From the IMG/VR virus record IMGVR_UViG_3300025832_000009, positions 1 to 57,978 of that record: a DNA stretch of 57,978 nt; one strand, written 5' to 3'. The position numbers and the translations under genes are program-made. The first letter of the stretch is position 1, and every line of letters starts with the position of its first letter. Below are positions 1 through 57,978 of the stretch, one piece after another. The notes below the pieces were generated by a model that saw only the letters and a list, made by a program, of their open reading frames with translations, was not told the DNA's origin and made no database searches. The stretch comes from a virus. Taxonomy: Duplodnaviria; Caudoviricetes.

Positions 1-194
1 TTCTGCACTAAATTACTCGATAGTATCTGTACGTTTTCAACAAGACCTTGAGCATTTACTCTTGTAGCTGCTGAATTTCTGCTAAAATCAAAATCACCAT
101 AAGGTGGTTCACTCGGCTTTGCGCACAATACCTTACCGTTGTCATAAGCGGTTGGTGTTAATACTATCGATGCTTGATCTAAAAGGTTAGCCAT
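1..194 (-). CDS. Head-spike fibre protein, N-terminal fragment (runs off window start)
   Basis: ATG at 194; MANLLDQASIVLTPTAYDNGKVLCAKPSEPPYGDFDFSRNSAATRVNAQGLVENV... open to base 1; DFxFxRxSxATxVxAQGL matches the repeat start near 57300. Confidence 0.8.
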   Translation of the reverse strand, partial: MANLLDQASIVLTPTAYDNGKVLCAKPSEPPYGDFDFSRNSAATRVNAQGLVENVQILSSNLVQ

Positions 195-210
195 GTTTTA
201 TTGTGTTTTA

Positions 211-384
211 TTATGGAGTATATGGTATTGCCTCTATCTCTGCTAAAATAGCGGTAGTGCATGTTTTATTTTCACAGTATGTAGCTCTGGCACATAGGTC
301 ATCTATTAGCCCTGGGATTATACTAGAGACACCCCTTTGACTGGTAAACAATATACCGTTACCTATACCTATTGCAAGACCCAT
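211..384 (-). CDS. Small spike-associated protein (57 aa, MGLAIGIGNG...)
   Basis: Manually translated ORF not in the track; Gly-rich hydrophobic N-terminus; lies between spike base and fibre genes. Confidence 0.6.
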   Translation of the reverse strand: MGLAIGIGNGILFTSQRGVSSIIPGLIDDLCARATYCENKTCTTAILAEIEAIPYTP

Positions 385-404
385 ACGTGTTTTTTAATTT
401 GTTA

Positions 405-668
405 TTACCAAAGAGCTAATACAGAAGCAGCGGTTGTACCCGTTGCGAAAACTCTTACTACCTGTACAGGTAAAAATCCTCCCGTTGGGAAGCCCACAAA
501 GGTAACCTCGTCACCACCTGCTGTTAACACCTTTAAGTCACCACCTGATCCTACGTATAGTACGCATCCGTTGTTTCTTGTAGTAGATGAGGATATATTA
601 GGAATGTCTACTGTGTCACTAGGAGTGACCGCAGCAGCTCTACTTGTTTGTAATTTTTGATATGCCAT
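405..668 (-). CDS. Head-spike base protein (RcGTA Rcc01079-like)
   Basis: AVTPSDTVD, LYVGSGGDL, GDEVTF and FLPVQVVRVFATGTTA motifs as recalled for this family. Confidence 0.75.
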   Translation of the reverse strand: MAYQKLQTSRAAAVTPSDTVDIPNISSSTTRNNGCVLYVGSGGDLKVLTAGGDEVTFVGFPTGGFLPVQVVRVFATGTTAASVLALW

Positions 669-674
669 GTTTTA

Positions 675-866
675 TTATTTTTTATATGGAAACTTTCTGT
701 TTAAGGTATCTCTCCTTTCAGAACACCCACAAGGACGCCCTGTTGCTTTAGCTACAGTTTCAACTGCTTTTTTTATGCCTGTGGCAGTTGTAAATTTTTC
801 TATGCTATCACCTAGTCCTCTTGATTTAGGTGGTGTTTTTGAATATTTTAATGCTTGCTCTTTCAT
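675..866 (-). CDS. Small basic protein with CGC motif
   Basis: SRGLGDSIEKFTTATGIKKAV...PCGCSERRDTLN; type seen often in marine phages. Confidence 0.65.
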   Translation of the reverse strand: MKEQALKYSKTPPKSRGLGDSIEKFTTATGIKKAVETVAKATGRPCGCSERRDTLNRKFPYKK

Positions 867-928
867 GTTTTTTCAATAAAATTACCACAGACACATTGGC
901 CTACTTGCGTACATTCACACTTTTTCAT
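863..928 (-). CDS. Cys-rich 21-aa peptide MKKCECTQVGQCVCGNFIEKT
   Basis: ATG 20 nt downstream of a TATATTTG box (949-956); stop overlaps next start (ATGA). Confidence 0.45.
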   Translation of the reverse strand: MKKCECTQVGQCVCGNFIEKT

Positions 929-948
929 CACTTTGATTTTTAATTATA

Positions 949-956
949 CAAATATA
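949..956 (-). promoter_or_regulatory. Bacteroidota -7 promoter element TATATTTG
   Basis: Matches TAnnTTTG; intergenic. Confidence 0.65.
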
Positions 957-958
957 CT

Positions 959-1213
959 TTATTTTTTAGATTTTGCTCCTGAGCATTTCCATCTCTTACG
1001 TGACAAGTTGTTCGGAGTGTTAGGATCGTTTCTTTTTTTAGCAGAAAGTCTTTTCTTAATACCTAGGCTTCTAGCACAGTAGCTATCACCCTTAGATGTC
1101 CCTGGTCTTACCCTTGGTCCACCACCTTTGGCTTTACCTGCCTGTCCATAGCTTACCTTCTTACCTGATGAGGTAATTTTTACTTTCGCTTTCCCCTTCC
1201 TTGGTGTCGCCAT
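959..1213 (-). CDS. Small highly basic protein
   Basis: K/R/G-rich; KKVSYGQAG...GDSYCARS...LSRKRWKC. Confidence 0.7.
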   Translation of the reverse strand: MATPRKGKAKVKITSSGKKVSYGQAGKAKGGGPRVRPGTSKGDSYCARSLGIKKRLSAKKRNDPNTPNNLSRKRWKCSGAKSKK

Positions 1214-1215
1214 TG

Positions 1216-1497
1216 TTAACTACCTTTTTTTTTAGTTGAATTTTGTCCTTCCCATCTGCCCATTTTTTCATATTCAGTTTCACCCTGATATTTTAATCGC
1301 ATAGCAGAAGGTTTCCATCCTTTTTGTCCTCTTGCAAATCCAGTTCTATATTGTATAGAATCTCTTTGAGTAGCAGGAGTTGAACTATTAACCATATTCA
1401 ATCTATTAGTATTATTGTTAGCTTGTTTAAATAAGGTGAATTTTATTCCTGATTTACAATCTTTTAAAGCTTGTCCTTTTAATCCTTCACAACTCAT
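1216..1497 (-). CDS. Hypothetical basic protein (start probably MSCEGLKG)
   Basis: ORF track 1216-1518; ATG at 1497 directly follows the upstream stop at 1500. Confidence 0.55.
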   Translation of the reverse strand: MSCEGLKGQALKDCKSGIKFTLFKQANNNTNRLNMVNSSTPATQRDSIQYRTGFARGQKGWKPSAMRLKYQGETEYEKMGRWEGQNSTKKKGS

Positions 1498-1499
1498 AA

Positions 1500-1628
1500 C
1501 TATTTTTTTTTGTCGCATTTAGCATACGAACTATTATTAATTTGTTTATTTGAAGGCAATCCGTTTTTCTCAGGATTAACCCCACTTTTTTGTGCTGCCG
1601 TAAAATACGGTTTTAGTGATCTTGCCAT
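1500..1628 (-). CDS. Small basic protein (42 aa, MARSLKPYF...)
   Basis: Manual ORF that exactly fills the gap; translationally coupled (TAATG). Confidence 0.5.
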   Translation of the reverse strand: MARSLKPYFTAAQKSGVNPEKNGLPSNKQINNSSYAKCDKKK

Positions 1629-1876
1629 TACTTAGTGTATTTTTTGGTTACTTTCGCTTTTTTTGTATTTGACACAAACTGCTTCTTGCCGCCTGATGCC
1701 TTCTTTTTTCTTGCTGTCTTAGCCCTTTCTGCCTTACTTAAACTTTTAGCCTTAGCCAAAGGTAGACACCTGTCTGGGTTCTTTTTGTTCTTGCTAGTAC
1801 CGCATGCACCCTTTATAGAACCATCTGTTCCTATACGTACCCACTTCTCGTTTCTCCACTTAGCAAGCTCACCCAT
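1628..1876 (-). CDS. Small basic protein (ELAKWRNEKW...CLP family, possibly DUF5872-related)
   Basis: K-rich; W-x4-W, CG and CLP motifs. Confidence 0.65.
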   Translation of the reverse strand: MGELAKWRNEKWVRIGTDGSIKGACGTSKNKKNPDRCLPLAKAKSLSKAERAKTARKKKASGGKKQFVSNTKKAKVTKKYTK

Positions 1877-1962
1877 TACTTTTTCTTGTAATTTCTAAAT
1901 GTTAATTTATACATTAACCTATTCCATTGGTGTTGTAACTTGTCAATAAATTTTTCTATCAT
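1876..1962 (-). CDS. 28-aa peptide MIEKFIDKLQHQWNRLMYKLTFRNYKKK
   Basis: Manual ORF coupled on both sides by TAATG overlaps. Confidence 0.5.
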   Translation of the reverse strand: MIEKFIDKLQHQWNRLMYKLTFRNYKKK

Positions 1963-2120
1963 TATTTTTTCTTTTTTCCCTTACCGTAGTTAGGGTCTTT
2001 ACAATATTTACTTGCAGCCATATTAGCATAAGCAGATGGATATTTATCAAAGGTTCTTTTTGCCCATGAAATTCCAGCTGCGCAAATTTTATTTCCTTTT
2101 GTTCTACCTTTCTTTGCCAT
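1962..2120 (-). CDS. Small basic protein with KYPSAYAN motif (52 aa)
   Basis: Manual translation MAKKGRTKGNKICAAGISWAKRTFDKYPSAYANMAASKYCKDPNYGKGKKKK; missed by the ORF track. Confidence 0.7.
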   Translation of the reverse strand: MAKKGRTKGNKICAAGISWAKRTFDKYPSAYANMAASKYCKDPNYGKGKKKK

Positions 2121-2121
2121 A

Positions 2122-2433
2122 CTATTTGCCTCCTTTATTTCCTTTGTTTTTTCGGCCTTTTCCTTTCTTTCCCCTTGCTCTTTTGTCCCCTGGTGTGTTT
2201 GTTTTACTAGCTCTGTTTTTAGATTGAGCTTCTAAAACAATTCTTCCACCTTTATGAGATACATCTTTCTTATCTCCGTTGCCGTATGTACCAAGTTCTC
2301 GATTTTCTCTATTATTTCTAACCCTTCTTGCTATCTGAGCTTTACGAGCATTGTATCTTTTCTGATACGCTAGTCTTTTCTTACGAGCCTCTGGGTTATC
2401 CCTATAATATTTTGCTGTTCTACCTAATGCCAT
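2122..2433 (-). CDS. Basic protein, possibly degenerate HNH-like (DVSH...SKNRA)
   Basis: R/K-rich; KDVSHK and NRA motifs. Confidence 0.6.
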   Translation of the reverse strand: MALGRTAKYYRDNPEARKKRLAYQKRYNARKAQIARRVRNNRENRELGTYGNGDKKDVSHKGGRIVLEAQSKNRASKTNTPGDKRARGKKGKGRKNKGNKGGK

Positions 2434-2442
2434 ATAAAAAAC

Positions 2443-2461
2443 TTATCTTTAGCAAAGATAA
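2443..2461. promoter_or_regulatory. Palindromic pair of overlapping opposite-strand -7 boxes TTATCTTT-AGC-AAAGATAA
   Basis: TATCTTTG on minus strand and TATCTTTA on plus strand, between divergent genes starting at 2433 and 2476. Confidence 0.65.
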
Positions 2462-2475
2462 AAAAATTTAATTCA

Positions 2476-2943
2476 ATGAAATTCAAGACTAGATTTCGTA
2501 AAAATTACGATAGAAGAGAACCTAATGCAGACTACTTAAAGTACTGGAAGGTTGTAAAACAATGGGCTAGAGCTAGATACGATCTAGGAACTGCCGATAT
2601 TGAAATGATGCTGTTTCTTTACAGTGAAGGACTGTTCACCAAGTTTCAGTTTGAAGAATTTAATGAGATTATGTCCTGGGATAAGAACAGGTTTCATAAA
2701 ATGTTGAAAGATGAGTGGATAATTAAATGGCGTGAACGTAAAGGAAGAGAATCTACCCTATACGAACTTGGATTTAAAGGTAAGCGCGTATGCGCTTCAA
2801 TTTATAAAAAGCTAAACAAGGAAGAAACCATCTCCGAAGACCGAAGACGGAATCCCATGTTTAATAAATCTACCGAATACAGTAATAAAGTGTACCGTAA
2901 AATGATAAAAAAAATGAATCAAGAGGTAAAAGGTAATTTATAG
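2476..2943 (+). CDS. Putative winged-helix DNA-binding regulator
   Basis: DLGTADIEMMLFLY...KMLKDEWI...LYELGFKGKR resembles MarR-type wHTH; only plus-strand gene in this block. Confidence 0.55.
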   Translation: MKFKTRFRKNYDRREPNADYLKYWKVVKQWARARYDLGTADIEMMLFLYSEGLFTKFQFEEFNEIMSWDKNRFHKMLKDEWIIKWRERKGRESTLYELGFKGKRVCASIYKKLNKEETISEDRRRNPMFNKSTEYSNKVYRKMIKKMNQEVKGNL

Positions 2944-3195
2944 CACCACAACTATGTCGTGTTCCGATATGATGCTGACCATGTTCTCATTTAATATCAT
3001 GGAGTGTCCTGCACGCTTATCATAGTAAATATTATCACCTGCCTTAACTGTATCCACATCTGTTCCAGGGATAACTACTAACCCTTTCTTATACCTAAAT
3101 TGGTCGCTGTCATCTGACGTCAAAAGGATTCCAGAGTTAGTTGTTATCTGTTCTTTTATTTCTTCAATTACTATATGTTTCCCGATTGCTTTCAT
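2938..3195 (-). CDS. groES: Co-chaperonin GroES
   Basis: MKAIGKHIVI, mobile loop TTNSGILL, KGLVV..G..VKAGD, ISEHDIV; next to groEL. Confidence 0.85.
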   Translation of the reverse strand: MKAIGKHIVIEEIKEQITTNSGILLTSDDSDQFRYKKGLVVIPGTDVDTVKAGDNIYYDKRAGHSMILNENMVSIISEHDIVVVL

Positions 3196-3336
3196 CTATT
3201 TTAATTTTTCCATTAAAAGTTTTTTCAGATTCACATAAACTGAATTTGCAGATTGAACAGAGATATCTCCATTTTTGAATAATTTTCCTGCAAATTGGTC
3301 TGCTAATTTATCAGCTTTTCTTTCTATTGTTTCCAT
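3196..3336 (-). CDS. 46-aa hypothetical between groEL and groES
   Basis: Manual ORF METIERKADKLADQFAGKLF...; fills the gap exactly. Confidence 0.55.
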   Translation of the reverse strand: METIERKADKLADQFAGKLFKNGDISVQSANSVYVNLKKLLMEKLK

Positions 3337-3339
3337 TTG

Positions 3340-4911
3340 TTATTTTCTTTTCATTGTTACTATTGCGTTTGTACTTAGTATTGTTGTGGCTACACTCACT
3401 GCATTCTTCAGCGCGTTCTTAGTAACCTTCGCAGGATCTATAACACCCATCTTATACATGTCCCCATATACCTTATTCTTCACATCGTACCCGTAATTCT
3501 TAGGTACATCTGCGCATGAGCATACTTTATCTCTTATTTCTTTAACATCTTCACCTGCATTTGTAAGAATCTGCTCAATTGGAGCTATAAGCGCCCCATA
3601 TAACACATCACTCGCGTGTCCGTCACCCAAATCTTCCGCACATCTAAGCAGTGCTATACCACCTCCTGGTAATATCCCCTCCTCAATAGCAGAACGTACC
3701 GCACACACAGCGTCTTCTACCCTGTCATACTTCTCTTTCTGCTGAATATCAGAGTTCGCACCAACATATATCACCCCAACCTTACCAGTTAGCAGCGAAA
3801 TACGCTCATCTATGAAATCTCTATCATTTTTATTGGTATTATGCTCCTTCTGAACCTTCAACTCCTCTATCCTAGTCTGAATGTCCTCAGTTCTCTCACC
3901 CTCTTTGATGATAATAGTCTCGTTTTTCCCAACCACAATCTTATCCGCATGGCCTAAGTCCTCCATAGACAACATCCCAATGTTATCCCCTTGTGACTCA
4001 CTGAAGTATTTCGCACCTACAGCCAGTGCAATATCACTCATAAGCTCATTGGTCTTATATCCAAACGATGGTGGTATAATATTACAAAGCTTCAAGTTAT
4101 TCTGCATTACATTCGCAGCCAAAGTATTAGTCACGTTTGATGCGCAATTCCCAATAATTAAAAGCTTCTTGTTCTGGTTTATAATAGGCTTCAGTACACC
4201 CTCAATCTGTAATATGTTCGTTATCTCCATATCAGTCATCAATATGTGAACATCATCCAAGATACACTCGTCATTACGATGATTGTTTATAAACAACTTC
4301 GATGAATACCCCCTGTCAATCTTAATACCCTTCGTAATGTCAATATACGTGTCCTCAGTCTTACTATTCTCAACAGTAAGCTTACCATCTTTACCCAAAT
4401 CACCATAAGCATCGGCAATCATCTTACCCAAATCCTTATCATTGTTCGTAGATATAGTAGCAACATCACGCAAAGTATTCCCAGACACCTTCTTAGAAGA
4501 CTTGTCCAAGCTCTTAATAACATCCTCTGAAATTTTACTGATGTCACGAGCAAGTTGACTCGTATTTATATTCGGCTCACGATCTATCAGTCGCATACCC
4601 TCCCTTATAATAGCCTCAGTTAAAACTATCGCTGTTGTCGTTCCATCACCAGCTGAAGTAGCAGTCCTATCAGAAGCCTCCTTCATCATCTTTACCGCTA
4701 AATTCTCTACAGGATCTTCGAACTCTATCTCCTTGGCAACAGTTACACCATCCTTGGTGATAATCATTCCCCTAGTGTGATTCATAGACTCCATCATCAC
4801 AGTATTACCTAATGGCCCTAATGTGCTTTTTACAGTCTTGGACATCTTAGTAATGCCCTCTAATAATTTTTCTCTCCCCTGCTTGTCAAAATGTAATTCC
4901 TTTGGATTCAT
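3340..4911 (-). CDS. groEL: Chaperonin GroEL (phage-encoded, no GGM tail)
   Basis: STLGP, ITKDGVTVAKEI, AGDGTTTA, GGGIAL and GVIDPAKVT motifs. Confidence 0.97.
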   Translation of the reverse strand: MNPKELHFDKQGREKLLEGITKMSKTVKSTLGPLGNTVMMESMNHTRGMIITKDGVTVAKEIEFEDPVENLAVKMMKEASDRTATSAGDGTTTAIVLTEAIIREGMRLIDREPNINTSQLARDISKISEDVIKSLDKSSKKVSGNTLRDVATISTNNDKDLGKMIADAYGDLGKDGKLTVENSKTEDTYIDITKGIKIDRGYSSKLFINNHRNDECILDDVHILMTDMEITNILQIEGVLKPIINQNKKLLIIGNCASNVTNTLAANVMQNNLKLCNIIPPSFGYKTNELMSDIALAVGAKYFSESQGDNIGMLSMEDLGHADKIVVGKNETIIIKEGERTEDIQTRIEELKVQKEHNTNKNDRDFIDERISLLTGKVGVIYVGANSDIQQKEKYDRVEDAVCAVRSAIEEGILPGGGIALLRCAEDLGDGHASDVLYGALIAPIEQILTNAGEDVKEIRDKVCSCADVPKNYGYDVKNKVYGDMYKMGVIDPAKVTKNALKNAVSVATTILSTNAIVTMKRK

Positions 4912-4938
4912 ATTATAGTATTTAATTAAATTATTCTA

Positions 4939-4946
4939 CAAATATA
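4939..4946 (-). promoter_or_regulatory. -7 promoter element for groEL operon
   Basis: TATATTTG 27 nt upstream of the ATG. Confidence 0.65.
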
Positions 4947-4964
4947 AGCTTTTTTATAGAACCA

Positions 4965-5160
4965 TAAAGCATGACGACTATGCTCACTTTTCGTCTCTAT
5001 ACTCTCTATATAGTTTTTATATATATATATTTTTTATTCCCCTGTAAAAAAGGAAAAAAGAAAGCATTTATAACATATTCTTTATTCATAGTACTTAAGA
5101 AAGGAAAAGTAAGCATAAACTAAGCATAAACTAAGCATAGATTTCAAAAGTCAGCATAAA
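4965..5160. repeat. Putative replication origin: AGCATA iterons around an AT-rich core
   Basis: AAAAGTNAGCATA at 4979-4991(-), 5105-5117 and 5146-5158; TAAGCATA(AAC) x3 tandem at 5110-5139; (TA)n tract near 5018-5031. Confidence 0.55.
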
Positions 5161-5193
5161 AAAAGAGGTAAATACATAAAGTACCTACCTCTT
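5156..5193 (-). terminator. Rho-independent terminator
   Basis: AAGAGGTAGGTAC-TTTAT-GTATTTACCTCTT hairpin plus T-run after ORF 5223-5432. Confidence 0.65.
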
Positions 5194-5222
5194 GGAAAAC
5201 AAAATTAACTCTGGGAAGAAAG

Positions 5223-5432
5223 TTAACGCTTGAAAAATTTTCTCATTTCTTCTCTGCTTTCTGCTAATTCAATTCCATCAGCAATGTCTTGAACAACACT
5301 TCTCTGATTATTATCCTTACGCATTCTCGCAAATTTAGAAATACCTGTCTCATAATAGTTTCCCCTAGAAAGCATCTCGCCCCTTTTTCTACTATTCAAA
5401 TGCTCTTGCATTATTGACCCTTTACTATCCAT
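5223..5432 (-). CDS. Hypothetical protein (first gene of leftward arm)
   Basis: 69-aa ORF with TATCTTCG box at 5451-5458 and its own terminator. Confidence 0.65.
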   Translation of the reverse strand: MDSKGSIMQEHLNSRKRGEMLSRGNYYETGISKFARMRKDNNQRSVVQDIADGIELAESREEMRKFFKR

Positions 5433-5999
5433 AACTTTAAATTTAGATTACGAAGATACGAAAAAAAAATCATCAGATACTTAGAGGGTTCGGGTAATAA
5501 TATAATATACGCGCGCTGACTCCAATCTGAAGTCGTTTTAAAAATCGCTAGGGGGGTACAATATTTTTGCGTTTTTGTTGAATTTTTTTAGCTTTTTGTA
5601 GGGGCTACATGTACCCGTTTGTAAACGTTTGTAGTCGTTTGTTGTCGCTTAAAATCCAATGGCCTGGTAAATTACCTTTTTATTTTCTTTGTCTCTTGTC
5701 ATGAGCGAAGAGATAAAACAAGCCTTAAAAAATCCTTATAATTAACATTTTTAATACTTATAACTTTAAACAAATAACCCTAAAAACAAGTAAAAAACAA
5801 ATGTGATCCAATTTTAACGCAAAAAAAACTTTGCTTTTAAACTATTGATATTCAGTAACTTATAAATTATTTTCATTTTATTTTAAAAATAACTTGCATT
5901 TTGTTTTTTATATCCAATAATCCTTTTTACTTTTACACCTCAGTTGTGCAATAGTGTACAACATTAACCGCCTTATATATAGGCACAAATTTATTTATC

Positions 6000-6437
6000 A
6001 TGACTACATTAAAAACGAATTCAGTACAAAAAACAGTTTCAACAGTTAACAAAGTAGCTACAAAAAAAGCTACTGAAAGAGTAACACCAAAGAAAAAAGC
6101 GGTAAAAAGTGAGGCTACACTATTAAAACAATCTGCCAACGATAATTGGAAAAACAATACACGCTCCATGAGTGCATTAGTGAGATATTGCAAAGGGGAC
6201 GGCAAACAAGATTTGCAAAAATTAATCGATGCAACAAACAAACGCAATAATACAAAGATACAATTTGGTCAAGTGGCAAATATTAAAACGATTGTAGACA
6301 ATGCAACTGAGCGCGAGTTATTCAAAAACGCAAACCCCGACAAAAGCAAGGGAGCAAAATTTATTAAGGGAGATAAAAAATCTTTATTTTCATTTTGGCT
6401 TGTTGTTCTTACAGTCGGACGTCTTGCAAAAAAATAA
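6000..6437 (+). CDS. First early gene, K/T-rich basic protein
   Basis: 145 aa; TACTTTTA box at 5928-5935; followed by a hairpin. Confidence 0.7.
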   Translation: MTTLKTNSVQKTVSTVNKVATKKATERVTPKKKAVKSEATLLKQSANDNWKNNTRSMSALVRYCKGDGKQDLQKLIDATNKRNNTKIQFGQVANIKTIVDNATERELFKNANPDKSKGAKFIKGDKKSLFSFWLVVLTVGRLAKK

Positions 6438-6450
6438 TAATACACCACCA

Positions 6451-6478
6451 ATATAGGGGGCTTCGACGCCCCTTATAT
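6451..6478 (+). terminator. GC-rich hairpin (terminator or processing site)
   Basis: ATATAGGGGGC-TTCGAC-GCCCCTTATAT. Confidence 0.55.
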
Positions 6479-6599
6479 AACTAAAATTACTCTTTGTTGT
6501 GAGCTTTATGCCACATTAACACATATTTTTATAGGTAAGCAAGACAATCGCTACGTATAAAAGTGCAAGGAAACGCTCATTGAAATATTGAATTAATAG

Positions 6600-7045
6600 T
6601 AACCTCTACAGGGGCTGAAAGTGTATGACTACGTACTACCATCTTTGGTATTTCATGCCGTTCCACTAGGTAAGTAAATACGCTACCACATTAGCAGAGA
6701 ACGAACAAACAAACAGCAAGACTTAAGAGCATCTATAATTCAAAATGAAACCACTATAAATAAAAAATCAATAGACGAGGTACGTGCCAGCAACACGTGT
6801 GTCCCTTGACAAGTGGGTTTATTAGTGTAGAGATTGGGTATCAAGGTACAAGCTACACATACTATGGGTAAGGCCTGGCGAGAGGGAGATTTATATATTT
6901 TGCAACTCCGCGCGGGAAACCAATAGTATACTGAAAAGAAAATATATAACGATAGAAAAGACGAGAGCGAAACCACAAGAGTGGTGGATAGAATACATAA
7001 AAGTAAAACTAACGGCATGAGGAGTGATCTTTGTGCCGTATCTAT
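6600..7045 (+). ncRNA. Candidate large structured non-coding RNA
   Basis: About 640 bp without a credible sense ORF; several stems, a perfect 10-bp long-range pair and a terminal GNRA hairpin. Confidence 0.35.
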
Positions 7046-7079
7046 TTAAAACAAATATTAATTAAAAACAATTAAACAA

Positions 7080-7310
7080 ATGGGAAAACGAAAAAGAATA
7101 GTACGCATACAAGTGGGAGAACTCAATGCGTTAATTGAACAACAGAAGAACAAGTTTGAAAGATCAAAGAGTATGTATGCAGAGGTCGTGCAAGACATCA
7201 TGAAAGAAAATGATTGCTCCTGGACCGAGGCTAAACAGATATACAAGTTCAAGAAAGTAAGCCAAGGCATCAAGAGAGAGATAGATTTATTAAATTGTTC
7301 ACACCCATAG
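7080..7310 (+). CDS. Early hypothetical protein
   Basis: ORF with A-rich leader. Confidence 0.65.
   Translation: MGKRKRIVRIQVGELNALIEQQKNKFERSKSMYAEVVQDIMKENDCSWTEAKQIYKFKKVSQGIKREIDLLNCSHP
7294..7309 (+). repeat. Dispersed motif ATTGTTCACACCCATA, copy 1
   Basis: Identical 16-mers at 9367 and 11731. Confidence 0.85.
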
Positions 7311-7377
7311 ATATGAAAGAATTAGAAATAGTAATAGCAAAAGTAAAATCATTATCAAACATTTTAAACATAGAGAT

Positions 7378-7548
7378 ATGGAACATAGAATTGTAAACGG
7401 ACTACATATAGTAGATAGAGATGGACACATAAGTGTGTACACAGAACAAGAGTACAGAGACCTAGAGATACAAAACTCATGGTGGAATAGAGTAAAGGAA
7501 ACACTAACTAGTTTAGGTGCAGGTGCATCGTGGGCAATTAAACATTAA
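7378..7548 (+). CDS. Early hypothetical protein (56 aa)
   Basis: Manual ORF MEHRIVNGLHIVDRDG... Confidence 0.55.
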   Translation: MEHRIVNGLHIVDRDGHISVYTEQEYRDLEIQNSWWNRVKETLTSLGAGASWAIKH

Positions 7549-7552
7549 ACAG

Positions 7553-7726
7553 ATGAAAACAACAAACGTATTGTACGCAACACTAGTAATACTATTAAGT
7601 ATATGGTGCTTCTTAATATGGGAGGGTACACCTAGATTTACGATAGAGCAGATAATATATGTCCAGGCACTATGCCTAGCAAATATATTCGCATTAATAA
7701 TAACACTTAAAAGAGAGCAGGCATGA
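7553..7726 (+). CDS. Small two-TM membrane protein
   Basis: Two hydrophobic stretches; start revised to MKTTNVLY. Confidence 0.6.
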   Translation: MKTTNVLYATLVILLSIWCFLIWEGTPRFTIEQIIYVQALCLANIFALIITLKREQA

Positions 7727-7881
7727 CAAAAGAGTTTGAAGACTGGCTTGTAAGCGACAATGTTTGTCGAGTTAGAGATAGCTCAGGCAAGTATTACGCA
7801 TCACAAGACGCACTATATCGCAATAGGTTGTACACAAAAGAGCAGGCATGGGAGTACTACAAAAAAGAATTTATTAACTAA
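7723..7881 (+). CDS. Early hypothetical protein (52 aa)
   Basis: Manual ORF MTKEFEDWLVSDNV..., ATGA-coupled to the previous gene. Confidence 0.6.
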   Translation: MTKEFEDWLVSDNVCRVRDSSGKYYASQDALYRNRLYTKEQAWEYYKKEFIN

Positions 7882-7894
7882 TACAATTAGAATT

Positions 7895-8233
7895 ATGAAA
7901 AATTATTACAGAGAATTAAGACACAATCCACCAACGCTAGAGGTGGTAAAAAATCCAAAGAGAGTAACACTAAAAATGGTTGAGTGTATGTGCGACAATC
8001 GTTCAGAAATCAAGTTTATAAAGACAGAAGATTTTTGGAAGGTATGGTCAGTTCTTCCGAGTGGAATGGGCAACGCAATGAGCAACTATCAGTTCGGTTG
8101 TGGTGCAACTGGAGGTGGCTTTAAGGCTAGTGCTGACGACCTATGTTGGATGGCTGAAGAAGGCAATTGGGATGGCATCCTAAAGACCATTAATAGTGGA
8201 ACTGCCGTAATAGAAAAAGTAAGAAGTAATTAA
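7895..8233 (+). CDS. Early hypothetical protein
   Basis: Start revised to MKNYYRELRH after an AT-rich leader. Confidence 0.65.
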   Translation: MKNYYRELRHNPPTLEVVKNPKRVTLKMVECMCDNRSEIKFIKTEDFWKVWSVLPSGMGNAMSNYQFGCGATGGGFKASADDLCWMAEEGNWDGILKTINSGTAVIEKVRSN

Positions 8234-8303
8234 TAATATAGAGGGATAGCCGAAACCCTAAAGAGTAGGTTTAATTTAATTTATTAATTAATACAATAGA
8301 GTT

Positions 8304-8567
8304 ATGAGAGAATACTTTAAGAAAGAAGTGACTAGCACTAAGGATGCTGAGTTATTCATTGACCAACTAGCAGCGGATGATTTGTTATATCATCCCGAAA
8401 CATATGCTAAAGAAGTGGTGGACATGAGGTACGGCAAGAGATTGTTTACTGATGAAGAAGCCATTGAGTTAGACATACGAATGGATGAATGCTACTACTA
8501 CATGGACGACCCGTGTGCGTACATACTAGACAATTTTGTTAACGATGAATCAGAGCTAATATGTTAA
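8304..8567 (+). CDS. Acidic hypothetical protein
   Basis: ORF track; D/E-rich. Confidence 0.7.
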   Translation: MREYFKKEVTSTKDAELFIDQLAADDLLYHPETYAKEVVDMRYGKRLFTDEEAIELDIRMDECYYYMDDPCAYILDNFVNDESELIC

Positions 8568-8674
8568 GTACTTGTTGTGACGCTGAAGCGAGCTATTTAA
8601 GTGATGATATATGTGGTGCATGTAAAGATCACTCTGACTTCTATGATGAAGACGAAGAAGAATTTATTAACTAA
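8561..8674 (+). CDS. Small zinc-finger-like peptide (STCC...CGACKDH)
   Basis: Manual 37-aa ORF. Confidence 0.55.
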   Translation: MLSTCCDAEASYLSDDICGACKDHSDFYDEDEEEFIN

Positions 8675-8690
8675 CTAATATAATTAAACT

Positions 8691-9383
8691 ATGGAAACAA
8701 AACAATTAGTGTACAAGATGCTAACAGAGAACACGGGTAAACACTTCTTAGATAGTGGTGGTACTGATGGGAGAATGTGGCAGAGAAACCAACGTAAAAC
8801 AATGCAGGACTTTGAGGATGAAGATGAGGAGTCTTATGTATTTGACTATAGGTATGGAGATATAGAGAGGACTGTATCTGTGTTTCACTTCCTAACTAAC
8901 AACCTAGAGATAGATGATATCTGTGAGGAGTTTAACAGACTACAAGATGAGAATGACAATTGGGATGCGGTGTGTAATCTATACGGTGTATCTACAGAGG
9001 CATATGAAATGCTAGACGAGTTACATGATATAGAGATAGAGAGTACATGGAACACGTACAACGGAGACTCTGACCTATCGCAGATATTGCAGGGTAGTAA
9101 CCTTATTATTGATGGGGAGTATTACCATATCATACAGATACATAATGGTGCAGATGCTAGGGGAGGGTACACGCATGCCAGGATGTTCAAGGGTGGTGAC
9201 CATTGTGATGGCATGATACACGAATACCTTTGGGAGTATAAGGATAGATGTGAGATACAAGACGATATAGATCAGGGGTATCTAACTGATATAAAAGATA
9301 TCGATGACGAATCTATTACATATACAAGTAAAGAAATATTAAAACGTTGTGAAGAACTTAAATCAGATTGTTCACACCCATAA
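8691..9383 (+). CDS. Acidic early protein (ENTG.HFLDSGG...GRMWQRN family)
   Basis: Conserved-looking motifs WNTYNGDSDLSQ and QIHNGADARGGYT. Confidence 0.75.
   Translation: METKQLVYKMLTENTGKHFLDSGGTDGRMWQRNQRKTMQDFEDEDEESYVFDYRYGDIERTVSVFHFLTNNLEIDDICEEFNRLQDENDNWDAVCNLYGVSTEAYEMLDELHDIEIESTWNTYNGDSDLSQILQGSNLIIDGEYYHIIQIHNGADARGGYTHARMFKGGDHCDGMIHEYLWEYKDRCEIQDDIDQGYLTDIKDIDDESITYTSKEILKRCEELKSDCSHP
9367..9382 (+). repeat. Dispersed motif, copy 2
   Basis: ATTGTTCACACCCATA. Confidence 0.85.
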
Positions 9384-9394
9384 TAACAAAAACT

Positions 9395-9604
9395 ATGAGT
9401 AGAGATAAACACATTTGGGAAGGCTGGACTGTAGGAGATTTTATCGATGAGATAGAACCTACGTTTAACATGAAGCTAAGGGTTATACAACACCCTTGGC
9501 TTTCTGAGTCAGCATTAAAAGAGTGGGTTGCATCAGAGCAACCTTACTATAAAAAACATATACCTGAAGTATATGAATATTTTCTAACTAAAATTAAATT
9601 TTAA
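9395..9604 (+). CDS. Hypothetical protein (HIWEGWTV..QPYYKK)
   Basis: Start revised to AACTATG. Confidence 0.65.
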   Translation: MSRDKHIWEGWTVGDFIDEIEPTFNMKLRVIQHPWLSESALKEWVASEQPYYKKHIPEVYEYFLTKIKF

Positions 9605-9606
9605 CT

Positions 9607-9849
9607 ATGAAATCAGAAGATCAAAAACACGGGTACAGATTTGAGAAAATCTTAAAAGGAAAGAAGGTAGATTCATGTAGGTACATGACTAAAGAAGAGG
9701 CAGACGACTTCGGTTGGTACAAGAGGCCACTATGTATAATATTCACAGATGGAACATACCTCGTATTACAATCAGATGATGAGGGTAATGATGGAGGCGC
9801 TGGGTTTATTGGAGGAGGTAAAGAAGACCACACAATCTATACGATATGA
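9607..9849 (+). CDS. Hypothetical protein (SDDEGNDGG family)
   Basis: ORF track. Confidence 0.65.
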   Translation: MKSEDQKHGYRFEKILKGKKVDSCRYMTKEEADDFGWYKRPLCIIFTDGTYLVLQSDDEGNDGGAGFIGGGKEDHTIYTI

Positions 9850-9999
9850 GTAAGTTCATGATATACAATGCAGATGAAGTAACATTCATACTAGCGAGAA
9901 CCCTTGACGAAGCAAAGCAATGGGCAATAATGTATTGCGACCATTCTTATGAGATAATAGTAAGAGAAGTAAGTGATATTAAATATAAATACTAAAACT

Positions 10000-10350
10000 A
10001 TGATACCAACACTAAGAATATTAACTAGGAAAACAAAATTAAGATTTGGAAAATGGAAAGATTATACTGTTCAAGAGCTACTTGACTTAAGAAGACAAAA
10101 AGAATTAATTTCTCCATATTATAAACTAACAACTATAAACTATACAGAAGACATACTCATTGAGTTAAAAATAACTAAAGATTACAGGATTGAAAAGCCT
10201 GGAACAGATAGAGAAATGTACTTTAAATTTATTAGTGAAAATGGCTACTATACAAAACATAAGCTTAAAGGAGGCGCGGATATAATGAAAATAAGAAGTA
10301 GGCCATTAAGCAAAGCACAATTAAAATCAATTAATCAATCAAATAAATAG
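10000..10350 (+). CDS. Hypothetical protein with FGKW motif
   Basis: LRFGKWKDYTVQEL resembles FGK(Y/H)KG modules; start revised. Confidence 0.55.
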   Translation: MIPTLRILTRKTKLRFGKWKDYTVQELLDLRRQKELISPYYKLTTINYTEDILIELKITKDYRIEKPGTDREMYFKFISENGYYTKHKLKGGADIMKIRSRPLSKAQLKSINQSNK

Positions 10351-10354
10351 AGTT

Positions 10355-10582
10355 ATGGAAAAAAACAAATCAGTTTACGTAGGAGAAACAAACAGCTTAC
10401 ACTGTTCAGATGGGGAGCTAGTAATACATCATGGAGATGTGGGTAACGAGCAGGTCCTTGTAATAAACGTGGAAGAGTTATACAAAGACCTTCCGTTTAT
10501 CATTGAGCAAGTATGTAAGGAACAAAAGAAGATGCAAGAGATGTATCTAAAAATGATTAAAGAATCACTTAATAAACTATAA
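10355..10582 (+). CDS. Hypothetical protein
   Basis: ORF track. Confidence 0.6.
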   Translation: MEKNKSVYVGETNSLHCSDGELVIHHGDVGNEQVLVINVEELYKDLPFIIEQVCKEQKKMQEMYLKMIKESLNKL

Positions 10583-10584
10583 CT

Positions 10585-10779
10585 ATGGGAAACATGAGCT
10601 ACTGTCGATTTGAAAATACTGTGCGTGATATGCGAGACTGCATAGACGCTATAGAGTCAGGCGACACCGATGAATTAAACGAATATGAGTTAGAAGCATT
10701 AGAACAATTTCTATCTTTAGCCGATGAAATAAAGTATAACGAACATGAAATAAAATCAATATTAATTAGATACCAATAA
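10585..10779 (+). CDS. Hypothetical protein (NMSYCRFENT family)
   Basis: N-terminal motif recurrent in phage early genes. Confidence 0.7.
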   Translation: MGNMSYCRFENTVRDMRDCIDAIESGDTDELNEYELEALEQFLSLADEIKYNEHEIKSILIRYQ

Positions 10780-10781
10780 CT

Positions 10782-11051
10782 ATGGGAGCAACAAGTATAC
10801 ATTACGATGCAAGTAAGAAACATTACAAATCAGCAAGAGAAGCCTACCAATCTTTGAGAGAAGAGGCACAGTATGAGTACGGACACGATATGTACAGCGG
10901 TACAATTGCCACGTGTTCATTGGAGGGTAAGATATCCGAGCCTAAAGATGACGATTCCTATGAGGAGGCATTGGATAATATAGACAAGAGAGAGTGCAAG
11001 TATTATGAGACAGACACACACTATGTATTTATTGGGTGGGCTGCATGTTAA
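10782..11051 (+). CDS. Hypothetical protein (EYGH.YSGTI...GWAAC family)
   Basis: ORF track; motif. Confidence 0.7.
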   Translation: MGATSIHYDASKKHYKSAREAYQSLREEAQYEYGHDMYSGTIATCSLEGKISEPKDDDSYEEALDNIDKRECKYYETDTHYVFIGWAAC

Positions 11052-11079
11052 TCAATTAATTAATTTAAATCTAAATCAA

Positions 11080-11727
11080 ATGCCAAATCACGTTTACGCA
11101 CAGATAACTGTGTCAGAGAAGTATAGTAAGAAGTTAGAAGAGATAGCTAAGGTGGGGCTATGTAGATACTACAAGCCCATGCCTGATGAGCTAATCAACA
11201 CATCAAGTCCTGCTAGGATTGTAACCCAATCAGAGTATGACAAGCAGATGGAGAAGAACAAGACAGATAAGTTCAAGCACTATCCATTGACCATAGACAG
11301 GCAAAAGATGTTGCTTGATAAATATGATGCAGATAATTGGTATGACTGGGCTTATGTAAATTGGGGGACAAAGTGGGGGTGTTATGACAATGAGTACGAT
11401 GATGGGACATACAGATTTACCTCAGCATGGGGGCCTATTGATAGTAGCATCATCTTAGAGTTTTTAGTTAAAGACATACCAACTTTCAGTTATTATTATG
11501 AAGAGGAACAAGGTTGGGGTGCAGAGTTTGAGTTTGAAAACGGAGAAGAAACTAGTGGGTTTGAATGGGACTTACCTGATTGGGATTCCACAGATCACGA
11601 TGATATATACTTCCTTGAAAATGATTACCAGAATAGTATAGGTAATTACAAAAAGGGGTACTATGGATGGGGTAGCCTAGATGAATATCTTGGAGACACG
11701 CTAGAAGAAGCTATAAAAGAATTATAA
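11080..11727 (+). CDS. DUF1281/YubB ferredoxin-like (Api92-like) protein
   Basis: MPNH start; WYDW..NWGTKW and FTSAWGP motifs. Confidence 0.75.
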   Translation: MPNHVYAQITVSEKYSKKLEEIAKVGLCRYYKPMPDELINTSSPARIVTQSEYDKQMEKNKTDKFKHYPLTIDRQKMLLDKYDADNWYDWAYVNWGTKWGCYDNEYDDGTYRFTSAWGPIDSSIILEFLVKDIPTFSYYYEEEQGWGAEFEFENGEETSGFEWDLPDWDSTDHDDIYFLENDYQNSIGNYKKGYYGWGSLDEYLGDTLEEAIKEL

Positions 11728-11730
11728 TAT

Positions 11731-11746
11731 ATTGTTCACACCCATA
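11731..11746 (+). repeat. Dispersed motif, copy 3
   Basis: ATTGTTCACACCCATA, intergenic. Confidence 0.85.
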
Positions 11747-11759
11747 AGTGTGTAAAAAA

Positions 11760-11920
11760 TTAGACACGCCATAAATACAATCCTTAGTTGTCGCTAATGT
11801 AGGCCGTTGTAATGCTTAATCAGTTAAATTGAGAAGGCGTGTGGGCTTGATTAGTCCTTCATTACCTCATAAATTACAACAAGACTGACAGGACGGAAAG
11901 ACGCCCCTCCAAGGAGGTAA
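11760..11920 (+). ncRNA. Candidate structured cis-regulatory RNA
   Basis: Multi-stem junction with a pseudoknot or alternative pairings upstream of the MTase operon. Confidence 0.35.
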
Positions 11921-11936
11921 CTTAAAATTAATAATA

Positions 11937-12095
11937 ATGGTAAAAGACCAACTGTTTAAAGTAAAACTCTCTAACTCTAAAGATAGTATCCTGGTTAGGA
12001 CTAGGTATACATTTGACTTACAGGAGGCTAGGAGGTGGAAGAAAGAAGCGCCATATGGTGAGATTATTAACGCTCAAAACAATAAGATACAATGA
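11937..12095 (+). CDS. Hypothetical protein (52 aa)
   Basis: Manual ORF, ATGA-coupled to the MTase. Confidence 0.55.
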   Translation: MVKDQLFKVKLSNSKDSILVRTRYTFDLQEARRWKKEAPYGEIINAQNNKIQ

Positions 12096-13132
12096 ATGTA
12101 CTATCATTATTCGATGGCATGTCCTGTGGACAGATAGCCCTCAACAATCTAGGCATTAAAGTAGACAACTACTTTGCCTCTGAGATTGACAAGTATGCTA
12201 TACAAATAGCTAAGAAGAACTACCCTAACATGGTTCATGTTGGAGACGTTACCAAGCTAAGTTACTCTGATTATAGAGGCTGTTTGGTAAGAGAAAAGGA
12301 ATCAAAGTATATAGTTGACATTCCTAACTCAAAACGTATTGACCTTATTATGGGTGGCAGTCCATGCCAGGGGTTTAGTAGGGCAGGCAAGGGACTTGAC
12401 TTTGAAGACCCTAGAAGTAAGCTGTTCTTTGAGTTTGTTAGACTCATAAAAGAATGCAAGCCAAAGTATTTCTTATTGGAGAATGTCAAGATGAACAGCG
12501 ACAGCAGAGATATAATATCTAATTACTTAGGTGTGCAACCTATTTACATAGACTCAGCAGTATTATCTGCACAAACTAGAAAGAGATACTATTGGACTAA
12601 TATACCTTATCTTCTTGATCCTGTTGACCAACGCATAAAACTAAAAGATATCATTCAAACAGAAGGAGAGCTTAAAGGCTCTAAGGTTGATGAGAGGATG
12701 GTAACTAATAAGGGTAAAGCCTATTGCTTAACAGCTAGGTATGCAGGTGCTACTTGGTGGAATAGTATAGAGAGAAGCCAACGCACTATGATAAGGATAG
12801 AAGATAAGGTTTGTTTTCCCGAAGCCACTAAGAAAGGTTATGTTGCAGCAGGTATTGGTGAGGGGATTGACATACAGTATCCTACTAGCACTACTAGAAG
12901 AGGTAGGTTGTTAAAAGATAAAGCCCACTGTCTTCAATCAGCAGAGACGAGTCAGGGAATTATAAATGAGAAATATAATTGGAGGAAGCTCACACCAATA
13001 GAGTGTGAGAGACTGCAAACAGTGCCAGATAATTATACTGAGGGTGTGTCTAATGCACAAAGGTATAAGATGATTGGTAATGGTTGGACAGTCAAAGTAA
13101 TCGAGTATATACTTAAAAACATAAAGATATGA
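12092..13132 (+). CDS. DNA cytosine-5 methyltransferase
   Basis: LSLFDG, GSPCQG, ENV, QTRKR and RYKMIGNGW motifs. Confidence 0.93.
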   Translation: MNVLSLFDGMSCGQIALNNLGIKVDNYFASEIDKYAIQIAKKNYPNMVHVGDVTKLSYSDYRGCLVREKESKYIVDIPNSKRIDLIMGGSPCQGFSRAGKGLDFEDPRSKLFFEFVRLIKECKPKYFLLENVKMNSDSRDIISNYLGVQPIYIDSAVLSAQTRKRYYWTNIPYLLDPVDQRIKLKDIIQTEGELKGSKVDERMVTNKGKAYCLTARYAGATWWNSIERSQRTMIRIEDKVCFPEATKKGYVAAGIGEGIDIQYPTSTTRRGRLLKDKAHCLQSAETSQGIINEKYNWRKLTPIECERLQTVPDNYTEGVSNAQRYKMIGNGWTVKVIEYILKNIKI

Positions 13133-13734
13133 ATCTACTAACACAAAACAGTAAGTTAAAGAAAACAAGTAAGGCTCTTAATTTAAGAGTCTTTAACTTT
13201 GGAATACCTGCATACAAGTCGGCAAGTGGTAAGCTTACCTGCCCTATGGCTGACGAGTGTGTTAAGTTCTGTTACGCAAAGAAGGGTGCTTATGTATGGA
13301 GTAATGTAAAGCCCGCCTTTGAAAAGAGATACCAACTTAGTAAGACTGTAGAGTTTATTGATGCTATGAATGCAGAGATAAAAAAGAAACGTCCTGATTA
13401 TGTAAGGGTACACGATAGTGGTGACTACTACTCAAGGAGTTACCTAGCTAAGTGGATTACAATAGCTAATCAGAATCCAGATGTAAGATTCTACAGCTAC
13501 ACTAACATGATAGATATGATTTTAAAAACTAACCTACCTGATAACTACGACATCATATTCAGTGATTCAGGTAAACAAAAACATTTAATAGATGAAGAAC
13601 TACACAGGCACACAAAGATTTTTAACAATATTGATGTTCTTAATTCCGCTGGCTATATTGATTCTAGCAGCATTGACTTGATGGCTACCAAATGGTTCAG
13701 TGATAATAAAAAAGTAGGATTAATCTTTCATTAA
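13129..13734 (+). CDS. Gp88-like protein
   Basis: NSKL, TCP...C...CYA, RVHDSGD and FYSYT motifs. Confidence 0.75.
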   Translation: MNLLTQNSKLKKTSKALNLRVFNFGIPAYKSASGKLTCPMADECVKFCYAKKGAYVWSNVKPAFEKRYQLSKTVEFIDAMNAEIKKKRPDYVRVHDSGDYYSRSYLAKWITIANQNPDVRFYSYTNMIDMILKTNLPDNYDIIFSDSGKQKHLIDEELHRHTKIFNNIDVLNSAGYIDSSSIDLMATKWFSDNKKVGLIFH

Positions 13735-13773
13735 TAAAAGCAAATAAATAGTTCTTATTTATAAAATAAAATG

Positions 13774-13781
13774 TATATTTG
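13774..13781 (+). promoter_or_regulatory. -7 promoter element for the replication/recombination operon
   Basis: TATATTTG, intergenic. Confidence 0.65.
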
Positions 13782-13927
13782 TAAAAAATAATAATTAAAT
13801 TCTATACTGATGGGAAGATCAAGTGAAGAGTTCATTAAACAAAGAGAGGGAGAGTTGAACTCACTCCCCATTATTCAAGCACCATTTTCTTGGGGCTTTA
13901 TTTCTAACGATACTAATACTGAAAAAA

Positions 13928-14224
13928 ATGAAGAACAGAATATTTAATCTGTATGCCAACTTCGTATGTGAGGAGTGTGGCATTACAAGAGAGGAATTAT
14001 TTTCCAATACCAGAGAGATAAGATTCTCTATTCCAAGGTACATACTGTACTACATATGTACCAAGAGACCAATGAAGATAGTAGACATTAGAAACCTAAT
14101 GAAAAGCAATGGCTTTGATGTTACTAGACAGAACATTGACTATGGTATTGAAAAGATAAACAAGTCTACAGACAAAGATGTGTGGGACTTAATTGAAAAA
14201 TGCATAGAAAAATTTAATGACTAA
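13928..14224 (+). CDS. DnaA domain IV-like HTH protein (divergent)
   Basis: VCEECGITREELFSNTRE...PRYILYY...IDYGIEKI follows the DnaA C-terminal pattern. Confidence 0.55.
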   Translation: MKNRIFNLYANFVCEECGITREELFSNTREIRFSIPRYILYYICTKRPMKIVDIRNLMKSNGFDVTRQNIDYGIEKINKSTDKDVWDLIEKCIEKFND

Positions 14225-14615
14225 AAAGTATACCCTTTTAGATATATGGCAACAGGCCATTGAAGATAATGTCTCTGTAGACATGTCTTATGGAAACAAA
14301 CAAGCATACATTTATAAAGGTATTAAAGTTGTTAAGGTACGTGATGAAATAAAAATACTCAACACTAGAACCTTTGGATTAGAGTATGAAGAGATAGAGG
14401 AATATCTATACGACTCATTTCTAAACAATGGATTTAGGCCAGGGGTTGTAGATGTCTTAAAGAAATCCTACTTAGATAGGATAGAAGCTTTAAATAAAAG
14501 CATAAAGAAAGAGATCAACAGCAGGAACAATAAAAAACATTACAAGTCTATGAAGATTAAAAGAAGTGAATTAATAAATAAGTACAGTAAAATTTCTAAA
14601 ACCAAACGATTATGA
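14217..14615 (+). CDS. Hypothetical protein
   Basis: ORF track. Confidence 0.65.
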   Translation: MTKKYTLLDIWQQAIEDNVSVDMSYGNKQAYIYKGIKVVKVRDEIKILNTRTFGLEYEEIEEYLYDSFLNNGFRPGVVDVLKKSYLDRIEALNKSIKKEINSRNNKKHYKSMKIKRSELINKYSKISKTKRL

Positions 14616-14872
14616 CAAATTATGACGCGTATAACGCACAAGCAGTAGACAAGGGTAACATATGGATTTTATTCCTATTATTAGGATGGTCTTATGGAAG
14701 TATGAACAAGATGGGTAAACAAATATTCTATTACCTAACATTAGGTGGCTGTGGTCTATGGACATTGTATAGGCTATTTACACTTAGTGGTGCTATTAAG
14801 AAGCACAATAAGAAGGTAGCTGTAAAGTGTGGGCTATCTACAGAGGACATGTTAAAACTAGAACTAATATAA
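14612..14872 (+). CDS. TM2-domain membrane protein
   Basis: LFLLLG...GKQIFYYLTLGGCGLWTL. Confidence 0.65.
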   Translation: MTNYDAYNAQAVDKGNIWILFLLLGWSYGSMNKMGKQIFYYLTLGGCGLWTLYRLFTLSGAIKKHNKKVAVKCGLSTEDMLKLELI

Positions 14873-14883
14873 TTTAAAACAAA

Positions 14884-15489
14884 ATGGCAACAAAAACAAC
14901 AACGGGAAAAAAGACAACATTCAAAACATTAGCAGCACTTAATGTTAAGGATAGATTAGAAAAGAAAGGAAGGTTTGATTACTTATCTTGGGCATATGCC
15001 TGGGCTATGGTAAAAGACCAATACCCTGATGCAAACCGAAAGGTATATGAGTCAGAGGCAACTGAGTTGAACTTCTTTACAGATGGCAATACAGGTTATG
15101 TAAAGGTTGGTGTAACAATAGAAGGTGTAGAGCATATCGACTACCTACCTATAATGGGACACAACAACCAATCACTTAGTGTGGATAAGATCACATCATT
15201 TGCAGTAAACAAGACCATACAACGTAGTACGGTTAAGGCTATTGCTATGCATGGATTGGGATTATCTTTATGGGCAGGCGAAGATTTAGTAGACATTAGT
15301 GAGGCAGCACCTGCTGTTAAGCAAGAGTCTAAGCCTACACTTAAGAAGACCAGTGATAAGTGGAATGATGTAGTAAACTATGTTAAGGCAAACAACACTA
15401 AGTCGTTGTCTTCAATAGTTAAGACACTAGAAACTAAATACATTATACCTACAGCAATCAAAAAAGAATTATCAGCCTATGTCAAGTAA
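14884..15489 (+). CDS. Single-strand annealing protein (DUF1071/Sak3, Rad52-like)
   Basis: YLSWAYAW, YLPIM, NKTIQRSTVKAIAMHGLGL. Confidence 0.85.
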   Translation: MATKTTTGKKTTFKTLAALNVKDRLEKKGRFDYLSWAYAWAMVKDQYPDANRKVYESEATELNFFTDGNTGYVKVGVTIEGVEHIDYLPIMGHNNQSLSVDKITSFAVNKTIQRSTVKAIAMHGLGLSLWAGEDLVDISEAAPAVKQESKPTLKKTSDKWNDVVNYVKANNTKSLSSIVKTLETKYIIPTAIKKELSAYVK

Positions 15490-16216
15490 TATAATAGAAC
15501 AGTTAAGAGACGATTCTAAATACTACGGAGACTTTGGTAAACAATATCTATCTAACTCAGATATATATAACCTACTAAAAAACCCTAGACAATTTAGAAA
15601 GAACGATAAAAGCCTTCCATTAATAATGGGGGGTTACTTTCACACGGCAATGTTAGAGCCTGAGAAGCTTTCTAACTACAAAATAGTAGAGGCTTCAACA
15701 AGATCAACCAAAGTATTTAAAGAGTACATTACAGCTAACGATTTGCATCCATACGATGTGTTGTTAAGTAAAGAGGTGGACACTATTAATACTTGGGTAG
15801 ACTCAATGAAGTCTAACTTTGTAATGCATACAGATATCTATGAGTCAACTAACATATATGAGCAGCCTGCTGTTACTGAGTTGTTTGGTTTGACCTGGAA
15901 GGGTAAGGCTGATATTGTAACAAAGGACAAGGTGATTGACATCAAGACCTCTGGAGACATCAACAAGTTTAAGTGGAGTGCTAATGACTACAACTATGAT
16001 AGTCAGGCATACATATACCAACAACTATTTGGTAAGCCTGTTGAGTTCTATATAGTGGATAAGAAGACCTTAATGCTTAAGATAGCAAAGCCAAGTGAAG
16101 AAACCTTACTAAGAGGTAGAGACAAGGTTATAAGAGCTGTAGAGATGTATAAGAAGTTCTTTGCTGAAGATGCAGAGAAAGACCTCACACAGTTTGTTGA
16201 GTACGAACAGTTTTAA
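15479..16216 (+). CDS. PD-(D/E)XK exonuclease (RecE/ExoVIII-like)
   Basis: LSNS, G.YFH..LEP, KGKAD, DIKT, YDSQAYIY. Confidence 0.85.
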   Translation: MSSNIIEQLRDDSKYYGDFGKQYLSNSDIYNLLKNPRQFRKNDKSLPLIMGGYFHTAMLEPEKLSNYKIVEASTRSTKVFKEYITANDLHPYDVLLSKEVDTINTWVDSMKSNFVMHTDIYESTNIYEQPAVTELFGLTWKGKADIVTKDKVIDIKTSGDINKFKWSANDYNYDSQAYIYQQLFGKPVEFYIVDKKTLMLKIAKPSEETLLRGRDKVIRAVEMYKKFFAEDAEKDLTQFVEYEQF

Positions 16217-16219
16217 TTC

Positions 16220-16233
16220 TTTTCACACTCATA
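16220..16233 (+). repeat. Dispersed motif, variant copy 4
   Basis: TTTTCACACTCATA, intergenic. Confidence 0.6.
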
Positions 16234-16241
16234 ATAATAAA

Positions 16242-16272
16242 GGAGTCAGAGTAGCTTCTCCAACTAAGCTAC
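16242..16272 (+). promoter_or_regulatory. H-type RNA pseudoknot upstream of ssb
   Basis: GGAG/CTCC and GTAGCTT/AAGCTAC stems interleaved. Confidence 0.5.
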
Positions 16273-16291
16273 CAAATAAATACCATTAAAT

Positions 16292-16570
16292 ATGTCACAA
16301 GACAAAATTTTTGCAGACGGTTTCATCTTCAAGAGAAGAGAGAACGCACCCGATTTCGTAATAGGTAACATCAGCGTAAAAGTTGAGAGCGCTATTGAGT
16401 TTTTAAAAGCCCATGATAAGAATGGATGGGTTAATCTAAATGTTCTTAACAGCAAGGGAGGTACAGCTTATATTGAGCTTGACCAGTTTGTTCCTAAGAA
16501 AAGTCAGGATAAAGCTCCTGCTCCTGCTCCTGTAAAGGAAGAGGAAGAAGATGATGGATTACCATTCTAA
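16292..16570 (+). CDS. ssb: Single-stranded DNA-binding protein
   Basis: APDF.G motif; acidic tail EEEEDDGLPF; follows SSAP and exonuclease. Confidence 0.75.
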   Translation: MSQDKIFADGFIFKRRENAPDFVIGNISVKVESAIEFLKAHDKNGWVNLNVLNSKGGTAYIELDQFVPKKSQDKAPAPAPVKEEEEDDGLPF

Positions 16571-16591
16571 TACACTCTAATAGAATAGATT

Positions 16592-16620
16592 AGGGGCTAT
16601 TTGCCCCTTTTCTTTTCTTT
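16592..16620 (+). terminator. Rho-independent terminator
   Basis: AGGGGC-TATTT-GCCCCT plus T-rich tail. Confidence 0.75.
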
Positions 16621-16624
16621 TATC

Positions 16625-16722
16625 TATGTTAAGAATGCTTAGTTTTTCCCTTAGATATACAAATTAAAAAAAATAATATTAATAAAACTATATAAAGAGT
16701 ATATAGAAAAAAAGTCAGCATA
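16625..16722 (+). repeat. Second (inverted) copy of the origin-like element
   Basis: Aligns with the reverse complement of 4979-5077. Confidence 0.7.
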
Positions 16723-19151
16723 TGCAACATAACAATGTTACTATATTTAGAAATATAAGGGACACCTCCACTCCCTTCTTCAGAGACTTGAACTCTATCC
16801 TTGAAAGAATAAAGGAAGGTAAGTCAAAAGATTTGATTAAACAGATTAGATCAGAGAAGAACAAAGAGGTTAGGCAAGAACTTAAAAAGAGTTTACCTGC
16901 TATATGTTTTTCAGGAACATTCAATAAGAGAAGTGATGATAGCTTGATTGAGCATAGTGGTTTTATATGTTTGGATTTCGATGGTTATAAAACCAAGAAA
17001 GATATGACATCTGAAAAAGAAAGGCTATCAAAAGATAGATACGTTTACTCTGTATTTGTATCGCCTAGCGGTAATGGTCTAAAAGCTATTGTTAAGATAC
17101 CTAAAGAACCAGAGAACCATAAGAACTATTTCATATCACTAGAAAGATATTTTAATTCTGATTACTTTGATAAGACTAGTAAGAATATATCAAGAGTTTG
17201 CTATGAGTCGTATGACCCATTAGTTCATGTAAACGAAAACTCAAACACCTGGACTAAGATAGAGGAGCAGGAGTACAAGGTTGTAGATAAGTATTCATCT
17301 AGGCCTACGATACCTGTCACTAATGAGAAAAAGATAGTGGATATACTTATGAAGTGGTGGACTAAGAAGTATGGTATAGTTGATGGCGAGAGAAACAATA
17401 ACGTATACATATTGGCTGCGGCCTTTAATGACTACGGAGTTACTAAGTCACTAACAGAATATATCATGTCTCAGTTTCAGAGTAGTGATTTTACAATGAA
17501 TGAAATACAGACCACTATAAACTCTGCATACTCACAAACTCAAAACCATGGCTCTAAGTATTATGAGGATGAGGATAAGGTTAATCAGGTTAGGGTTAAA
17601 TTAAAACGAGGAGTATCAAAAAAAGAAATTCGTCTTCAATTAGTTGAGTCAGGTATTGAAGATGCTATAGCGGTTTCTACTATAAGATCAATAGAAGAAG
17701 AAGATAATGACAAAAGGTTTTGGACCAAGAGCGATAAGGGTGTTATAACACTAATACATTATTTGTTTAGGCAGTTTCTTGAGGACAATGGATTCTGGAA
17801 GTATTCTCCTGAAGGTACTAAGAGTTTTATATTTGTTAAAGTAACCAACTACAAAATAGACCATACTACTGAGGAAGAAATCAAGGACTTTGTGTTAGGG
17901 CATTTGGAAAAACTTGATGATATGTCTATCTATAATTACTTTGCAGATAAGACAAGGTACTTTAAGGAAGAGTTCTTGTCCCTGTTAGGAACTGTTAATG
18001 TTTACTTTATTGAAGACGATAAGAATACAGCATACCTGTATTATAATAACTGCGCTGTAAAGGTCACGAAGAATAGCAAGACCACGATAGACTACCTAGA
18101 CTTGGGTGGATATGTTTGGAAGGACCAGGTTATAGATAGAGACTTTGAGTTGTGTGAGTCACACGAATGTGATTACAAAACATTCGTATCAAACGTAGCA
18201 GGATCTGATAAGAAAACTATTAAGTCAATGGAGAGTACGATAGGCTATATGCTTCATGCTTATAAGAATCTATCTTACTGCCCTGCTGTTATATTGAATG
18301 ATGAGATTATATCAGACAATCCAGAGGGTGGTACAGGTAAGGGTTTATTTATCAATGCCATATCCAAGATGAAGAAGTTGGTAGTTATTGATGGTAAAGG
18401 TTTTAATTTTGAGAAGAGTTTTGCCTACCAGTTGGTTAGTGCAGATACTCAGATACTTTGTTTTGATGATGTCAAGAAACATTTTGACTTTGAAAGATTG
18501 TTTAGTGTTGTTACCGAGGGGTTAACACTAGAGAAGAAGAACAAGGATGCAATCAAGATACCATTCCATAAGTCACCAAAGGTTGCTATAACAACTAACT
18601 ATGCGATTAAGGGTAAGGGTAATTCATTTGAGAGAAGAAAGTGGGAGTTAGAGTTTAAGCAATTCTATACAAAAGAATTTACTCCATTGGTAGAATTTCA
18701 AAAGCTTTTATTTTCTGACTGGAATGAAGATGAGTGGTGTGCATTTGATAACTATATGATAGAGAACCTTATGTACTATCTTAATCATGGATTAGTTAAA
18801 TCTGAATTCAAGAACCTATCTATTAGAAAACTATCTGCTGCTACCTCACATGAGTTCATTGAGTTCTGTGGATTGATACTAGGAAGCAATCCAAATGAGT
18901 TACTTAGAATGAATGAAAAGATATACACTAAAGATTTGTTTACAGAATTTATAAGTGAGAATCAGGATTATGCGCCAAGGGCTAAAAGAAGTATTTCTAA
19001 CATTGCTTTTAATAAATGGCTAAAAGACTATGGAGAGTTTAGGAAAGATGTAGTTAATGTAGTTCTAGACAGAGACTTAAACGGTAAGTTTATTATTTAC
19101 TCAACAAAGAAAACTAACCCAAAACAAAAAGAAGATGAGTTTGAATTCTGA
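16722..19151 (+). CDS. Primase-helicase (BT4734/VirE-N-like primase, PriCT, SF3-like P-loop helicase)
   Basis: KKSLP..FSG.F, ICLDFD, SPSGNGLK, GERNN, Walker A GGTGKG, FDD, ITTNY. Confidence 0.88.
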   Translation: MQHNNVTIFRNIRDTSTPFFRDLNSILERIKEGKSKDLIKQIRSEKNKEVRQELKKSLPAICFSGTFNKRSDDSLIEHSGFICLDFDGYKTKKDMTSEKERLSKDRYVYSVFVSPSGNGLKAIVKIPKEPENHKNYFISLERYFNSDYFDKTSKNISRVCYESYDPLVHVNENSNTWTKIEEQEYKVVDKYSSRPTIPVTNEKKIVDILMKWWTKKYGIVDGERNNNVYILAAAFNDYGVTKSLTEYIMSQFQSSDFTMNEIQTTINSAYSQTQNHGSKYYEDEDKVNQVRVKLKRGVSKKEIRLQLVESGIEDAIAVSTIRSIEEEDNDKRFWTKSDKGVITLIHYLFRQFLEDNGFWKYSPEGTKSFIFVKVTNYKIDHTTEEEIKDFVLGHLEKLDDMSIYNYFADKTRYFKEEFLSLLGTVNVYFIEDDKNTAYLYYNNCAVKVTKNSKTTIDYLDLGGYVWKDQVIDRDFELCESHECDYKTFVSNVAGSDKKTIKSMESTIGYMLHAYKNLSYCPAVILNDEIISDNPEGGTGKGLFINAISKMKKLVVIDGKGFNFEKSFAYQLVSADTQILCFDDVKKHFDFERLFSVVTEGLTLEKKNKDAIKIPFHKSPKVAITTNYAIKGKGNSFERRKWELEFKQFYTKEFTPLVEFQKLLFSDWNEDEWCAFDNYMIENLMYYLNHGLVKSEFKNLSIRKLSAATSHEFIEFCGLILGSNPNELLRMNEKIYTKDLFTEFISENQDYAPRAKRSISNIAFNKWLKDYGEFRKDVVNVVLDRDLNGKFIIYSTKKTNPKQKEDEFEF

Positions 19152-19407
19152 TCTACAATGGTGTATCGACAATGACTTTCAGGTTTATATAAAGAAGATG
19201 GACCATAGCGGTTATTTTAAAGTTGCTATAAGAAAAGGAGGTATATCATCTAATGGTAAGGATATTTTCTTTTGTAAAGAAACTCAGATGAACTTGTATA
19301 GTGTAGAGAAGCTTGGTAAAATAGATTATAAGAATCAAGAGAAAGCTAATAAGGTTTTACCAGGTGTCTACAAGTATTTAAAAGAAACATACCAAAAAAA
19401 GCTATGA
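19135..19407 (+). CDS. Hypothetical protein
   Basis: ORF track, coupled. Confidence 0.6.
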   Translation: MSLNSDLQWCIDNDFQVYIKKMDHSGYFKVAIRKGGISSNGKDIFFCKETQMNLYSVEKLGKIDYKNQEKANKVLPGVYKYLKETYQKKL

Positions 19408-19640
19408 AGAAAAAAGAATGGTTGTTCATGCAAACACCAAAAGAAAAAGCATACGAGATATATAAGAAGTTTTACAATGTAGATGGTCAAGACTTTCACA
19501 ATACGGTTAGTAGTAAGATATCAAAGCAATGTGCTAAACTACACGTAAGACTTATACTTGAAAACGAAATAATAAAACCATCTAACAACCAAGCAATAGA
19601 ATACTATCATTTGGTTGAAGAAGAAATACATAAGATATGA
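19404..19640 (+). CDS. Hypothetical protein (TPKEKA..AKQCA-type family)
   Basis: Motif recurrent in Bacteroidota phages. Confidence 0.65.
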   Translation: MKKKEWLFMQTPKEKAYEIYKKFYNVDGQDFHNTVSSKISKQCAKLHVRLILENEIIKPSNNQAIEYYHLVEEEIHKI

Positions 19641-19861
19641 AAGAAATTATAGTTTTTAGTTACCAGGGTTCAGATCCTATTTTATACAAGGAAGTTGATT
19701 ATAAATTTTCAATTGGCGATACTGTATATTGTGAATTAACAAAAGAGGAATTAGAAATTCTGAAAGATTTTTACCCTCATTCAGATTGTGAAGGGGTTAT
19801 AACTAAAAAATGGATTAATATAGTAGATATGAAAATATTATGGACTGTTGATATTTCCTAA
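19637..19861 (+). CDS. Hypothetical protein
   Basis: ORF track. Confidence 0.6.
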   Translation: MKEIIVFSYQGSDPILYKEVDYKFSIGDTVYCELTKEELEILKDFYPHSDCEGVITKKWINIVDMKILWTVDIS

Positions 19862-19865
19862 TGCA

Positions 19866-20203
19866 CCCTAACGTAATACAGATAAGAATAGTTGTGAATT
19901 AAATAAAAAATAAAACAAATGATAAGTAGAGAAGAATATAATAAAGCATTAGACACAGTAGAAGCCTACCATAAACAATTATTTTTATGCGATGTTGGTA
20001 GTAGTTTAATAACCAAAAAAACGCCAATAGATAAATGGAGCGAATACGCTAAATTGCCGACAAAAATAAAAAATGTCTTTTTCAGAACAGGGACTGAATT
20101 TATGGAGGATATGACTTATGAATTAATGATGAGGCAGCCATATTTAGGACAAAGTCATTGGAGTACTTTTATAGCACTTAGAGGTTATTAAATTACTACC
20201 AAC
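19866..20203 (+). mobile_element. attC-like hairpin plus cassette bounded by inverted core sites
   Basis: CCCTAAC...14-bp stem...GTTGGTA; GTTGGTAGTAGTTT and AAATTACTACCAAC form an inverted pair. Confidence 0.4.
19919..20191 (+). CDS. Hypothetical cassette protein
   Basis: ORF track. Confidence 0.65.
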   Translation: MISREEYNKALDTVEAYHKQLFLCDVGSSLITKKTPIDKWSEYAKLPTKIKNVFFRTGTEFMEDMTYELMMRQPYLGQSHWSTFIALRGY

Positions 20204-20230
20204 TCCGTATAACGTTAACTAAAATAAACT

Positions 20231-21469
20231 ATGATAAAATTTAGAGACTATCAGAAGGATATTATAACCAAAGGGGTTAAGTGTTTGCTTGATTACAGTT
20301 TTGTATACTTGTCTATGGAAGTAAGAACAGGTAAGACGCTTACATCACTAGGAATCTTAAATAAGATTATGAGTGTGAACAGAGTATTATTCATTACAAA
20401 GAAGAAGGCAATAAGCAGTATTGAATCTGATTATAAGCTACTGAGTCCAGACTATGAGATATTCGTTATAAACTACGAATCCTTGCATAAGGTTGATCTT
20501 AAAGGTTGGGATGCGATTGTGTGTGATGAGGCTCATAGTATGGGGGCTTTTCCAAAGCCAAGTAAAAGAGCAAAGCAGGTTAAAGAGTTTGTAATTAAAA
20601 ACAACCCATACGTAATACTGCTATCAGGTACACCTACTCCAGAGTCATTTAGTCAAATGTATCATCAGGTATATAGTATAGCAGGTAATCCTTTCAGAGA
20701 ACATACAAACTTCTATAAGTTTGCTAGAGAACATGTTGTCGCTAAGACAAAACGTATAGGTTCTTTTATGGTTAATGATTACTCAGATGGAAAACAAACT
20801 ATACTTGATAAAATGAATCAGTATATGATTTCATACACTCAAAAAGAAGCAGGGTTTAATTCTTCTATAAAAGAAACCATACTTACAGTTGATGCTCCAG
20901 AATCTATTCACAGCCTCTGTAAGCTACTTAAAAAAGATTTAGTTGTGCAAGGTAAGGATGATGTTATATTGGCTGATACAGGCGTTAAACTAATGCAGAA
21001 GCTTCATCAGATGTATAGCGGAACTGTTAAGTTTGAAAGTGGCAACTCTATGGTCTTAAATAATTTCAAAGGGGAGTTTATTTACAACAACTTTTGTGCT
21101 AATAAGATAGGAATATTTTATAAATTTAAAGAAGAATTGAATTGCCTTAAAGAAGTGTATGGAGATCAATTATGCACAGACTTAGAGACGTTTGAAAGTA
21201 CAAACAAATCTATTGCATTGCAGATTGTTAGCGGTAGAGAAGGCATTAGTTTAAGACAAGCAGAGTACCTAGTCTATTATAACATAGACTTTAGTGCTAC
21301 TAGTTATTGGCAGAGTCGTGATAGAATGACTACGAAGGATAGACCTGAGAACGAAGTCTTTTGGATATTCACTAAGGGAGGAATAGAGAAACAAATATAT
21401 AGAACAGTAAGCAAGAAAAAAGATTATACGTTAAAACATTTCAAAAGAGATTTATTAACTTTAAATTAA
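20231..21469 (+). CDS. SF2 (SNF2-like) helicase
   Basis: FRDYQ, RTGKT, DEAH, LSGTP, GREGISL, QSRDR. Confidence 0.9.
   Translation: MIKFRDYQKDIITKGVKCLLDYSFVYLSMEVRTGKTLTSLGILNKIMSVNRVLFITKKKAISSIESDYKLLSPDYEIFVINYESLHKVDLKGWDAIVCDEAHSMGAFPKPSKRAKQVKEFVIKNNPYVILLSGTPTPESFSQMYHQVYSIAGNPFREHTNFYKFAREHVVAKTKRIGSFMVNDYSDGKQTILDKMNQYMISYTQKEAGFNSSIKETILTVDAPESIHSLCKLLKKDLVVQGKDDVILADTGVKLMQKLHQMYSGTVKFESGNSMVLNNFKGEFIYNNFCANKIGIFYKFKEELNCLKEVYGDQLCTDLETFESTNKSIALQIVSGREGISLRQAEYLVYYNIDFSATSYWQSRDRMTTKDRPENEVFWIFTKGGIEKQIYRTVSKKKDYTLKHFKRDLLTLN
20368..20381 (-). repeat. Dispersed motif, copy 5 (inside helicase gene)
   Basis: Reverse complement TGTTCACACTCATA. Confidence 0.75.
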
Positions 21470-21474
21470 ATACA

Positions 21475-21810
21475 ATGAACGAAAGAAAAAATTATAATAA
21501 ACTAACTTATGTATGCGACAATTGGTCGTATGAAAACTCATACAATGATGTAAAAGTAAAACAGTTGGTAAAATGGATACATGAAGAAGGAAGGCCTCTT
21601 GAGAGAAAAGAGATTTTAGAGAAATCTAAATCCATGTTTATAAAAGAACGAACTTTAGCTGATATATTAAAGAAATTAGTTTTAACTAAAAAAATAAAAA
21701 GGTTATCTCATGGTGTGTATCTAGGTAAGTGTAAAGTTTTTTATACTTATGACAACTTTGGTGAGTCAAGATGGTGTGTAAACTGTGGTCAACCTGAATC
21801 AGAACATTAA
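21475..21810 (+). CDS. Winged-helix-like protein flanked by 24-bp direct repeats
   Basis: TLADILKKLV..KKIKRLSHGVY; repeats at 21454 and 21806. Confidence 0.6.
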   Translation: MNERKNYNKLTYVCDNWSYENSYNDVKVKQLVKWIHEEGRPLERKEILEKSKSMFIKERTLADILKKLVLTKKIKRLSHGVYLGKCKVFYTYDNFGESRWCVNCGQPESEH

Positions 21811-21920
21811 CTTTAAATTAAATATAATGGTAGAAGCAATAGGTTGGCTAACTATAGCCTGGATAGTAATGGTAGTAGGAAAAGCAATAGGTAGAAGAAT
21901 ATGGCCTGAAGACTGGAGAG

Positions 21921-22382
21921 ATGATAGTTAAATTAGACGAATTAGAGATAGAGCTATGCGAATATATTGGGAAGCTTAGATCTAGTATAGCTAGAAGTAA
22001 TAATGTTTTTGATGCCAAAATAGGAGACCAAAACGGAGTAGAAGCAGATATTCAAGGATTTAAAGCAGAATATGCTTTTGCTAAAAAAAATAATTTATTT
22101 CCAGATTTTGGATTGTCACCAAGAAGTGGTAGTGCTGATGGAGTAACAAAAGAAAATAATAGATACGACATAAAATCTACTAACTATAAAACTGGTAACT
22201 TACTTTCTACTTTAAAAGTAAATCAAGATGTAGACGTTTATGTTTTAGCTTACGTAAACAAAAACATAGTGGATTTTGTAGGTTGGGCTACTAAAGATGA
22301 ATTAATAAGAAAAGAAAATATAAAAAGCTTAGGGCATGGCTCTGGATATTTTTTAAGCAGACATAAGCTACATAAATTTTAA
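21921..22382 (+). CDS. PD-(D/E)XK nuclease-like protein
   Basis: G..AEYAF, ADG, YDIKST, FVGW. Confidence 0.6.
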   Translation: MIVKLDELEIELCEYIGKLRSSIARSNNVFDAKIGDQNGVEADIQGFKAEYAFAKKNNLFPDFGLSPRSGSADGVTKENNRYDIKSTNYKTGNLLSTLKVNQDVDVYVLAYVNKNIVDFVGWATKDELIRKENIKSLGHGSGYFLSRHKLHKF

Positions 22383-22501
22383 TATGACAAAAGAAACTTT
22401 AGGAGAAACAAGAAAAACTATTTGGGTATTTGGAAAACCACAAAGTATGTGGATTCCAATGATGAATCCAAAATATTTAACCGAGAATAATCTTTGGGAC
22501 A

Positions 22502-22741
22502 ATGACGGAACAACAGATACAAGCGAAAAGGATTAAACAGCTAGAGGCTGAAGGGTACTATGTTATCAAGCTTATTAAGACTAATAAGAATGGCATACCT
22601 GATGTTGTAGCTATACCACCTAACTGTGGTGTCCTATTCTCTGAAATAAAAAAGCCAAAGGGCAGGGTGTCTGCCTTACAAGAATATAGACTAAAAGAAT
22701 TAGAAAAGCATGGAGTCAGAACAGAAGTATATAGAGGATGA
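22502..22741 (+). CDS. VRR-NUC domain nuclease (resolvase-like)
   Basis: TEQQIQ, GIPD, FSEIK, SALQ. Confidence 0.85.
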   Translation: MTEQQIQAKRIKQLEAEGYYVIKLIKTNKNGIPDVVAIPPNCGVLFSEIKKPKGRVSALQEYRLKELEKHGVRTEVYRG

Positions 22742-23024
22742 GTTTGAATTGGATGAAAACTTCCTATATCAAATACACACATTTAACCCTAGTGTAAAGA
22801 ATAAGATAGCAGCGCAAATAGATACCTTAATAGGTCTGCCTACAACAAAGGGTTTAGACAAGTTAAAGTCTGGAGTAGTACACGATAAAGATGGAACACC
22901 AACTTTCTTTACTCTTTCCTATTCCAAAAGAAATAAGAACTCACCATCTATACTGTTAGATATATTTGAAATAACACTAGACCAATACCTAAACGATATT
23001 AATTTAAACATTCATATAAAATGA
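22710..23024 (+). CDS. Hypothetical protein
   Basis: ORF track. Confidence 0.55.
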   Translation: MESEQKYIEDEFELDENFLYQIHTFNPSVKNKIAAQIDTLIGLPTTKGLDKLKSGVVHDKDGTPTFFTLSYSKRNKNSPSILLDIFEITLDQYLNDINLNIHIK

Positions 23025-23425
23025 AATTCGAATCATCACCTGAAATCAAATTAAAAAATAAAGTAGAAGCCGAGTCAATTAAGGTATTAATTGAACAAGA
23101 AATGGAAATTGAAAATATATTTAAAAACACTAGAAGACGAGAGTATGTGGACGCAAGAAGAATACTATTCTACATTCTTAGAAACAACTTTCTTCTAACC
23201 TATTTTGAAATAGGAAGGATTTCTAAAAGAGATCACGCAACTATTATACATGCAATTAAAGATTTTGATTATATAATTAAGGCTGACCCAATATTAAATG
23301 GTGTATATCAAAAAGCGCTAGAAAGAGCTGAGTTTATTACAACGTACTCTCCAGAGGCAAGAAAAGAAGAGATAATCAAAAAGATAGAACAGCTTAACGA
23401 AGAGTTACTTACTTTATCTAATTAA
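23021..23425 (+). CDS. DnaA domain IV (C-terminal HTH) protein
   Basis: RRREYVDARRILFY...EIGRISKRDHATIIHA matches the DnaA RDHTTV signature. Confidence 0.8.
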   Translation: MKFESSPEIKLKNKVEAESIKVLIEQEMEIENIFKNTRRREYVDARRILFYILRNNFLLTYFEIGRISKRDHATIIHAIKDFDYIIKADPILNGVYQKALERAEFITTYSPEARKEEIIKKIEQLNEELLTLSN

Positions 23426-23458
23426 AATAATTAACTTTTATTTTGTATCTTTATTGAC

Positions 23459-24490
23459 ATGGAAAACAATAATGTAGGTTACAGACCAAGACTTACTGAT
23501 GAGGAAAGTGTGATGATAAGTAATCACAGAGCATTAAAAGTAGAATGCGAAACTAACGGAATACCAATGAGTGATGTAAATCATTACTGGTATAAAGGCA
23601 AAAGCTTTTCTCTTCATGTAAAAAACAACGGTGTCTCTTTAGACAAAGTAAGAGAGGATATTATAAAGGAAATGAATAAACATTCTCCTTCATATCCTAA
23701 GATTAAAAGAACAAAACAGAAAGACCCTCACCTACTAGTAATTGATCCTGCTGACATACACATAGGTAAGCTAGCATCATCATTTGAAACAGGTGAGGAT
23801 TATAACTCACAGATAGCTGTCAAGAGAGTAAAGGAAGGAATACAAGGAATACTTGAAAAGTCTAATGGCTTTAAAATAGATAAGATATTATTTGTAGGTG
23901 GTAACGATATACTTCATATCGATGAGCCACACCGAAAAACAACAGCAGGTACACCACAAGATACTGATGGGATGTGGTACGAAAACTTCCTTACAGCAAA
24001 AAAACTTTACATAGATGTATTAGAAACATTAATCGCAGTGGCAGATGTTCACTTTGTTTACAACCCAAGTAACCACGATTACATATCAGGATTCATGTTA
24101 TCGGACTCTATACAGTCTTGGTTTAGGAAAAGCAAGAACATTACATTCGATTGCTCAATAGCCCATAGGAAAGGTTTTAAGTACGGAAATAACTTAATTG
24201 GAACAACACATGGAGATGGAGCGAAACAAGCTGATTTACCCCTTATAATGGCTAATGAGTTCTCTCAGTGGTGGGCAGACACAAAGCATCGTTATGTTTA
24301 CACACACCATATACATCACAAGTCTAGTAAAGACTATCATGGCATTACAGTTGAGTCGTTAAGGTCACCAAGCGGATCTGATTCCTGGCATCATAGAAAA
24401 GGTTATGGTGTTGGTGGAATAAAAGCTGTCGAAGGATTTATACACTCAATGGAACATGGACAAGTAGCAAGATTAACACACATATTTTAA
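23459..24490 (+). CDS. Calcineurin-like metallophosphoesterase
   Basis: DIH.G, GND, SNHD, HGD and HHIHH motifs. Confidence 0.85.
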   Translation: MENNNVGYRPRLTDEESVMISNHRALKVECETNGIPMSDVNHYWYKGKSFSLHVKNNGVSLDKVREDIIKEMNKHSPSYPKIKRTKQKDPHLLVIDPADIHIGKLASSFETGEDYNSQIAVKRVKEGIQGILEKSNGFKIDKILFVGGNDILHIDEPHRKTTAGTPQDTDGMWYENFLTAKKLYIDVLETLIAVADVHFVYNPSNHDYISGFMLSDSIQSWFRKSKNITFDCSIAHRKGFKYGNNLIGTTHGDGAKQADLPLIMANEFSQWWADTKHRYVYTHHIHHKSSKDYHGITVESLRSPSGSDSWHHRKGYGVGGIKAVEGFIHSMEHGQVARLTHIF

Positions 24491-24611
24491 AAGATGGAAA
24501 ACACAAAATGTATTGAAGTAAGAAAAGATTATTACCTATTAATAGTTAATGACGTTTCACTAGGCGAGTTTGAAAAAAGTGACTTAAGACACGTAATAGA
24601 AGTTATAGACA

Positions 24612-24839
24612 ATGCAATATAAACAAGACACAACTCTTCTAGAGGAACGATATTCTTCTAGAAAGATTAATGGATTAGATGTCATTGATTTAATTAAGCA
24701 CTGGGATTTAAATTTTAACGAAGGGAATATTCTTAAATACCTACTAAGAAAAAAAGGAGACGATATATCTGACATGAAAAAAATAGCTGACTATGCAAAT
24801 AGAGAAGCAGAACACTTACAAAATGATGGAACAAATTAA
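24612..24839 (+). CDS. DUF3310-like protein
   Basis: DVID...FNEGNILKYL.R...D..K. Confidence 0.7.
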   Translation: MQYKQDTTLLEERYSSRKINGLDVIDLIKHWDLNFNEGNILKYLLRKKGDDISDMKKIADYANREAEHLQNDGTN

Positions 24840-24926
24840 AGAGCAAATACTAAAAGAGAAGTTGAAAGATAAACCCAACTTCTCTTTGATTAGAAAATTA
24901 CAACAGTTAATTGATAAGGTTAAAAA

Positions 24927-27900
24927 TTAAAAAGATTTAGGATTAAACGATTTTCCACTTTTCTTTTTTCCTTTCTCATTACCAAAAGAAGCTGGTGAAA
25001 AAGATTTATCATTTTTACTTTTGCTATTTGTTTTTTCAACTTTACGATCCTTACCTTGATCTATTCTTTTTAGTTGCTTTGCTTCATTATCTATCATTTT
25101 TTGAGAAGGATTTTTAATACCTCTCTGATTTAGTACAGCTTCAGCTTCTACAATATAATCAACTTTCTCTTCTATTTCTCTTGATTTACCTATATCCTTA
25201 AAAGCTCTTTCAGCAATATATCCTACTTCACTTGAATTTAAAACAGGGACACCAATTAAATGCATAGCATAAGCCATAGTCGTCATTTTCAAGGCGTTTA
25301 ATTTTTCAGGGTCTATTTCAGCTTTACTTTCTCTACCCATAAAAACAGTGGTCTTTTCTCCTGTAACAATTGTTTTAATCATATCAGCAAGTATTACTGC
25401 TTTTTTTGCACCGATTCCTAATGTACCTAGTTGGTCAATTATTTTTTTATCTGTCTTTGCAAAGAACTGAAATGGATTATCCTCATCGTCTTGAAACATA
25501 GACATCAATCCGTTTATTTTATTTAAACTTTCGTCATTTAAAATAGGTATTGGAACAAGAATATCTGCTAATGCATTTCCAGTTCTACCTATTAACCTTT
25601 GATTAAACTCTTTCTCTCTTTTTTCTTCTCTTGCTCTTTTATTAGCATATCTGTTTAAATTCGGGTCTTCTTCTTCTCCTGATATTAATCTTGCGGCAGC
25701 AGCTAATGTTTGAGTTATTCCTAAACCAATAGCATTAAACATTGCTGTTTCTACACCTAAACCTCCCAATGACCTAAGCGCTCTAGTCTTATCACCTGGA
25801 AGAGCAGTTGGGTTATTAGTTAAAGTATTTATATCTGAATACATTCTTGTTTTTTGATTTAACAAAAAGTTTGCAAAAGGAAATAATGTTTTACGAACCA
25901 TTTGAGAACCAAAGTTTTGATTAGTAAACAAGTCTCCTTGAAGGTCTTGGTCAGATGTATTTTGTTGCCTATCCACTTGTTGCTGTGCATACTGTGCAGC
26001 TTTTTTGTCTAATGGTTTAGACCAATCAATATTAGTAGTATCTCCTCCATCTTTTTTTACTTGCTGAATATAATAAGCAATAAAAGAAGCTCTTGCTGTC
26101 TGAACATCTGGATACACCAAGAAAGCTTCAAGTGTCTTTTTATTTATTTTATCAGCAGCATCAATTACTCTACCTCCTTTTGTCTGTGCTTTCTTTTTAA
26201 TTCTACTATCAGCATTTTCAATATCTGATTGAGATTGTATTCCCCTGTTAGCAATAGGTAAGCCTGAATTGTCTATAGCCTTTTGAACCTCAGCATCAAA
26301 AATTAACTTAGATCCTTTTAATGTATTGCTGAGACCTGCATTAAACATTGTGTTAAAAATAGGAACTATTTGTTTTACAAACTGAGTTGGCCCACCTAAA
26401 ACTCTAGACACACCTAATGTAGCAACCTTATTCAAACGATTTAAAGCTCTTTTTGTTGAACCATCAACATATTTTTTACCTCGTTTAGAATCTACATAGC
26501 TATTTATTCTTTCATTAATTATTTCTTTTGCTGATTCATTTGTAAAAACTTCGTTAAAAGCTTTTGACTCTCTAGCTCCTTTCACTTGTTGTATAGAAGG
26601 GGCTGTATATATATCAGTTAAAGCAGCTTTATAATTACTCATATTCTGAGCATCAAAACTTAAGTTTAATACATCTCCTGTCTCAAGAGAACCAGGTTTA
26701 GTAGCTTCTTTTAAAACACCTGTTTTTTTGTCGTAAGCGCTTTTTCTTTTATTTCCTTCAGGATTAAAAACAGGTTGTGTTATATCTACATCTTCTGCTT
26801 TTGGTTGCTTTACTTTTTGAATGTTTCTAGGAGTATAGTTAGTATCTTTTCCTAAATTCTTGTTATATACATTCAAGGACGTATCAGCTAATTCATTATA
26901 TTTTTTAGCCCAGATTTCCGTAACATATTTTACTCCATCTAAATTTGCAGGGTCTGCTTTACTTTCAACGTCCTCTATAGAGTTAGAGTCTTTCAAAAGC
27001 TTATCATATTGAGCTTTAACAATCTCACCTTTTTTAACTTTTAACTTGTCTCCTGAAGCCATAAGTCTCTCATAAGTTTGCTGAATAAGTTTCTTACTCT
27101 TTTCAAATTCCTTTTGTTCTTTCCCTGGTGTAAACCTCCTTACATCTGCTAATATACCTCTTTGAGTATCATTGGATTCGTCAAAGTATATACCATCTTG
27201 CATTTTCTTTTTTGCAAATTTATCTGCATAATCTTTCTCTGTATTAGCTGCTTCTTTTTGAGCTTTTGCGCTACCGTTTATTATTCCATCAAGCCCTAAA
27301 GCCTCCATAACCATTCTCGCCTTCTGTTGAGACTTAAATGTAAGTTCAAAGACATTAGGTAAAGTGGATATTTGTTTATTCCAAAACTTACCTAAGCCAA
27401 ATAATGATTTGTTTTCAGTATTTTTAATTCCTTTATTTTTTAAACGAGTTATTTTAGTATTACCAACTTGCTGCATTAGAGAAGCCTCCATTCCACCCGT
27501 AGATTGGTTAAGCTCAAAATTAACTATCGAATCTAATGCTTCCAATTTTTGCTTGGTAGTCATTAGACTTAAGTCCATGTTTAAAAAATTATTGATTAAA
27601 GTTTTTTGAGTCTTGGTAACCTTTATGTCTCCAGACTCTATAGCTCCTTTTATATTTATCTTAGTGTTTTTAAAAGCGTTATTTGCTGCTTTATCAATTG
27701 CGTTCTTTTTATCCTTAAGAATCTGTGCATCTGTTTCAGAAGTATTTGTTGAACCATCTACCTCATACAGTATCTCTTTCATTTGGTCAAGAGTTAAGTC
27801 CCCTGGTTCTAGCCCTGTCAATTCTTGAAATGACTCTTTGGCTAACTCATAGTTTCTTTCTGATTCTAATTCAGTTTCTTTTTTTGAATACTCCTCAATT

Positions 27901-30900
27901 TTTTTAATATCAAAAGGCTTACTTACTTTAAGTTCCCCCTTAGATGGTTTCTTAGTTGGTGTAAGACCATTACTAATTTCAGATGCTTTTTCTAAATATG
28001 TATCAATATCGTTTACATTGCTTGGATTTACTTGAGTAAATTTCTTTGCAGCGTCAGACAGTCCAGCTTCTTTACCTTTTAATTTATTCTTAATAGATTT
28101 TTGAAGTTTTTTAGCCTTATCTAGCTTATTAGAATACTCAGCATCATTCATTGCTCTTGTAGTAAAATCTATTACGTCTTGAACTTTCTTGGCGTTATAT
28201 AAATTTACATTAGAAACTTTTTTAAGTAATGAGTTTGCTTTTTTAGTTGTAATATTACCTGCTTTCAGAACTAAATCTATAGCCCCCTGTAATCCTTTTC
28301 TTCTTTTGTTTACATCGTTTTTAGCATTTCTAGCAACCCTAGCTTCCTTCTGAAGATCTTTCTTCATTGCCGAATAGTCGCTCTTTACTTTAATAGTCTT
28401 AGGCTTTCCTTTTATTTTTGTAGAGGCTATTATAGATTTATAAGTATTAGCTGTTACTGTCTGACTGTTTGTCTTTCCTATAGCATCTACTTCAGCTTTA
28501 ACTGCTCCTTCAGATTTAGCGTACAAGTCTATTTCTGCATTTGAAAATTCCGTATCACCCCTAGCTATTTTTAAAGCTAAGGCTCTTTCTTTAGATTGTG
28601 TTTTGGGTTGTTGTTTTTTCTTTTGAGCAACCGCATTATCTATTGCTTCTTTATTTTCTGCGTAAAACTGAATAGCATCTTCAGAAAAAGATTCTTGATT
28701 TCCTCCTTCAACAATACGATTTGCAAATGACTCTATTTTATTGTTCACACTCATATCTCCCTCTGTTGAGGTAGGTTCTGTTAACTGTTCAACATCTGTC
28801 TGCGTAGTCGTGTCGCTAGGCTTATCGGTTTGCGTTTCACCTTCTTCGATTTGCGTGTCGGTAGTGACTTGCTCAACGTCTCCTTCTCCCACTTGTTGCA
28901 ATTCCACTTCGGAGTCTTTCCCTCCTTCTGTGCTTGTTGGAGCATCTGGTAGCACTTGCTCCTCTGTGCTTGGCTTTGAAATGGCATCTTTTCCTTTTTT
29001 AATTAATACTGGCAACTCTACATCAATAGTGTATGTTTTTTTTCCTCTCTTAGTTCCTTGTCTTTTTATTTTTACCTCAATACCTGGATAAGCTTTTTTT
29101 ATTTTTTCAACTTCAGCTTCAGCTTTAGCTTTATCATCAGTCTTAAAAGGATCATAAGCAGCTTGACCTTTCTCTTCTACAGATTGTTTTGTTGCATCAC
29201 TATATTTTGTGGTATTAGTAACAACGTTACCATCGGCATCGGTCTCTACATCTAAATTAGATTTATTGAAAGTCCTAAGTCCACCCTCAGAAATAGTAGT
29301 CGTTTCAACAACTCTTGCGCCATCAGGTAATGTAGCATCAGCAGATGTAATCATATTCTTAAACGCACCACCTGTAGACTCCATTTTTGCTGAAAACTTA
29401 TTTGTTGGCCTTCCGTTTTCATAAACCCTAACATATCCGACAAAGTTTTCTTTGTTTTTAGAAGTTATAATAACATCTAAAATACCTGTCTCTGGATTTA
29501 CATAAGTTGCTGTTGATACCCCTTCTTTATCAAGACTTGTAACGTTTGATATGTTTGCTTCTCCTTTAGGATTAGAGGGAGTTACTAACCTTTTGTCTGT
29601 ATGATATTCTCTAAGTCGGTCTTTTGGAACTTGCTTTTCTGTGCTTGGCTTTGAAATGGCATCTTCTTTTTGTTTTGTTAATTCTTCTTGAACTTGTAAT
29701 TCGTCTTTTTTATATAGAGCATCTAGTTGCTGGTCAACAGCCGCTATCTGTTTATCAATTCTAGCTTTACCTGGGCCTTCTAGTCCCTGTTTTTTGTTTA
29801 TTAAATTCTGTCTTTGAGTTAATAAATCAGATGCAGGTTGTAAGTTTTCAGAAACTTTTATAGTCCCTTGAGTTTTTAACTCAGCTGACTGCATATTGTA
29901 AATTTCTGTATATGCATTTGAAGCCTCTTTTTCAGTCAAAGAACCTTCTTTAACTAAAACATCTAATGTAGATTGTAAATCTTTAACATTTGCTGCTGCA
30001 AGCCTAACTAAGTTAGACCTTCTATTTCCTGACAATAAATTTTTAGCACCCAAACCAGAGGTAGCTCCTACGGTCATTACTACAGTTTCCATTATACCTG
30101 CCTTTGTAATTTTGTCACTTAAAACTTCGTTTCCAATATGTCTATTCACCAAATGGTTTATACCCTTTTCAGAAAAATAAACTGGAAGCTCTTCTATAAA
30201 AAGTTCTTTAGCGTTTTCTTTTAACAAACCCTTGCCCTTATCTACAAGTTGTTTTACTGTGAATTTTTTACCTTCTTTTAATGCTAGGTTTTTAATCTGG
30301 TCTTTAATTCCTGTAAAACCTGTTAGTAATTTTTGATTACCACCTGCTAATCCAGAGAATATACCATCTAAAGTAGATATTGCCTGACCTGCATTAACAG
30401 CTATATTCATAGCTTCTTTTTCAGACATACCTGAAGCTACTAGCTGAGACCTTACGTCCTCCACGTTCCCTGTAATACCACTTGCAAAAGAAGTAATTCC
30501 CATTCCTAGACCAGCTCCTTTAGGGCCTTTAAATCCTAGTTTCTTTGTTACTTTTCCTGATGTTCTAATTAAGCCGTATAAGTGTACAAGCATGCCTACT
30601 CCTCCTTGAGTTACAGATCCTGCTGTCCAATTAGTTACAGTCTCTGTAACATCTTTAGATAGTGTTTGTATTTCTTTTATTTTTTCAGGAGAAATAATCC
30701 CATCCATTCTTATGTTCGTATTTGCATCATATACTGTTCCATTTTCATCAACAATATATTGTTTACCCATACTTAAAACTGGCTTTCCGTCTAAAAAAGC
30801 AGATCTTTTTACTGCGCCAGTTGTGATATCAAGAGTCTCCTTACTTTGGGTAAACATTTCTTCAAGGCTTTTTAAAACACCTTTATTATCAAATTTATCA

Positions 30901-32429
30901 TCTCCCTTCCCTATAGTTGCAATCCTTTGGTCAAAAAAAGCAGGTATAGAAGCGAAAAAATCAAGACCAAAACCAGCCAAACTATTTCCTGCAACAGCAA
31001 GTAACTCAACTAATCCTTGACCTCCTTCAGCTGCTCCACCTTCCTGAGCGGCCTCATACATTGCTTTTCTTCTTCTTAAGTCAGTATCCTCTGTGTATTT
31101 TGTAAGCACAGGAAAATCTTTAATAGTAGTAGAAATGCTTTCAACTTTTGCGTAAAATTCTTTGGTTAATTCTTTTCCCTCATTTTTTAATTCTTTTATC
31201 TGTTTAGGGTCAGAGGTTAAATCTATTTTCGCTTGAATTTGATTTAATCTCTTACTAATTTGATTAAGTTGTGCCGTCTTGTATGATTGAACTTTTTCAT
31301 AATAATTTTTTTGTTCAAAGTACTCATCACCTTCATCATCTGTAAGAAGTTTCTTCATCCACTTGTATACACCAGTTTCGTTCCTAGTGTTTTTCTTTTC
31401 CCACTTTAAATAATCTGTTACATCACCACCATCATTTTTAATAAGGCTTGTTAAAAATGCGTTAGCATTTCCAACCTCTCCTTCATCAAGATCAACATCT
31501 GAGTAATTTGGAGTTTGAACATCTTGAGTTGCAATTTCGTATGTTTCAACGGCTTCTAATAATTCTGGGCTAAGTTCTGATTCTTTCTTAAATTCTTTTT
31601 GACCTGTTTCTGGATTAATAAATCCATATTCTTTTTCTGGTGTGACATTTACGTTTATACCTTCTTTATCAAAATCAATAGTGTTTAAAACATTTCCTGA
31701 GTTCTCTTCTTTATAAGCCAAATATCCTGAATCTAATAGCAGCTTGTTTTTTTTATTAGAATCATATGAAGGCTTCCAGCTTCCTTTTCCATATGCTAAT
31801 GCTGATTTTTCATCTTTACCAAACTCTATAACTTCACCTCTTTTCTTAGCTTCTTCATATACAGGCTCCCAGTTTTGTTTTGCCTCTTCAGACATGTCAA
31901 CAAAACTTCCATCTTCATTTTGAAATACTGTAGGGAATGAAAACCAATTACCTTGACCATCTGTTTCGGTCTTCATTTTATGAGTAGACACACTTCCGTC
32001 TTCATTTTTAAGTGTACCTGACCTAGACGGTGCTTCAGGAATTAAAGTTTCAATCTCTTCTTCTACGACAGGAAATTCAACAAATGGTGCTAAGTCACCA
32101 TTATCATCTTGCACTAAAGGTATTACAGCTACTTCATCTTGCTCTTCTAAAGAATCCGAAGAGCCAGGAGTTGTTTCCGTTTCTGTAATGGATTCCGTAA
32201 CTTCCTCTTGACCATCTGAAGGAGTATCGACTTGATTTTTTTTTTCAGCCCAAGCAGATGTAAATACATCAAGAGTGGTTTCTGAGCTTATTATTTTTTC
32301 GTCAACACCTTGCTTATATAGGGCTTCCTGTATAGAAGAGTCTGATTGAGAAAATTGCTCAAAGCTAGTTTCTTTACTTAACAATCCCTGTTCAATATAA
32401 CTTTCGTATAGAGCTTTTAATTTATCCAT
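24927..32429 (-). CDS. Very large internal virion/ejection protein (2500 aa, modular)
   Basis: Last of three helical genes after the tail module, typical podovirus position; no RNAP motif seen. Confidence 0.75.
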   Translation of the reverse strand: MDKLKALYESYIEQGLLSKETSFEQFSQSDSSIQEALYKQGVDEKIISSETTLDVFTSAWAEKKNQVDTPSDGQEEVTESITETETTPGSSDSLEEQDEVAVIPLVQDDNGDLAPFVEFPVVEEEIETLIPEAPSRSGTLKNEDGSVSTHKMKTETDGQGNWFSFPTVFQNEDGSFVDMSEEAKQNWEPVYEEAKKRGEVIEFGKDEKSALAYGKGSWKPSYDSNKKNKLLLDSGYLAYKEENSGNVLNTIDFDKEGINVNVTPEKEYGFINPETGQKEFKKESELSPELLEAVETYEIATQDVQTPNYSDVDLDEGEVGNANAFLTSLIKNDGGDVTDYLKWEKKNTRNETGVYKWMKKLLTDDEGDEYFEQKNYYEKVQSYKTAQLNQISKRLNQIQAKIDLTSDPKQIKELKNEGKELTKEFYAKVESISTTIKDFPVLTKYTEDTDLRRRKAMYEAAQEGGAAEGGQGLVELLAVAGNSLAGFGLDFFASIPAFFDQRIATIGKGDDKFDNKGVLKSLEEMFTQSKETLDITTGAVKRSAFLDGKPVLSMGKQYIVDENGTVYDANTNIRMDGIISPEKIKEIQTLSKDVTETVTNWTAGSVTQGGVGMLVHLYGLIRTSGKVTKKLGFKGPKGAGLGMGITSFASGITGNVEDVRSQLVASGMSEKEAMNIAVNAGQAISTLDGIFSGLAGGNQKLLTGFTGIKDQIKNLALKEGKKFTVKQLVDKGKGLLKENAKELFIEELPVYFSEKGINHLVNRHIGNEVLSDKITKAGIMETVVMTVGATSGLGAKNLLSGNRRSNLVRLAAANVKDLQSTLDVLVKEGSLTEKEASNAYTEIYNMQSAELKTQGTIKVSENLQPASDLLTQRQNLINKKQGLEGPGKARIDKQIAAVDQQLDALYKKDELQVQEELTKQKEDAISKPSTEKQVPKDRLREYHTDKRLVTPSNPKGEANISNVTSLDKEGVSTATYVNPETGILDVIITSKNKENFVGYVRVYENGRPTNKFSAKMESTGGAFKNMITSADATLPDGARVVETTTISEGGLRTFNKSNLDVETDADGNVVTNTTKYSDATKQSVEEKGQAAYDPFKTDDKAKAEAEVEKIKKAYPGIEVKIKRQGTKRGKKTYTIDVELPVLIKKGKDAISKPSTEEQVLPDAPTSTEGGKDSEVELQQVGEGDVEQVTTDTQIEEGETQTDKPSDTTTQTDVEQLTEPTSTEGDMSVNNKIESFANRIVEGGNQESFSEDAIQFYAENKEAIDNAVAQKKKQQPKTQSKERALALKIARGDTEFSNAEIDLYAKSEGAVKAEVDAIGKTNSQTVTANTYKSIIASTKIKGKPKTIKVKSDYSAMKKDLQKEARVARNAKNDVNKRRKGLQGAIDLVLKAGNITTKKANSLLKKVSNVNLYNAKKVQDVIDFTTRAMNDAEYSNKLDKAKKLQKSIKNKLKGKEAGLSDAAKKFTQVNPSNVNDIDTYLEKASEISNGLTPTKKPSKGELKVSKPFDIKKIEEYSKKETELESERNYELAKESFQELTGLEPGDLTLDQMKEILYEVDGSTNTSETDAQILKDKKNAIDKAANNAFKNTKINIKGAIESGDIKVTKTQKTLINNFLNMDLSLMTTKQKLEALDSIVNFELNQSTGGMEASLMQQVGNTKITRLKNKGIKNTENKSLFGLGKFWNKQISTLPNVFELTFKSQQKARMVMEALGLDGIINGSAKAQKEAANTEKDYADKFAKKKMQDGIYFDESNDTQRGILADVRRFTPGKEQKEFEKSKKLIQQTYERLMASGDKLKVKKGEIVKAQYDKLLKDSNSIEDVESKADPANLDGVKYVTEIWAKKYNELADTSLNVYNKNLGKDTNYTPRNIQKVKQPKAEDVDITQPVFNPEGNKRKSAYDKKTGVLKEATKPGSLETGDVLNLSFDAQNMSNYKAALTDIYTAPSIQQVKGARESKAFNEVFTNESAKEIINERINSYVDSKRGKKYVDGSTKRALNRLNKVATLGVSRVLGGPTQFVKQIVPIFNTMFNAGLSNTLKGSKLIFDAEVQKAIDNSGLPIANRGIQSQSDIENADSRIKKKAQTKGGRVIDAADKINKKTLEAFLVYPDVQTARASFIAYYIQQVKKDGGDTTNIDWSKPLDKKAAQYAQQQVDRQQNTSDQDLQGDLFTNQNFGSQMVRKTLFPFANFLLNQKTRMYSDINTLTNNPTALPGDKTRALRSLGGLGVETAMFNAIGLGITQTLAAAARLISGEEEDPNLNRYANKRAREEKREKEFNQRLIGRTGNALADILVPIPILNDESLNKINGLMSMFQDDEDNPFQFFAKTDKKIIDQLGTLGIGAKKAVILADMIKTIVTGEKTTVFMGRESKAEIDPEKLNALKMTTMAYAMHLIGVPVLNSSEVGYIAERAFKDIGKSREIEEKVDYIVEAEAVLNQRGIKNPSQKMIDNEAKQLKRIDQGKDRKVEKTNSKSKNDKSFSPASFGNEKGKKKSGKSFNPKSF
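28740..28755 (+). repeat. Dispersed motif, copy 6 (inside 2500-aa gene)
   Basis: ATTGTTCACACTCATA. Confidence 0.8.
28781..28987 (-). CDS. Overprinted small basic protein MPFQSQAQR...KWEKET
   Basis: Alternative frame of the large gene; A-rich leader; resembles stand-alone MPFKSKAQR phage proteins. Confidence 0.55.
   Translation of the reverse strand: MPFQSQAQRSKCYQMLQQAQKEGKTPKWNCNKWEKETLSKSLPTRKSKKVKRKPISLATRLRRQMLNS
28954..29665. repeat. 37-bp direct repeat (28-bp identical core) flanking a 675-bp in-frame segment
   Basis: TCTGTGCTTGGCTTTGAAATGGCATCTT at 28963-28990 and 29638-29665. Confidence 0.85.
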
Positions 32430-32432
32430 TTA

Positions 32433-34526
32433 TTATTTTATTATATTTCCGAATGCATCTTTTTTTACCTCAGCACTACCACTACCACCAGGGTTATAGT
32501 CTTTATCTGAACCTAAGTTTTGAAAGAATTCATTAAGAATTGCATCTATCTCAACCTTCATTGCATCTGGCTCAGTTGACGATTGGTTACCTGTAACGGT
32601 TATTGTTTTTCCTTTAGAATTTACACCTGTTATAGTAAAATTGTTACTGCCGTTATAAGTTACAGTAAGACCATCAACCTTTTGCTCAGACTTAATTAAA
32701 GCCTGATTAAGCGCACCCTCAATACCTTTAGCTAATAAATCTTCATCAACTCCACGCATTGTGGCGTCATCCGCTGTTTTAATAACATCTGTTATCACAT
32801 CGTTTAATGTAATAGCCTTATTCCCTTTACCTTCAACAATTGTCTCCATACTTAACGAAGTTTTTGGGCCAGTGCTTACAGTAATTTCTTTAAATTTTGC
32901 TGGATTATACGTTTCATTAAAGTCATTTCCTGCACCTGTATATACATTAAATAAATCTTGAGTCTCTATTGGATTTGTTGCAATAAGACTTAAAGTTTGT
33001 TGTGTTCTATCCTGTAAGGAAGTTACTGAGCCATCTTCATTTGTGTGGTAAACAGTTCTTGGTTCTACTCCCCTTGAAGTATAAACTTGATAAATCTCAC
33101 CCTTCCTTGGATTACCTTTGCTATCTTTTTCTTCTAAATCTATTAAGCCACTTTTGGATAAAATCTCATTAAAGTCCTCTTTATCAGTATACAACCCACT
33201 CGCCTTCATTTCCTCAAGTACTCTAGGGTCACCAGAAGCCATTCTCTTAGCAAATTCAACTCTACCAATCTTCTTTGTTTCAAGTTCTTTTGCGGTTGTT
33301 CTAGAAGCTCTGTTAGGATCAAAAGCTGTACCTCCACTCTTAATACTTTTTTCTAATGAGTTATATATGGAGTATTCGGATAGATTAGTAGAAGCTTTCT
33401 TATCTATATTCTTAAATTTTGGAACATATTGATTATTAGCGCCCATCACAAGAGGTATGTACTTGGTCTTTTCTCCCTTGTCCATTAAGCCTGTTTCAAA
33501 ATTAAAGTAATCGTATTCAATTGTTTCGGCTTTTTGTTTTGCTGTTAACCTAGCATACATGGCTGGATTCATTGCTTGTGATTGTTTATCCTTCGGGCCA
33601 TTATCAGTCAACACGCTAAGTTGTTGATCTACCCCTATAATCATTGTAGCAGCAGTACTTTTTATTAAGTCGGGTAATCCGTCTTTTTTGTTTGCTTTAA
33701 TGTCATCCGTTATGACTCCCATCAAACCCTTTGTGTTTATTATATCCTGATAGTCTCTATCAAAAACAGTTCCTTCACCAGTTAGTTGAGCAGTTACTTT
33801 AGGTAAATTTATAATGCCCATCACCTGATTGTTACCCCCATCAAATGCCATTGCTTTTATGTTTGGAACTGGGTTTCCATTTTCATCTCTAACTGGAATT
33901 CTGTCTCCGTTTTCATCTCTTTTGGCAACCATTATATTGTTTGGACCAACCTCAGTTTCATACATTATAACTTCAGGAGAGCCTTTTTCATTAAAAGTAA
34001 GGCTATATAAATCAGGGTTATTGAGCTGTACATGGATATCATTTAAAGCTGCTGCTCCTGACCCATATACAGGAGGTACAAACTCACCTTTATCATTGGT
34101 ATATCCTCTAGCTCCTTTTAAATAATCTTCCTGTATTTTAGCGTAGTTTTTTTGCATATCTGAAACTACACCAATGCCTTGAGTGGCATTCTCACGAAAT
34201 ATAAGATTGTCATTAGCGCTTACCACACCTCTTTGAACTAACTTCATGTTAGTATACAGTCTTTCTTTGTACGAATCTAAACCCTCTAAAATATTGCTTT
34301 TAAAAGTTTTATCGGTAGGCATATTCTCATATGCTTTCTTCTCTGCTTCTAAGTACTGGTCAGCGGTATCTTTCTTTAGCTTTTCTTTAGCTTCGTCTCT
34401 TTTTGTTTTCCAATCAGAAATAGTTTTAATACCTTCAGTAATTGCTGACAATGAGGCCGTAGGGTCACTTACCCCTGTTAATCCTTGTGATGCTGAAAAC
34501 TTAGCTGCGTCTAATGCGTTACCCAT
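32433..34526 (-). CDS. Internal virion/ejection protein (697 aa)
   Basis: Synteny and composition. Confidence 0.65.
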   Translation of the reverse strand: MGNALDAAKFSASQGLTGVSDPTASLSAITEGIKTISDWKTKRDEAKEKLKKDTADQYLEAEKKAYENMPTDKTFKSNILEGLDSYKERLYTNMKLVQRGVVSANDNLIFRENATQGIGVVSDMQKNYAKIQEDYLKGARGYTNDKGEFVPPVYGSGAAALNDIHVQLNNPDLYSLTFNEKGSPEVIMYETEVGPNNIMVAKRDENGDRIPVRDENGNPVPNIKAMAFDGGNNQVMGIINLPKVTAQLTGEGTVFDRDYQDIINTKGLMGVITDDIKANKKDGLPDLIKSTAATMIIGVDQQLSVLTDNGPKDKQSQAMNPAMYARLTAKQKAETIEYDYFNFETGLMDKGEKTKYIPLVMGANNQYVPKFKNIDKKASTNLSEYSIYNSLEKSIKSGGTAFDPNRASRTTAKELETKKIGRVEFAKRMASGDPRVLEEMKASGLYTDKEDFNEILSKSGLIDLEEKDSKGNPRKGEIYQVYTSRGVEPRTVYHTNEDGSVTSLQDRTQQTLSLIATNPIETQDLFNVYTGAGNDFNETYNPAKFKEITVSTGPKTSLSMETIVEGKGNKAITLNDVITDVIKTADDATMRGVDEDLLAKGIEGALNQALIKSEQKVDGLTVTYNGSNNFTITGVNSKGKTITVTGNQSSTEPDAMKVEIDAILNEFFQNLGSDKDYNPGGSGSAEVKKDAFGNIIK

Positions 34527-34532
34527 ATCTTG

Positions 34533-35453
34533 TTAATTGTTAAAGTTTAAAGGGTCGTATTCACCTTCAAAAAGACTTAAATCTTGCTTACCACCTAAAG
34601 CACTAAAATCCGTAGCAAACAACCCCTGAAACATAGTGGAAAATTGATTGTTCATAAAAGGATTAACTATAGGCTGTGTTTTAATCCCTGTCTGTTGAAG
34701 CTGAGGTTGAGGAGTGATTGGTTGTTGGGTTATTTTATTTCCTGTAAAAGCCGCTATGTCCATATCCCCTCTGTTAAATATTCTCGTGTTTTTTTGAGAC
34801 TGATCGGCTACAGTTTTTTGAGCGTCAACAATACTCATTCCTCCTGCAACTAACTTATCTATAGCTCCTTGCGCTTTAGCTCCTGAAATCTCACCAGCTA
34901 TTCCAACACCTTGCATGATTGCTTCAGTTCCTGCTGTAACATAATTAGCCGTAGCTTGTCCTCTTAATGTATCTGATTGCTTCATTAAAGTGTCTGCTCT
35001 AACTCCTGCTGCTGCTGCTCTATCGTCTTGCATGGCCGCTATTTCAGCAGCTGACAATTCCTGAGCCTTGGCTCTAGCTAAATCTATGTTTGTTTTGTCT
35101 TGAGAAAATTTATCAGAAAGAGCGCTTAACCCAGCTTGTTCTATTTCCTTTACTTTTCCTGCTGTTGCAGCAACACCTCTTTGGTCTCCTTCTTGAGCAG
35201 CCTGAACAAGTTCAGCACCCTTTACATTGGACATCTCTAAAGCTTTGTCGTATATATCTGTATTAACTCTAACCGCTTCGTAAAAGTCTTGGTCTAAACG
35301 AGCTATAGCTTCTTTTTCTAGTTCTGCTTGTTGTAGTCTTAAGTCGCCTGCTTCTCTAGCAGCTACGGTTGCAGCATCACCTGCTAATACTCCCTTTGTA
35401 ATTGCGCCCCCTACTGCCACTGTGGCCATTGCTATTGATGTTACTACGCCCAT
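34533..35453 (-). CDS. Internal virion/ejection protein (A/Q/G-rich)
   Basis: Hydrophobic Gly/Ala N-terminus followed by coiled coil, as in podovirus ejection proteins. Confidence 0.65.
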   Translation of the reverse strand: MGVVTSIAMATVAVGGAITKGVLAGDAATVAAREAGDLRLQQAELEKEAIARLDQDFYEAVRVNTDIYDKALEMSNVKGAELVQAAQEGDQRGVAATAGKVKEIEQAGLSALSDKFSQDKTNIDLARAKAQELSAAEIAAMQDDRAAAAGVRADTLMKQSDTLRGQATANYVTAGTEAIMQGVGIAGEISGAKAQGAIDKLVAGGMSIVDAQKTVADQSQKNTRIFNRGDMDIAAFTGNKITQQPITPQPQLQQTGIKTQPIVNPFMNNQFSTMFQGLFATDFSALGGKQDLSLFEGEYDPLNFNN

Positions 35454-35454
35454 A

Positions 35455-35865
35455 TTATAATTTTTTAATCATTTCTTTTGTGTACTTATCCCCTTCGCTA
35501 TATCCAACATCTTTATATATTGACATAAGTGACTTTGAATTTATTAGAGCGTAAGAATATTTACATCCATGTATAGTCAAAGCCTTTGTTAGTGTTGAAA
35601 CCAATTCTGTTAATGCTTCGCGTCTTTTTTCTTTATCTTTATATTTAAAATTAGAAATAACCCAATCACACCAACCTACTTTAGAGTTTGTTAAATAAAT
35701 ATATCCTGCACATACAGGAATATCTCCATCATAAACAATAAAACCTCCTGCACCATTTTCTGGTAAAAAATCTTTTGCTGGTGGTGTCCATCTCCAATCT
35801 TTCCACCAATCAACTAAAATAGAATCGTAATCTTCTTGATTTAATTTTCTTATTTCAAATTTCAT
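35455..35865 (-). CDS. GNAT-fold acetyltransferase-like protein
   Basis: IRKL...GFIVY..PVCAG...YKDVGY; usual position ahead of ejection genes. Confidence 0.65.
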   Translation of the reverse strand: MKFEIRKLNQEDYDSILVDWWKDWRWTPPAKDFLPENGAGGFIVYDGDIPVCAGYIYLTNSKVGWCDWVISNFKYKDKEKRREALTELVSTLTKALTIHGCKYSYALINSKSLMSIYKDVGYSEGDKYTKEMIKKL

Positions 35866-35870
35866 TAAAA

Positions 35871-35878
35871 CAAAGATA
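35871..35878 (-). promoter_or_regulatory. -7 promoter element TATCTTTG
   Basis: Consensus match, intergenic. Confidence 0.7.
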
Positions 35879-35885
35879 CAAAAAA

Positions 35886-36638
35886 CTAAGGATTACTTTT
35901 GAATGCATCTGAATCAACAGTAAAAAGTTCAACGGCACTAGTATTTGAATTACTAAGTTTAAACTGCAAGAAGTAACCCAACGTCCCATAAGACTCAGCA
36001 ACGCTATTTTTAACATATAATATATATGATACAGGAACAGTACCTGCATATGTTGGAGCTGCTATTGTAATTGTTTTTCTATCTTGACTTATGCCTGTTA
36101 TTGTTCCTATTTCTACAGGTCCGATAATTGAGTTTGTATATGCAACATCACCTATACTCATTATTGAATTAATAGCAAAAGAAAAAGTTAATGTTATAGG
36201 TGCTGGACCTACACCTGTTGTACTTAAAAGCGTACCTAATCCTTGAGCTGACCTTAACGCTAAATTATCAACCCCATCTAGTCTTCTTATAAAGGCAAAG
36301 AAAGCCCCTTCTTTTTCAACAAAATAACTATCTGGCATATACCCTGCTCCAAGATCAGATACTAGCTCACAATTCCAGGCATCATCACTTTCTAGTTCAA
36401 TGGTCTTAAATACTTTAGTAGCTGTTGGCTGTTCATTAAAAACACCAGTTATTGTAGAGTCATAATTAACTCCGTAATAATTATTTCTTGTTTCATTGGT
36501 ATTATGCCTATAAAGATTTCCACCTTTAAAAGAATATAAATATTGATTCATTCCCAAAGCAAAATCTGGAAAATAGCTGTAAAATGAAGGCCATCCATTT
36601 ACAGACTCACTATATGTTAAGGTATAATTTTCTCTCAT
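35886..36638 (-). CDS. Tail protein (stabilisation protein C-terminal-like)
   Basis: LTYSE..NGWPSFYSY, KVFKTIELES, EKEG. Confidence 0.7.
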   Translation of the reverse strand: MRENYTLTYSESVNGWPSFYSYFPDFALGMNQYLYSFKGGNLYRHNTNETRNNYYGVNYDSTITGVFNEQPTATKVFKTIELESDDAWNCELVSDLGAGYMPDSYFVEKEGAFFAFIRRLDGVDNLALRSAQGLGTLLSTTGVGPAPITLTFSFAINSIMSIGDVAYTNSIIGPVEIGTITGISQDRKTITIAAPTYAGTVPVSYILYVKNSVAESYGTLGYFLQFKLSNSNTSAVELFTVDSDAFKSNP

Positions 36639-36644
36639 TGTTTT

Positions 36645-37109
36645 TTATAAATCTTGACACTGCGTAGCTCCGCATTCACTAATGTTAGTTATTACATTGT
36701 TTTGTATTTTTAATATTTTCCATAAACCCTTATCAGCACCTGTAGTTGCTATATATGGAGAAACAGCGTAGAAACCGTCAAACGATAGTCCACCTACAAT
36801 TACATCACCATTTGTTAAATTTTCATAATCTCTTGCAGGATTTGTTGTGAACTCAATGTCCATATCATAAGCTGAACTAGTGCAATAGTTGTCACAAACA
36901 CTCGTTTCCTCATCTGTTCTATACAATGACCTAGTACTACAATCATCACAAATTACAGAAGAACTTAAAACACCTGACAATTGCCGTCTATAATTTCCTC
37001 CAAACTGATAATAACCATCTGGAGATAGTATTGTTAAATCCACATCATCATAAACAGCAGTTGCAGTTAAAAAATTATCTGAATTAATATATTTATTTAC
37101 TAAACTCAT
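36645..37109 (-). CDS. Cys-containing tail-associated protein
   Basis: Position; SPDGYY..G..RRQ motif. Confidence 0.55.
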   Translation of the reverse strand: MSLVNKYINSDNFLTATAVYDDVDLTILSPDGYYQFGGNYRRQLSGVLSSSVICDDCSTRSLYRTDEETSVCDNYCTSSAYDMDIEFTTNPARDYENLTNGDVIVGGLSFDGFYAVSPYIATTGADKGLWKILKIQNNVITNISECGATQCQDL

Positions 37110-37122
37110 TTTTTTTTAAATT

Positions 37123-40100
37123 TTAAGGTGCGCAATCACAGCAAGCATCTATCGGGTTTGTTTGGTCGTAACATAATTCAATTGCTATTGGAGACCTAAA
37201 ATCCCATACAAGATATAAATAATCATTATTAGATGGGTTGTTGTAAGTAAAAGAAGCTTGTTTATCTAGTGTAATAGCCGTATTTAACAGTGGTAATAAA
37301 GTATTTATAGTTGCCTCAGTATACTGAACATTAGAAACTAAGTATTTAAATTTATCTCTAGTAGGATCAAAAACAAACGTTTGCCCTGAACCCTGTATGC
37401 TTTGCATTACAACAGTAGCCCCCTCCGTAGGTATTGAGCCAAATGATTCTTGGTTTGTTTGCGACTCAAAAAGTGAAATACCATCATTTTCAAAAACTAC
37501 AGTGTTGGTGTTATATGGACTAGAGTCTCCTGCTAATTCCCATTTGTATCTTGTAGTGGTTGTTAAACCAACATCCCCTTCAAAATTAACTAGAATCTGA
37601 GTGACCGTTAGCTGCTCTCCTTGAGGGCATCCAAATGTCATTTCGTAAGTAGCTGTTAAAATAGGAGTTATTGTAACCTGAGCTATAATAGGATTTGTTT
37701 GTGACTTTGTAAAAGAAACAGAACCTGAATTTGATACATTAGTATTTAATACATTAACTCCATTATAAACAACAGATATATTTGCACCGCCTATTGAAAA
37801 GTCATAATCAATAGATATATCTCCAATTAAGTTTGTGCAATCTAAATCAAAAGTGACAACAGATGTAGAATTATTTTGCAATAAAGTATATCCACAATTC
37901 CTAATTACAGGAACTTGAGGTATTAATACTTCATTAGAATTTAATACGTACTCATTCATGTATGGGTCAAAAGCACCTAATTTTTGAGTGTCAAAAGAAT
38001 CAATGAATAAATCTCTAAACCAACTTCTCATTCCTACTTGAGAAATAACAGAAAGCTTATCTGAACGACCTCCTTCAGATTGACCTTTTAAATTTATTAC
38101 ACTACTTCTTTTTGCGTCTGTAAAATAAACATCAGGACCATATGAGGAAAAACTCTCAGGGTTATTACTAATACCATACTCTTCAGACCTAGCAACTTGC
38201 AGGCCTAAAACTTCTGGTACAGACGTTAATGCTCCACCTCCTGACGCATCAGAAAGCAAGTTCTTTCCAACTAAAATATAAGATATTCTGTCTTCTTGAA
38301 GTATAAGTATGTCTGTCTGCCTTGCGTGCATTTTTCTAATAGGACCATAAGAAGTTTCTAGTGTCTTAAAATTTGCTAAAGCCAAATTAAATTGGTTCAA
38401 CTTATTTAGGTTTGTTTCTTGATTAAAGTTACCGCTATAGGTTATATCAGAAAAACGATGAACCTCTCTGTATTGCTCTTCAGCTACCGAAGTAACTTTT
38501 TCTCCTAATGATAGAGATGGCTTTACTAAGGCATCTAGCACCCTGTCGCTTTCTACACCATTACCAAATGTGTAGCAATTAAAAAATGTTAAATCTATTA
38601 TCGCAGGCAAAGAAGCTGTTTGGTCTTGGTCAGCATCAGCATCTCCTGATAAATGAAAACCATTAACAATATCGAATGTCTGCTCATTTTCGTAATAAAG
38701 CTCATCATTAGCAGGTATTGGCTCAGTCTCAAATACCATTAAAGTTGATGCTCTAGTAACTATTGTTTCAATTTGCGTAAATGATTCTCTTTTATCAATA
38801 CCACCGCACGTGGGAGTACCTGTCTGAATAGACATATATTGTTTTCCGTCAAGCACACCTGGAGAGATAAATCCTTGTTGAAAAAATATAACGGTTTGAC
38901 CATCGCCTCCAGGCCCAAAGCTAGGTGATTGAGGATAGTCATATATAAATTCGTCAAAAGAAACTGTATTTTGATTATCATCTGAACCACTTGTAACACC
39001 ATTTGTGAAGTCTATATTATCCCCTACTGCCCAATCATATAGGCTATTATAGTCGTTACTAGAGGTAAAAGTTTTATCGTATTTATAAATACGACCACCA
39101 CATTTACTACCTCTTTTATTTCTTCTTGTATCTAATTTTATCTGAATAATACTTCCAGCAGGAATATCGTAAGGAGCAAACACTGAAGGATCAACCTCTG
39201 TATCTTCAAGACTAGTAGATACTGTTGCTATTCCAAAACTACCTCTATCCGCATTTTCTCTTTGTATAAAAGAGTTTTCTGGCGCACTCGCATTAAACCC
39301 TGACGGTCTTAATTTCATATATGTTCCAGCTGGTTGACCACAAGTACCACTTGTAACCACTCCATCTTGTTTAACACATAAAAAGTCTTCTATTTGACTT
39401 TCAAAAGCTAAAACTTTTGTAGTAGCACAATTTAAAACAGCACCTGTAGTATCTCTTTTTGGATACAGGATGCTATTGTTTTTTATTTTGTCTCTGTTGT
39501 CTCCTTCAATTTTAAACCATACATCGCCTGTTTCTTCTTCTTGAAAAAATATTTGAGAGTAAACAGTTCTGTATTCGCCTTCAGATTCTTTTATAACAAA
39601 TTTATATTTTGTTGCCCAATAAGGAGGTAAATTATTTAGTTGAACCCTAATATTATTTTGGTCAATTGAGTTTTCACATGGTATAAAAACAGTATTATCA
39701 GTGTCTACTAATGCCGTACTACTACGCCCATACTCATCCATATAAACAATAGCAATCTCATAATCTCTATTACTATGTAATGATTGTTTAGAAGCGTTTT
39801 TAGAATATAACCCCACTCCATCTATAGCTGAAATATACTCATATGCTAACACTGGGGGGTTAAAAAATACAGGGTTTGCAGGATCAGCAAGGTTTAGCTT
39901 ATTAAATCTTAAAGCAGGTATAGTAAAGCTTATGCTGTCGCTGCCTACAGAAGTACCAATTCCAAATCCTTGATTTGTTTGTGTTATACCAAACTTATCA
40001 AAAACCCATTCATTTTTACTAACTATTTGACAGTTGTAAATATCAGTTAATGAAGAACCTCTTATTCCACTTACTAAAGAAGAATCAAAACAACTTGAAC

Positions 40101-41523
40101 CACTAGGTGGCACAAACTCACTTACTGCGGCTTCAAACTCTGCGCTACTTGCTAAATCATTAACATCTAAGTAGTCTCTTTGTAAATTAAATAAAAATGT
40201 AAAAACAAATTCATTTTCAGGTTGAGTTCCATCATCATAAGATGCATCTCCATTAAAAAAACTCCCTTTGTAATTAAACTCCACACCTATCTGAGCGCCT
40301 TGGATAAGTTCTAATCCTCCAAAGTCTATTGTTATTGTAGCGTCATCAACAGGTGTAGATATTCCTATATTGTAATTTGTAATAGGGACAATATCTGCCT
40401 CTATCTCTTCATTGCTTAAGCTATTCGATATAAGTTCTAAATCATAGTCTATGTCTATTTGTTTTCCAACACTATTAGCAACATCATATCCATCAACATA
40501 ATTACCATACATTAATCTATTACCCATTAATGTTTGTGCCTGTGCTACTCTTGGTACATTATCAAATAACCTAAGTAATTGCTCCGCAGGTAATGCAGTA
40601 AATATTTTTTTATTAGTAAACGTAATGTTTTCAGAATCATTATCTGACCAACCCTCATCTGATTTGTTAAACCTTTCTATTACATTTACATTTTGACTTG
40701 TAGAAAACTTAAAAAGAACATCAACTGAAACTACATTTCTTCCACCTGTTTCAAAAGTTATTTTTACACTATTAAAAGTGTTAACCATTGCAGCATTGTC
40801 AAAAGTACTGTAATCCAATCTAAAAGGACCAGGGCTAAATGCTGTTTGTGAAAATGGAGATATAGCAGAATATTCCCCATCTTCATATTGCCATCTATAA
40901 GCAAAACTCAGGAATAACTCTTCCATATAGTTTTCTCCACCACCTAAATTAAACTGCTCTATAATAGGTGAGTTTAATGGAGGTGCTAATATAACGCCAA
41001 TGTCTTGTTCGGTAATATTATCTACTCCAGATACAGGAGATAAATAAGTTTTGTTTACATTTATTTTTCTAGGAGGATTTAGATTATCAGTAAAAAACAA
41101 TAAACCATCAATTAGGTTTATGCCATTCATTATATAATCTTTATCAAAATTTAATACTGAAGTAGATATTACATGATAAAAAACTAAATTTAATTTAGTA
41201 TTATATGATACTATTAAATCAACTTTCCCTGTTACAATAGAATTAGTATTACTAGGATCACTAATAAACCAGTAGATAGTTTCATTTGCACCATCATCAT
41301 AAGCGCCAATACATCTAGCGTCATCACTCAACACCTGTCCATTAAACTTTACCTGTACTAGTAGCTCATTTCCCTTTGAGTTTTCTACAGCTCCAATTTC
41401 ATTTCCTTCACTTGAACCTAGTCTTATATTTAAAGCATCAATGTATTCACCTTGAGGAACTAATCGTTCATCAACGCTTTTATTCATTCGCCCTTTTATG
41501 AAATTCTTTTGAATCTTAGCCAT
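37123..41523 (-). CDS. Tail nozzle/stabilisation protein (crAss/P22 gp10-like)
   Basis: F.KGRMNK..DERL...GEYIDALN, GNRLMYGNY, EYGISNNPES. Confidence 0.8.
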   Translation of the reverse strand: MAKIQKNFIKGRMNKSVDERLVPQGEYIDALNIRLGSSEGNEIGAVENSKGNELLVQVKFNGQVLSDDARCIGAYDDGANETIYWFISDPSNTNSIVTGKVDLIVSYNTKLNLVFYHVISTSVLNFDKDYIMNGINLIDGLLFFTDNLNPPRKINVNKTYLSPVSGVDNITEQDIGVILAPPLNSPIIEQFNLGGGENYMEELFLSFAYRWQYEDGEYSAISPFSQTAFSPGPFRLDYSTFDNAAMVNTFNSVKITFETGGRNVVSVDVLFKFSTSQNVNVIERFNKSDEGWSDNDSENITFTNKKIFTALPAEQLLRLFDNVPRVAQAQTLMGNRLMYGNYVDGYDVANSVGKQIDIDYDLELISNSLSNEEIEADIVPITNYNIGISTPVDDATITIDFGGLELIQGAQIGVEFNYKGSFFNGDASYDDGTQPENEFVFTFLFNLQRDYLDVNDLASSAEFEAAVSEFVPPSGSSCFDSSLVSGIRGSSLTDIYNCQIVSKNEWVFDKFGITQTNQGFGIGTSVGSDSISFTIPALRFNKLNLADPANPVFFNPPVLAYEYISAIDGVGLYSKNASKQSLHSNRDYEIAIVYMDEYGRSSTALVDTDNTVFIPCENSIDQNNIRVQLNNLPPYWATKYKFVIKESEGEYRTVYSQIFFQEEETGDVWFKIEGDNRDKIKNNSILYPKRDTTGAVLNCATTKVLAFESQIEDFLCVKQDGVVTSGTCGQPAGTYMKLRPSGFNASAPENSFIQRENADRGSFGIATVSTSLEDTEVDPSVFAPYDIPAGSIIQIKLDTRRNKRGSKCGGRIYKYDKTFTSSNDYNSLYDWAVGDNIDFTNGVTSGSDDNQNTVSFDEFIYDYPQSPSFGPGGDGQTVIFFQQGFISPGVLDGKQYMSIQTGTPTCGGIDKRESFTQIETIVTRASTLMVFETEPIPANDELYYENEQTFDIVNGFHLSGDADADQDQTASLPAIIDLTFFNCYTFGNGVESDRVLDALVKPSLSLGEKVTSVAEEQYREVHRFSDITYSGNFNQETNLNKLNQFNLALANFKTLETSYGPIRKMHARQTDILILQEDRISYILVGKNLLSDASGGGALTSVPEVLGLQVARSEEYGISNNPESFSSYGPDVYFTDAKRSSVINLKGQSEGGRSDKLSVISQVGMRSWFRDLFIDSFDTQKLGAFDPYMNEYVLNSNEVLIPQVPVIRNCGYTLLQNNSTSVVTFDLDCTNLIGDISIDYDFSIGGANISVVYNGVNVLNTNVSNSGSVSFTKSQTNPIIAQVTITPILTATYEMTFGCPQGEQLTVTQILVNFEGDVGLTTTTRYKWELAGDSSPYNTNTVVFENDGISLFESQTNQESFGSIPTEGATVVMQSIQGSGQTFVFDPTRDKFKYLVSNVQYTEATINTLLPLLNTAITLDKQASFTYNNPSNNDYLYLVWDFRSPIAIELCYDQTNPIDACCDCAP

Positions 41524-41524
41524 A

Positions 41525-42448
41525 TTATTTTATCCACTTGTTTTGACCTCTTAGATTCATTAATAATCTTCCTGGGTGCATATTGCTTATTCTAAGTTTT
41601 GCGTTCCTTAGAAGCGCTGATTTCTCTTTTCTAGACCTGTTTATGATGTATTCCTGCACACCATATTTACTTGATAGTATTACATACTTCATGTAAGAGT
41701 ATACAAACTCTTCAAATAGTTTGTTTACGCTTATCTCAGAGTCGTCTCCATTCTCCATTCCATCAGATACATATTCAAGAACTATTAACTCTCCTGCAAC
41801 ATCTGAACTAAAATTAATTACACCACCTTTTTTGTTTATCTTAAATGTAGGGTTAGCATTTGCTGTCTCTGTATTTAAACCATATCTAGCTCCAACAGGA
41901 TATTCAAAATACCATAGGCCATTATAAAAATAACCCTCTTGTCCATTGTACGGGCTTTGTTGGTTTAGGTATATAGTTTTATTACTTCCTGTTATTCTAT
42001 CAAGATCTAATGTAGAGTTTTCAGGCTTTAAAACATTACCATCTTGGTCAAATAAAATCCTGCAATTATTGTCTTGCAAGTATGCATCACTCCAATTAGT
42101 TTGAATATTCTCAGTCAATGGAAACAATGTTCCATCTCTATACATTGATATTCTAACCCAATTAACATAGTCTTGTGGCAATACAAATCTTAATGTATCA
42201 CAAACTTCTAATTCAAGTATCTTAATTTCTTTTAAAGAGTCATAGTTTAATTCCTGTATAGCTCTCTTTGCGTGAAACACAATGTTATACCTCTCAACAT
42301 TATTAATTAGTTTGTCGTTTCCAACATACATAACCATAAAGTTATTTACTATATCATTTAAAGATATGTATTGATACGAACCCCAATTAGCATCTTCGGG
42401 TTGGTTTCCGTTATTTTCGTAGTACTGATAATCTGTTATATATGCCAT
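41525..42448 (-). CDS. Tail ring/adaptor protein
   Basis: LPQDYV motif; position. Confidence 0.65.
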   Translation of the reverse strand: MAYITDYQYYENNGNQPEDANWGSYQYISLNDIVNNFMVMYVGNDKLINNVERYNIVFHAKRAIQELNYDSLKEIKILELEVCDTLRFVLPQDYVNWVRISMYRDGTLFPLTENIQTNWSDAYLQDNNCRILFDQDGNVLKPENSTLDLDRITGSNKTIYLNQQSPYNGQEGYFYNGLWYFEYPVGARYGLNTETANANPTFKINKKGGVINFSSDVAGELIVLEYVSDGMENGDDSEISVNKLFEEFVYSYMKYVILSSKYGVQEYIINRSRKEKSALLRNAKLRISNMHPGRLLMNLRGQNKWIK

Positions 42449-42451
42449 ATC

Positions 42452-43453
42452 TTATGATGTTAGATTGGGTGATTGTTGGGTATCATCCATCTGTTCCTGT
42501 GCTTGACCAAATTGAGTTAGTGATATTTCTCGTATTGACATACCTGCGTATTGCAATATTTTGTTTATAAGATTAACTTGATCTGATAAAGGTAATTCAA
42601 AGTCTTGATAATCAGATGCTGACTCATCAAACAAAGGTTCTCCTGCTGCTAATGTAGCATACGTCCAATTAGGGTCTTTAGGATATCTAATATACTGAGA
42701 AACAACTGTTCCTGCTGTAACAATAGATTCAGGATAAACTGTAATTGTATTGCCTGTATTAACATTGTTTGCCCCTCCTAAAACATACGCAGGGAATGAA
42801 AGCCCTGGAGTAGTAAGTGGTGAAGAGTTTAAATAAAATATTTTGTTTTGAGATACTCTCTCTATTTCTGTTATTCCTTTTGTACTTAAAATTGAATAAG
42901 ATGTGCCTTCAAAAGTTCCTGTAAAAAAATCATTAGTCGATATTGTTAATTGAGTTTCGCTATCTACACTTACAACAAATGCGCTTCCTCCAGAATATAT
43001 TCCTCCTCCTGTAGTATTGACTATTAACTGACCTGCCACTACTTGACCTCCTGTAACAAAAGTTGCTGCTGAATCTATTAATGTATTTCCTGTTGAACCA
43101 AAAGTTAAAGTACCTGTAGCTGTAAGGTTTGGATAGTAATTAATTTTATCTATTAAATAATAATCATCAGGTAAATCAAACAAGTTTATACCTGTGTTAA
43201 TTAGTCCTTTAGTAGAAGAAAAACTATCTATTACTTCCACTAACCCTTTTATAATATCAGCATAATCACTTCCAGATACTCTTGCATTTTGCTTTACAAT
43301 CCAACTATTATACTGATAAAAATAATCTTCAAATATATCTAATTGAGCTTGCTTTGCATATAAATTAAAATCATTAGGAGTTATGTACCCATAATTATTT
43401 TTGTTTGCAATTGAAAGAACAGTAGCTCTTACTGTATTTATTATTGATGCCAT
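42452..43453 (-). CDS. Head-tail adaptor/ring protein
   Basis: NKNNYGYITP..FN..A.QAQ, LPDDY, YIRYP. Confidence 0.65.
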   Translation of the reverse strand: MASIINTVRATVLSIANKNNYGYITPNDFNLYAKQAQLDIFEDYFYQYNSWIVKQNARVSGSDYADIIKGLVEVIDSFSSTKGLINTGINLFDLPDDYYLIDKINYYPNLTATGTLTFGSTGNTLIDSAATFVTGGQVVAGQLIVNTTGGGIYSGGSAFVVSVDSETQLTISTNDFFTGTFEGTSYSILSTKGITEIERVSQNKIFYLNSSPLTTPGLSFPAYVLGGANNVNTGNTITVYPESIVTAGTVVSQYIRYPKDPNWTYATLAAGEPLFDESASDYQDFELPLSDQVNLINKILQYAGMSIREISLTQFGQAQEQMDDTQQSPNLTS

Positions 43454-43470
43454 TTATAAACTTATTTTCA

Positions 43471-43513
43471 CAAAGATACAAAAAAAGAGGCTTCATATTT
43501 TGAAGCCTCTTTT
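43471..43513 (-). terminator. Terminator hairpin adjoining a -7 promoter box
   Basis: AAAAGAGGCTTCA-TATTT-TGAAGCCTCTTTT palindrome; TATCTTTG at 43471-43478. Confidence 0.75.
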
Positions 43514-43522
43514 GTATAGTTA

Positions 43523-44272
43523 TTATTTCATTTTAGAATCTAATATTTTTAAAACTTCTAACCCTTCATCACTCTGTAAAAATGATGCTAGTATAAATAA
43601 TGGGTCTTCACCATAAGGAACAGTAAGTAGTTTCTTCTTGTTTCCTTTTAGATTATAGTAAACATCTTTTTTGTTTTTTAATGTTAAAAGATTTTCACTA
43701 AAGAAATTAGCACATTTGTTTTGAAGCTTTAATAAAGGATCATTCATAGCCTCCATAAAGTCATTTGGATATCTCTTAGCAAATAATCTAACATCTCTTT
43801 TTAATTCAGAAGAAGTTAAATTCTCAACTCTTAATCCTATTACAACTCTAGCTATAGTTTCAAGCATTTCAATACCTAAATCTTTTGCTATAAGCTGAGA
43901 CTCTAAAGCTAAGTCTAAAGATTCTACATCTTCACTTGCGTCTCTTTCTTTGTCAACCTCTACAAACATTTGTCCGTTTGATGGATGATAAGCTAAAAAC
44001 TTTTGTAATATCTGATTTTGTTTTGATACAAACAACATACCATCTTCAAAGACGATAGGTTCTAAAATAACATTCTTGTCTTGCTCATCTTCAAAAATAC
44101 TTTTTGAATTTCTAGCATAACGTAATGCTTTATTTACTCCAGTTTCCTCATCAAACCATAGTAATGACCTTCTCTTTGTGTTTCTTGAAGGGATACTGTA
44201 GCTTAAGGGCGCTCTGTTTTGTGTTAATTTGTAAACCTTGTCTACAAATACTGGTTTGTTTTTTAATGCCAT
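43523..44272 (-). CDS. Hypothetical protein downstream of capsid
   Basis: ORF track. Confidence 0.7.
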   Translation of the reverse strand: MALKNKPVFVDKVYKLTQNRAPLSYSIPSRNTKRRSLLWFDEETGVNKALRYARNSKSIFEDEQDKNVILEPIVFEDGMLFVSKQNQILQKFLAYHPSNGQMFVEVDKERDASEDVESLDLALESQLIAKDLGIEMLETIARVVIGLRVENLTSSELKRDVRLFAKRYPNDFMEAMNDPLLKLQNKCANFFSENLLTLKNKKDVYYNLKGNKKKLLTVPYGEDPLFILASFLQSDEGLEVLKILDSKMK

Positions 44273-44301
44273 ATTGATTTAATTTTGATTTAATTTATAA
44301 T

Positions 44302-44337
44302 AAAAAAAAGGGAGCTACTTTAATTCACTCCCCTTTG
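44302..44337 (-). terminator. Terminator after the major capsid gene
   Basis: GGGAG...CTCCC stem plus T8. Confidence 0.6.
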
Positions 44338-44348
44338 ATAATTTACTT

Positions 44349-45770
44349 CTAGTTTGTAAAGATAAAGAAGTTATTAGCACCTAAAGTACATAAAGCTCTC
44401 TCTGATAAGAAGTTTACTTCCATCGCATCTAAATCCGATGTAGCAGCTCCACCAGCTGAACCTGTAATCCAAGTTTTATAACGTCTGTCTTCAGTTTCTG
44501 AAGCTCTGTAACGAACGTGTAAGAATGGACGCTTTGCGTTCTTTCCTAATACTTGGTCATATACAGTAGTTGAACCTGCTGGTACTAAAACACCATTAAT
44601 TGCTCCACCTACGATATCTCCACGCATTGTCGGATCGTTTAGGTATTTCCAGTCTGTCTTGTAGAAATCATAACCTCTACGGAATCCTGTAAATCCTAAG
44701 TTCAAAGCCATCTCTTTGTCATTGTCAAAAAGACCATATGAAGTACCACCTGCTCCGTAAGAGTTTTGTGATGCTAACATATCATCAATATCAAATCCAA
44801 ATTCTCTGTTTAAGAAAATAACATTCTCTTCGATTGAACCTTGCTTATCTAAACGAGAGATAATAGCATCAAAATCTGCTAATGCAGCAGGGTTTCCACC
44901 TGACCATACATTTCCTCTGTTTTCGATAACATAAAACATTCCTTCAGAACCTTTGTTACCAACTCCAGTTGCTACACCTTCAACGATTGCCGCTGCTCCA
45001 CCATTCGCTTCAGCAGGAACTGCTTCAACCATTGCTGTTTCTAGGTAATCCTCAAAACGTAAACGAGTTTCGTGTTCTGATTTCATGTACCACAAGAATC
45101 CAGTTGCACCGTTTTCTGTAGTTACTTCAATCCATCCAATTTGAGCCATGTCAGAACCTGATACTGCGTAACGGTCTTTAATGATAATTGGAGAATTTTC
45201 AAAGATAGAATCATCAGCTTCTAGCTGTCCTTGCATACCAACAGATCCTTTCTGAAATTCAGAACCATAGATAAATAAAGAACATACAACTCCTGCTGCC
45301 ATTGTCTGACCTCCAGCTGCATAGTAAGCTACATCAATTGTACCTGCCGCTGTATCAACTGCTGTTACAATAGCTTTGTTGCTATTTGTAGAAGCCGCTG
45401 TGCTGTCAGATAACATAATTGTTTGTCCAACACGAATTGCGATAGAACCAGAACCTGGTACTAAAACATCTCCAATTGTTAATGTTGCTGTGTCAGCTGC
45501 TGCCGCTGCTCCTGAAGTTACGTTTGTATACTTCGTGTGTAGTCTTCCTTGTTCTGCCCATTTGATAAGGTCAGAGTTAGAAGGCATTTCAGCGCCTACC
45601 ATTCTTAAGAATGATGCTACTGTTCTGTTTCCATAACGTTCAAATTCTTTCTCATAAGTATCTGGAAGATACTGATTTAAGAAATCAAAGTTAGTAATAT
45701 AATTTGTCTGTAATAAGACTTGTTCTGAGCTTGGCTGTAAGTCAAACCCTGGTACTGCATCTACTGCCAT
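44349..45770 (-). CDS. Major capsid protein
   Basis: 473 aa after portal and scaffold; highly biased codons; followed by a terminator. Confidence 0.85.
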   Translation of the reverse strand: MAVDAVPGFDLQPSSEQVLLQTNYITNFDFLNQYLPDTYEKEFERYGNRTVASFLRMVGAEMPSNSDLIKWAEQGRLHTKYTNVTSGAAAAADTATLTIGDVLVPGSGSIAIRVGQTIMLSDSTAASTNSNKAIVTAVDTAAGTIDVAYYAAGGQTMAAGVVCSLFIYGSEFQKGSVGMQGQLEADDSIFENSPIIIKDRYAVSGSDMAQIGWIEVTTENGATGFLWYMKSEHETRLRFEDYLETAMVEAVPAEANGGAAAIVEGVATGVGNKGSEGMFYVIENRGNVWSGGNPAALADFDAIISRLDKQGSIEENVIFLNREFGFDIDDMLASQNSYGAGGTSYGLFDNDKEMALNLGFTGFRRGYDFYKTDWKYLNDPTMRGDIVGGAINGVLVPAGSTTVYDQVLGKNAKRPFLHVRYRASETEDRRYKTWITGSAGGAATSDLDAMEVNFLSERALCTLGANNFFIFTN

Positions 45771-45792
45771 TTTTTTAGTTTTTTAAAATTAT

Positions 45793-46887
45793 TTATTTAT
45801 TTTTACTTCTTATTCTCAAACCTTTTCTACTTCCAGTATCAACCTGTCTTGCTTTAAATCCTGTGTCGCCTATTGATTGCGGAGTACTTCTTATGTTCAT
45901 GTTAACATTTTTACTTTTTTTAGAAATATCTCCAACACTATCGGCTTTACCTTGCTCATAAAAATATTTTGCAAAGCGGTCAGGATCCATCGCAGCACTA
46001 ATTGCTTTATGCCAACCTTTAGCATCTTTAATCAATCCATCATCTCCTAGGTATTTACCTATGAAATTATTTAGATCCATTTGTTTTGCCTTCATTTCCT
46101 GTGCATCTCCATAAGAATAACCTATCTTTTTATCTCCTATCTCGAACTCAAAACCTTTGAATTCAGAATTAAAAACATCGTTAGTTCGTTTCTCGAAATA
46201 CTCATTCTTTTTAAGATTAGCTTCTTGAACTGTCTTAGATTCTTGAATATAACTTTTATAAGCATCAAGTTCTTTTTTCATTTCTTCAGAAACAGCTTTC
46301 CCACTTGACTCAAGAGGAACACTATATTTTTCTTTAAAATCATTAAGATACTTTTTTGCCTTAGAAAGTTCTCTTTTTTTAGCTATATTTTTCTTTTTAA
46401 TCTCACCTTCATCATCTAAATCCTCATCATATGAAAATTTATCTTCAATTAAATAATGAATGTCATCATTATCTAAATCAGTTTCTGTTAAAGAATAATA
46501 CTCTGCTAACACTTGGTCTTCGTTTAAATTATCGTAATCCCTATTAGCTTTTACGAAGTCATTAAATCCACGACCAGTTTCTTTTTTAAAATTTAAATAT
46601 TTAGAAACATCTTCTGGTAATTCTTCGTTCATCTCTTTTTGAGTAAACAAATCATCTACAGATGATATATCCTTATTATATCTATTGTTAATATATGAAA
46701 GAACGTCTTCGTCCTTTATAGTTGGACCAACTTCAGCCTCTTCAGCTTGTGACACTTCTTCAACAGGTTCTTTATCTACTGACTCTTCAGCATTTAATTG
46801 TTGCTCATGTTTTTCTAAAAGTTGACTCTCTACTTCTTGAACCGATTTTGATTCTAAAGGATTTACTTCAGATACTTTAATTTCCAT
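45793..46887 (-). CDS. Capsid scaffolding protein
   Basis: Acidic coiled coil; FYEQGKAD; between portal and capsid; TAACTTTG box at 46904-46911. Confidence 0.7.
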   Translation of the reverse strand: MEIKVSEVNPLESKSVQEVESQLLEKHEQQLNAEESVDKEPVEEVSQAEEAEVGPTIKDEDVLSYINNRYNKDISSVDDLFTQKEMNEELPEDVSKYLNFKKETGRGFNDFVKANRDYDNLNEDQVLAEYYSLTETDLDNDDIHYLIEDKFSYDEDLDDEGEIKKKNIAKKRELSKAKKYLNDFKEKYSVPLESSGKAVSEEMKKELDAYKSYIQESKTVQEANLKKNEYFEKRTNDVFNSEFKGFEFEIGDKKIGYSYGDAQEMKAKQMDLNNFIGKYLGDDGLIKDAKGWHKAISAAMDPDRFAKYFYEQGKADSVGDISKKSKNVNMNIRSTPQSIGDTGFKARQVDTGSRKGLRIRSKNK

Positions 46888-46941
46888 TTGATTTGATTTT
46901 TTACAAAGTTATATATATAATTTAAATTTAATTCTAATAAA

Positions 46942-49377
46942 TCACCTTGGCTCGAATTGAGCTAGGTCAAATCCATCTAAACTATCTTCAGAAGATTCAA
47001 AAGTAACAGGCGGTAAGTTATTTTTTCTTTGCTCTATTAGTTTTGATTGCTCTGTATTAGCTTGAGTTATTCTTTCTGACTTGGCTTTTTCGCGTTGTGT
47101 TTCTCTAGTTTTTAAACCTTCAACCTCAACACCTTTTAATTTCATGTTAAGATCAAACTCTAAGTTCATCAACTCAGCTTTTATTGCTGCCTCACCTTGC
47201 ATTCTTTTAACAGAGAATTGAGCCTTGGCCTCTTCTATTTGCATAGTGGCTTGAGTCTCCATCTGTATTTTTTGCATTGCAGTTTGCGCGGCCATTTGTT
47301 GAGACTGCATATTTATCTGTCCCTGTTGTTCAGCTGCTGCTGATTTTTGTTGCTGTTCTAAATCTTGTTTAGCTTTACGTTTAAGCTTTAATACTTGATT
47401 AGCTAATTTTATATTTCTTATTTCTCTAATATCAATAGCGTCCTCTAAGTTTATAGAATCTCTTTGAAGAGCCATTTGAATATTAGCTTCCAACATTCTT
47501 TTTTCTTCTTCGTCTGGAACTATTTCTATAAAGATTCCAAAATCACTTAAGTATAAATCTTTAATCTCCTCTATTAGACCAACATTAAATTTACCTATTT
47601 GATTTACAAATTCTTCTTTAAAGTCAGAATACTGAAGCATATCTGCAATTCTACTAGACAATGCTGTACATAGTCTTTGTGACATATGAAGACTCGCATC
47701 TAATATATGTCTTGTTGCAGTGTTACTGCTTAAAGCTGCTAACTTTTGTAATCCAACTAATGCATAAGAATCTGGAGTAGCTCCATCTCTAGCTTCATTT
47801 AGACCAGTTACATCTCTAAGCATTGATAAGTAGTGATTGTAACTACCTATAAGACTTTGAATTTTTGCTTGACCAGAATTACTATTTAATTGTTGAATAG
47901 GAATTTTAGCTTGATTGTAATCTCCATCTTGAGTGTAACTTCTACCAATAACACTACCCGTTTGAAAAAACATTCTTAATGCATCTTCAGGATTATATGC
48001 TTGACCTGTTCCAAGATCTACTTCACTTAATCCATCAGCATCAATATATACACCATCTGGTACGACTCTAGATATTACTTGCTGTAACTTTAAGTGTGTA
48101 ATCTGTATTAAATCAGCAAAGGTTATCATTCTTCTAACCAAAGATTCTAAAGCTCCTTTATACATTCTTGGAGCAGAAGCTACAAACTCTGGATATACTT
48201 CTTGAGATGCTGATTGTGGTCTAGCCATGTTTTCTGACATTTCCCATTTAAGCAAAATGTTAGTACCCATAACCATAACACCCTCATACCAAACATCAAT
48301 AGTTTTAGAAATTTTTTCAAAGTTCCCTTCATCCATCATTTCTTCTGTAGGATTAAAAGTATCATCTTTTTCAATTACTCTTTCAGCTCCTGCTGCATTC
48401 ACTTTCTTTTTGTAGGTAAATGTTTTGGTGGTTTTATAGTTAAAAAACAAAACAGTACAACTGTCTTTGCTAAACAAACTATTATTATAATATTGAGCTG
48501 TATTGTTGTAGTCATACCAGCTTTGTGAATAATTAGATATCTCTTCCATATCAGCCCTAGTTAAGCTAGGGTCAATCTTCATCAACTCAATAATTGGTAG
48601 TGTTTTAATTTCACCCCAGTAGAAACAATCTTGAAAATTAGGGTCTTCAGTATAACTGTAAACTACACTAGCAGGGTCAACATACTCTACTTTTATTCCA
48701 GCTCCAGGCTGAAAACTATTTTTACATATTTGTATTCCTAAAACAGTTTGATCGTAATATAATCTTTTTTGTATTTCATTATATCTATTTTCTGCCAATA
48801 CAGTATTAACAGCTTCTTCTTCAGCTATTTCTATTGAAGGCTTATATTTCATTTGCATATGAAGCGCCAGTTCTTCTGAAGTATTTGGAACTTCTTCTTC
48901 AGACATAGCAAAAGTGTTTACACCAAACTGCTCTTGAACCTGCTTCATCATGTCTTTAGCAAGCATATCTTTTTCTAGATTTACTTGATACTTACTTCTT
49001 TTATCCAAAGACATTCCGTCCTGAGCATACGCGTTTACAGTAAACACCCTGTCTGCCATACCGTTAACTACAATATCAACAAACTTAGGAATAATAGGTA
49101 CAGGTGTCCAGTCTAAGTTAAGATAACTTAAATCTCCATCTACAGCTAGTTCATTCTTGTACTTCTGAATAGACTGTTCTCCTCTAGCATAAAGTCTTAA
49201 TCTATGGAAATCAGCCCATTGATTATAGAACCTACTTTGACCACCATCTTTTCTAAACCATTCGTATTGAATAGCTTGACCTATTTGTAATCCAAATTCA
49301 AAAGACTTTTTTTCTGCGTCAGAAACAAATTGACTAGGGAATCCTGTAGGATTAATATTTACTTTTACGTCCTTCAT
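46942..49377 (-). CDS. Portal protein
   Basis: 811 aa after terminase; PIIPKFVDIV, TGLNEARDG; Q-rich C-terminal barrel. Confidence 0.88.
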   Translation of the reverse strand: MKDVKVNINPTGFPSQFVSDAEKKSFEFGLQIGQAIQYEWFRKDGGQSRFYNQWADFHRLRLYARGEQSIQKYKNELAVDGDLSYLNLDWTPVPIIPKFVDIVVNGMADRVFTVNAYAQDGMSLDKRSKYQVNLEKDMLAKDMMKQVQEQFGVNTFAMSEEEVPNTSEELALHMQMKYKPSIEIAEEEAVNTVLAENRYNEIQKRLYYDQTVLGIQICKNSFQPGAGIKVEYVDPASVVYSYTEDPNFQDCFYWGEIKTLPIIELMKIDPSLTRADMEEISNYSQSWYDYNNTAQYYNNSLFSKDSCTVLFFNYKTTKTFTYKKKVNAAGAERVIEKDDTFNPTEEMMDEGNFEKISKTIDVWYEGVMVMGTNILLKWEMSENMARPQSASQEVYPEFVASAPRMYKGALESLVRRMITFADLIQITHLKLQQVISRVVPDGVYIDADGLSEVDLGTGQAYNPEDALRMFFQTGSVIGRSYTQDGDYNQAKIPIQQLNSNSGQAKIQSLIGSYNHYLSMLRDVTGLNEARDGATPDSYALVGLQKLAALSSNTATRHILDASLHMSQRLCTALSSRIADMLQYSDFKEEFVNQIGKFNVGLIEEIKDLYLSDFGIFIEIVPDEEEKRMLEANIQMALQRDSINLEDAIDIREIRNIKLANQVLKLKRKAKQDLEQQQKSAAAEQQGQINMQSQQMAAQTAMQKIQMETQATMQIEEAKAQFSVKRMQGEAAIKAELMNLEFDLNMKLKGVEVEGLKTRETQREKAKSERITQANTEQSKLIEQRKNNLPPVTFESSEDSLDGFDLAQFEPR

Positions 49378-51624
49378 TTATCTTAAAATTTGGCTGTAAC
49401 TTCCATTATTATCATATTTAGCAAAGTTAAGTTTTATTTTTGATTTCTTTTTTAAAGGTTGATATAGTGTTTTTTGACAAGCCATTATAGCTAATCCAGA
49501 GCTAATTGAAGCATCAAACTTAGTTCTATTGTTTATATTGAATCTAGCCCAGTCTTCTAGAGTCCTTGTGAAATACATAGAGCCTATTGCATCAGGATCT
49601 CTGTAAGTTCCTTGCATATCAAATCCTACATGCTTTTCTATGTAAGACTCTATTGCTGCTGCGTGAGCCTGCTTTATGTCTTCAGAACTGTTAGGCATCC
49701 CACCTAATTCCTTTTCTGTTACAGATAGTTTATTATATGGTTTATCAGGTCTATTAATACTATATTTTCTATACCCTCTATTTTTAAAATGATATAATAA
49801 CCTAGGTTTGTTATTTTCTATAAGTATGGGCATTCCATAAAAAACACAAGCCATTAATACATCTTCAAAAAACATTTCTGCCGTTTGAGGTCTAGCCACA
49901 TATTCTAGAAAAAACTCGTTAACAGGCCCTTCATCCATATGAAACTTTGTTAGTCCATGTAACGCCCCATTAGAAGCGCCACCACCAACAGTACCTGATA
50001 TATCGTAACTATCACAACCAAAAGCCCCCATGTGTTCATTACCAGGAAGTTTTAGTCCGTTTCTTGTATTGTAATTATTCTGTAGCTGTTTGTTTGGAGT
50101 CCAAGATATTAAAAACCTTCCTTTTTGATTAGGGCTAAATATAACCTGAGTATCTTTTACACCATCTTTCCATGAAAAAGAACCTCTTGTTAAAAACCTG
50201 TCTTTTATTAAAGAATCGTTATAATCTATTTGCTGATATATCTTAGTTAAATTAAATAATGATTGCTTACTCTCATCTCTAAACGCATGAGATTCAGTTC
50301 TTGGAAACTGTCTATAAAATTCGTTTAATGCATCAGGGTCATTTTTTAAACTATCTACTTCAGCCTCCCAATAATCAACTGCACCTTGTGTTATATATTC
50401 TCCATCTATTCCTATTATTGGATTTTTTGGAGTTCTAAATACAGGCATTCCATATCTATCTATAAAACCTTCCATGTTATATTCCATTGGAATAAACAAA
50501 CTATACAAACCACTCTTAGTTTGTCCATTACGGTTTCTGTTATTGACTTTAGAATCAAAGTATAATTTCTTACCATTGTCCCCACCTTTTTCTAATGCAT
50601 TAGCAGTAGAACCCATCATACATTTTCCAATAACTTTGCTACCTAAACGCAAACACGTTTTTGTAACCCTCCAGTTATTTAAAATATTATTTGGCTTCTC
50701 CCATTTCTTAGATTCATCATGAATCAATAGCTTTAATTTTTCCCCATCATAACTGTTATCCCCTGTATTTTTCCAGTCAATAGAAGTGTCTAGTCCCTCA
50801 ACAATGGTTTCGTCTTCCTCATACATATTTTTTTTAGTAATCTTAGAAGCAGGAACTCTAAACGCTAGTTCTGTCTTAGGCTTATCCATACCGTCTTGTA
50901 CGGGTTTAAAAAAGAAAGGGTAATTATTTACAATTGGAACAACTTTATCTGTAAACATTTTTTTAGCATCAGCTCCTGTCTTAGACAAAATACCTATCCT
51001 AGCATCTTTACTTATTGTTCCTATGTTACTAGCCTCTTCACTAGCCATATAAGAAAATCCTGAACGCCTTATCTTTAAATAGTCTTGACCAAAACTTCGT
51101 TTATCTGCTTTGCATGCTTCCCAGTGTAAATAAAATACTCTGTTAGCATCTCTGTATTCTGGAAGCCCAACATCTATTTTAGTCCATTGAATATACATAT
51201 AATGAGATCCTGTGATATATGTAGGAACACCATTATTCATGAACCAAAATCCATCTTCTCTTCTGTCGAATTCCTGTTCAATGTAATCTACCCATTCATT
51301 CTTAAAAGATAATGATGTGTTATGCCATTGAAATATAGATTTAATTTTATGCAATACTTTGGGGTAGTCAAAAGGTTCCCAGTATTGTTCTTTCTTTTCT
51401 TTGCTTCTTGAATGTATTTTTTCAGGAGGCTTTGGCAGTCCTATTTTTAAGCCTTCAATTTCAACTATGTCTTGAATCTGACCAGTCTTTGATATAACTA
51501 TAAAGTCATACTTTTCATTATAACCATAAACCCAGGCCTTACCTTTGTTTTTAGTGGTTATAACACTTTTAGGAATAAAATTATTTAATTCCTTAATTAA
51601 GCTATGTTGCTCTTCCTTCTGCAA
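49378..51624 (-). CDS. terL: Terminase large subunit
   Basis: KIRRSGFS Walker A variant, LIHDE Walker B, GST, nuclease GCDSYD, ENN, FDA. Confidence 0.92.
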   Translation of the reverse strand: MQKEEQHSLIKELNNFIPKSVITTKNKGKAWVYGYNEKYDFIVISKTGQIQDIVEIEGLKIGLPKPPEKIHSRSKEKKEQYWEPFDYPKVLHKIKSIFQWHNTSLSFKNEWVDYIEQEFDRREDGFWFMNNGVPTYITGSHYMYIQWTKIDVGLPEYRDANRVFYLHWEACKADKRSFGQDYLKIRRSGFSYMASEEASNIGTISKDARIGILSKTGADAKKMFTDKVVPIVNNYPFFFKPVQDGMDKPKTELAFRVPASKITKKNMYEEDETIVEGLDTSIDWKNTGDNSYDGEKLKLLIHDESKKWEKPNNILNNWRVTKTCLRLGSKVIGKCMMGSTANALEKGGDNGKKLYFDSKVNNRNRNGQTKSGLYSLFIPMEYNMEGFIDRYGMPVFRTPKNPIIGIDGEYITQGAVDYWEAEVDSLKNDPDALNEFYRQFPRTESHAFRDESKQSLFNLTKIYQQIDYNDSLIKDRFLTRGSFSWKDGVKDTQVIFSPNQKGRFLISWTPNKQLQNNYNTRNGLKLPGNEHMGAFGCDSYDISGTVGGGASNGALHGLTKFHMDEGPVNEFFLEYVARPQTAEMFFEDVLMACVFYGMPILIENNKPRLLYHFKNRGYRKYSINRPDKPYNKLSVTEKELGGMPNSSEDIKQAHAAAIESYIEKHVGFDMQGTYRDPDAIGSMYFTRTLEDWARFNINNRTKFDASISSGLAIMACQKTLYQPLKKKSKIKLNFAKYDNNGSYSQILR

Positions 51625-51877
51625 ATCCTCTTTTTGGTTTTTTTACTTCTTTACTAACTCCCTCAATTTCATTCTTTTCCAATTCTATTCTGCTCAGTAT
51701 TTCAAAAGCATCAAATATAGCCAGTTTTTTTGTAGCCGCTGCATTCTTTAGCTTGTCTGCCGCTAACTCATCATCTTCCCCGTATTTTATAATATCTTCT
51801 CCAGCAACCTTTATTAATTCATTAACTGCTTTTTCACCTGCTTTTATAATCTTTAACTTAATCTTATTTACATCCAT
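51602..51877 (-). CDS. Probable terminase small subunit
   Basis: Small helical ORF overlapping the terL start. Confidence 0.45.
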   Translation of the reverse strand: MDVNKIKLKIIKAGEKAVNELIKVAGEDIIKYGEDDELAADKLKNAAATKKLAIFDAFEILSRIELEKNEIEGVSKEVKKPKRGFAEGRAT

Positions 51878-51878
51878 A

Positions 51879-52442
51879 TTATATAGCTAAAGTTATTTGA
51901 TGGTCAAACATTCTATACAGTTTTTCTCCATCTACCATAAACTCATATTCGCTTTCAGGCTTAAAAGAAACTTTGTCTCCATTGTTAACACCCTTACTAA
52001 CTAGGTATTTGTTTGAGTATTTAACTAGACCCATTAACGGTTCTTCTTCTTCGTGGCTTTTTAGGTAGTAGTCTTCTTTTTTTACAGGCTTAATCATACA
52101 ATATTTAGAATGTGAATTCCAAGTATCATTATTTTTGTACATAAAAAATTGATCGTTGTCTATAAAAAATAAATCATCTTTAAAAAAACTTTTTCCGCTT
52201 TTCTCTCTACCCTTCATGTCATTATAATATTTAAAAACATTATGATGAACTAAAAGAGTATCTCCTATTTGAACAGGACCATTATAGTTTATTGGAGTCT
52301 CAATGACTATTGCGTATCTGTTAGATGCAGTGTGGTCTTCTTTTGAAGTGCTGGTAATAAAGTCTATGTTACCAATCTTTTTTGTGTTGTCGTATCTCCT
52401 ATCGTCTTTAGGTTTTACTATAAAATAAAAAGGTGATTTCAT
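51879..52442 (-). CDS. Tandem GroES-like-domain protein
   Basis: Two repeats: FIVKP...AIV..P....VQIGD..V.HN and CMIKP...GLVKY...GVNNGD.V.F....E.E...DGEKLYRM. Confidence 0.6.
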   Translation of the reverse strand: MKSPFYFIVKPKDDRRYDNTKKIGNIDFITSTSKEDHTASNRYAIVIETPINYNGPVQIGDTLLVHHNVFKYYNDMKGREKSGKSFFKDDLFFIDNDQFFMYKNNDTWNSHSKYCMIKPVKKEDYYLKSHEEEEPLMGLVKYSNKYLVSKGVNNGDKVSFKPESEYEFMVDGEKLYRMFDHQITLAI

Positions 52443-52672
52443 TCAAAATATATATTGTACTCAATTGAAACAGGCATAGAAGAATTAAATTCTTTCCAAA
52501 GAAATATTTCTCCTTTTTTGTTTTCAATAAAAATAGTTAGTGATTGATTTGATTCATTTTTCTTAATTAAATGAATCATATGAGTACCACCAAATATCTC
52601 TTGATCTACAATATAATGCATAGCTCCTGACTTATAATCAGCACCTATTGATATTTTTCTAATTTGTTCCAT
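52439..52672 (-). CDS. Hypothetical protein (IRKISIG.DYK..AMHY)
   Basis: First gene of the packaging operon; TATATTTG box at 52689-52696. Confidence 0.7.
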   Translation of the reverse strand: MEQIRKISIGADYKSGAMHYIVDQEIFGGTHMIHLIKKNESNQSLTIFIENKKGEIFLWKEFNSSMPVSIEYNIYFE

Positions 52673-52699
52673 TTAATTTAATTTACAACAAATATAAAC

Positions 52700-52730
52700 A
52701 AAAAAAAATACCTCCGAATCAACAGAGGTA
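52700..52730 (-). terminator. Rho-independent terminator
   Basis: TACCTC...GAGGTA stem plus T-run. Confidence 0.6.
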
Positions 52731-52741
52731 CTTTGTTAGAA

Positions 52742-52820
52742 GCAAGCAGCAAACCATCCCTTGGACTATCCAAGGAGCGAACCACGCCTTAGACTAGCTA
52801 AGGCTCAAACCACTGCTTGC
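52742..52820 (-). ncRNA. Pseudo-symmetric three-way-junction element
   Basis: 8-bp closing stem, two homologous hairpins with a compensatory change, three C(A/G)AACCA linkers at 28-nt period. Confidence 0.6.
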
Positions 52821-52827
52821 ACTTATG

Positions 52828-53823
52828 TTAACTTACAGTTCTTGAAATCATAGAACTATGTCCCTGAGCTATTTGATAGGCCTGTATTTCTGATGTCCCA
52901 CTCAGGTCGCTCTGGTATTGAAATGTAATTGCGTCTGATAAATCCCCCATTATGTATGGAGTTTGTTTATTTGTATTTGTCCAAGTAGGGTTCGGTATTC
53001 CTATAGCAAACTTAAAATATGCTTTTCTCGACTTGCTTGTGCTATCCCAAGGAGTATTTGTATTAAACCTATTTTGTGCAGTCCCTGATTTTAACAAGCA
53101 CCTAAAACCTAGGTCGTTATTAATAGTTACAGGAAACGAAGTAAACGGCGTTAAAAGGTCACCTTTATCAAATAGAAATTGCAGGGGATTTATAGGCACT
53201 TCTACATAAGCCGTGCTGTTTACAGTTTTAAAGTCTGTAATAGTTACCCCTGGAGTGACCACTGGGTTTTGAAATTTTTGCACGTAGTTCAAATCCCCGT
53301 TAAAATTCCATTCTGTAGTTATTGGGAATAATTCACTGGGATTGCCTTGATCGTCAACATAGTTTTGAGGTGATGAACACCAATTACTTCCTGGAAAATT
53401 TGTTTGTATATATTGGCCATTCAAGTGGGAGGGGTGAACATAATTTCCGCGCTTAAACGGGGTTCCACCATCGGACGTATTTGATGGTCTATATCTAAAT
53501 AAGAAAAGCCTCGGGTTATTATCTAACCATCTTTTGTCGAACTGGGTAGGGACACTAATACACAACGCCCTTTGTTTTAATGATGGGCCAGAGGCTTGAT
53601 ATGGATTTGGACTACCTGACTTATACACCCACATTTGAGGTGTAGGTATTTGTATACCGCCAACATAAGAAGAATTTCCAATAAACTCTGCTATATCATC
53701 AAATTTAAATGTTTTTGTTTGCAAAGGGGTTGGAGATGAACTTCCATGTGTTCCAATAACATAATCATCTCCATTTACTGGATTTTGATTAGGGTAACTA
53801 TTTGTGTTACTTATTTTTGCCAT
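52828..53823 (-). CDS. Fibre/decoration protein, paralogue A
   Basis: N-terminus MAKISN.SYP...DY.IGT...LQTK.F...DIAEF shared with the next gene. Confidence 0.6.
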   Translation of the reverse strand: MAKISNTNSYPNQNPVNGDDYVIGTHGSSSPTPLQTKTFKFDDIAEFIGNSSYVGGIQIPTPQMWVYKSGSPNPYQASGPSLKQRALCISVPTQFDKRWLDNNPRLFLFRYRPSNTSDGGTPFKRGNYVHPSHLNGQYIQTNFPGSNWCSSPQNYVDDQGNPSELFPITTEWNFNGDLNYVQKFQNPVVTPGVTITDFKTVNSTAYVEVPINPLQFLFDKGDLLTPFTSFPVTINNDLGFRCLLKSGTAQNRFNTNTPWDSTSKSRKAYFKFAIGIPNPTWTNTNKQTPYIMGDLSDAITFQYQSDLSGTSEIQAYQIAQGHSSMISRTVS

Positions 53824-53824
53824 A

Positions 53825-54307
53825 CTATGATACTGCTTGTATTACAATCCAATTTGAACCATCAGACCAAAATTGCGCTCCGTTGTAAGGTTTGTTTACA
53901 TTATAAAAACTAGCACCATTTACAGTTTCTGCTCCAGGTCCTAATACATGTATTTTATCACTTGCATTTAGAGTTCCATCTGTTACAAGTCTTATTATTC
54001 TATAAGGAGTACTTGTTGCTGATGGTAGTGTTAATTCGTAAGTTCCATTACTACCTGTCCAAGTGGCGTATATTGTGTTTTTGCTTGAAGAGTAAGAGGA
54101 AGAACCTCCTGAACTAGCGGTTACTAAAAAAGGATTAGAAGTATCTACAGTTGTTTGATTTTGAACAAACTCAGCAATATCAGCGAGCGTAAATACTTTT
54201 GTTTGTAAAGAAGGGTTAGTAGCTACACCATCTGTACCAATTAAATAATCTTTAGCATTAACATCTGTTTTTACAGGATATGATGAAATGTTACTAATCT
54301 TTGCCAT
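53825..54307 (-). CDS. Fibre/decoration protein, paralogue B
   Basis: Shared N-terminus; LTLP...SDGSNW fibre motif; TATCTTTG box at 54331-54338. Confidence 0.65.
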   Translation of the reverse strand: MAKISNISSYPVKTDVNAKDYLIGTDGVATNPSLQTKVFTLADIAEFVQNQTTVDTSNPFLVTASSGGSSSYSSSKNTIYATWTGSNGTYELTLPSATSTPYRIIRLVTDGTLNASDKIHVLGPGAETVNGASFYNVNKPYNGAQFWSDGSNWIVIQAVS

Positions 54308-54352
54308 TTTTTTTATTTTAATTCTTTTAACAAAGATACATATTATTCTTTT

Positions 54353-54829
54353 CTATTTTTTAAATGTCTTCATTACCTTTTCTATTCCTCTTGAACCAAA
54401 GTAAAATATAGTCATTGTACCAAACAACGACTGTATTACAGGAACGTATGCCTTGTCTATTGTAAACTCACCTAGGTTTCCATCAAAGAATACACAGGCT
54501 AAAAACATAATAAACATAGCACCAGTAAGTACAGGCCTAATTAACCTTGTTACGGCATGCTCGTTATCCATGGAAAGTCTTTTGGTAACCTCAACCATTT
54601 CAATCATGTCGTTCTCCATTTCCTGTAGGAGAATACTCTTGTCTGGCTCACTAAGGTTCTTGTCGCCTCGTATAGCTGTCCCTAATGAGTTTAATTGCTT
54701 TATCCCTGTTATGTTACCAGCTAGGTCTAAAAGTTCAGGAGAAACGCTCTTACCCTGTTTAACTAGCCAACGAAGTGCATTCCCTACGTTAGTTCCCTTA
54801 CCGCCATTTTTTCTTTTATTGTCTTCCAT
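54353..54829 (-). CDS. Holin-like membrane protein (3TM/GTA type)
   Basis: IRP..., two TM helices, FYFGSRG.EK. Confidence 0.7.
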   Translation of the reverse strand: MEDNKRKNGGKGTNVGNALRWLVKQGKSVSPELLDLAGNITGIKQLNSLGTAIRGDKNLSEPDKSILLQEMENDMIEMVEVTKRLSMDNEHAVTRLIRPVLTGAMFIMFLACVFFDGNLGEFTIDKAYVPVIQSLFGTMTIFYFGSRGIEKVMKTFKK

Positions 54830-54830
54830 G

Positions 54831-55202
54831 TTAGTATGTCCACATTACTGATTGAGCCTTATCAAAGTCTATGTCTACGTGAATAAACGTACTTCCTACC
54901 CCTATTCTTTGAAATCCTGTCTCCTGTAATAAGAATATTAGGTTATACCTGTCCGTAGAGTTTGTGCATGATAGATCTGCTGCCAGTCCATACATATGGC
55001 TTGAACCCTTAGACGTCTCTGTCTTTGGCTTACCGCCAACTTTAGCGTTATGCTCTTCTGTTCGATATCCGCTGTTTATTTTTATAGGACTCCCTAGCTT
55101 ATCCCTAACCTCGTCTAGCATTTCAAGTAGGGTTTTACTCATTAAAGATCCGCTACCAGGTTTATCTGGGGAGTCAAACTCTGATGTTGTAAAATATTTC
55201 AT
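54831..55202 (-). CDS. Peptidase M15 endolysin
   Basis: INSGYR, HN..VGG, SSH..G.AAD, FIHVD. Confidence 0.9.
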   Translation of the reverse strand: MKYFTTSEFDSPDKPGSGSLMSKTLLEMLDEVRDKLGSPIKINSGYRTEEHNAKVGGKPKTETSKGSSHMYGLAADLSCTNSTDRYNLIFLLQETGFQRIGVGSTFIHVDIDFDKAQSVMWTY

Positions 55203-55354
55203 TTGTTTTCTTTATAATTCACATATATCCTTTGTGCGGTATAAACTATTGATCCTATTAATAGTATTAATTTTAATACGGCTTCTATTTTACTAAAAGA
55301 TACAGCTAATGTAATGCTGTTAAGCAGGTATATTTTCAAGTCTGATATGGTCAT
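55199..55354 (-). CDS. Small membrane protein (holin-like, 51 aa)
   Basis: Manual ORF MTISDLKIYLLNSITLAVSF...; ATGA-coupled to the endolysin. Confidence 0.6.
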   Translation of the reverse strand: MTISDLKIYLLNSITLAVSFSKIEAVLKLILLIGSIVYTAQRIYVNYKENK

Positions 55355-55464
55355 TTTATTAAACATTCTTTGGTTTGTAATTCATTTGAACATCAATCAA
55401 CCAGGAATTGTTTTGAAAAAAATAATATGCAGTTCTTGATTTCATATAAACAAAGTTACTAAAA

Positions 55465-55818
55465 TTATTCTTCACTATTTGTAGGTGGTACTTCTGCACC
55501 TCTTGGCCAACCCATAAAACTATGTGCCGCTGCATCCCCTGGGAACACTTCATACGTTCCGAAATCAAGTAGGTCGCTAGACATTACATCATAAGCCCAA
55601 CCATCGTAATAAACTGGAGGTGTAAGCTCGTGACCATCAGGACCGTAAGTCCCAGGTGTCTCAACCACCTTACCAATGTTTACCACTGCGGCTGTTCCGT
55701 TTGTAAACTGCATAGTAGTTACACCTTCTTCTGTTACCTCTTCCCATACCCCTTTGGATATTAGGATGTCTTTACCTTGTTGTTCTGTATCAAATACAGT
55801 CTTATAAATTTGCATCAT
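55465..55818 (-). CDS. Fibre-associated small protein
   Basis: Coupled to the fibre gene; GWAYDVMS...HSF.G. Confidence 0.6.
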   Translation of the reverse strand: MMQIYKTVFDTEQQGKDILISKGVWEEVTEEGVTTMQFTNGTAAVVNIGKVVETPGTYGPDGHELTPPVYYDGWAYDVMSSDLLDFGTYEVFPGDAAAHSFMGWPRGAEVPPTNSEE

Positions 55819-57978
55819 GTTGTTAGTTTTATTAGTTCCGCATCCGATAGTGCTTTTGTGTAAACTTGTAGGTCTTTTGTGTTTCCAAAGAAAGGGAAGG
55901 TACCGTTTCCACTATTAAAATCTATGTTATTAATTGTATTTGCTGCAAGTACATTTCCAGAATTATCAACCCCAACTTCCACTCCATCAACCCATAATGC
56001 AAAATCATTTAGAGAGTACTTAAAAGCAATTTTATGAGAATTTGTTATGGTTGTTGCAAAGGCAATGCTGCATTGTGCTACACCACCAATTTGATACCTT
56101 GCAACAATTACCCCACTTGCCTCATACCTTAAAACAACAGCATCTAATGAAGTTCCGCCGTTTAGTGTTATAAATCTTCTTGCATTATCTACTTCAACCA
56201 AAGCTGCTATCTCTGCATACAATACCCCTTCCTCACTGTTTATCTCTGGTGTTGCGTTTATACAAGTTTCTTGGTTACGTGTAACTGTAGTTCCCGATGT
56301 TGGGATATACGATGTTGCGTAGGATTGTTGTTCAAGCATTGCACCCCAAATGTAAACGCCTTTTGTAATATCTCCCGTTGTTGAATTGGCTGCACCATCG
56401 CTTGTGAGCAATTCAACAAAGTTGCCTCCCGCTAAAGTTGATGCACCAGTAACGATACAACGATACCAGCCATTGCCGAAATCTTCAATGTCTGCCGTTC
56501 CTAAAACCGCATTTGCCGTTCCAGCAGTCAAATTAAACCAAGCCCTTCCGCCCCATTTATTTGAATTTTGAGTATCAACATACAAGTCTCTTCCGTTTGA
56601 TTTCGCAAAAATACTAAAGGTATAATCGCTTGAGCCGTCAAATGTTACTGATGTAATTAACTTGTGTTGACCCGTTGTAGCCGCCTCTAAAAAAGATGTT
56701 GCGTTTGTTAGCCCTTCGGGACTTGTTGTGGCGTTTGCTTCATCCGTTGAATTGCTATTGGAATAGCCTCCAAAATCCTCTGAATAAGTTATTAAATTCG
56801 TACTCTGCGGTTCTAGTAAAAATGCCTCTGCTCCCGTTGAGTAATCTAATCTGGGAGTGTTAGTTGCAGTTATGTATTCTTTTACAGATACGCTGTCTAT
56901 TGAGCCAGTTGAACCAGAAAGACCTAAGGGTGTTACTTGGTAGCTTGAAGATGTAACTGTTCTGTAAAAAACATTTTCCCCTACATTTAAACCATAAGCA
57001 ATAACACCATTATTATCATATAATCTAAAACCCGATGATTTAGAAATAACATTTACTACAACTTTATAAGTTTTTCCCGGTGTTACGGACATAGCAGTTG
57101 AGCCAAGACCAGAACTACCACCATACCTTACATCAAGTGTAGCAATACCGCCACTAATAGACCAACCCGGGCCTTTTAACCAATCAGTATCGCTACTGAA
57201 ATTTCCATTAGTAACCAACTCTGGTCCTAGTTCATTAGTACTTTGTATTAACCCTTGAGCATCTACGTATGTAGCCTCCGAGCCTCTAGCAAATGTGAAA
57301 TCAGTTGCTATCGTATCAAAGTCTAAAGCAAACGTTGGATCAGTTGGTGTTGGGTATGTAAGGTCAGCAAGTTCTTGGTCGCTTAAAGCCTCTTTCCAAA
57401 CTGCAAGTGCTTTTGTTTTGCCGTAGAAAGCTCCCGCTGTTGTATTTATTTCACTAAAAGATAATTTTGTAATTGTATCGGCAGACCATACCGAGCCACT
57501 TGTATCGGTTGAAACAAGAACACCATTAAGATATATTTTAAAATTATTTTCTTTATAACTAAAGGCTATTTTATTAAAGTCTGTTACATCGCTAACTGCA
57601 TTACTTACATCTATTTGTGATACTCCTCCAACCCTTAAAAATGTTCTTATATTATTTGTGCTACCATTAGAAAATAAAATTGATGCTCTATTGTTATATG
57701 TTCCATCACTTATGGTAATATATTGAGATACATTTGCAGTTTGATTTAAAGCCGCTATCTCTGCATATAAAACACCCTCTGTGCTATTTATACTTGCTAA
57801 ACTACCGCCATTGTTGCATACGTCTTGGTTACGTGTTACTGTTGTTCCCGATGTGGGTATGTAACTAGTACCCGTTCCAAGTTCAACTTGTGCGCCAAAT
57901 ATGTAAACACCAGATGTTCCATCCCCTGTATATGAAAAACTATCTGCATCATTTATAAGATAAACTGAGCAACGATTA
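55815..57978 (-). CDS. Head-spike fibre with LamG-like repeats, C-terminal part (5'-truncated)
   Basis: Frame checked open from 57977; PRLDY..LLEPQSTNL and two copies of TSYIPTSGTTVTRNQ...EGVLYAEIAA. Confidence 0.8.
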   Translation of the reverse strand, partial: NRCSVYLINDADSFSYTGDGTSGVYIFGAQVELGTGTSYIPTSGTTVTRNQDVCNNGGSLASINSTEGVLYAEIAALNQTANVSQYITISDGTYNNRASILFSNGSTNNIRTFLRVGGVSQIDVSNAVSDVTDFNKIAFSYKENNFKIYLNGVLVSTDTSGSVWSADTITKLSFSEINTTAGAFYGKTKALAVWKEALSDQELADLTYPTPTDPTFALDFDTIATDFTFARGSEATYVDAQGLIQSTNELGPELVTNGNFSSDTDWLKGPGWSISGGIATLDVRYGGSSGLGSTAMSVTPGKTYKVVVNVISKSSGFRLYDNNGVIAYGLNVGENVFYRTVTSSSYQVTPLGLSGSTGSIDSVSVKEYITATNTPRLDYSTGAEAFLLEPQSTNLITYSEDFGGYSNSNSTDEANATTSPEGLTNATSFLEAATTGQHKLITSVTFDGSSDYTFSIFAKSNGRDLYVDTQNSNKWGGRAWFNLTAGTANAVLGTADIEDFGNGWYRCIVTGASTLAGGNFVELLTSDGAANSTTGDITKGVYIWGAMLEQQSYATSYIPTSGTTVTRNQETCINATPEINSEEGVLYAEIAALVEVDNARRFITLNGGTSLDAVVLRYEASGVIVARYQIGGVAQCSIAFATTITNSHKIAFKYSLNDFALWVDGVEVGVDNSGNVLAANTINNIDFNSGNGTFPFFGNTKDLQVYTKALSDAELIKLTT

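Follow-up and report, generated by a model that had tools for sequence, protein, structure and literature searches.

The 57,978-nucleotide stretch of viral DNA analysed here (IMG/VR record IMGVR_UViG_3300025832_000009; Caudoviricetes), referred to as the window, carries a giant gene with a second, small ORF nested inside it on the same strand (Table 1). The nested ORF lies in the +1 frame of its host, at an offset of 3442 nt from the host start, and encodes a hydrophilic, basic peptide of 68 aa (pI 10.91, 18 K+R against 3 D+E), which begins MPFQSQAQ and has no hydrophobic N-terminal stretch. Helices are predicted at residues 6-22, 30-37 and 57-67 (AlphaFold model, pLDDT 86.5). In the host frame the same nucleotides read as an acidic, low-complexity linker (about aa 1148-1216; DAISKPSTEEQVLP...LQQVGEGD..., pI 4.05, 19 D+E against 3 K+R), and the sequence 5' of the nested ATG is A-rich (TTAATTAAAAAAGGAAAAG). 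An earlier note on this DNA had described the basic alternative-frame ORF of 68 aa, its A-rich leader and the acidic linker, all of which stand; the end it gave, 28990, falls three bases beyond the ATG at 28987. It had also called the 2500-aa ORF an ejection protein, a label that we do not retain, since the giant protein has no match in Pfam, PHROG, NCBIfam or, by sequence, the PDB.

Table 1. Features of the window discussed in the text
Feature	Position	Strand	Remarks
Nested small gene	28781..28987	(-)	ATG 28987-28985, 68 codons, stop 28783-28781; listed ORF
Host gene, 2500-aa ORF, end of structural module	24927..32429	(-)	Homologous giants in relatives
Putative translation-initiation region of nested gene	28988..29017	(-)	A-rich, almost unstructured
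~200-aa giant-protein segment between both cassette 5' copies	29022..29618	(-)	About aa 938-1136
Shortened duplicate of cassette 5' end, upstream	29585..29662	(-)	Profile match
Scaffold-like gene (context only)	45793..46887	(-)	Between portal gene and capsid-like gene

The neighbours of the nested gene are structural genes. The shortened duplicate of its 5' end has a first ~12 codons nearly identical to the cassette and runs for 25 aa, then two stops; it matches the family profile at positions 1-16 only (E 0.005), and its host frame reads DAISKPSTEKQV at aa 923. Comparable stubs are present in loci L001, L003 and L245. The ~200-aa segment between the two 5' copies is missing from L246, L247 and L250, as seen when the giants of relatives are compared with that of the window by blastp: alignment of these three giants with the window's protein stops at aa 937 in their upstream halves and resumes at aa 1137-1142 in their downstream halves. 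The segment is therefore an insertion, with the duplication on its flanks, and after its insertion into the cassette 5' end a full copy of the small gene was kept downstream. The scaffold-like gene of the window has no cassette, whereas the same gene carries a nested ORF in most related phages; no copy of the peptide was found within +-3 kb in the 80 loci most like the window's scaffold-like gene.

Taken by itself, in the window alone, the nested ORF is not significant against chance. The longest +1-frame open stretch in the giant gene is the one that holds it (73 codons, the next being 49 codons). When the giant host gene was subjected to synonymous-codon shuffles, 123 of 5000 trials retained both the open spot and its ATG, and 180 of 1000 produced, at any place in the giant gene, a +1-frame ORF that begins with ATG and is 68 aa or longer. 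It is comparative data that point to a status beyond chance for the nested ORF.

The nested peptide belongs to an unnamed family, here the MPFKS N-terminal-module family, which is defined by alignments A3 and A5 and has the pattern MPFKS..Q...W.KET..LP followed by a basic tail. The earlier note had pointed to stand-alone phage proteins of the MPFKSKAQR type, and such a family does exist, with 1823 clusters of 22-125 aa at E<=1e-3, 4918 representative clusters and, as a named case, gp48 of Streptomyces phage FlowerPower. The window peptide matches the family profile over positions 1-49 (E 3.4e-19) and has the start pattern at residue 1 (M-P-F/I/L, then x-S/N-x-x-Q), the Trp, the KET/LP and the basic tail by which members are recognised. 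As the alignments show, a module of ~45 aa that appears always to be N-terminal comprises an invariant MPF start, K-S-x-x-Q, an amphipathic helix, W.KET/LP and a K/R-rich tail. Among 78 aligned sequences M1, P2 and Q8 are invariant and F3 and W33 are each conserved in at least 90%, and the match starts at residue 1 in about 140 of the 150 top-ranked representatives. Stand-alone copies occur in phage contigs and in FlowerPower, where the gene sits between genes annotated 'peptidase' and 'holin', and Prochlorococcus phage P-RSP2 has an unannotated copy among short ORFs annotated as hypothetical proteins. Three long 'members' of 90% clusters (P0124, P0170 and P0172) were discarded as their sequences are unrelated, and two apparent in-frame fusions to scaffold-like text (P0003 and P0008) have premature ends in which assembly frameshifts are suspected, and were not used as evidence of fusion.

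No significant match in Pfam, PHROGs or NCBIfam was found for the window peptide or for its stand-alone relatives. A weak match of eight aligned members to Choline_sulf_C (best E 1.2e-4) was treated as noise. By sequence, the PDB gave for the nested peptide just E 0.66-1.4 over a stretch of 16 residues, and Foldseek of the peptide model against the PDB gave nothing at E<=0.001. A structure search of BFVD returned uncharacterised proteins only (best E 2.2e-3), and the protein atlas solely viral clusters of 'hypothetical protein', all with scores <0.9. A literature search on motif strings and DUF6321 found no relevant paper; the sole phage match, in PMC12919940, is an unrelated C-terminal string, and a term search of PMC7077304, on Baltic Flavobacterium phages, gave no mention of these phages or of their proteomics.

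Among many Flavobacteriia-type podophages the peptide is nested, in the +1 frame, either within giant genes or within a scaffold-like gene of ~400 aa, and it is also found as a stand-alone gene. Nor is it bound to the giant gene: in most relatives the host is the ~400-aa scaffold-like gene that follows the portal gene. A first collection of loci (80 contigs and 2 phage records) was picked by the peptide profile itself and is hence biased; in it an ATG ORF of 41-71 aa (122 aa in L039) is present in all 80 contigs and both phage records, 81 of these copies being complete. Our conclusions lean instead on sets of loci selected by the host gene. Where loci were chosen solely by the C-terminal domain of the scaffold-like host, a +1-frame MP[FIL].. 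ORF of 36-56 aa was found in 68/80, and the cassette is absent from the other 12, one of which is cut at the contig end. Stops in close homologues were looked for as the finding that would count against the gene, and none occurs where the region is present: of 11 evaluable relatives with a giant gene, 10 have the nested ORF intact and the eleventh is without any cassette; some of these relatives are only 45-77% identical in the flanking protein. Strongly diverged subfamilies likewise retain the nested ORF, its length and the family pattern. The cassette-less homologues, together with Cellulophaga phages phi38:1 and phi13:2 and Tenacibaculum phage Gundel_1, in which no match to the peptide was found, show that the nested gene is dispensable or replaceable. 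The peptide search matched 68 Flavobacterium phage records, and the nested ORF is unannotated in both public phage records whose annotation was checked. No match to public phages was obtained by blastn of the region, nor to public phage records by tblastn of two stand-alone peptides at E<=1e-3.

The pattern of substitution follows the small frame. Across 23 independent pairs drawn from the host-selected loci, codon positions 1/2/3 of the small ORF have 84/72/192 differences (chi-square p 4e-17), and downstream of the cassette the same pairs have normal host periodicity (1152/765/2262; protein-guided control). Amino acids differ at 12.1% of positions in the small-ORF frame; the figures are 26.6% for the host frame and 24.0% for the unused one. 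Comparison of substitution counts in the overlap and downstream puts host third-position divergence at about 0.08 per site within the overlap, where the value outside is 0.33. Among the 9 unique sequences of the class to which the window belongs, the minimum changes are 33/23/46 (p 0.02), and the small ORF has an amino-acid identity of 0.78, compared with 0.68 in the host frame and 0.67 in the unused one; the signal in this 68-aa class is modest because the sequences are closely related. These counts show that selection acts on the small ORF itself.

The host frame is kept open nonetheless. T is found at 0/1126 positions where it would create a host-frame stop and at 152/1663 elsewhere, and host-frame stops are avoided through the exclusion of T before Lys/Arg codons. 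In stand-alone copies the host-equivalent frame contains 1-19 stops, and in cassette-less homologues the same N-terminus goes directly into the linker. The host ORF is thus evidently also read through the cassette, where the comparisons show its amino-acid sequence to be unconstrained, in an acidic, disordered linker. The pairing of a basic peptide with an acidic linker follows from the genetic code, as AAR and AGR codons are read one base earlier as GAA, CAA, GAG and GGA. Purifying selection in an alternative frame, together with a host frame that is kept open, is the mark of an overprinted gene, and both were found here. The dual-coding region proposed in the earlier note is borne out in this respect, and the nested ORF of the window very likely encodes a real protein, as a gene overprinted on the 2500-aa structural gene in its +1 frame.

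The start of the nested gene also has features of its own. The window leader has A at -3, -11, -12 and -13 and G at -6, and the region from -30 to +30 around the ATG has an MFE of -0.9 kcal/mol; only 1% of 109 other +1-frame ATGs in the giant gene are as open. At the nested starts of relatives, the frequency of A at -3, -6, -11, -12 and -13 is 0.82-0.97, compared with 0.29-0.57 at control ATGs (n = 1171). A at these positions is reported as a positive determinant of initiation for F. johnsoniae in PMC6847099. All portal relatives with a named host (86/86) are phages of Flavobacteriia. The AUG sits in an unstructured, A-rich leader whose adenines occupy positions that favour initiation in the Shine-Dalgarno-independent Bacteroidia, and relatives of the window's phage infect Flavobacteriia; on these grounds the nested peptide would be made by independent initiation of the Bacteroidia type at an internal AUG on the structural-gene mRNA.

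Other readings of the open frame have to be weighed against this. The small ORF could be a by-product. Conservation would then belong to a motif of the host frame (DA[IV]QxxST..) or to an element in the DNA or RNA, for example a signal for recombination or packaging, and the biased composition of the acidic linker would leave the +1 frame free of stops. Equally long +1 ORFs did arise in the shuffles of the window's gene, the motif occurs twice in the giant protein, and a mosaic junction coincides with the cassette start. However, the host frame is no better conserved in the overlap than the unused one, substitutions peak at the third positions of the +1 frame, and ORF, length and family pattern persist in diverged subfamilies; moreover, thousands of stand-alone and N-terminal homologues are called as proteins, and in stand-alone copies stops interrupt the host-equivalent frame. 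This reading has already been largely refuted, and we regard it as extremely improbable. Programmed ribosomal frameshifting from the host frame, which would yield a host protein cut short and ending in a basic tail, and no free small protein, is used in phage structural genes such as T7 10A/10B and lambda G/GT, and the nested ORF does lie within a translated gene on the same strand. Against it, the +1 frame is closed by in-frame stops 0-28 codons before the ATG, the complete copies recovered with the peptide profile all begin with ATG, conservation starts at the Met, stand-alone and N-terminally fused homologues begin at the same MPF, and the nested ATG has a strong Bacteroidia-type context in an unstructured window. 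A frameshift product would have no start of its own; an ATG heads every complete copy compared here, and we hold frameshifting to be very improbable.

The nested ORF might also be a silent relic, a free-standing gene that was swallowed when neighbours fused into the giant ORF and that is intact, and unexpressed, since its capture was recent. Close peptides are indeed stand-alone after the giant stop in some loci and nested in others, the selection signal of the giant-nested class reaches just p 0.02, and decay of cassette pieces does occur, as the truncated duplicate shows. The ORF is nevertheless intact in nearly all evaluable giant relatives, including those with strongly diverged flanks, a complete copy was kept downstream after the ~200-aa insertion, and the window start is among the most open 1% of the giant gene's +1-frame ATGs. 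We consider a relic improbable, and an expressed, overprinted gene remains our preferred reading.

The cassette and its surroundings appear to have separate histories. Between L024 (scaffold host) and L055 (giant host), successive stretches from the ATG to about +115 have 27, 26, 26 and 21 of 30 bases identical, as against just 6-14 of 30 in the flanks on both sides. Identity between the window and L251 is about 0.33 upstream of the ATG and 0.99-1.0 over 300 nt from the ATG. Closely related peptides stand alone right after the giant-ORF stop in two loci (L033 and L078), and three others (L042, L044 and L077) have them nested. On the peptide tree at least 9 location changes are needed, compared with 28.5 on average, and never fewer than 24, for shuffled labels, counts that are approximate as the tree has 133 rows and about 45 columns. 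The cassette may therefore be portable, the same small gene with its own start and stop occupying a giant, a scaffold-like or a free-standing place according to lineage. Its lysine-rich codons, read one base earlier as an acidic spacer, would explain why it is tolerated in disordered linkers. A fuller version of this idea holds that the MPFKS cassette is a self-contained gene-within-gene that has moved at least about six times among unrelated structural genes, and also to or from a free-standing state, being tolerated wherever a disordered linker is acceptable; that its conserved 5' end also serves as a short homology patch for exchanging or inserting modules of the giant virion protein; and that the encoded peptide acts as a targeting or anchoring module, obligately N-terminal, which brings a basic tail, or a fused cargo where it heads longer proteins, into the assembling capsid. 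As a whole we hold this version to be doubtful.

The functional proposal is the weakest step of the explanation, with no structural or family match behind it. From the charge of the peptide and its fixed place in the packaging/head module within this phage group, we tentatively suggest a polyanion-binding accessory of head assembly or of the virion interior, which could bind packaged DNA or acidic surfaces of scaffold or portal; we find this possible, somewhat short of probable. The role of packaging partner to the giant protein, which the earlier note put forward, is at most conjectural. Outside this phage group the family is found in contexts other than head modules.

Tiny phage genomes offer well-known cases of overprinted genes, which are rarely documented in tailed dsDNA phages. 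Gene callers are blind to them, and current annotations miss the nested gene, which is hidden and yet retained in about 85% of host-selected relatives. The signature of selection changes reading frame sharply at the cassette, the same cassette sits within non-homologous host genes, and the nested gene belongs to a nameless family that comprises thousands of phage proteins, either small or N-terminally tagged. It offers a testable case of how the gene for a basic protein may be carried within an acidic linker, and a concrete, likewise testable, case of internal initiation in the Shine-Dalgarno-independent Bacteroidia. Elemovirus on Flavobacterium sp. BAL314 provides a cultured system in which this widespread module can be studied, the phage having a nested copy of about 42 codons at NC_055853.1 52379-52507.

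Among described families, we took that of the nested peptide to resemble phrog_1375 and Pfam DUF3008, both without known function. Three longer family members weakly match phrog_1375 over the N-terminal module (E 1.6e-6 to 8.9e-6), and the window peptide has no match to it at E<=10. DUF3008 (PF11450) is found on 10% of the members of one atlas neighbour cluster; the window peptide does not match it at E<=10, nor do 9 and 78 relatives at E<=1, and the Pfam gathering score that marks DUF3008 membership was not reached.

In lambda Rz/Rz1 the o-spanin gene is embedded in the +1 frame of the i-spanin gene. There too a small gene with its own start codon lies wholly within a larger same-strand phage gene in the +1 frame, and other phages show free-standing or overlapped arrangements. 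However, Rz1 is a secreted lipoprotein with a signal sequence and a lipobox cysteine, which belongs to a lysis cassette and acts with the product of its host gene, whereas the nested peptide lies in structural genes, its host gene varies by lineage, and the features of an embedded spanin (signal sequence, lipobox cysteine, lysis cassette) are not those found here. In its product the nested gene also resembles J of phiX174, a small, highly basic, virion-internal DNA-binding protein: both are about 40-70 aa long with an extreme positive charge and a K/R-rich tail, and in this phage group the gene lies among head/packaging genes, a likeness of charge and neighbourhood. The two have no sequence or fold relationship, and J has nothing that corresponds to the conserved helical N-terminal module. 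Among the overlapping genes of the Microviridae, phiX174 gene E lies within the scaffolding gene D; like the nested gene in its most common host, it is an overprinted +1-frame gene in a scaffolding-type gene and constrains the synonymous sites of that host. E is a membrane-targeted lysis protein that is restricted to its lineage and was born de novo within D. The nested peptide, in contrast, comes from a very large family that is also free-standing, and its gene therefore looks to have existed already and to have been placed in host ORFs rather than born there.

The nested ORF in the window, which encodes a peptide of 68 residues, starts 3442 nt from the start of the giant ORF and therefore lies in its +1 frame. 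The peptide is strongly basic (pI 10.91; 18 K+R versus 3 D+E), while the giant-ORF frame across it is acidic (pI 4.05; 19 D+E versus 3 K+R), and the bases upstream of the nested ATG are A-rich. An earlier note had described the ORF, the basic peptide, the acidic host frame and the A-rich leader as they are found here, but had placed the end coordinate three bases too far. Its label of 'ejection protein' for the giant ORF was a guess from position, as the ORF has no match in Pfam, PHROG, NCBIfam or, by sequence, the PDB. The nested stretch is the longest open +1-frame stretch of the giant gene (73 codons; the runner-up has 49). When the giant gene was shuffled synonymously, this spot was open with an ATG in 123 of 5000 trials, and 180 of 1000 trials produced a +1-frame ATG ORF of at least 68 aa at some place in the gene. 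Taken alone, the window thus holds a nested ORF that is statistically unremarkable.

Features of the window bearing on the nested ORF and its cassette (the small-ORF DNA from its own ATG)
Feature	Position	Strand	Remark
Nested ORF, ATG start, 68 aa	28781..28987	-	ORF listing of window
Giant host ORF, 2500 aa, encloses nested ORF	24927..32429	-	ORF listing
Duplicate of cassette 5' end, first ~12 codons, truncated (stub)	29585-29662	-	675 nt upstream of intact gene
~200-aa giant-protein segment, about aa 938-1136	29022-29618	-	between stub and intact small gene
Large terminase	49378-51624	-	head and packaging module
Portal	46942-49377	-	head and packaging module
364-aa acidic protein, phrog_16786 (unknown function)	45793-46887	-	usual scaffolding-gene position
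Capsid-like virion protein	44349-45770	-	then further virion proteins, giant ORF at module end

The window, an IMG/VR virus record, is estimated to be 96% complete, and its head and packaging module lies on the minus strand. Of 87 portal relatives in the phage collection, one is uncultured and the other 86 come from phages infecting Flavobacterium, Cellulophaga, Tenacibaculum or Maribacter, which makes a host from the Flavobacteriia very probable. In locus L024 (L024:382-993), phi38:1 (gp089) and phi13:2 (gp096), all flavobacterial podophages, the large terminase gene is directly preceded by one for a GroES-like co-chaperonin.

A tblastn search of public phages with the peptide matched 72 records, 68 of them Flavobacterium phages. 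In Elemovirus NC_055853.1 (L001; 52379-52507) and MW202828.1 (L002; 9593-9724) the copy is unannotated and shows the same pattern, a complete ORF of 42-43 aa in the +1 frame of a giant CDS annotated 'structural protein' or 'reticulocyte binding/rhoptry protein'. A peptide-profile search of IMG/VR gave at least 80 loci, each with an ATG ORF of 41-71 aa (one of 122 aa); 1 of 80 ORFs was cut by a contig end. Three arrangements occur. The small ORF may sit within a giant ORF of about 2000-3300 aa, or be nested about 45-80 codons into a ~400-aa scaffold-like ORF between portal and capsid-like genes (gene order mapped in L024), a homologue of the window's 364-aa protein (32-37% identity). It may also be free-standing, in four settings: immediately after the giant-ORF stop (L033, L078), between large terminase and portal (L037-type, L082), or following a major head protein (L062) or a portal-like protein (L065). 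Every nested copy occupies the +1 frame of its host, the third frame being closed. Across all sets, with some contigs counted twice, 123 loci are scaffold-hosted, 26 giant-hosted and 10 free-standing.

Because this first locus set had been picked by the peptide itself, loci were re-sampled by host protein only. With the C-terminal domain alone of the cassette-bearing scaffold type as query, the peptide profile was matched in 57 of 80 loci, always nested and always +1, and a +1-frame MP[FIL].. ORF of 36-56 aa was present in 68. These 68 include subfamilies just 21-31% identical to the window peptide, which retain the start, length, helix pattern and basic tail. The remaining 12 loci (one truncated) have no cassette, and their N-terminus, MSE..K.DLSK, continues straight into the acidic linker; the host ORF therefore begins before the cassette and, where there is one, reads across it. 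A second alignment query, whose first sequence was the window's own cassette-less scaffold-like protein, gave 80 best loci, in all of which the peptide profile was unmatched within +-3 kb. This fits the window, whose cassette sits in the giant gene instead. Among giant-gene relatives picked by the 471-aa stretch downstream of the cassette, the +1 ORF is intact in 10 of 11 evaluable loci and two more loci are without the region; the cassette is missing from L255, a relative at 31% identity. Of the scaffold-like homologues, about one in seven is cassette-less (L173, L178, L194, L199, L207, L217, L224, L232, L238, L240 and L175), keeping the same N-terminus and acidic linker; in L175, host-frame EDAV.. 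together with an unrelated +1 ORF may be what is left of a decayed cassette.

Selection in the overlap was assessed in 23 phylogenetically independent pairs from the cassette-type scaffold set. Differences at small-ORF codon positions 1/2/3 (host positions 2/3/1) numbered 84/72/192 (p 4e-17), and those at host codon positions 1/2/3 in the host-only part downstream numbered 1152/765/2262. Synonymous-site constraint, which the earlier note had proposed as a check, is borne out by a host third-position divergence per site of about 0.08 within the overlap versus 0.33 outside. Amino-acid differences in the overlap amount to 12.1% in the small ORF, 26.6% in the host frame and 24.0% in the unused frame, a pattern indicating that constraint acts on the small ORF. 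In the close-knit giant-gene class the signal is weaker but points the same way: 33/23/46 minimum changes at small-ORF positions 1/2/3 (p 0.02), with identity of 0.78 in the small ORF and 0.68 and 0.67 in the other frames.

The host frame also bears a mark of the overlap. A T at a small-ORF third position before AA, AG or GA would create a host-frame stop, and T occurs at 0 of 1126 such positions versus 152 of 1663 elsewhere; G is favoured there, giving host-frame Glu or Gly. Free-standing copies have 1-19 stops in the equivalent frame, so the open host frame of nested copies is maintained, not automatic. Over the nested copies the peptides are 29% K+R, and the host-frame reading is 29% D+E and 37% Q/T/S/G/P/N; the acidic spacer arises because lysine-rich codons are read one base earlier.

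The nested start has features of its own. A at -3, -6, -11, -12 and -13 has frequencies of 0.83, 0.85, 0.97, 0.82 and 0.89 at nested ATGs of the host-selected set, versus 0.36, 0.47, 0.37, 0.57 and 0.29 at 1171 other +1-frame ATGs of the same host genes; the window's start has A at -3, -11, -12 and -13 and G at -6. A study of Flavobacterium johnsoniae, a species that initiates without Shine-Dalgarno pairing, reports that A at -3, -6, -12 and -13 promotes initiation, which mRNA structure tunes as well (Baez et al. 2019, PMC6847099). Folding of -30..+30 averages -1.98 kcal/mol at nested starts versus -7.44 at controls (p 1e-36). At -0.9 kcal/mol, the window's start is matched in openness by just 1% of 109 other +1-frame ATGs in the giant gene. 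The +1 frame could instead be entered by frameshifting from the host frame, but +1-frame stops lie 0-28 codons upstream of the nested ATG and homologues share the same Met start, for which reasons internal initiation is favoured. The peptide would then be made by independent initiation at the internal ATG, and we consider it likely that the nested ORF is a real, selected and independently initiated gene.

The cassette also behaves as a unit. Between L024 (scaffold host) and L055 (giant host), 27, 26, 26 and 21 of 30 bases are identical in successive stretches from the ATG to about +115, versus just 6-14 of 30 in the flanks on both sides. Nucleotide identity between the window and L251 is about 0.33, a random level, upstream of the ATG, 0.99-1.0 over the next 300 nt, and then decays; the mosaic junction coincides with the nested ATG (window 28987, L251:3756). 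Their peptides are identical, whereas just 53% of the residues compared in the flanking giant protein agree. The conserved cassette may be a recombination joint for module exchange. An approximate maximum-likelihood tree (133 peptide-location rows, about 45 columns) requires at least 9 location changes, including 6 switches between giant and scaffold hosts, versus a mean of 28.5 (minimum 24) with shuffled labels. Within the window's giant gene, the ~200-aa segment resembles an inserted domain bordered by a short duplication, since it is missing from relatives L246, L247 and L250 and lies between two cassette copies. The giant gene was remodelled at the cassette, with the complete small gene nonetheless retained. 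Comparable truncated stubs are seen in L001, L003 and L245.

The wider family comprises 1823 clusters of 22-125 aa at E<=1e-3, all named just 'hypothetical protein', and 562 longer proteins. An exhaustive profile search gave 4918 representative clusters, and in about 140 of the best 150 of these the match starts at residue 1. In longer members the module (the family's N-terminal ~45 aa, MPFKS) stands at the extreme N-terminus, heading proteins of 165-980 aa (P0180, P0191, P0267 and others), and is followed by unrelated, often low-complexity sequence; several end in DUF6321 (PF19846). The module's nearly constant placement at residue 1 suggests a role requiring a free N-terminus. One longer member has a ParB-like stretch and one an RNA-ligase-like stretch. 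In P0003 and P0008 an MPFK peptide runs into scaffold-like text in one frame and then ends early, which may reflect natural fusion or a frameshift in the assembly. When 53 family proteins were scanned against PHROG (the 72-aa FlowerPower gp48 and 52 longer forms), 46 had no match at E<=1e-5, and 3 weakly matched phrog_1375 (unknown function) across the module. The AlphaFold model of the peptide, built with an alignment of 78 members, has high confidence (pLDDT 86.5) and shows helices at 6-22, 30-37 and 57-67; no similar entry was found in PDB or BFVD. From its charge and neighbourhood, the peptide might tentatively be seen as an accessory protein that binds polyanions, acting in head assembly or inside the capsid. 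The family's varied contexts call for caution, as members also occur in cultured phages of unrelated hosts: Streptomyces phage FlowerPower gp48 (L258:5001-5219) is a free-standing member with a Lys/Ala-rich tail and neighbours annotated 'peptidase' and 'holin', and Prochlorococcus phage P-RSP2 has an unannotated free-standing copy (L259:5001-5120) among short hypothetical-protein ORFs, so the family extends beyond head modules.

No description of the motif or of the nested arrangement was found in the searchable literature, supplementary files and subscription journals lying outside this scope. Genes within genes are familiar from phages, lambda Rz1 lying inside Rz and phiX174 E inside D, and the small ORF resembles these in its arrangement. 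However, the peptide has none of their defining features, namely a signal sequence, lipobox, membrane segment or lysis context. It is also unlike de novo overprinting, because the nested gene's family exists free-standing as well, and the gene is found in non-homologous host genes with sharp boundaries.

Follow-up and report, generated by a model that had tools for sequence, protein, structure and literature searches.

Phi29-type pRNA is a phage RNA with a three-way-junction core that works together with an oligomeric protein ring. The three-way-junction fold is also found in xrRNAs of viral 3' UTRs, which occur as duplicated units and presumably shield a stable 3' fragment or give rise to one. 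The put RNA of phage HK022, a cis-acting RNA of about 70 nt with two hairpins, acts near terminators. In REP-type 3' mRNA stabilisers and in 3'-UTR sRNAs a structured, co-transcribed RNA is located between the stop codon and the intrinsic terminator, and sRNAs derived from 3' UTRs usually show a structure in the 3' UTR with a terminator behind it; we know of none of these sRNAs with a pseudo-threefold junction. To our knowledge few structured RNAs have been described from Bacteroidota phages. In the portions of the literature covered by our search no structured RNA tied to a receptor-binding or tail-appendage gene was found.

A tandem arrangement of RNA units is described in PMC3401426 for the ToxI array, which consists of 5.5 repeats of one 36-nt sequence placed before a ToxN-type toxin gene. 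Each 36-nt repeat is predicted to inhibit the toxin, and ToxIN is a triangular 3:3 complex (PMC3401426).

In this work we have analyzed an element of uncultured marine phages that represents a new, well-supported RNA family. It is very probably a selected sense-strand RNA structure belonging to the module of the gene located just upstream, p331. The two provide a defined RNA-gene pair for studying post-transcriptional control or RNA-assisted assembly of tail proteins.

The element and its genomic site

The window, i.e. the whole of the DNA that was analysed, is an IMG/VR virus record of 57,978 bp rated 96% complete. The genome is podophage-like, its kin being the Flavobacterium 'elemo' phages and the Cellulophaga phi38:1 group; tblastn with the large terminase returned 87 records, headed by MW202828.1 (72.7% identity). 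All genes from 24927 to the end of the record are carried by the minus strand. The p331 gene closes the tail/lysis block, preceded in reading order by genes for a laminin-G-like tail protein, an M15 endolysin, a holin-like protein and p160. Downstream of the terminator the order is a 77-aa ORF (p77), a 187-aa GroES-like protein (p187), a 91-aa ORF (p91), the large terminase subunit and the portal. The preliminary description had placed the element between the stop of a fibre gene and a terminator, ahead of a promoter, and this is its position, 'fibre gene' being an acceptable label for p331. The stop codon of p331 and the element are separated by 7 nt in the window, and the terminator lies 7 nt past the closing stem (52742) and 2 nt past the tail pentamer (Table 1). 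We take TATATTTG to be a putative fit to the Bacteroidetes -7 promoter box.

Table 1 Features of the junction element and its surroundings in window coordinates
Feature	Position	Strand	Basis or remark
p160, paralogue of p331 with common N-terminal anchor domain	53825..54307	-	Weak PHROG baseplate match
p331, 331-aa gene, probable accessory tail appendage	52828..53823	-	The element is its 3' UTR
Three-way-junction element, type A, three tandem 28-nt units	52742..52820	-	Reading, repeat finding, R2 model, covariation
Closing stem, 5' strand on RNA, GCAAGCAG	52813..52820	-	8-bp perfect inverted repeat; plus-strand letters CTGCTTGC
Junction motif J1, UGGUUUG on RNA	52806..52812	-	Reading; plus strand CAAACCA
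Hairpin 1 on RNA, CCUUAG-CUAGU-CUAAGG	52787..52803	-	Plus strand CCTTAG-ACTAG-CTAAGG
Junction motif J2, UGGUUCG on RNA	52778..52784	-	Reading; plus strand CGAACCA
Hairpin 2 on RNA, CCUUGG-AUAGU-CCAAGG	52759..52775	-	Plus strand CCTTGG-ACTAT-CCAAGG
Junction motif J3, UGGUUUG on RNA	52750..52756	-	Reading; plus strand CAAACCA
Closing stem, 3' strand on RNA, CUGCUUGC	52742..52749	-	Inverted repeat, covariation; plus-strand letters GCAAGCAG
Tail pentamer UUCUA, after the closing stem	52737..52741	-	UUCGC, CUCGU or UUCGU in types B-D
Intrinsic-terminator-like hairpin and U-run	52705..52734	-	Terminator scan; kept in relatives with and without the element
TATATTTG, presumed promoter of the packaging operon	52689..52696	-	Reading; conserved in relatives; putative assignment
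p77, first downstream gene of the packaging operon	52439..52672	-	Unlinked to the element

The closing stem, the linkers at 52750, 52778 and 52806, both hairpins and the 28-nt periodicity given in the preliminary description are all present in the sequence, as is the G-C to A-T compensatory difference between the hairpins, the only pair by which the two stems of the window copy differ. Direct 28-nt copies start at 52743, 52771 and 52799, with 100, 79 and 61% identity to the first copy. The 35-nt unit pattern occurs twice in the window and in 0 of 100 dinucleotide shuffles; the bare J heptamer is at chance level there, with 11 found vs 10.75 expected. On the RNA each unit would comprise the 3' half of the previous stem, the unpaired J heptamer, the 5' half of the next stem and a pentamer, and the third unit would pair back to the first, closing the junction. 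The tail pentamer is the 'loop' of this third unit in types B-D (see below). Each phage holds a single copy, as seen in the 57,978-bp record and in related loci over 746 kb.

A conserved RNA family

The preliminary description recognised no known family in the element, and the searches bear this out. Rfam 15 gave 0 matches in the whole window and 0 in seven loci carrying types A-D; relaxing the limit to E 10 over 52600-52950 added five sub-threshold matches only, the best two driven by the terminator hairpin. ARAGORN found 0 tRNA or tmRNA genes in the window. The terminator scan marked the separate hairpin at 52734-52705 and none of the element's arms, which also lack a U-run behind them. Signs of a diversity-generating retroelement were absent: there was no reverse-transcriptase family in 66 distinct window ORFs (17 + 49, Pfam) and no long repeat of the p331 3' end. 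The many copies per genome that mark a REP- or MITE-type dispersed repeat were seen neither in the phage nor in 151 Flavobacteriaceae genomes, which were sampled from the host family rather than from an identified host of this phage. In the same 151 genomes the covariance model R2 gave four weak matches of 25-28 bits, none with the three-unit plan, when about 7.5 were expected by chance at the cut-off. A match to Rfam or to a REP-type host repeat, or absence of the element and of structure at the syntenic site in relatives together with lack of transcription, had been named beforehand as evidence against the idea: no such match was found, and the element is missing from relatives without any p331 match.

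The preliminary description had proposed a covariance model and a search of marine viromes. In all, 52 distinct element sequences of at least four sequence types (A-D) were collected. Eighty relatives were fetched through p187 and the 260 nt upstream of p77 were read in each, the distant ones showing the same plan in quite different sequence. For sampling unbiased by the element, the conserved terminator pattern was scanned in viral and metagenome contigs, which yielded 70 + 72 loci. The common plan comprises a closing stem, two hairpins whose pentaloops read N-U-N-G-N, and a conserved unpaired motif that is present three times; every model match not clipped by a contig end has three units, never two or four. 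Type A has J UGGUUYG and loops NUAGU, with UUUGU loops as in type B at two loci (L427, L452). Type B has J CARUUAG, loops UUCGU, UUUGA, CUUGA or UUUGU, closing stem GAGGNN/NNCCUC and tail UUCGC. Type C is recognised by the closing stem GGGGAG/CUCCCC and type D by longer hairpins and units.

Model R2 was built from nine type-B copies and one each of types A, C and D, with the window copy left out. It picks the family out cleanly: the window copy scores 39.7 bits (E 8.2e-8, the next window match having E 1.5) and six held-out type-A copies are recovered with 30-40 bits. When a model of type B only was run with filters off, its best match was on-site in each A, C and D locus tried (8.6-26.6 bits for type A, 13.0 for C and 18.3 for D), with two off-site matches at E >1. 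MAFFT over all four types misaligned type A, and cross-type homology rests on the covariance models, by which types A-D appear as one family. A loose scan of viral contigs for J triplets was swamped by coding and simple repeats, with L119 as the sole real case; among the inspected matches listed from a CAATTAG-triplet scan of genome contigs, most were (CAATTAG)n-like short tandem repeats. One look-alike, L380, is located in a bacterial genome behind the gene for an unrelated cell-wall hydrolase (R2 13.6 bits, E 0.65).

Covariation was measured on MAFFT alignments that had not been fitted to structure (type B n=14, type A n=10). Paired cells amounted to 84.1% in type B against 68.4 +/- 1.7 in shuffles and 36-54% with slid partners, and to 95.5% in type A against 86.9 +/- 1.2 and 31-55%, respectively. 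These values were reached by 0 of 500 shuffles in either type, subject to the caveat that applies to shuffles of related sequences; the slid controls agree with the fold, and so does the diversity of the stems in sequence. Both sides were changed in 16 of 22 pairs in type B and in 8 of 22 in type A. The type-A closing helix is 100% paired, its pair 7/74 being A-U in 7/10 copies and G-C in 3/10; in helix 2 three of seven pairs were changed on both sides, with 92.9% of cells paired, and in helix 3 four of seven. Phages nearly identical to that of the window have the same element with few changes; among these the base of hairpin 2 shows a C-G to A-U swap in L122 (ACUUGG/CCAAGU), with an A.G intermediate in L126. 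Stems as different as ACAUC/GAUGU, GCAUCC/GGAUGC, GUUUCC/GGAAAC, GCUUC/GAAGC, CCUUGG/CCAAGG and UUAC/GUAA are found among the copies. The three-helix fold is kept by compensatory change and is under selection.

The unpaired parts are constrained as well. Pairwise identity in type B is 94.3% for J and 97.1% for the tail pentamer as compared with 35.1% for the spacers, and in type A 88.9% for J and 39.2% for the spacers. The pentaloops are nearly always N-U-N-G-N and usually Y-U-N-G-N, the commonest being TTTGT, TTCGT, CTTGA, TTTGA, CTAGT and ATAGT. Thus the J motifs and loop positions U2 and G4 are kept in sequence while the adjacent spacers drift. Between types the J motif is wholly unlike (UGGUUYG, CARUUAG, AGUGU and others).

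Folded over 93 nt, the minus strand gives -34.3 kcal/mol (z -2.63, 1/200 shuffles as good), with a three-way junction as centroid and a cross-paired alternative as MFE; the plus strand gives -31.9 kcal/mol (z -5.39, 0/200 shuffles) and its MFE is the three-way junction. The choice of strand is not settled by thermodynamics alone because the antisense z is better and the sense MFE is cross-paired. RNAfold often prefers rod-like cross-pairing where the two hairpins of an element are identical, and such identical pairs are frequent (e.g. L219, L257, L264). The local hairpins are supported at loci where the two hairpins of one element are unlike (L221, L245, L214), and the three-way junction is therefore favoured over the cross-paired rod. 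No consistent complementarity or covariation indicative of loop-to-J pseudoknots or loop-loop kissing was seen when the type-B alignment was inspected by eye.

The genes on either side of the element and the terminator are all carried by the minus strand. In the paired cells G.U outnumbers A.C on that strand, with counts of 20 and 5 for type B and of 6 and 2 for type A (26 vs 7 in total), an excess to which the T-rich sense strand may contribute. Taken together, gene orientation, terminator strand and G.U excess point to an RNA of the coding (minus) strand, in agreement with the minus-strand 3' UTR element of the preliminary description. Among assembled metatranscriptome contigs, one of 3,838 nt (X9) runs over the whole stretch concerned and may represent DNA carry-over or polycistronic RNA; those of X16 end at 52770 and 52784, within the repeat, and those of X17 and X18 come from other strains and do not cover the element.

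Linkage to p331 and properties of the protein

The location next to the terminase-portal operon had led to the suggestion of a packaging RNA. The distribution of the element among relatives speaks against it: p77 was present in 80/80 relatives fetched through p187, i.e. together with p187, and most of them lack the element, which follows p331 instead. Co-inheritance with the packaging motor genes, as for a pRNA, was thus not observed.

The terminator-pattern sample contained 71 distinct loci with at least 400 nt upstream. All 36 loci with a p331 homologue reaching the C-terminus have the element (24 of type B, 7 A, 4 C and 1 D); all 28 without any p331 match lack it, and other genes fill the slot before the same terminator. 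The remaining seven show only a 54-aa match, which is really p160. In three of these (L122, L123, L395) p331 has been cut out precisely, the end of p160 being joined to the last two p331 codons, and the element is intact, so that it can persist without p331 and does not need the p331 C-terminal domain for persistence; the other four (L222, L265, L396, L443) have neither p331 nor the element. A second sample of 47 loci was fetched by p331 homology alone. An R2 match was found just downstream on the same strand in 46/46 loci that include the 3' end of the gene, the 47th locus ending inside it, and no further R2 matches at E 0.01 or better occurred in these loci. Across the family the element starts 7-45 nt past the p331 stop codon. 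Identity of p331 to its homologues is 70-100% where the RNA is of type A and 36-43% with types B-D; RNA type tracks p331 identity, which indicates that the RNA and the gene diverged together.

At the corresponding site MW202828.1, the closest GenBank relative, has a gap of 4 nt and elemoA one of 33 nt, and Cellulophaga phage phi38:1 has the terminator and promoter only. In near-identical phages (e.g. L128/L222) the terminator and p77 are kept and the element is absent. In relatives without p331 the last gene before the terminator is p160. The element belongs with the upstream p331 and not with the terminase-portal operon. In type-B phages a T-run and a TAnnTTTG-like box precede p331, and, judged from these motifs, the type-B module looks like a promoter, p331, the junction RNA and a terminator.

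The site is a recombination hot spot: the terminator-promoter block is one and conserved, and the genes found ahead of it differ. The ends of many metagenome contigs fall near the element, as is expected of assembly breaks since a hypervariable gene and a tandem repeat meet there. The RNA marks a modular unit (p331, RNA, terminator) moving in and out of this hot spot in abundant marine phages.

For p331, 103 homologues were collected, none of them named; a search of 50,697 GenBank phage records returned no homologue and hence no cultured model. No Pfam, PHROG or PADLOC match and no recognisable RNA-binding domain were found in the protein. Its AlphaFold model is beta-rich with a mean pLDDT of 61.8. 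No PDB entry was matched by Foldseek at E 0.001 or better, and a wider structure search (VIA wide) gave only weak FN3/Ig-like beta-sandwich matches (Z <=4.5). The N-terminal 54 aa are 54% identical to p160 (E 3e-15), and a Y-x-I-x-Q-G...R motif is conserved at the C-terminus. Modelled in three copies, p331 scored 0.65 vs 0.00 for the best of three controls and so passed the mark set for the method, which is reached by 20/30 proteins solved as one-chain pairs and by 1/23 solved as single chains; with a custom alignment and three copies this calibration is only rough. The trimer runs had at least 68% contact agreement and partner pLDDT of at least 68, and the predicted interface involves mainly residues 10-68, the domain common to p160. 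On these models, accessory trimeric tail appendage is a reasonable label for p331.

Possible roles and comparison with known systems

As the best explanation overall we tentatively propose an RNA domain in the 3' UTR of the p331 transcript, linked to it in cis and having three equivalent binding units. The element would make up the final ~85 nt transcribed from the minus strand behind p331 and ahead of the intrinsic terminator. Its three J-plus-loop units may bind a multimeric partner, possibly trimeric p331, and the RNA would be recognised as a module at the 3' end of the p331 message, on which it would act in cis to set the stability, yield or assembly of p331. That it works as a multimer-binding control module of the 3' UTR is a suggestion to be taken with caution. 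Trimeric p331 is the obvious candidate partner because of the threefold match, the place of the RNA after the stop codon and the co-divergence of the two; against p331 as the sole partner stand the three p331-deleted contigs that keep the element and the lack of a known RNA-binding fold in p331. Of the earlier idea of an RNA binding an oligomeric protein, the binding is plausible in view of the threefold conserved plan, and the link to packaging has found no support.

A generic 3'-end stabiliser, i.e. a stable fold that blocks 3'-to-5' exonucleases or shields the terminator from ribosomes and has no specific partner, is rather unlikely. Such a role would suit a stable fold between stop codon and terminator, and in type B p331 seems to be transcribed singly from a promoter-like box of its own, so that the fate of its mRNA would depend on this 3' end. 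It looks redundant, however, since an intrinsic terminator already follows, and it leaves unexplained why in type B the unpaired J and tail are 94-97% identical beside spacers of 35%, why all 52 distinct copies have three units and why the element is absent behind other genes in the same slot (28/28).

Still less likely is an RNA of ~130-140 nt, junction plus terminator, released from the 3' UTR and acting in trans, either as an sRNA with three seeds and U-turn loops or as a decoy or sponge for a host or defence factor. The layout matches that of 3'-UTR-derived sRNAs, the flank on the 5' side is A/U-rich and conserved, three contigs that lost p331 retain the element, and the element varies fast between lineages in the manner of parts engaged in an arms race. 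However, J is entirely unlike between types, its complements in the window are at chance (11 vs 10.75 expected), those three of them that lie on the mRNA strand can pair over no more than 7 nt, no host counterpart was found in the 151 Flavobacteriaceae genomes, and the strict linkage to p331 would have no reason. The motif CTAATT occurs upstream of p77 in some type-B phages, and phages without the element have it too. No interpretable pairing emerged when the element was scanned with duplexfold against the region around the p331 start.

Small chaperone genes often follow fibre genes; no chaperone gene was found after p331. The RNA itself might be a threefold assembly scaffold, each unit binding the C-terminal Y-x-I-x-Q-G...R motif of one p331 chain as it leaves the ribosome. 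In this improbable scenario the 3' UTR would nucleate p331 trimerisation in cis, in place of a chaperone gene, and might even stay in the particle. It is compatible with exactly three units, a predicted homotrimer, a distance of 7-45 nt from the stop codon, the co-divergence of RNA motifs and protein and the missing chaperone gene.

A signal at the DNA level is highly improbable, be it a cruciform or iterons recognised by terminase (pac-type), the former raised in the preliminary description, or a site at which cassettes of tail genes are exchanged by recombination. A 7-bp motif that is directly repeated three times shortly before the packaging operon, at a recombination hot spot near which many metagenome contigs end, would fit such a signal; but relatives with the same p77, p187 and terminase genes lack the element, a spacing of 28-29 bp does not keep helical phase, the G.U excess on the sense strand (26 vs 7) would mean A.C mismatches in the other cruciform arm, and contig ends are expected where assembly meets a tandem repeat beside a hypervariable gene.

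In unit length and hairpin size the element is reminiscent of CRISPR repeats, and mimicry of such a repeat or of a type III antitoxin array (pseudo-ToxI) directed against host defence had also been put forward. We give it hardly any credence. The tandem repeats followed by a terminator hairpin and a gene, by which type III loci are defined in PMC3401426, are present here as 28-29-nt units, three 28-nt copies in the window, and the terminator-like hairpin at 52734-52705. These are not copies of one unit, however: the second shares 79% and the third 61% identity with the first, and the unlike stems pair across units and let one molecule close into a junction. No ToxN/CptN/TenpN-type toxin gene follows the terminator, as p77, p187 and p91 match no Pfam or PADLOC family, and p77 is present in 80/80 relatives regardless of the element. 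As to CRISPR, there are no spacers, and the R2 scan of 151 Flavobacteriaceae genomes found nothing similar.

A neutral by-product of a recently triplicated palindromic unit, which the often identical hairpins (L219, L257, L264; as after duplication or gene conversion) and the look-alike L380 behind an unrelated hydrolase gene might suggest, is the least probable reading, given that the element is retained across p331 homologues down to ~37% protein identity, its stems change in a compensatory manner, its unpaired motifs are conserved beside drifting spacers and two or four units never occur.

Two further candidates were rejected. Stop-codon read-through or frameshifting would meet in-frame stops within 9-15 codons, and the lengths of such extensions are not conserved. 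Competition between the closing stem and the terminator through a shared CCTC, seen in type B, is not general because type A has no such sequence.

Set against the known systems, the element is like pRNA in being phage-encoded and in having a three-way-junction core. Unlike pRNA, it is ~85 nt of a 3' UTR and not a gene of its own, it is linked to a tail appendage, it is dispensable in close relatives and its loops have no consistent mutual complementarity. With xrRNAs it shares a three-way junction that is made of duplicated units and located in the 3' UTR of a virus; xrRNAs, however, are those of eukaryotic RNA viruses and form a ring-like pseudoknot that stops a 5'-to-3' exonuclease, whereas no loop-J pseudoknot covariation is seen here. 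Compared by description, put is located immediately behind promoters and its effect is to suppress terminators, whereas the terminator next to the element is unchanged in relatives without it. Like 3'-UTR sRNAs and REP stabilisers the element is located between a stop codon and a terminator; REP sequences are multi-copy and the element has one copy per genome. The ToxI, CptI and TenpI arrays and phage pseudo-ToxI resemble it in short tandem direct repeats followed by a terminator hairpin, in the phage or defence setting and in threefold assembly; unlike in ToxI, the units here differ, pair mutually within one molecule and follow a structural gene, with no toxin family nearby. The element has an unusual and easily recognisable design: three near-equivalent units closed into a junction, constrained unpaired parts and a strict genetic partner.

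Tail-appendage genes and the terminator cassette

The tail-appendage protein p331, encoded 5′ of the three-way-junction element, and its paralogue p160 have in common an N-terminal domain of 54 residues (54% identity), which is also the predicted trimer interface. A domain shared in this way usually marks alternative appendages that dock on a common adaptor.

A terminator hairpin, a U-run and a TAnnTTTG-like box form a strongly conserved cassette, and the same block is present in loci L207-L269 and L391-L462. At least five unrelated genes adjoin its upstream side, two clades of p77 (the first gene of the packaging operon) are found on its downstream side, and metagenome contig ends are frequent close to it. 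The cassette looks like a recombination linker for tail-gene module swaps. In phages with another upstream gene (L210, L217, L234, L236, L243 and L254) a different small structure lies 5′ of the common terminator: the hairpin GTAGGT-GACTT-ACCTAC, followed by TTCTT...AAGAA.

Features of the window and of contig L380
Feature	Position	Strand	Remark
p331	52828-53823		
p160	53825-54307		
Terminator cassette	52689-52734		
Cpn60/GroEL	3340-4911	minus	Pfam
Cpn10/GroES	2938-3195	minus	Pfam
GroES-like protein, 187 aa	51879-52442		PHROG only; directly upstream of terminase gene
16-nt motif	7294-7309, 9367-9382, 11731-11746, 28740-28755		
2,500-aa ORF	24927-32429		
250-aa protein	35886-36638		crAss-phage muzzle C-terminal domain
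Element look-alike	L380:2865-2950		bacterial chromosome contig

CAATTAG matches in genome contigs

The scan of genome contigs for triplets of CAATTAG, a form of the type-B junction motif, matched at least 120 loci (L271-L390), with cyanobacteria, Acidobacteriota, Bacteroidota and archaea among the matches listed; most of those inspected were short tandem repeats, either (CAATTAG)n or similar ones. On one contig, which carries genes for ThrC, a HisA-like protein, Hydrolase_2, GlnRS/GluRS and GroEL, a look-alike of the element is located between the gene of a 161-aa cell-wall hydrolase and a long terminator hairpin. Its three CAATTAG linkers recur every 28 nt, its two hairpins, of 7 bp each, are identical, and it has a closing stem; it scores only 13.6 bits (E 0.65) with the covariance model of the element (R2). 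It may have converged on this plan by chance, or it may point to a broader class.

Repeated motif, chaperonins and tail architecture

The motif ATTGTTCACACCCATA occurs four times (one copy reads ...CACTCATA), three of the copies being placed at gene ends or between genes in the plus-strand early/replication block, and may serve the phage as a promoter or as a site for a regulator. The phage encodes both a full Cpn60/GroEL and a Cpn10/GroES, and a second GroES-like protein.

No Pfam family was found for the 2,500-aa ORF. The muzzle C-terminal domain in the 250-aa protein hints that the tails of phages in this group have a crAss-like architecture.
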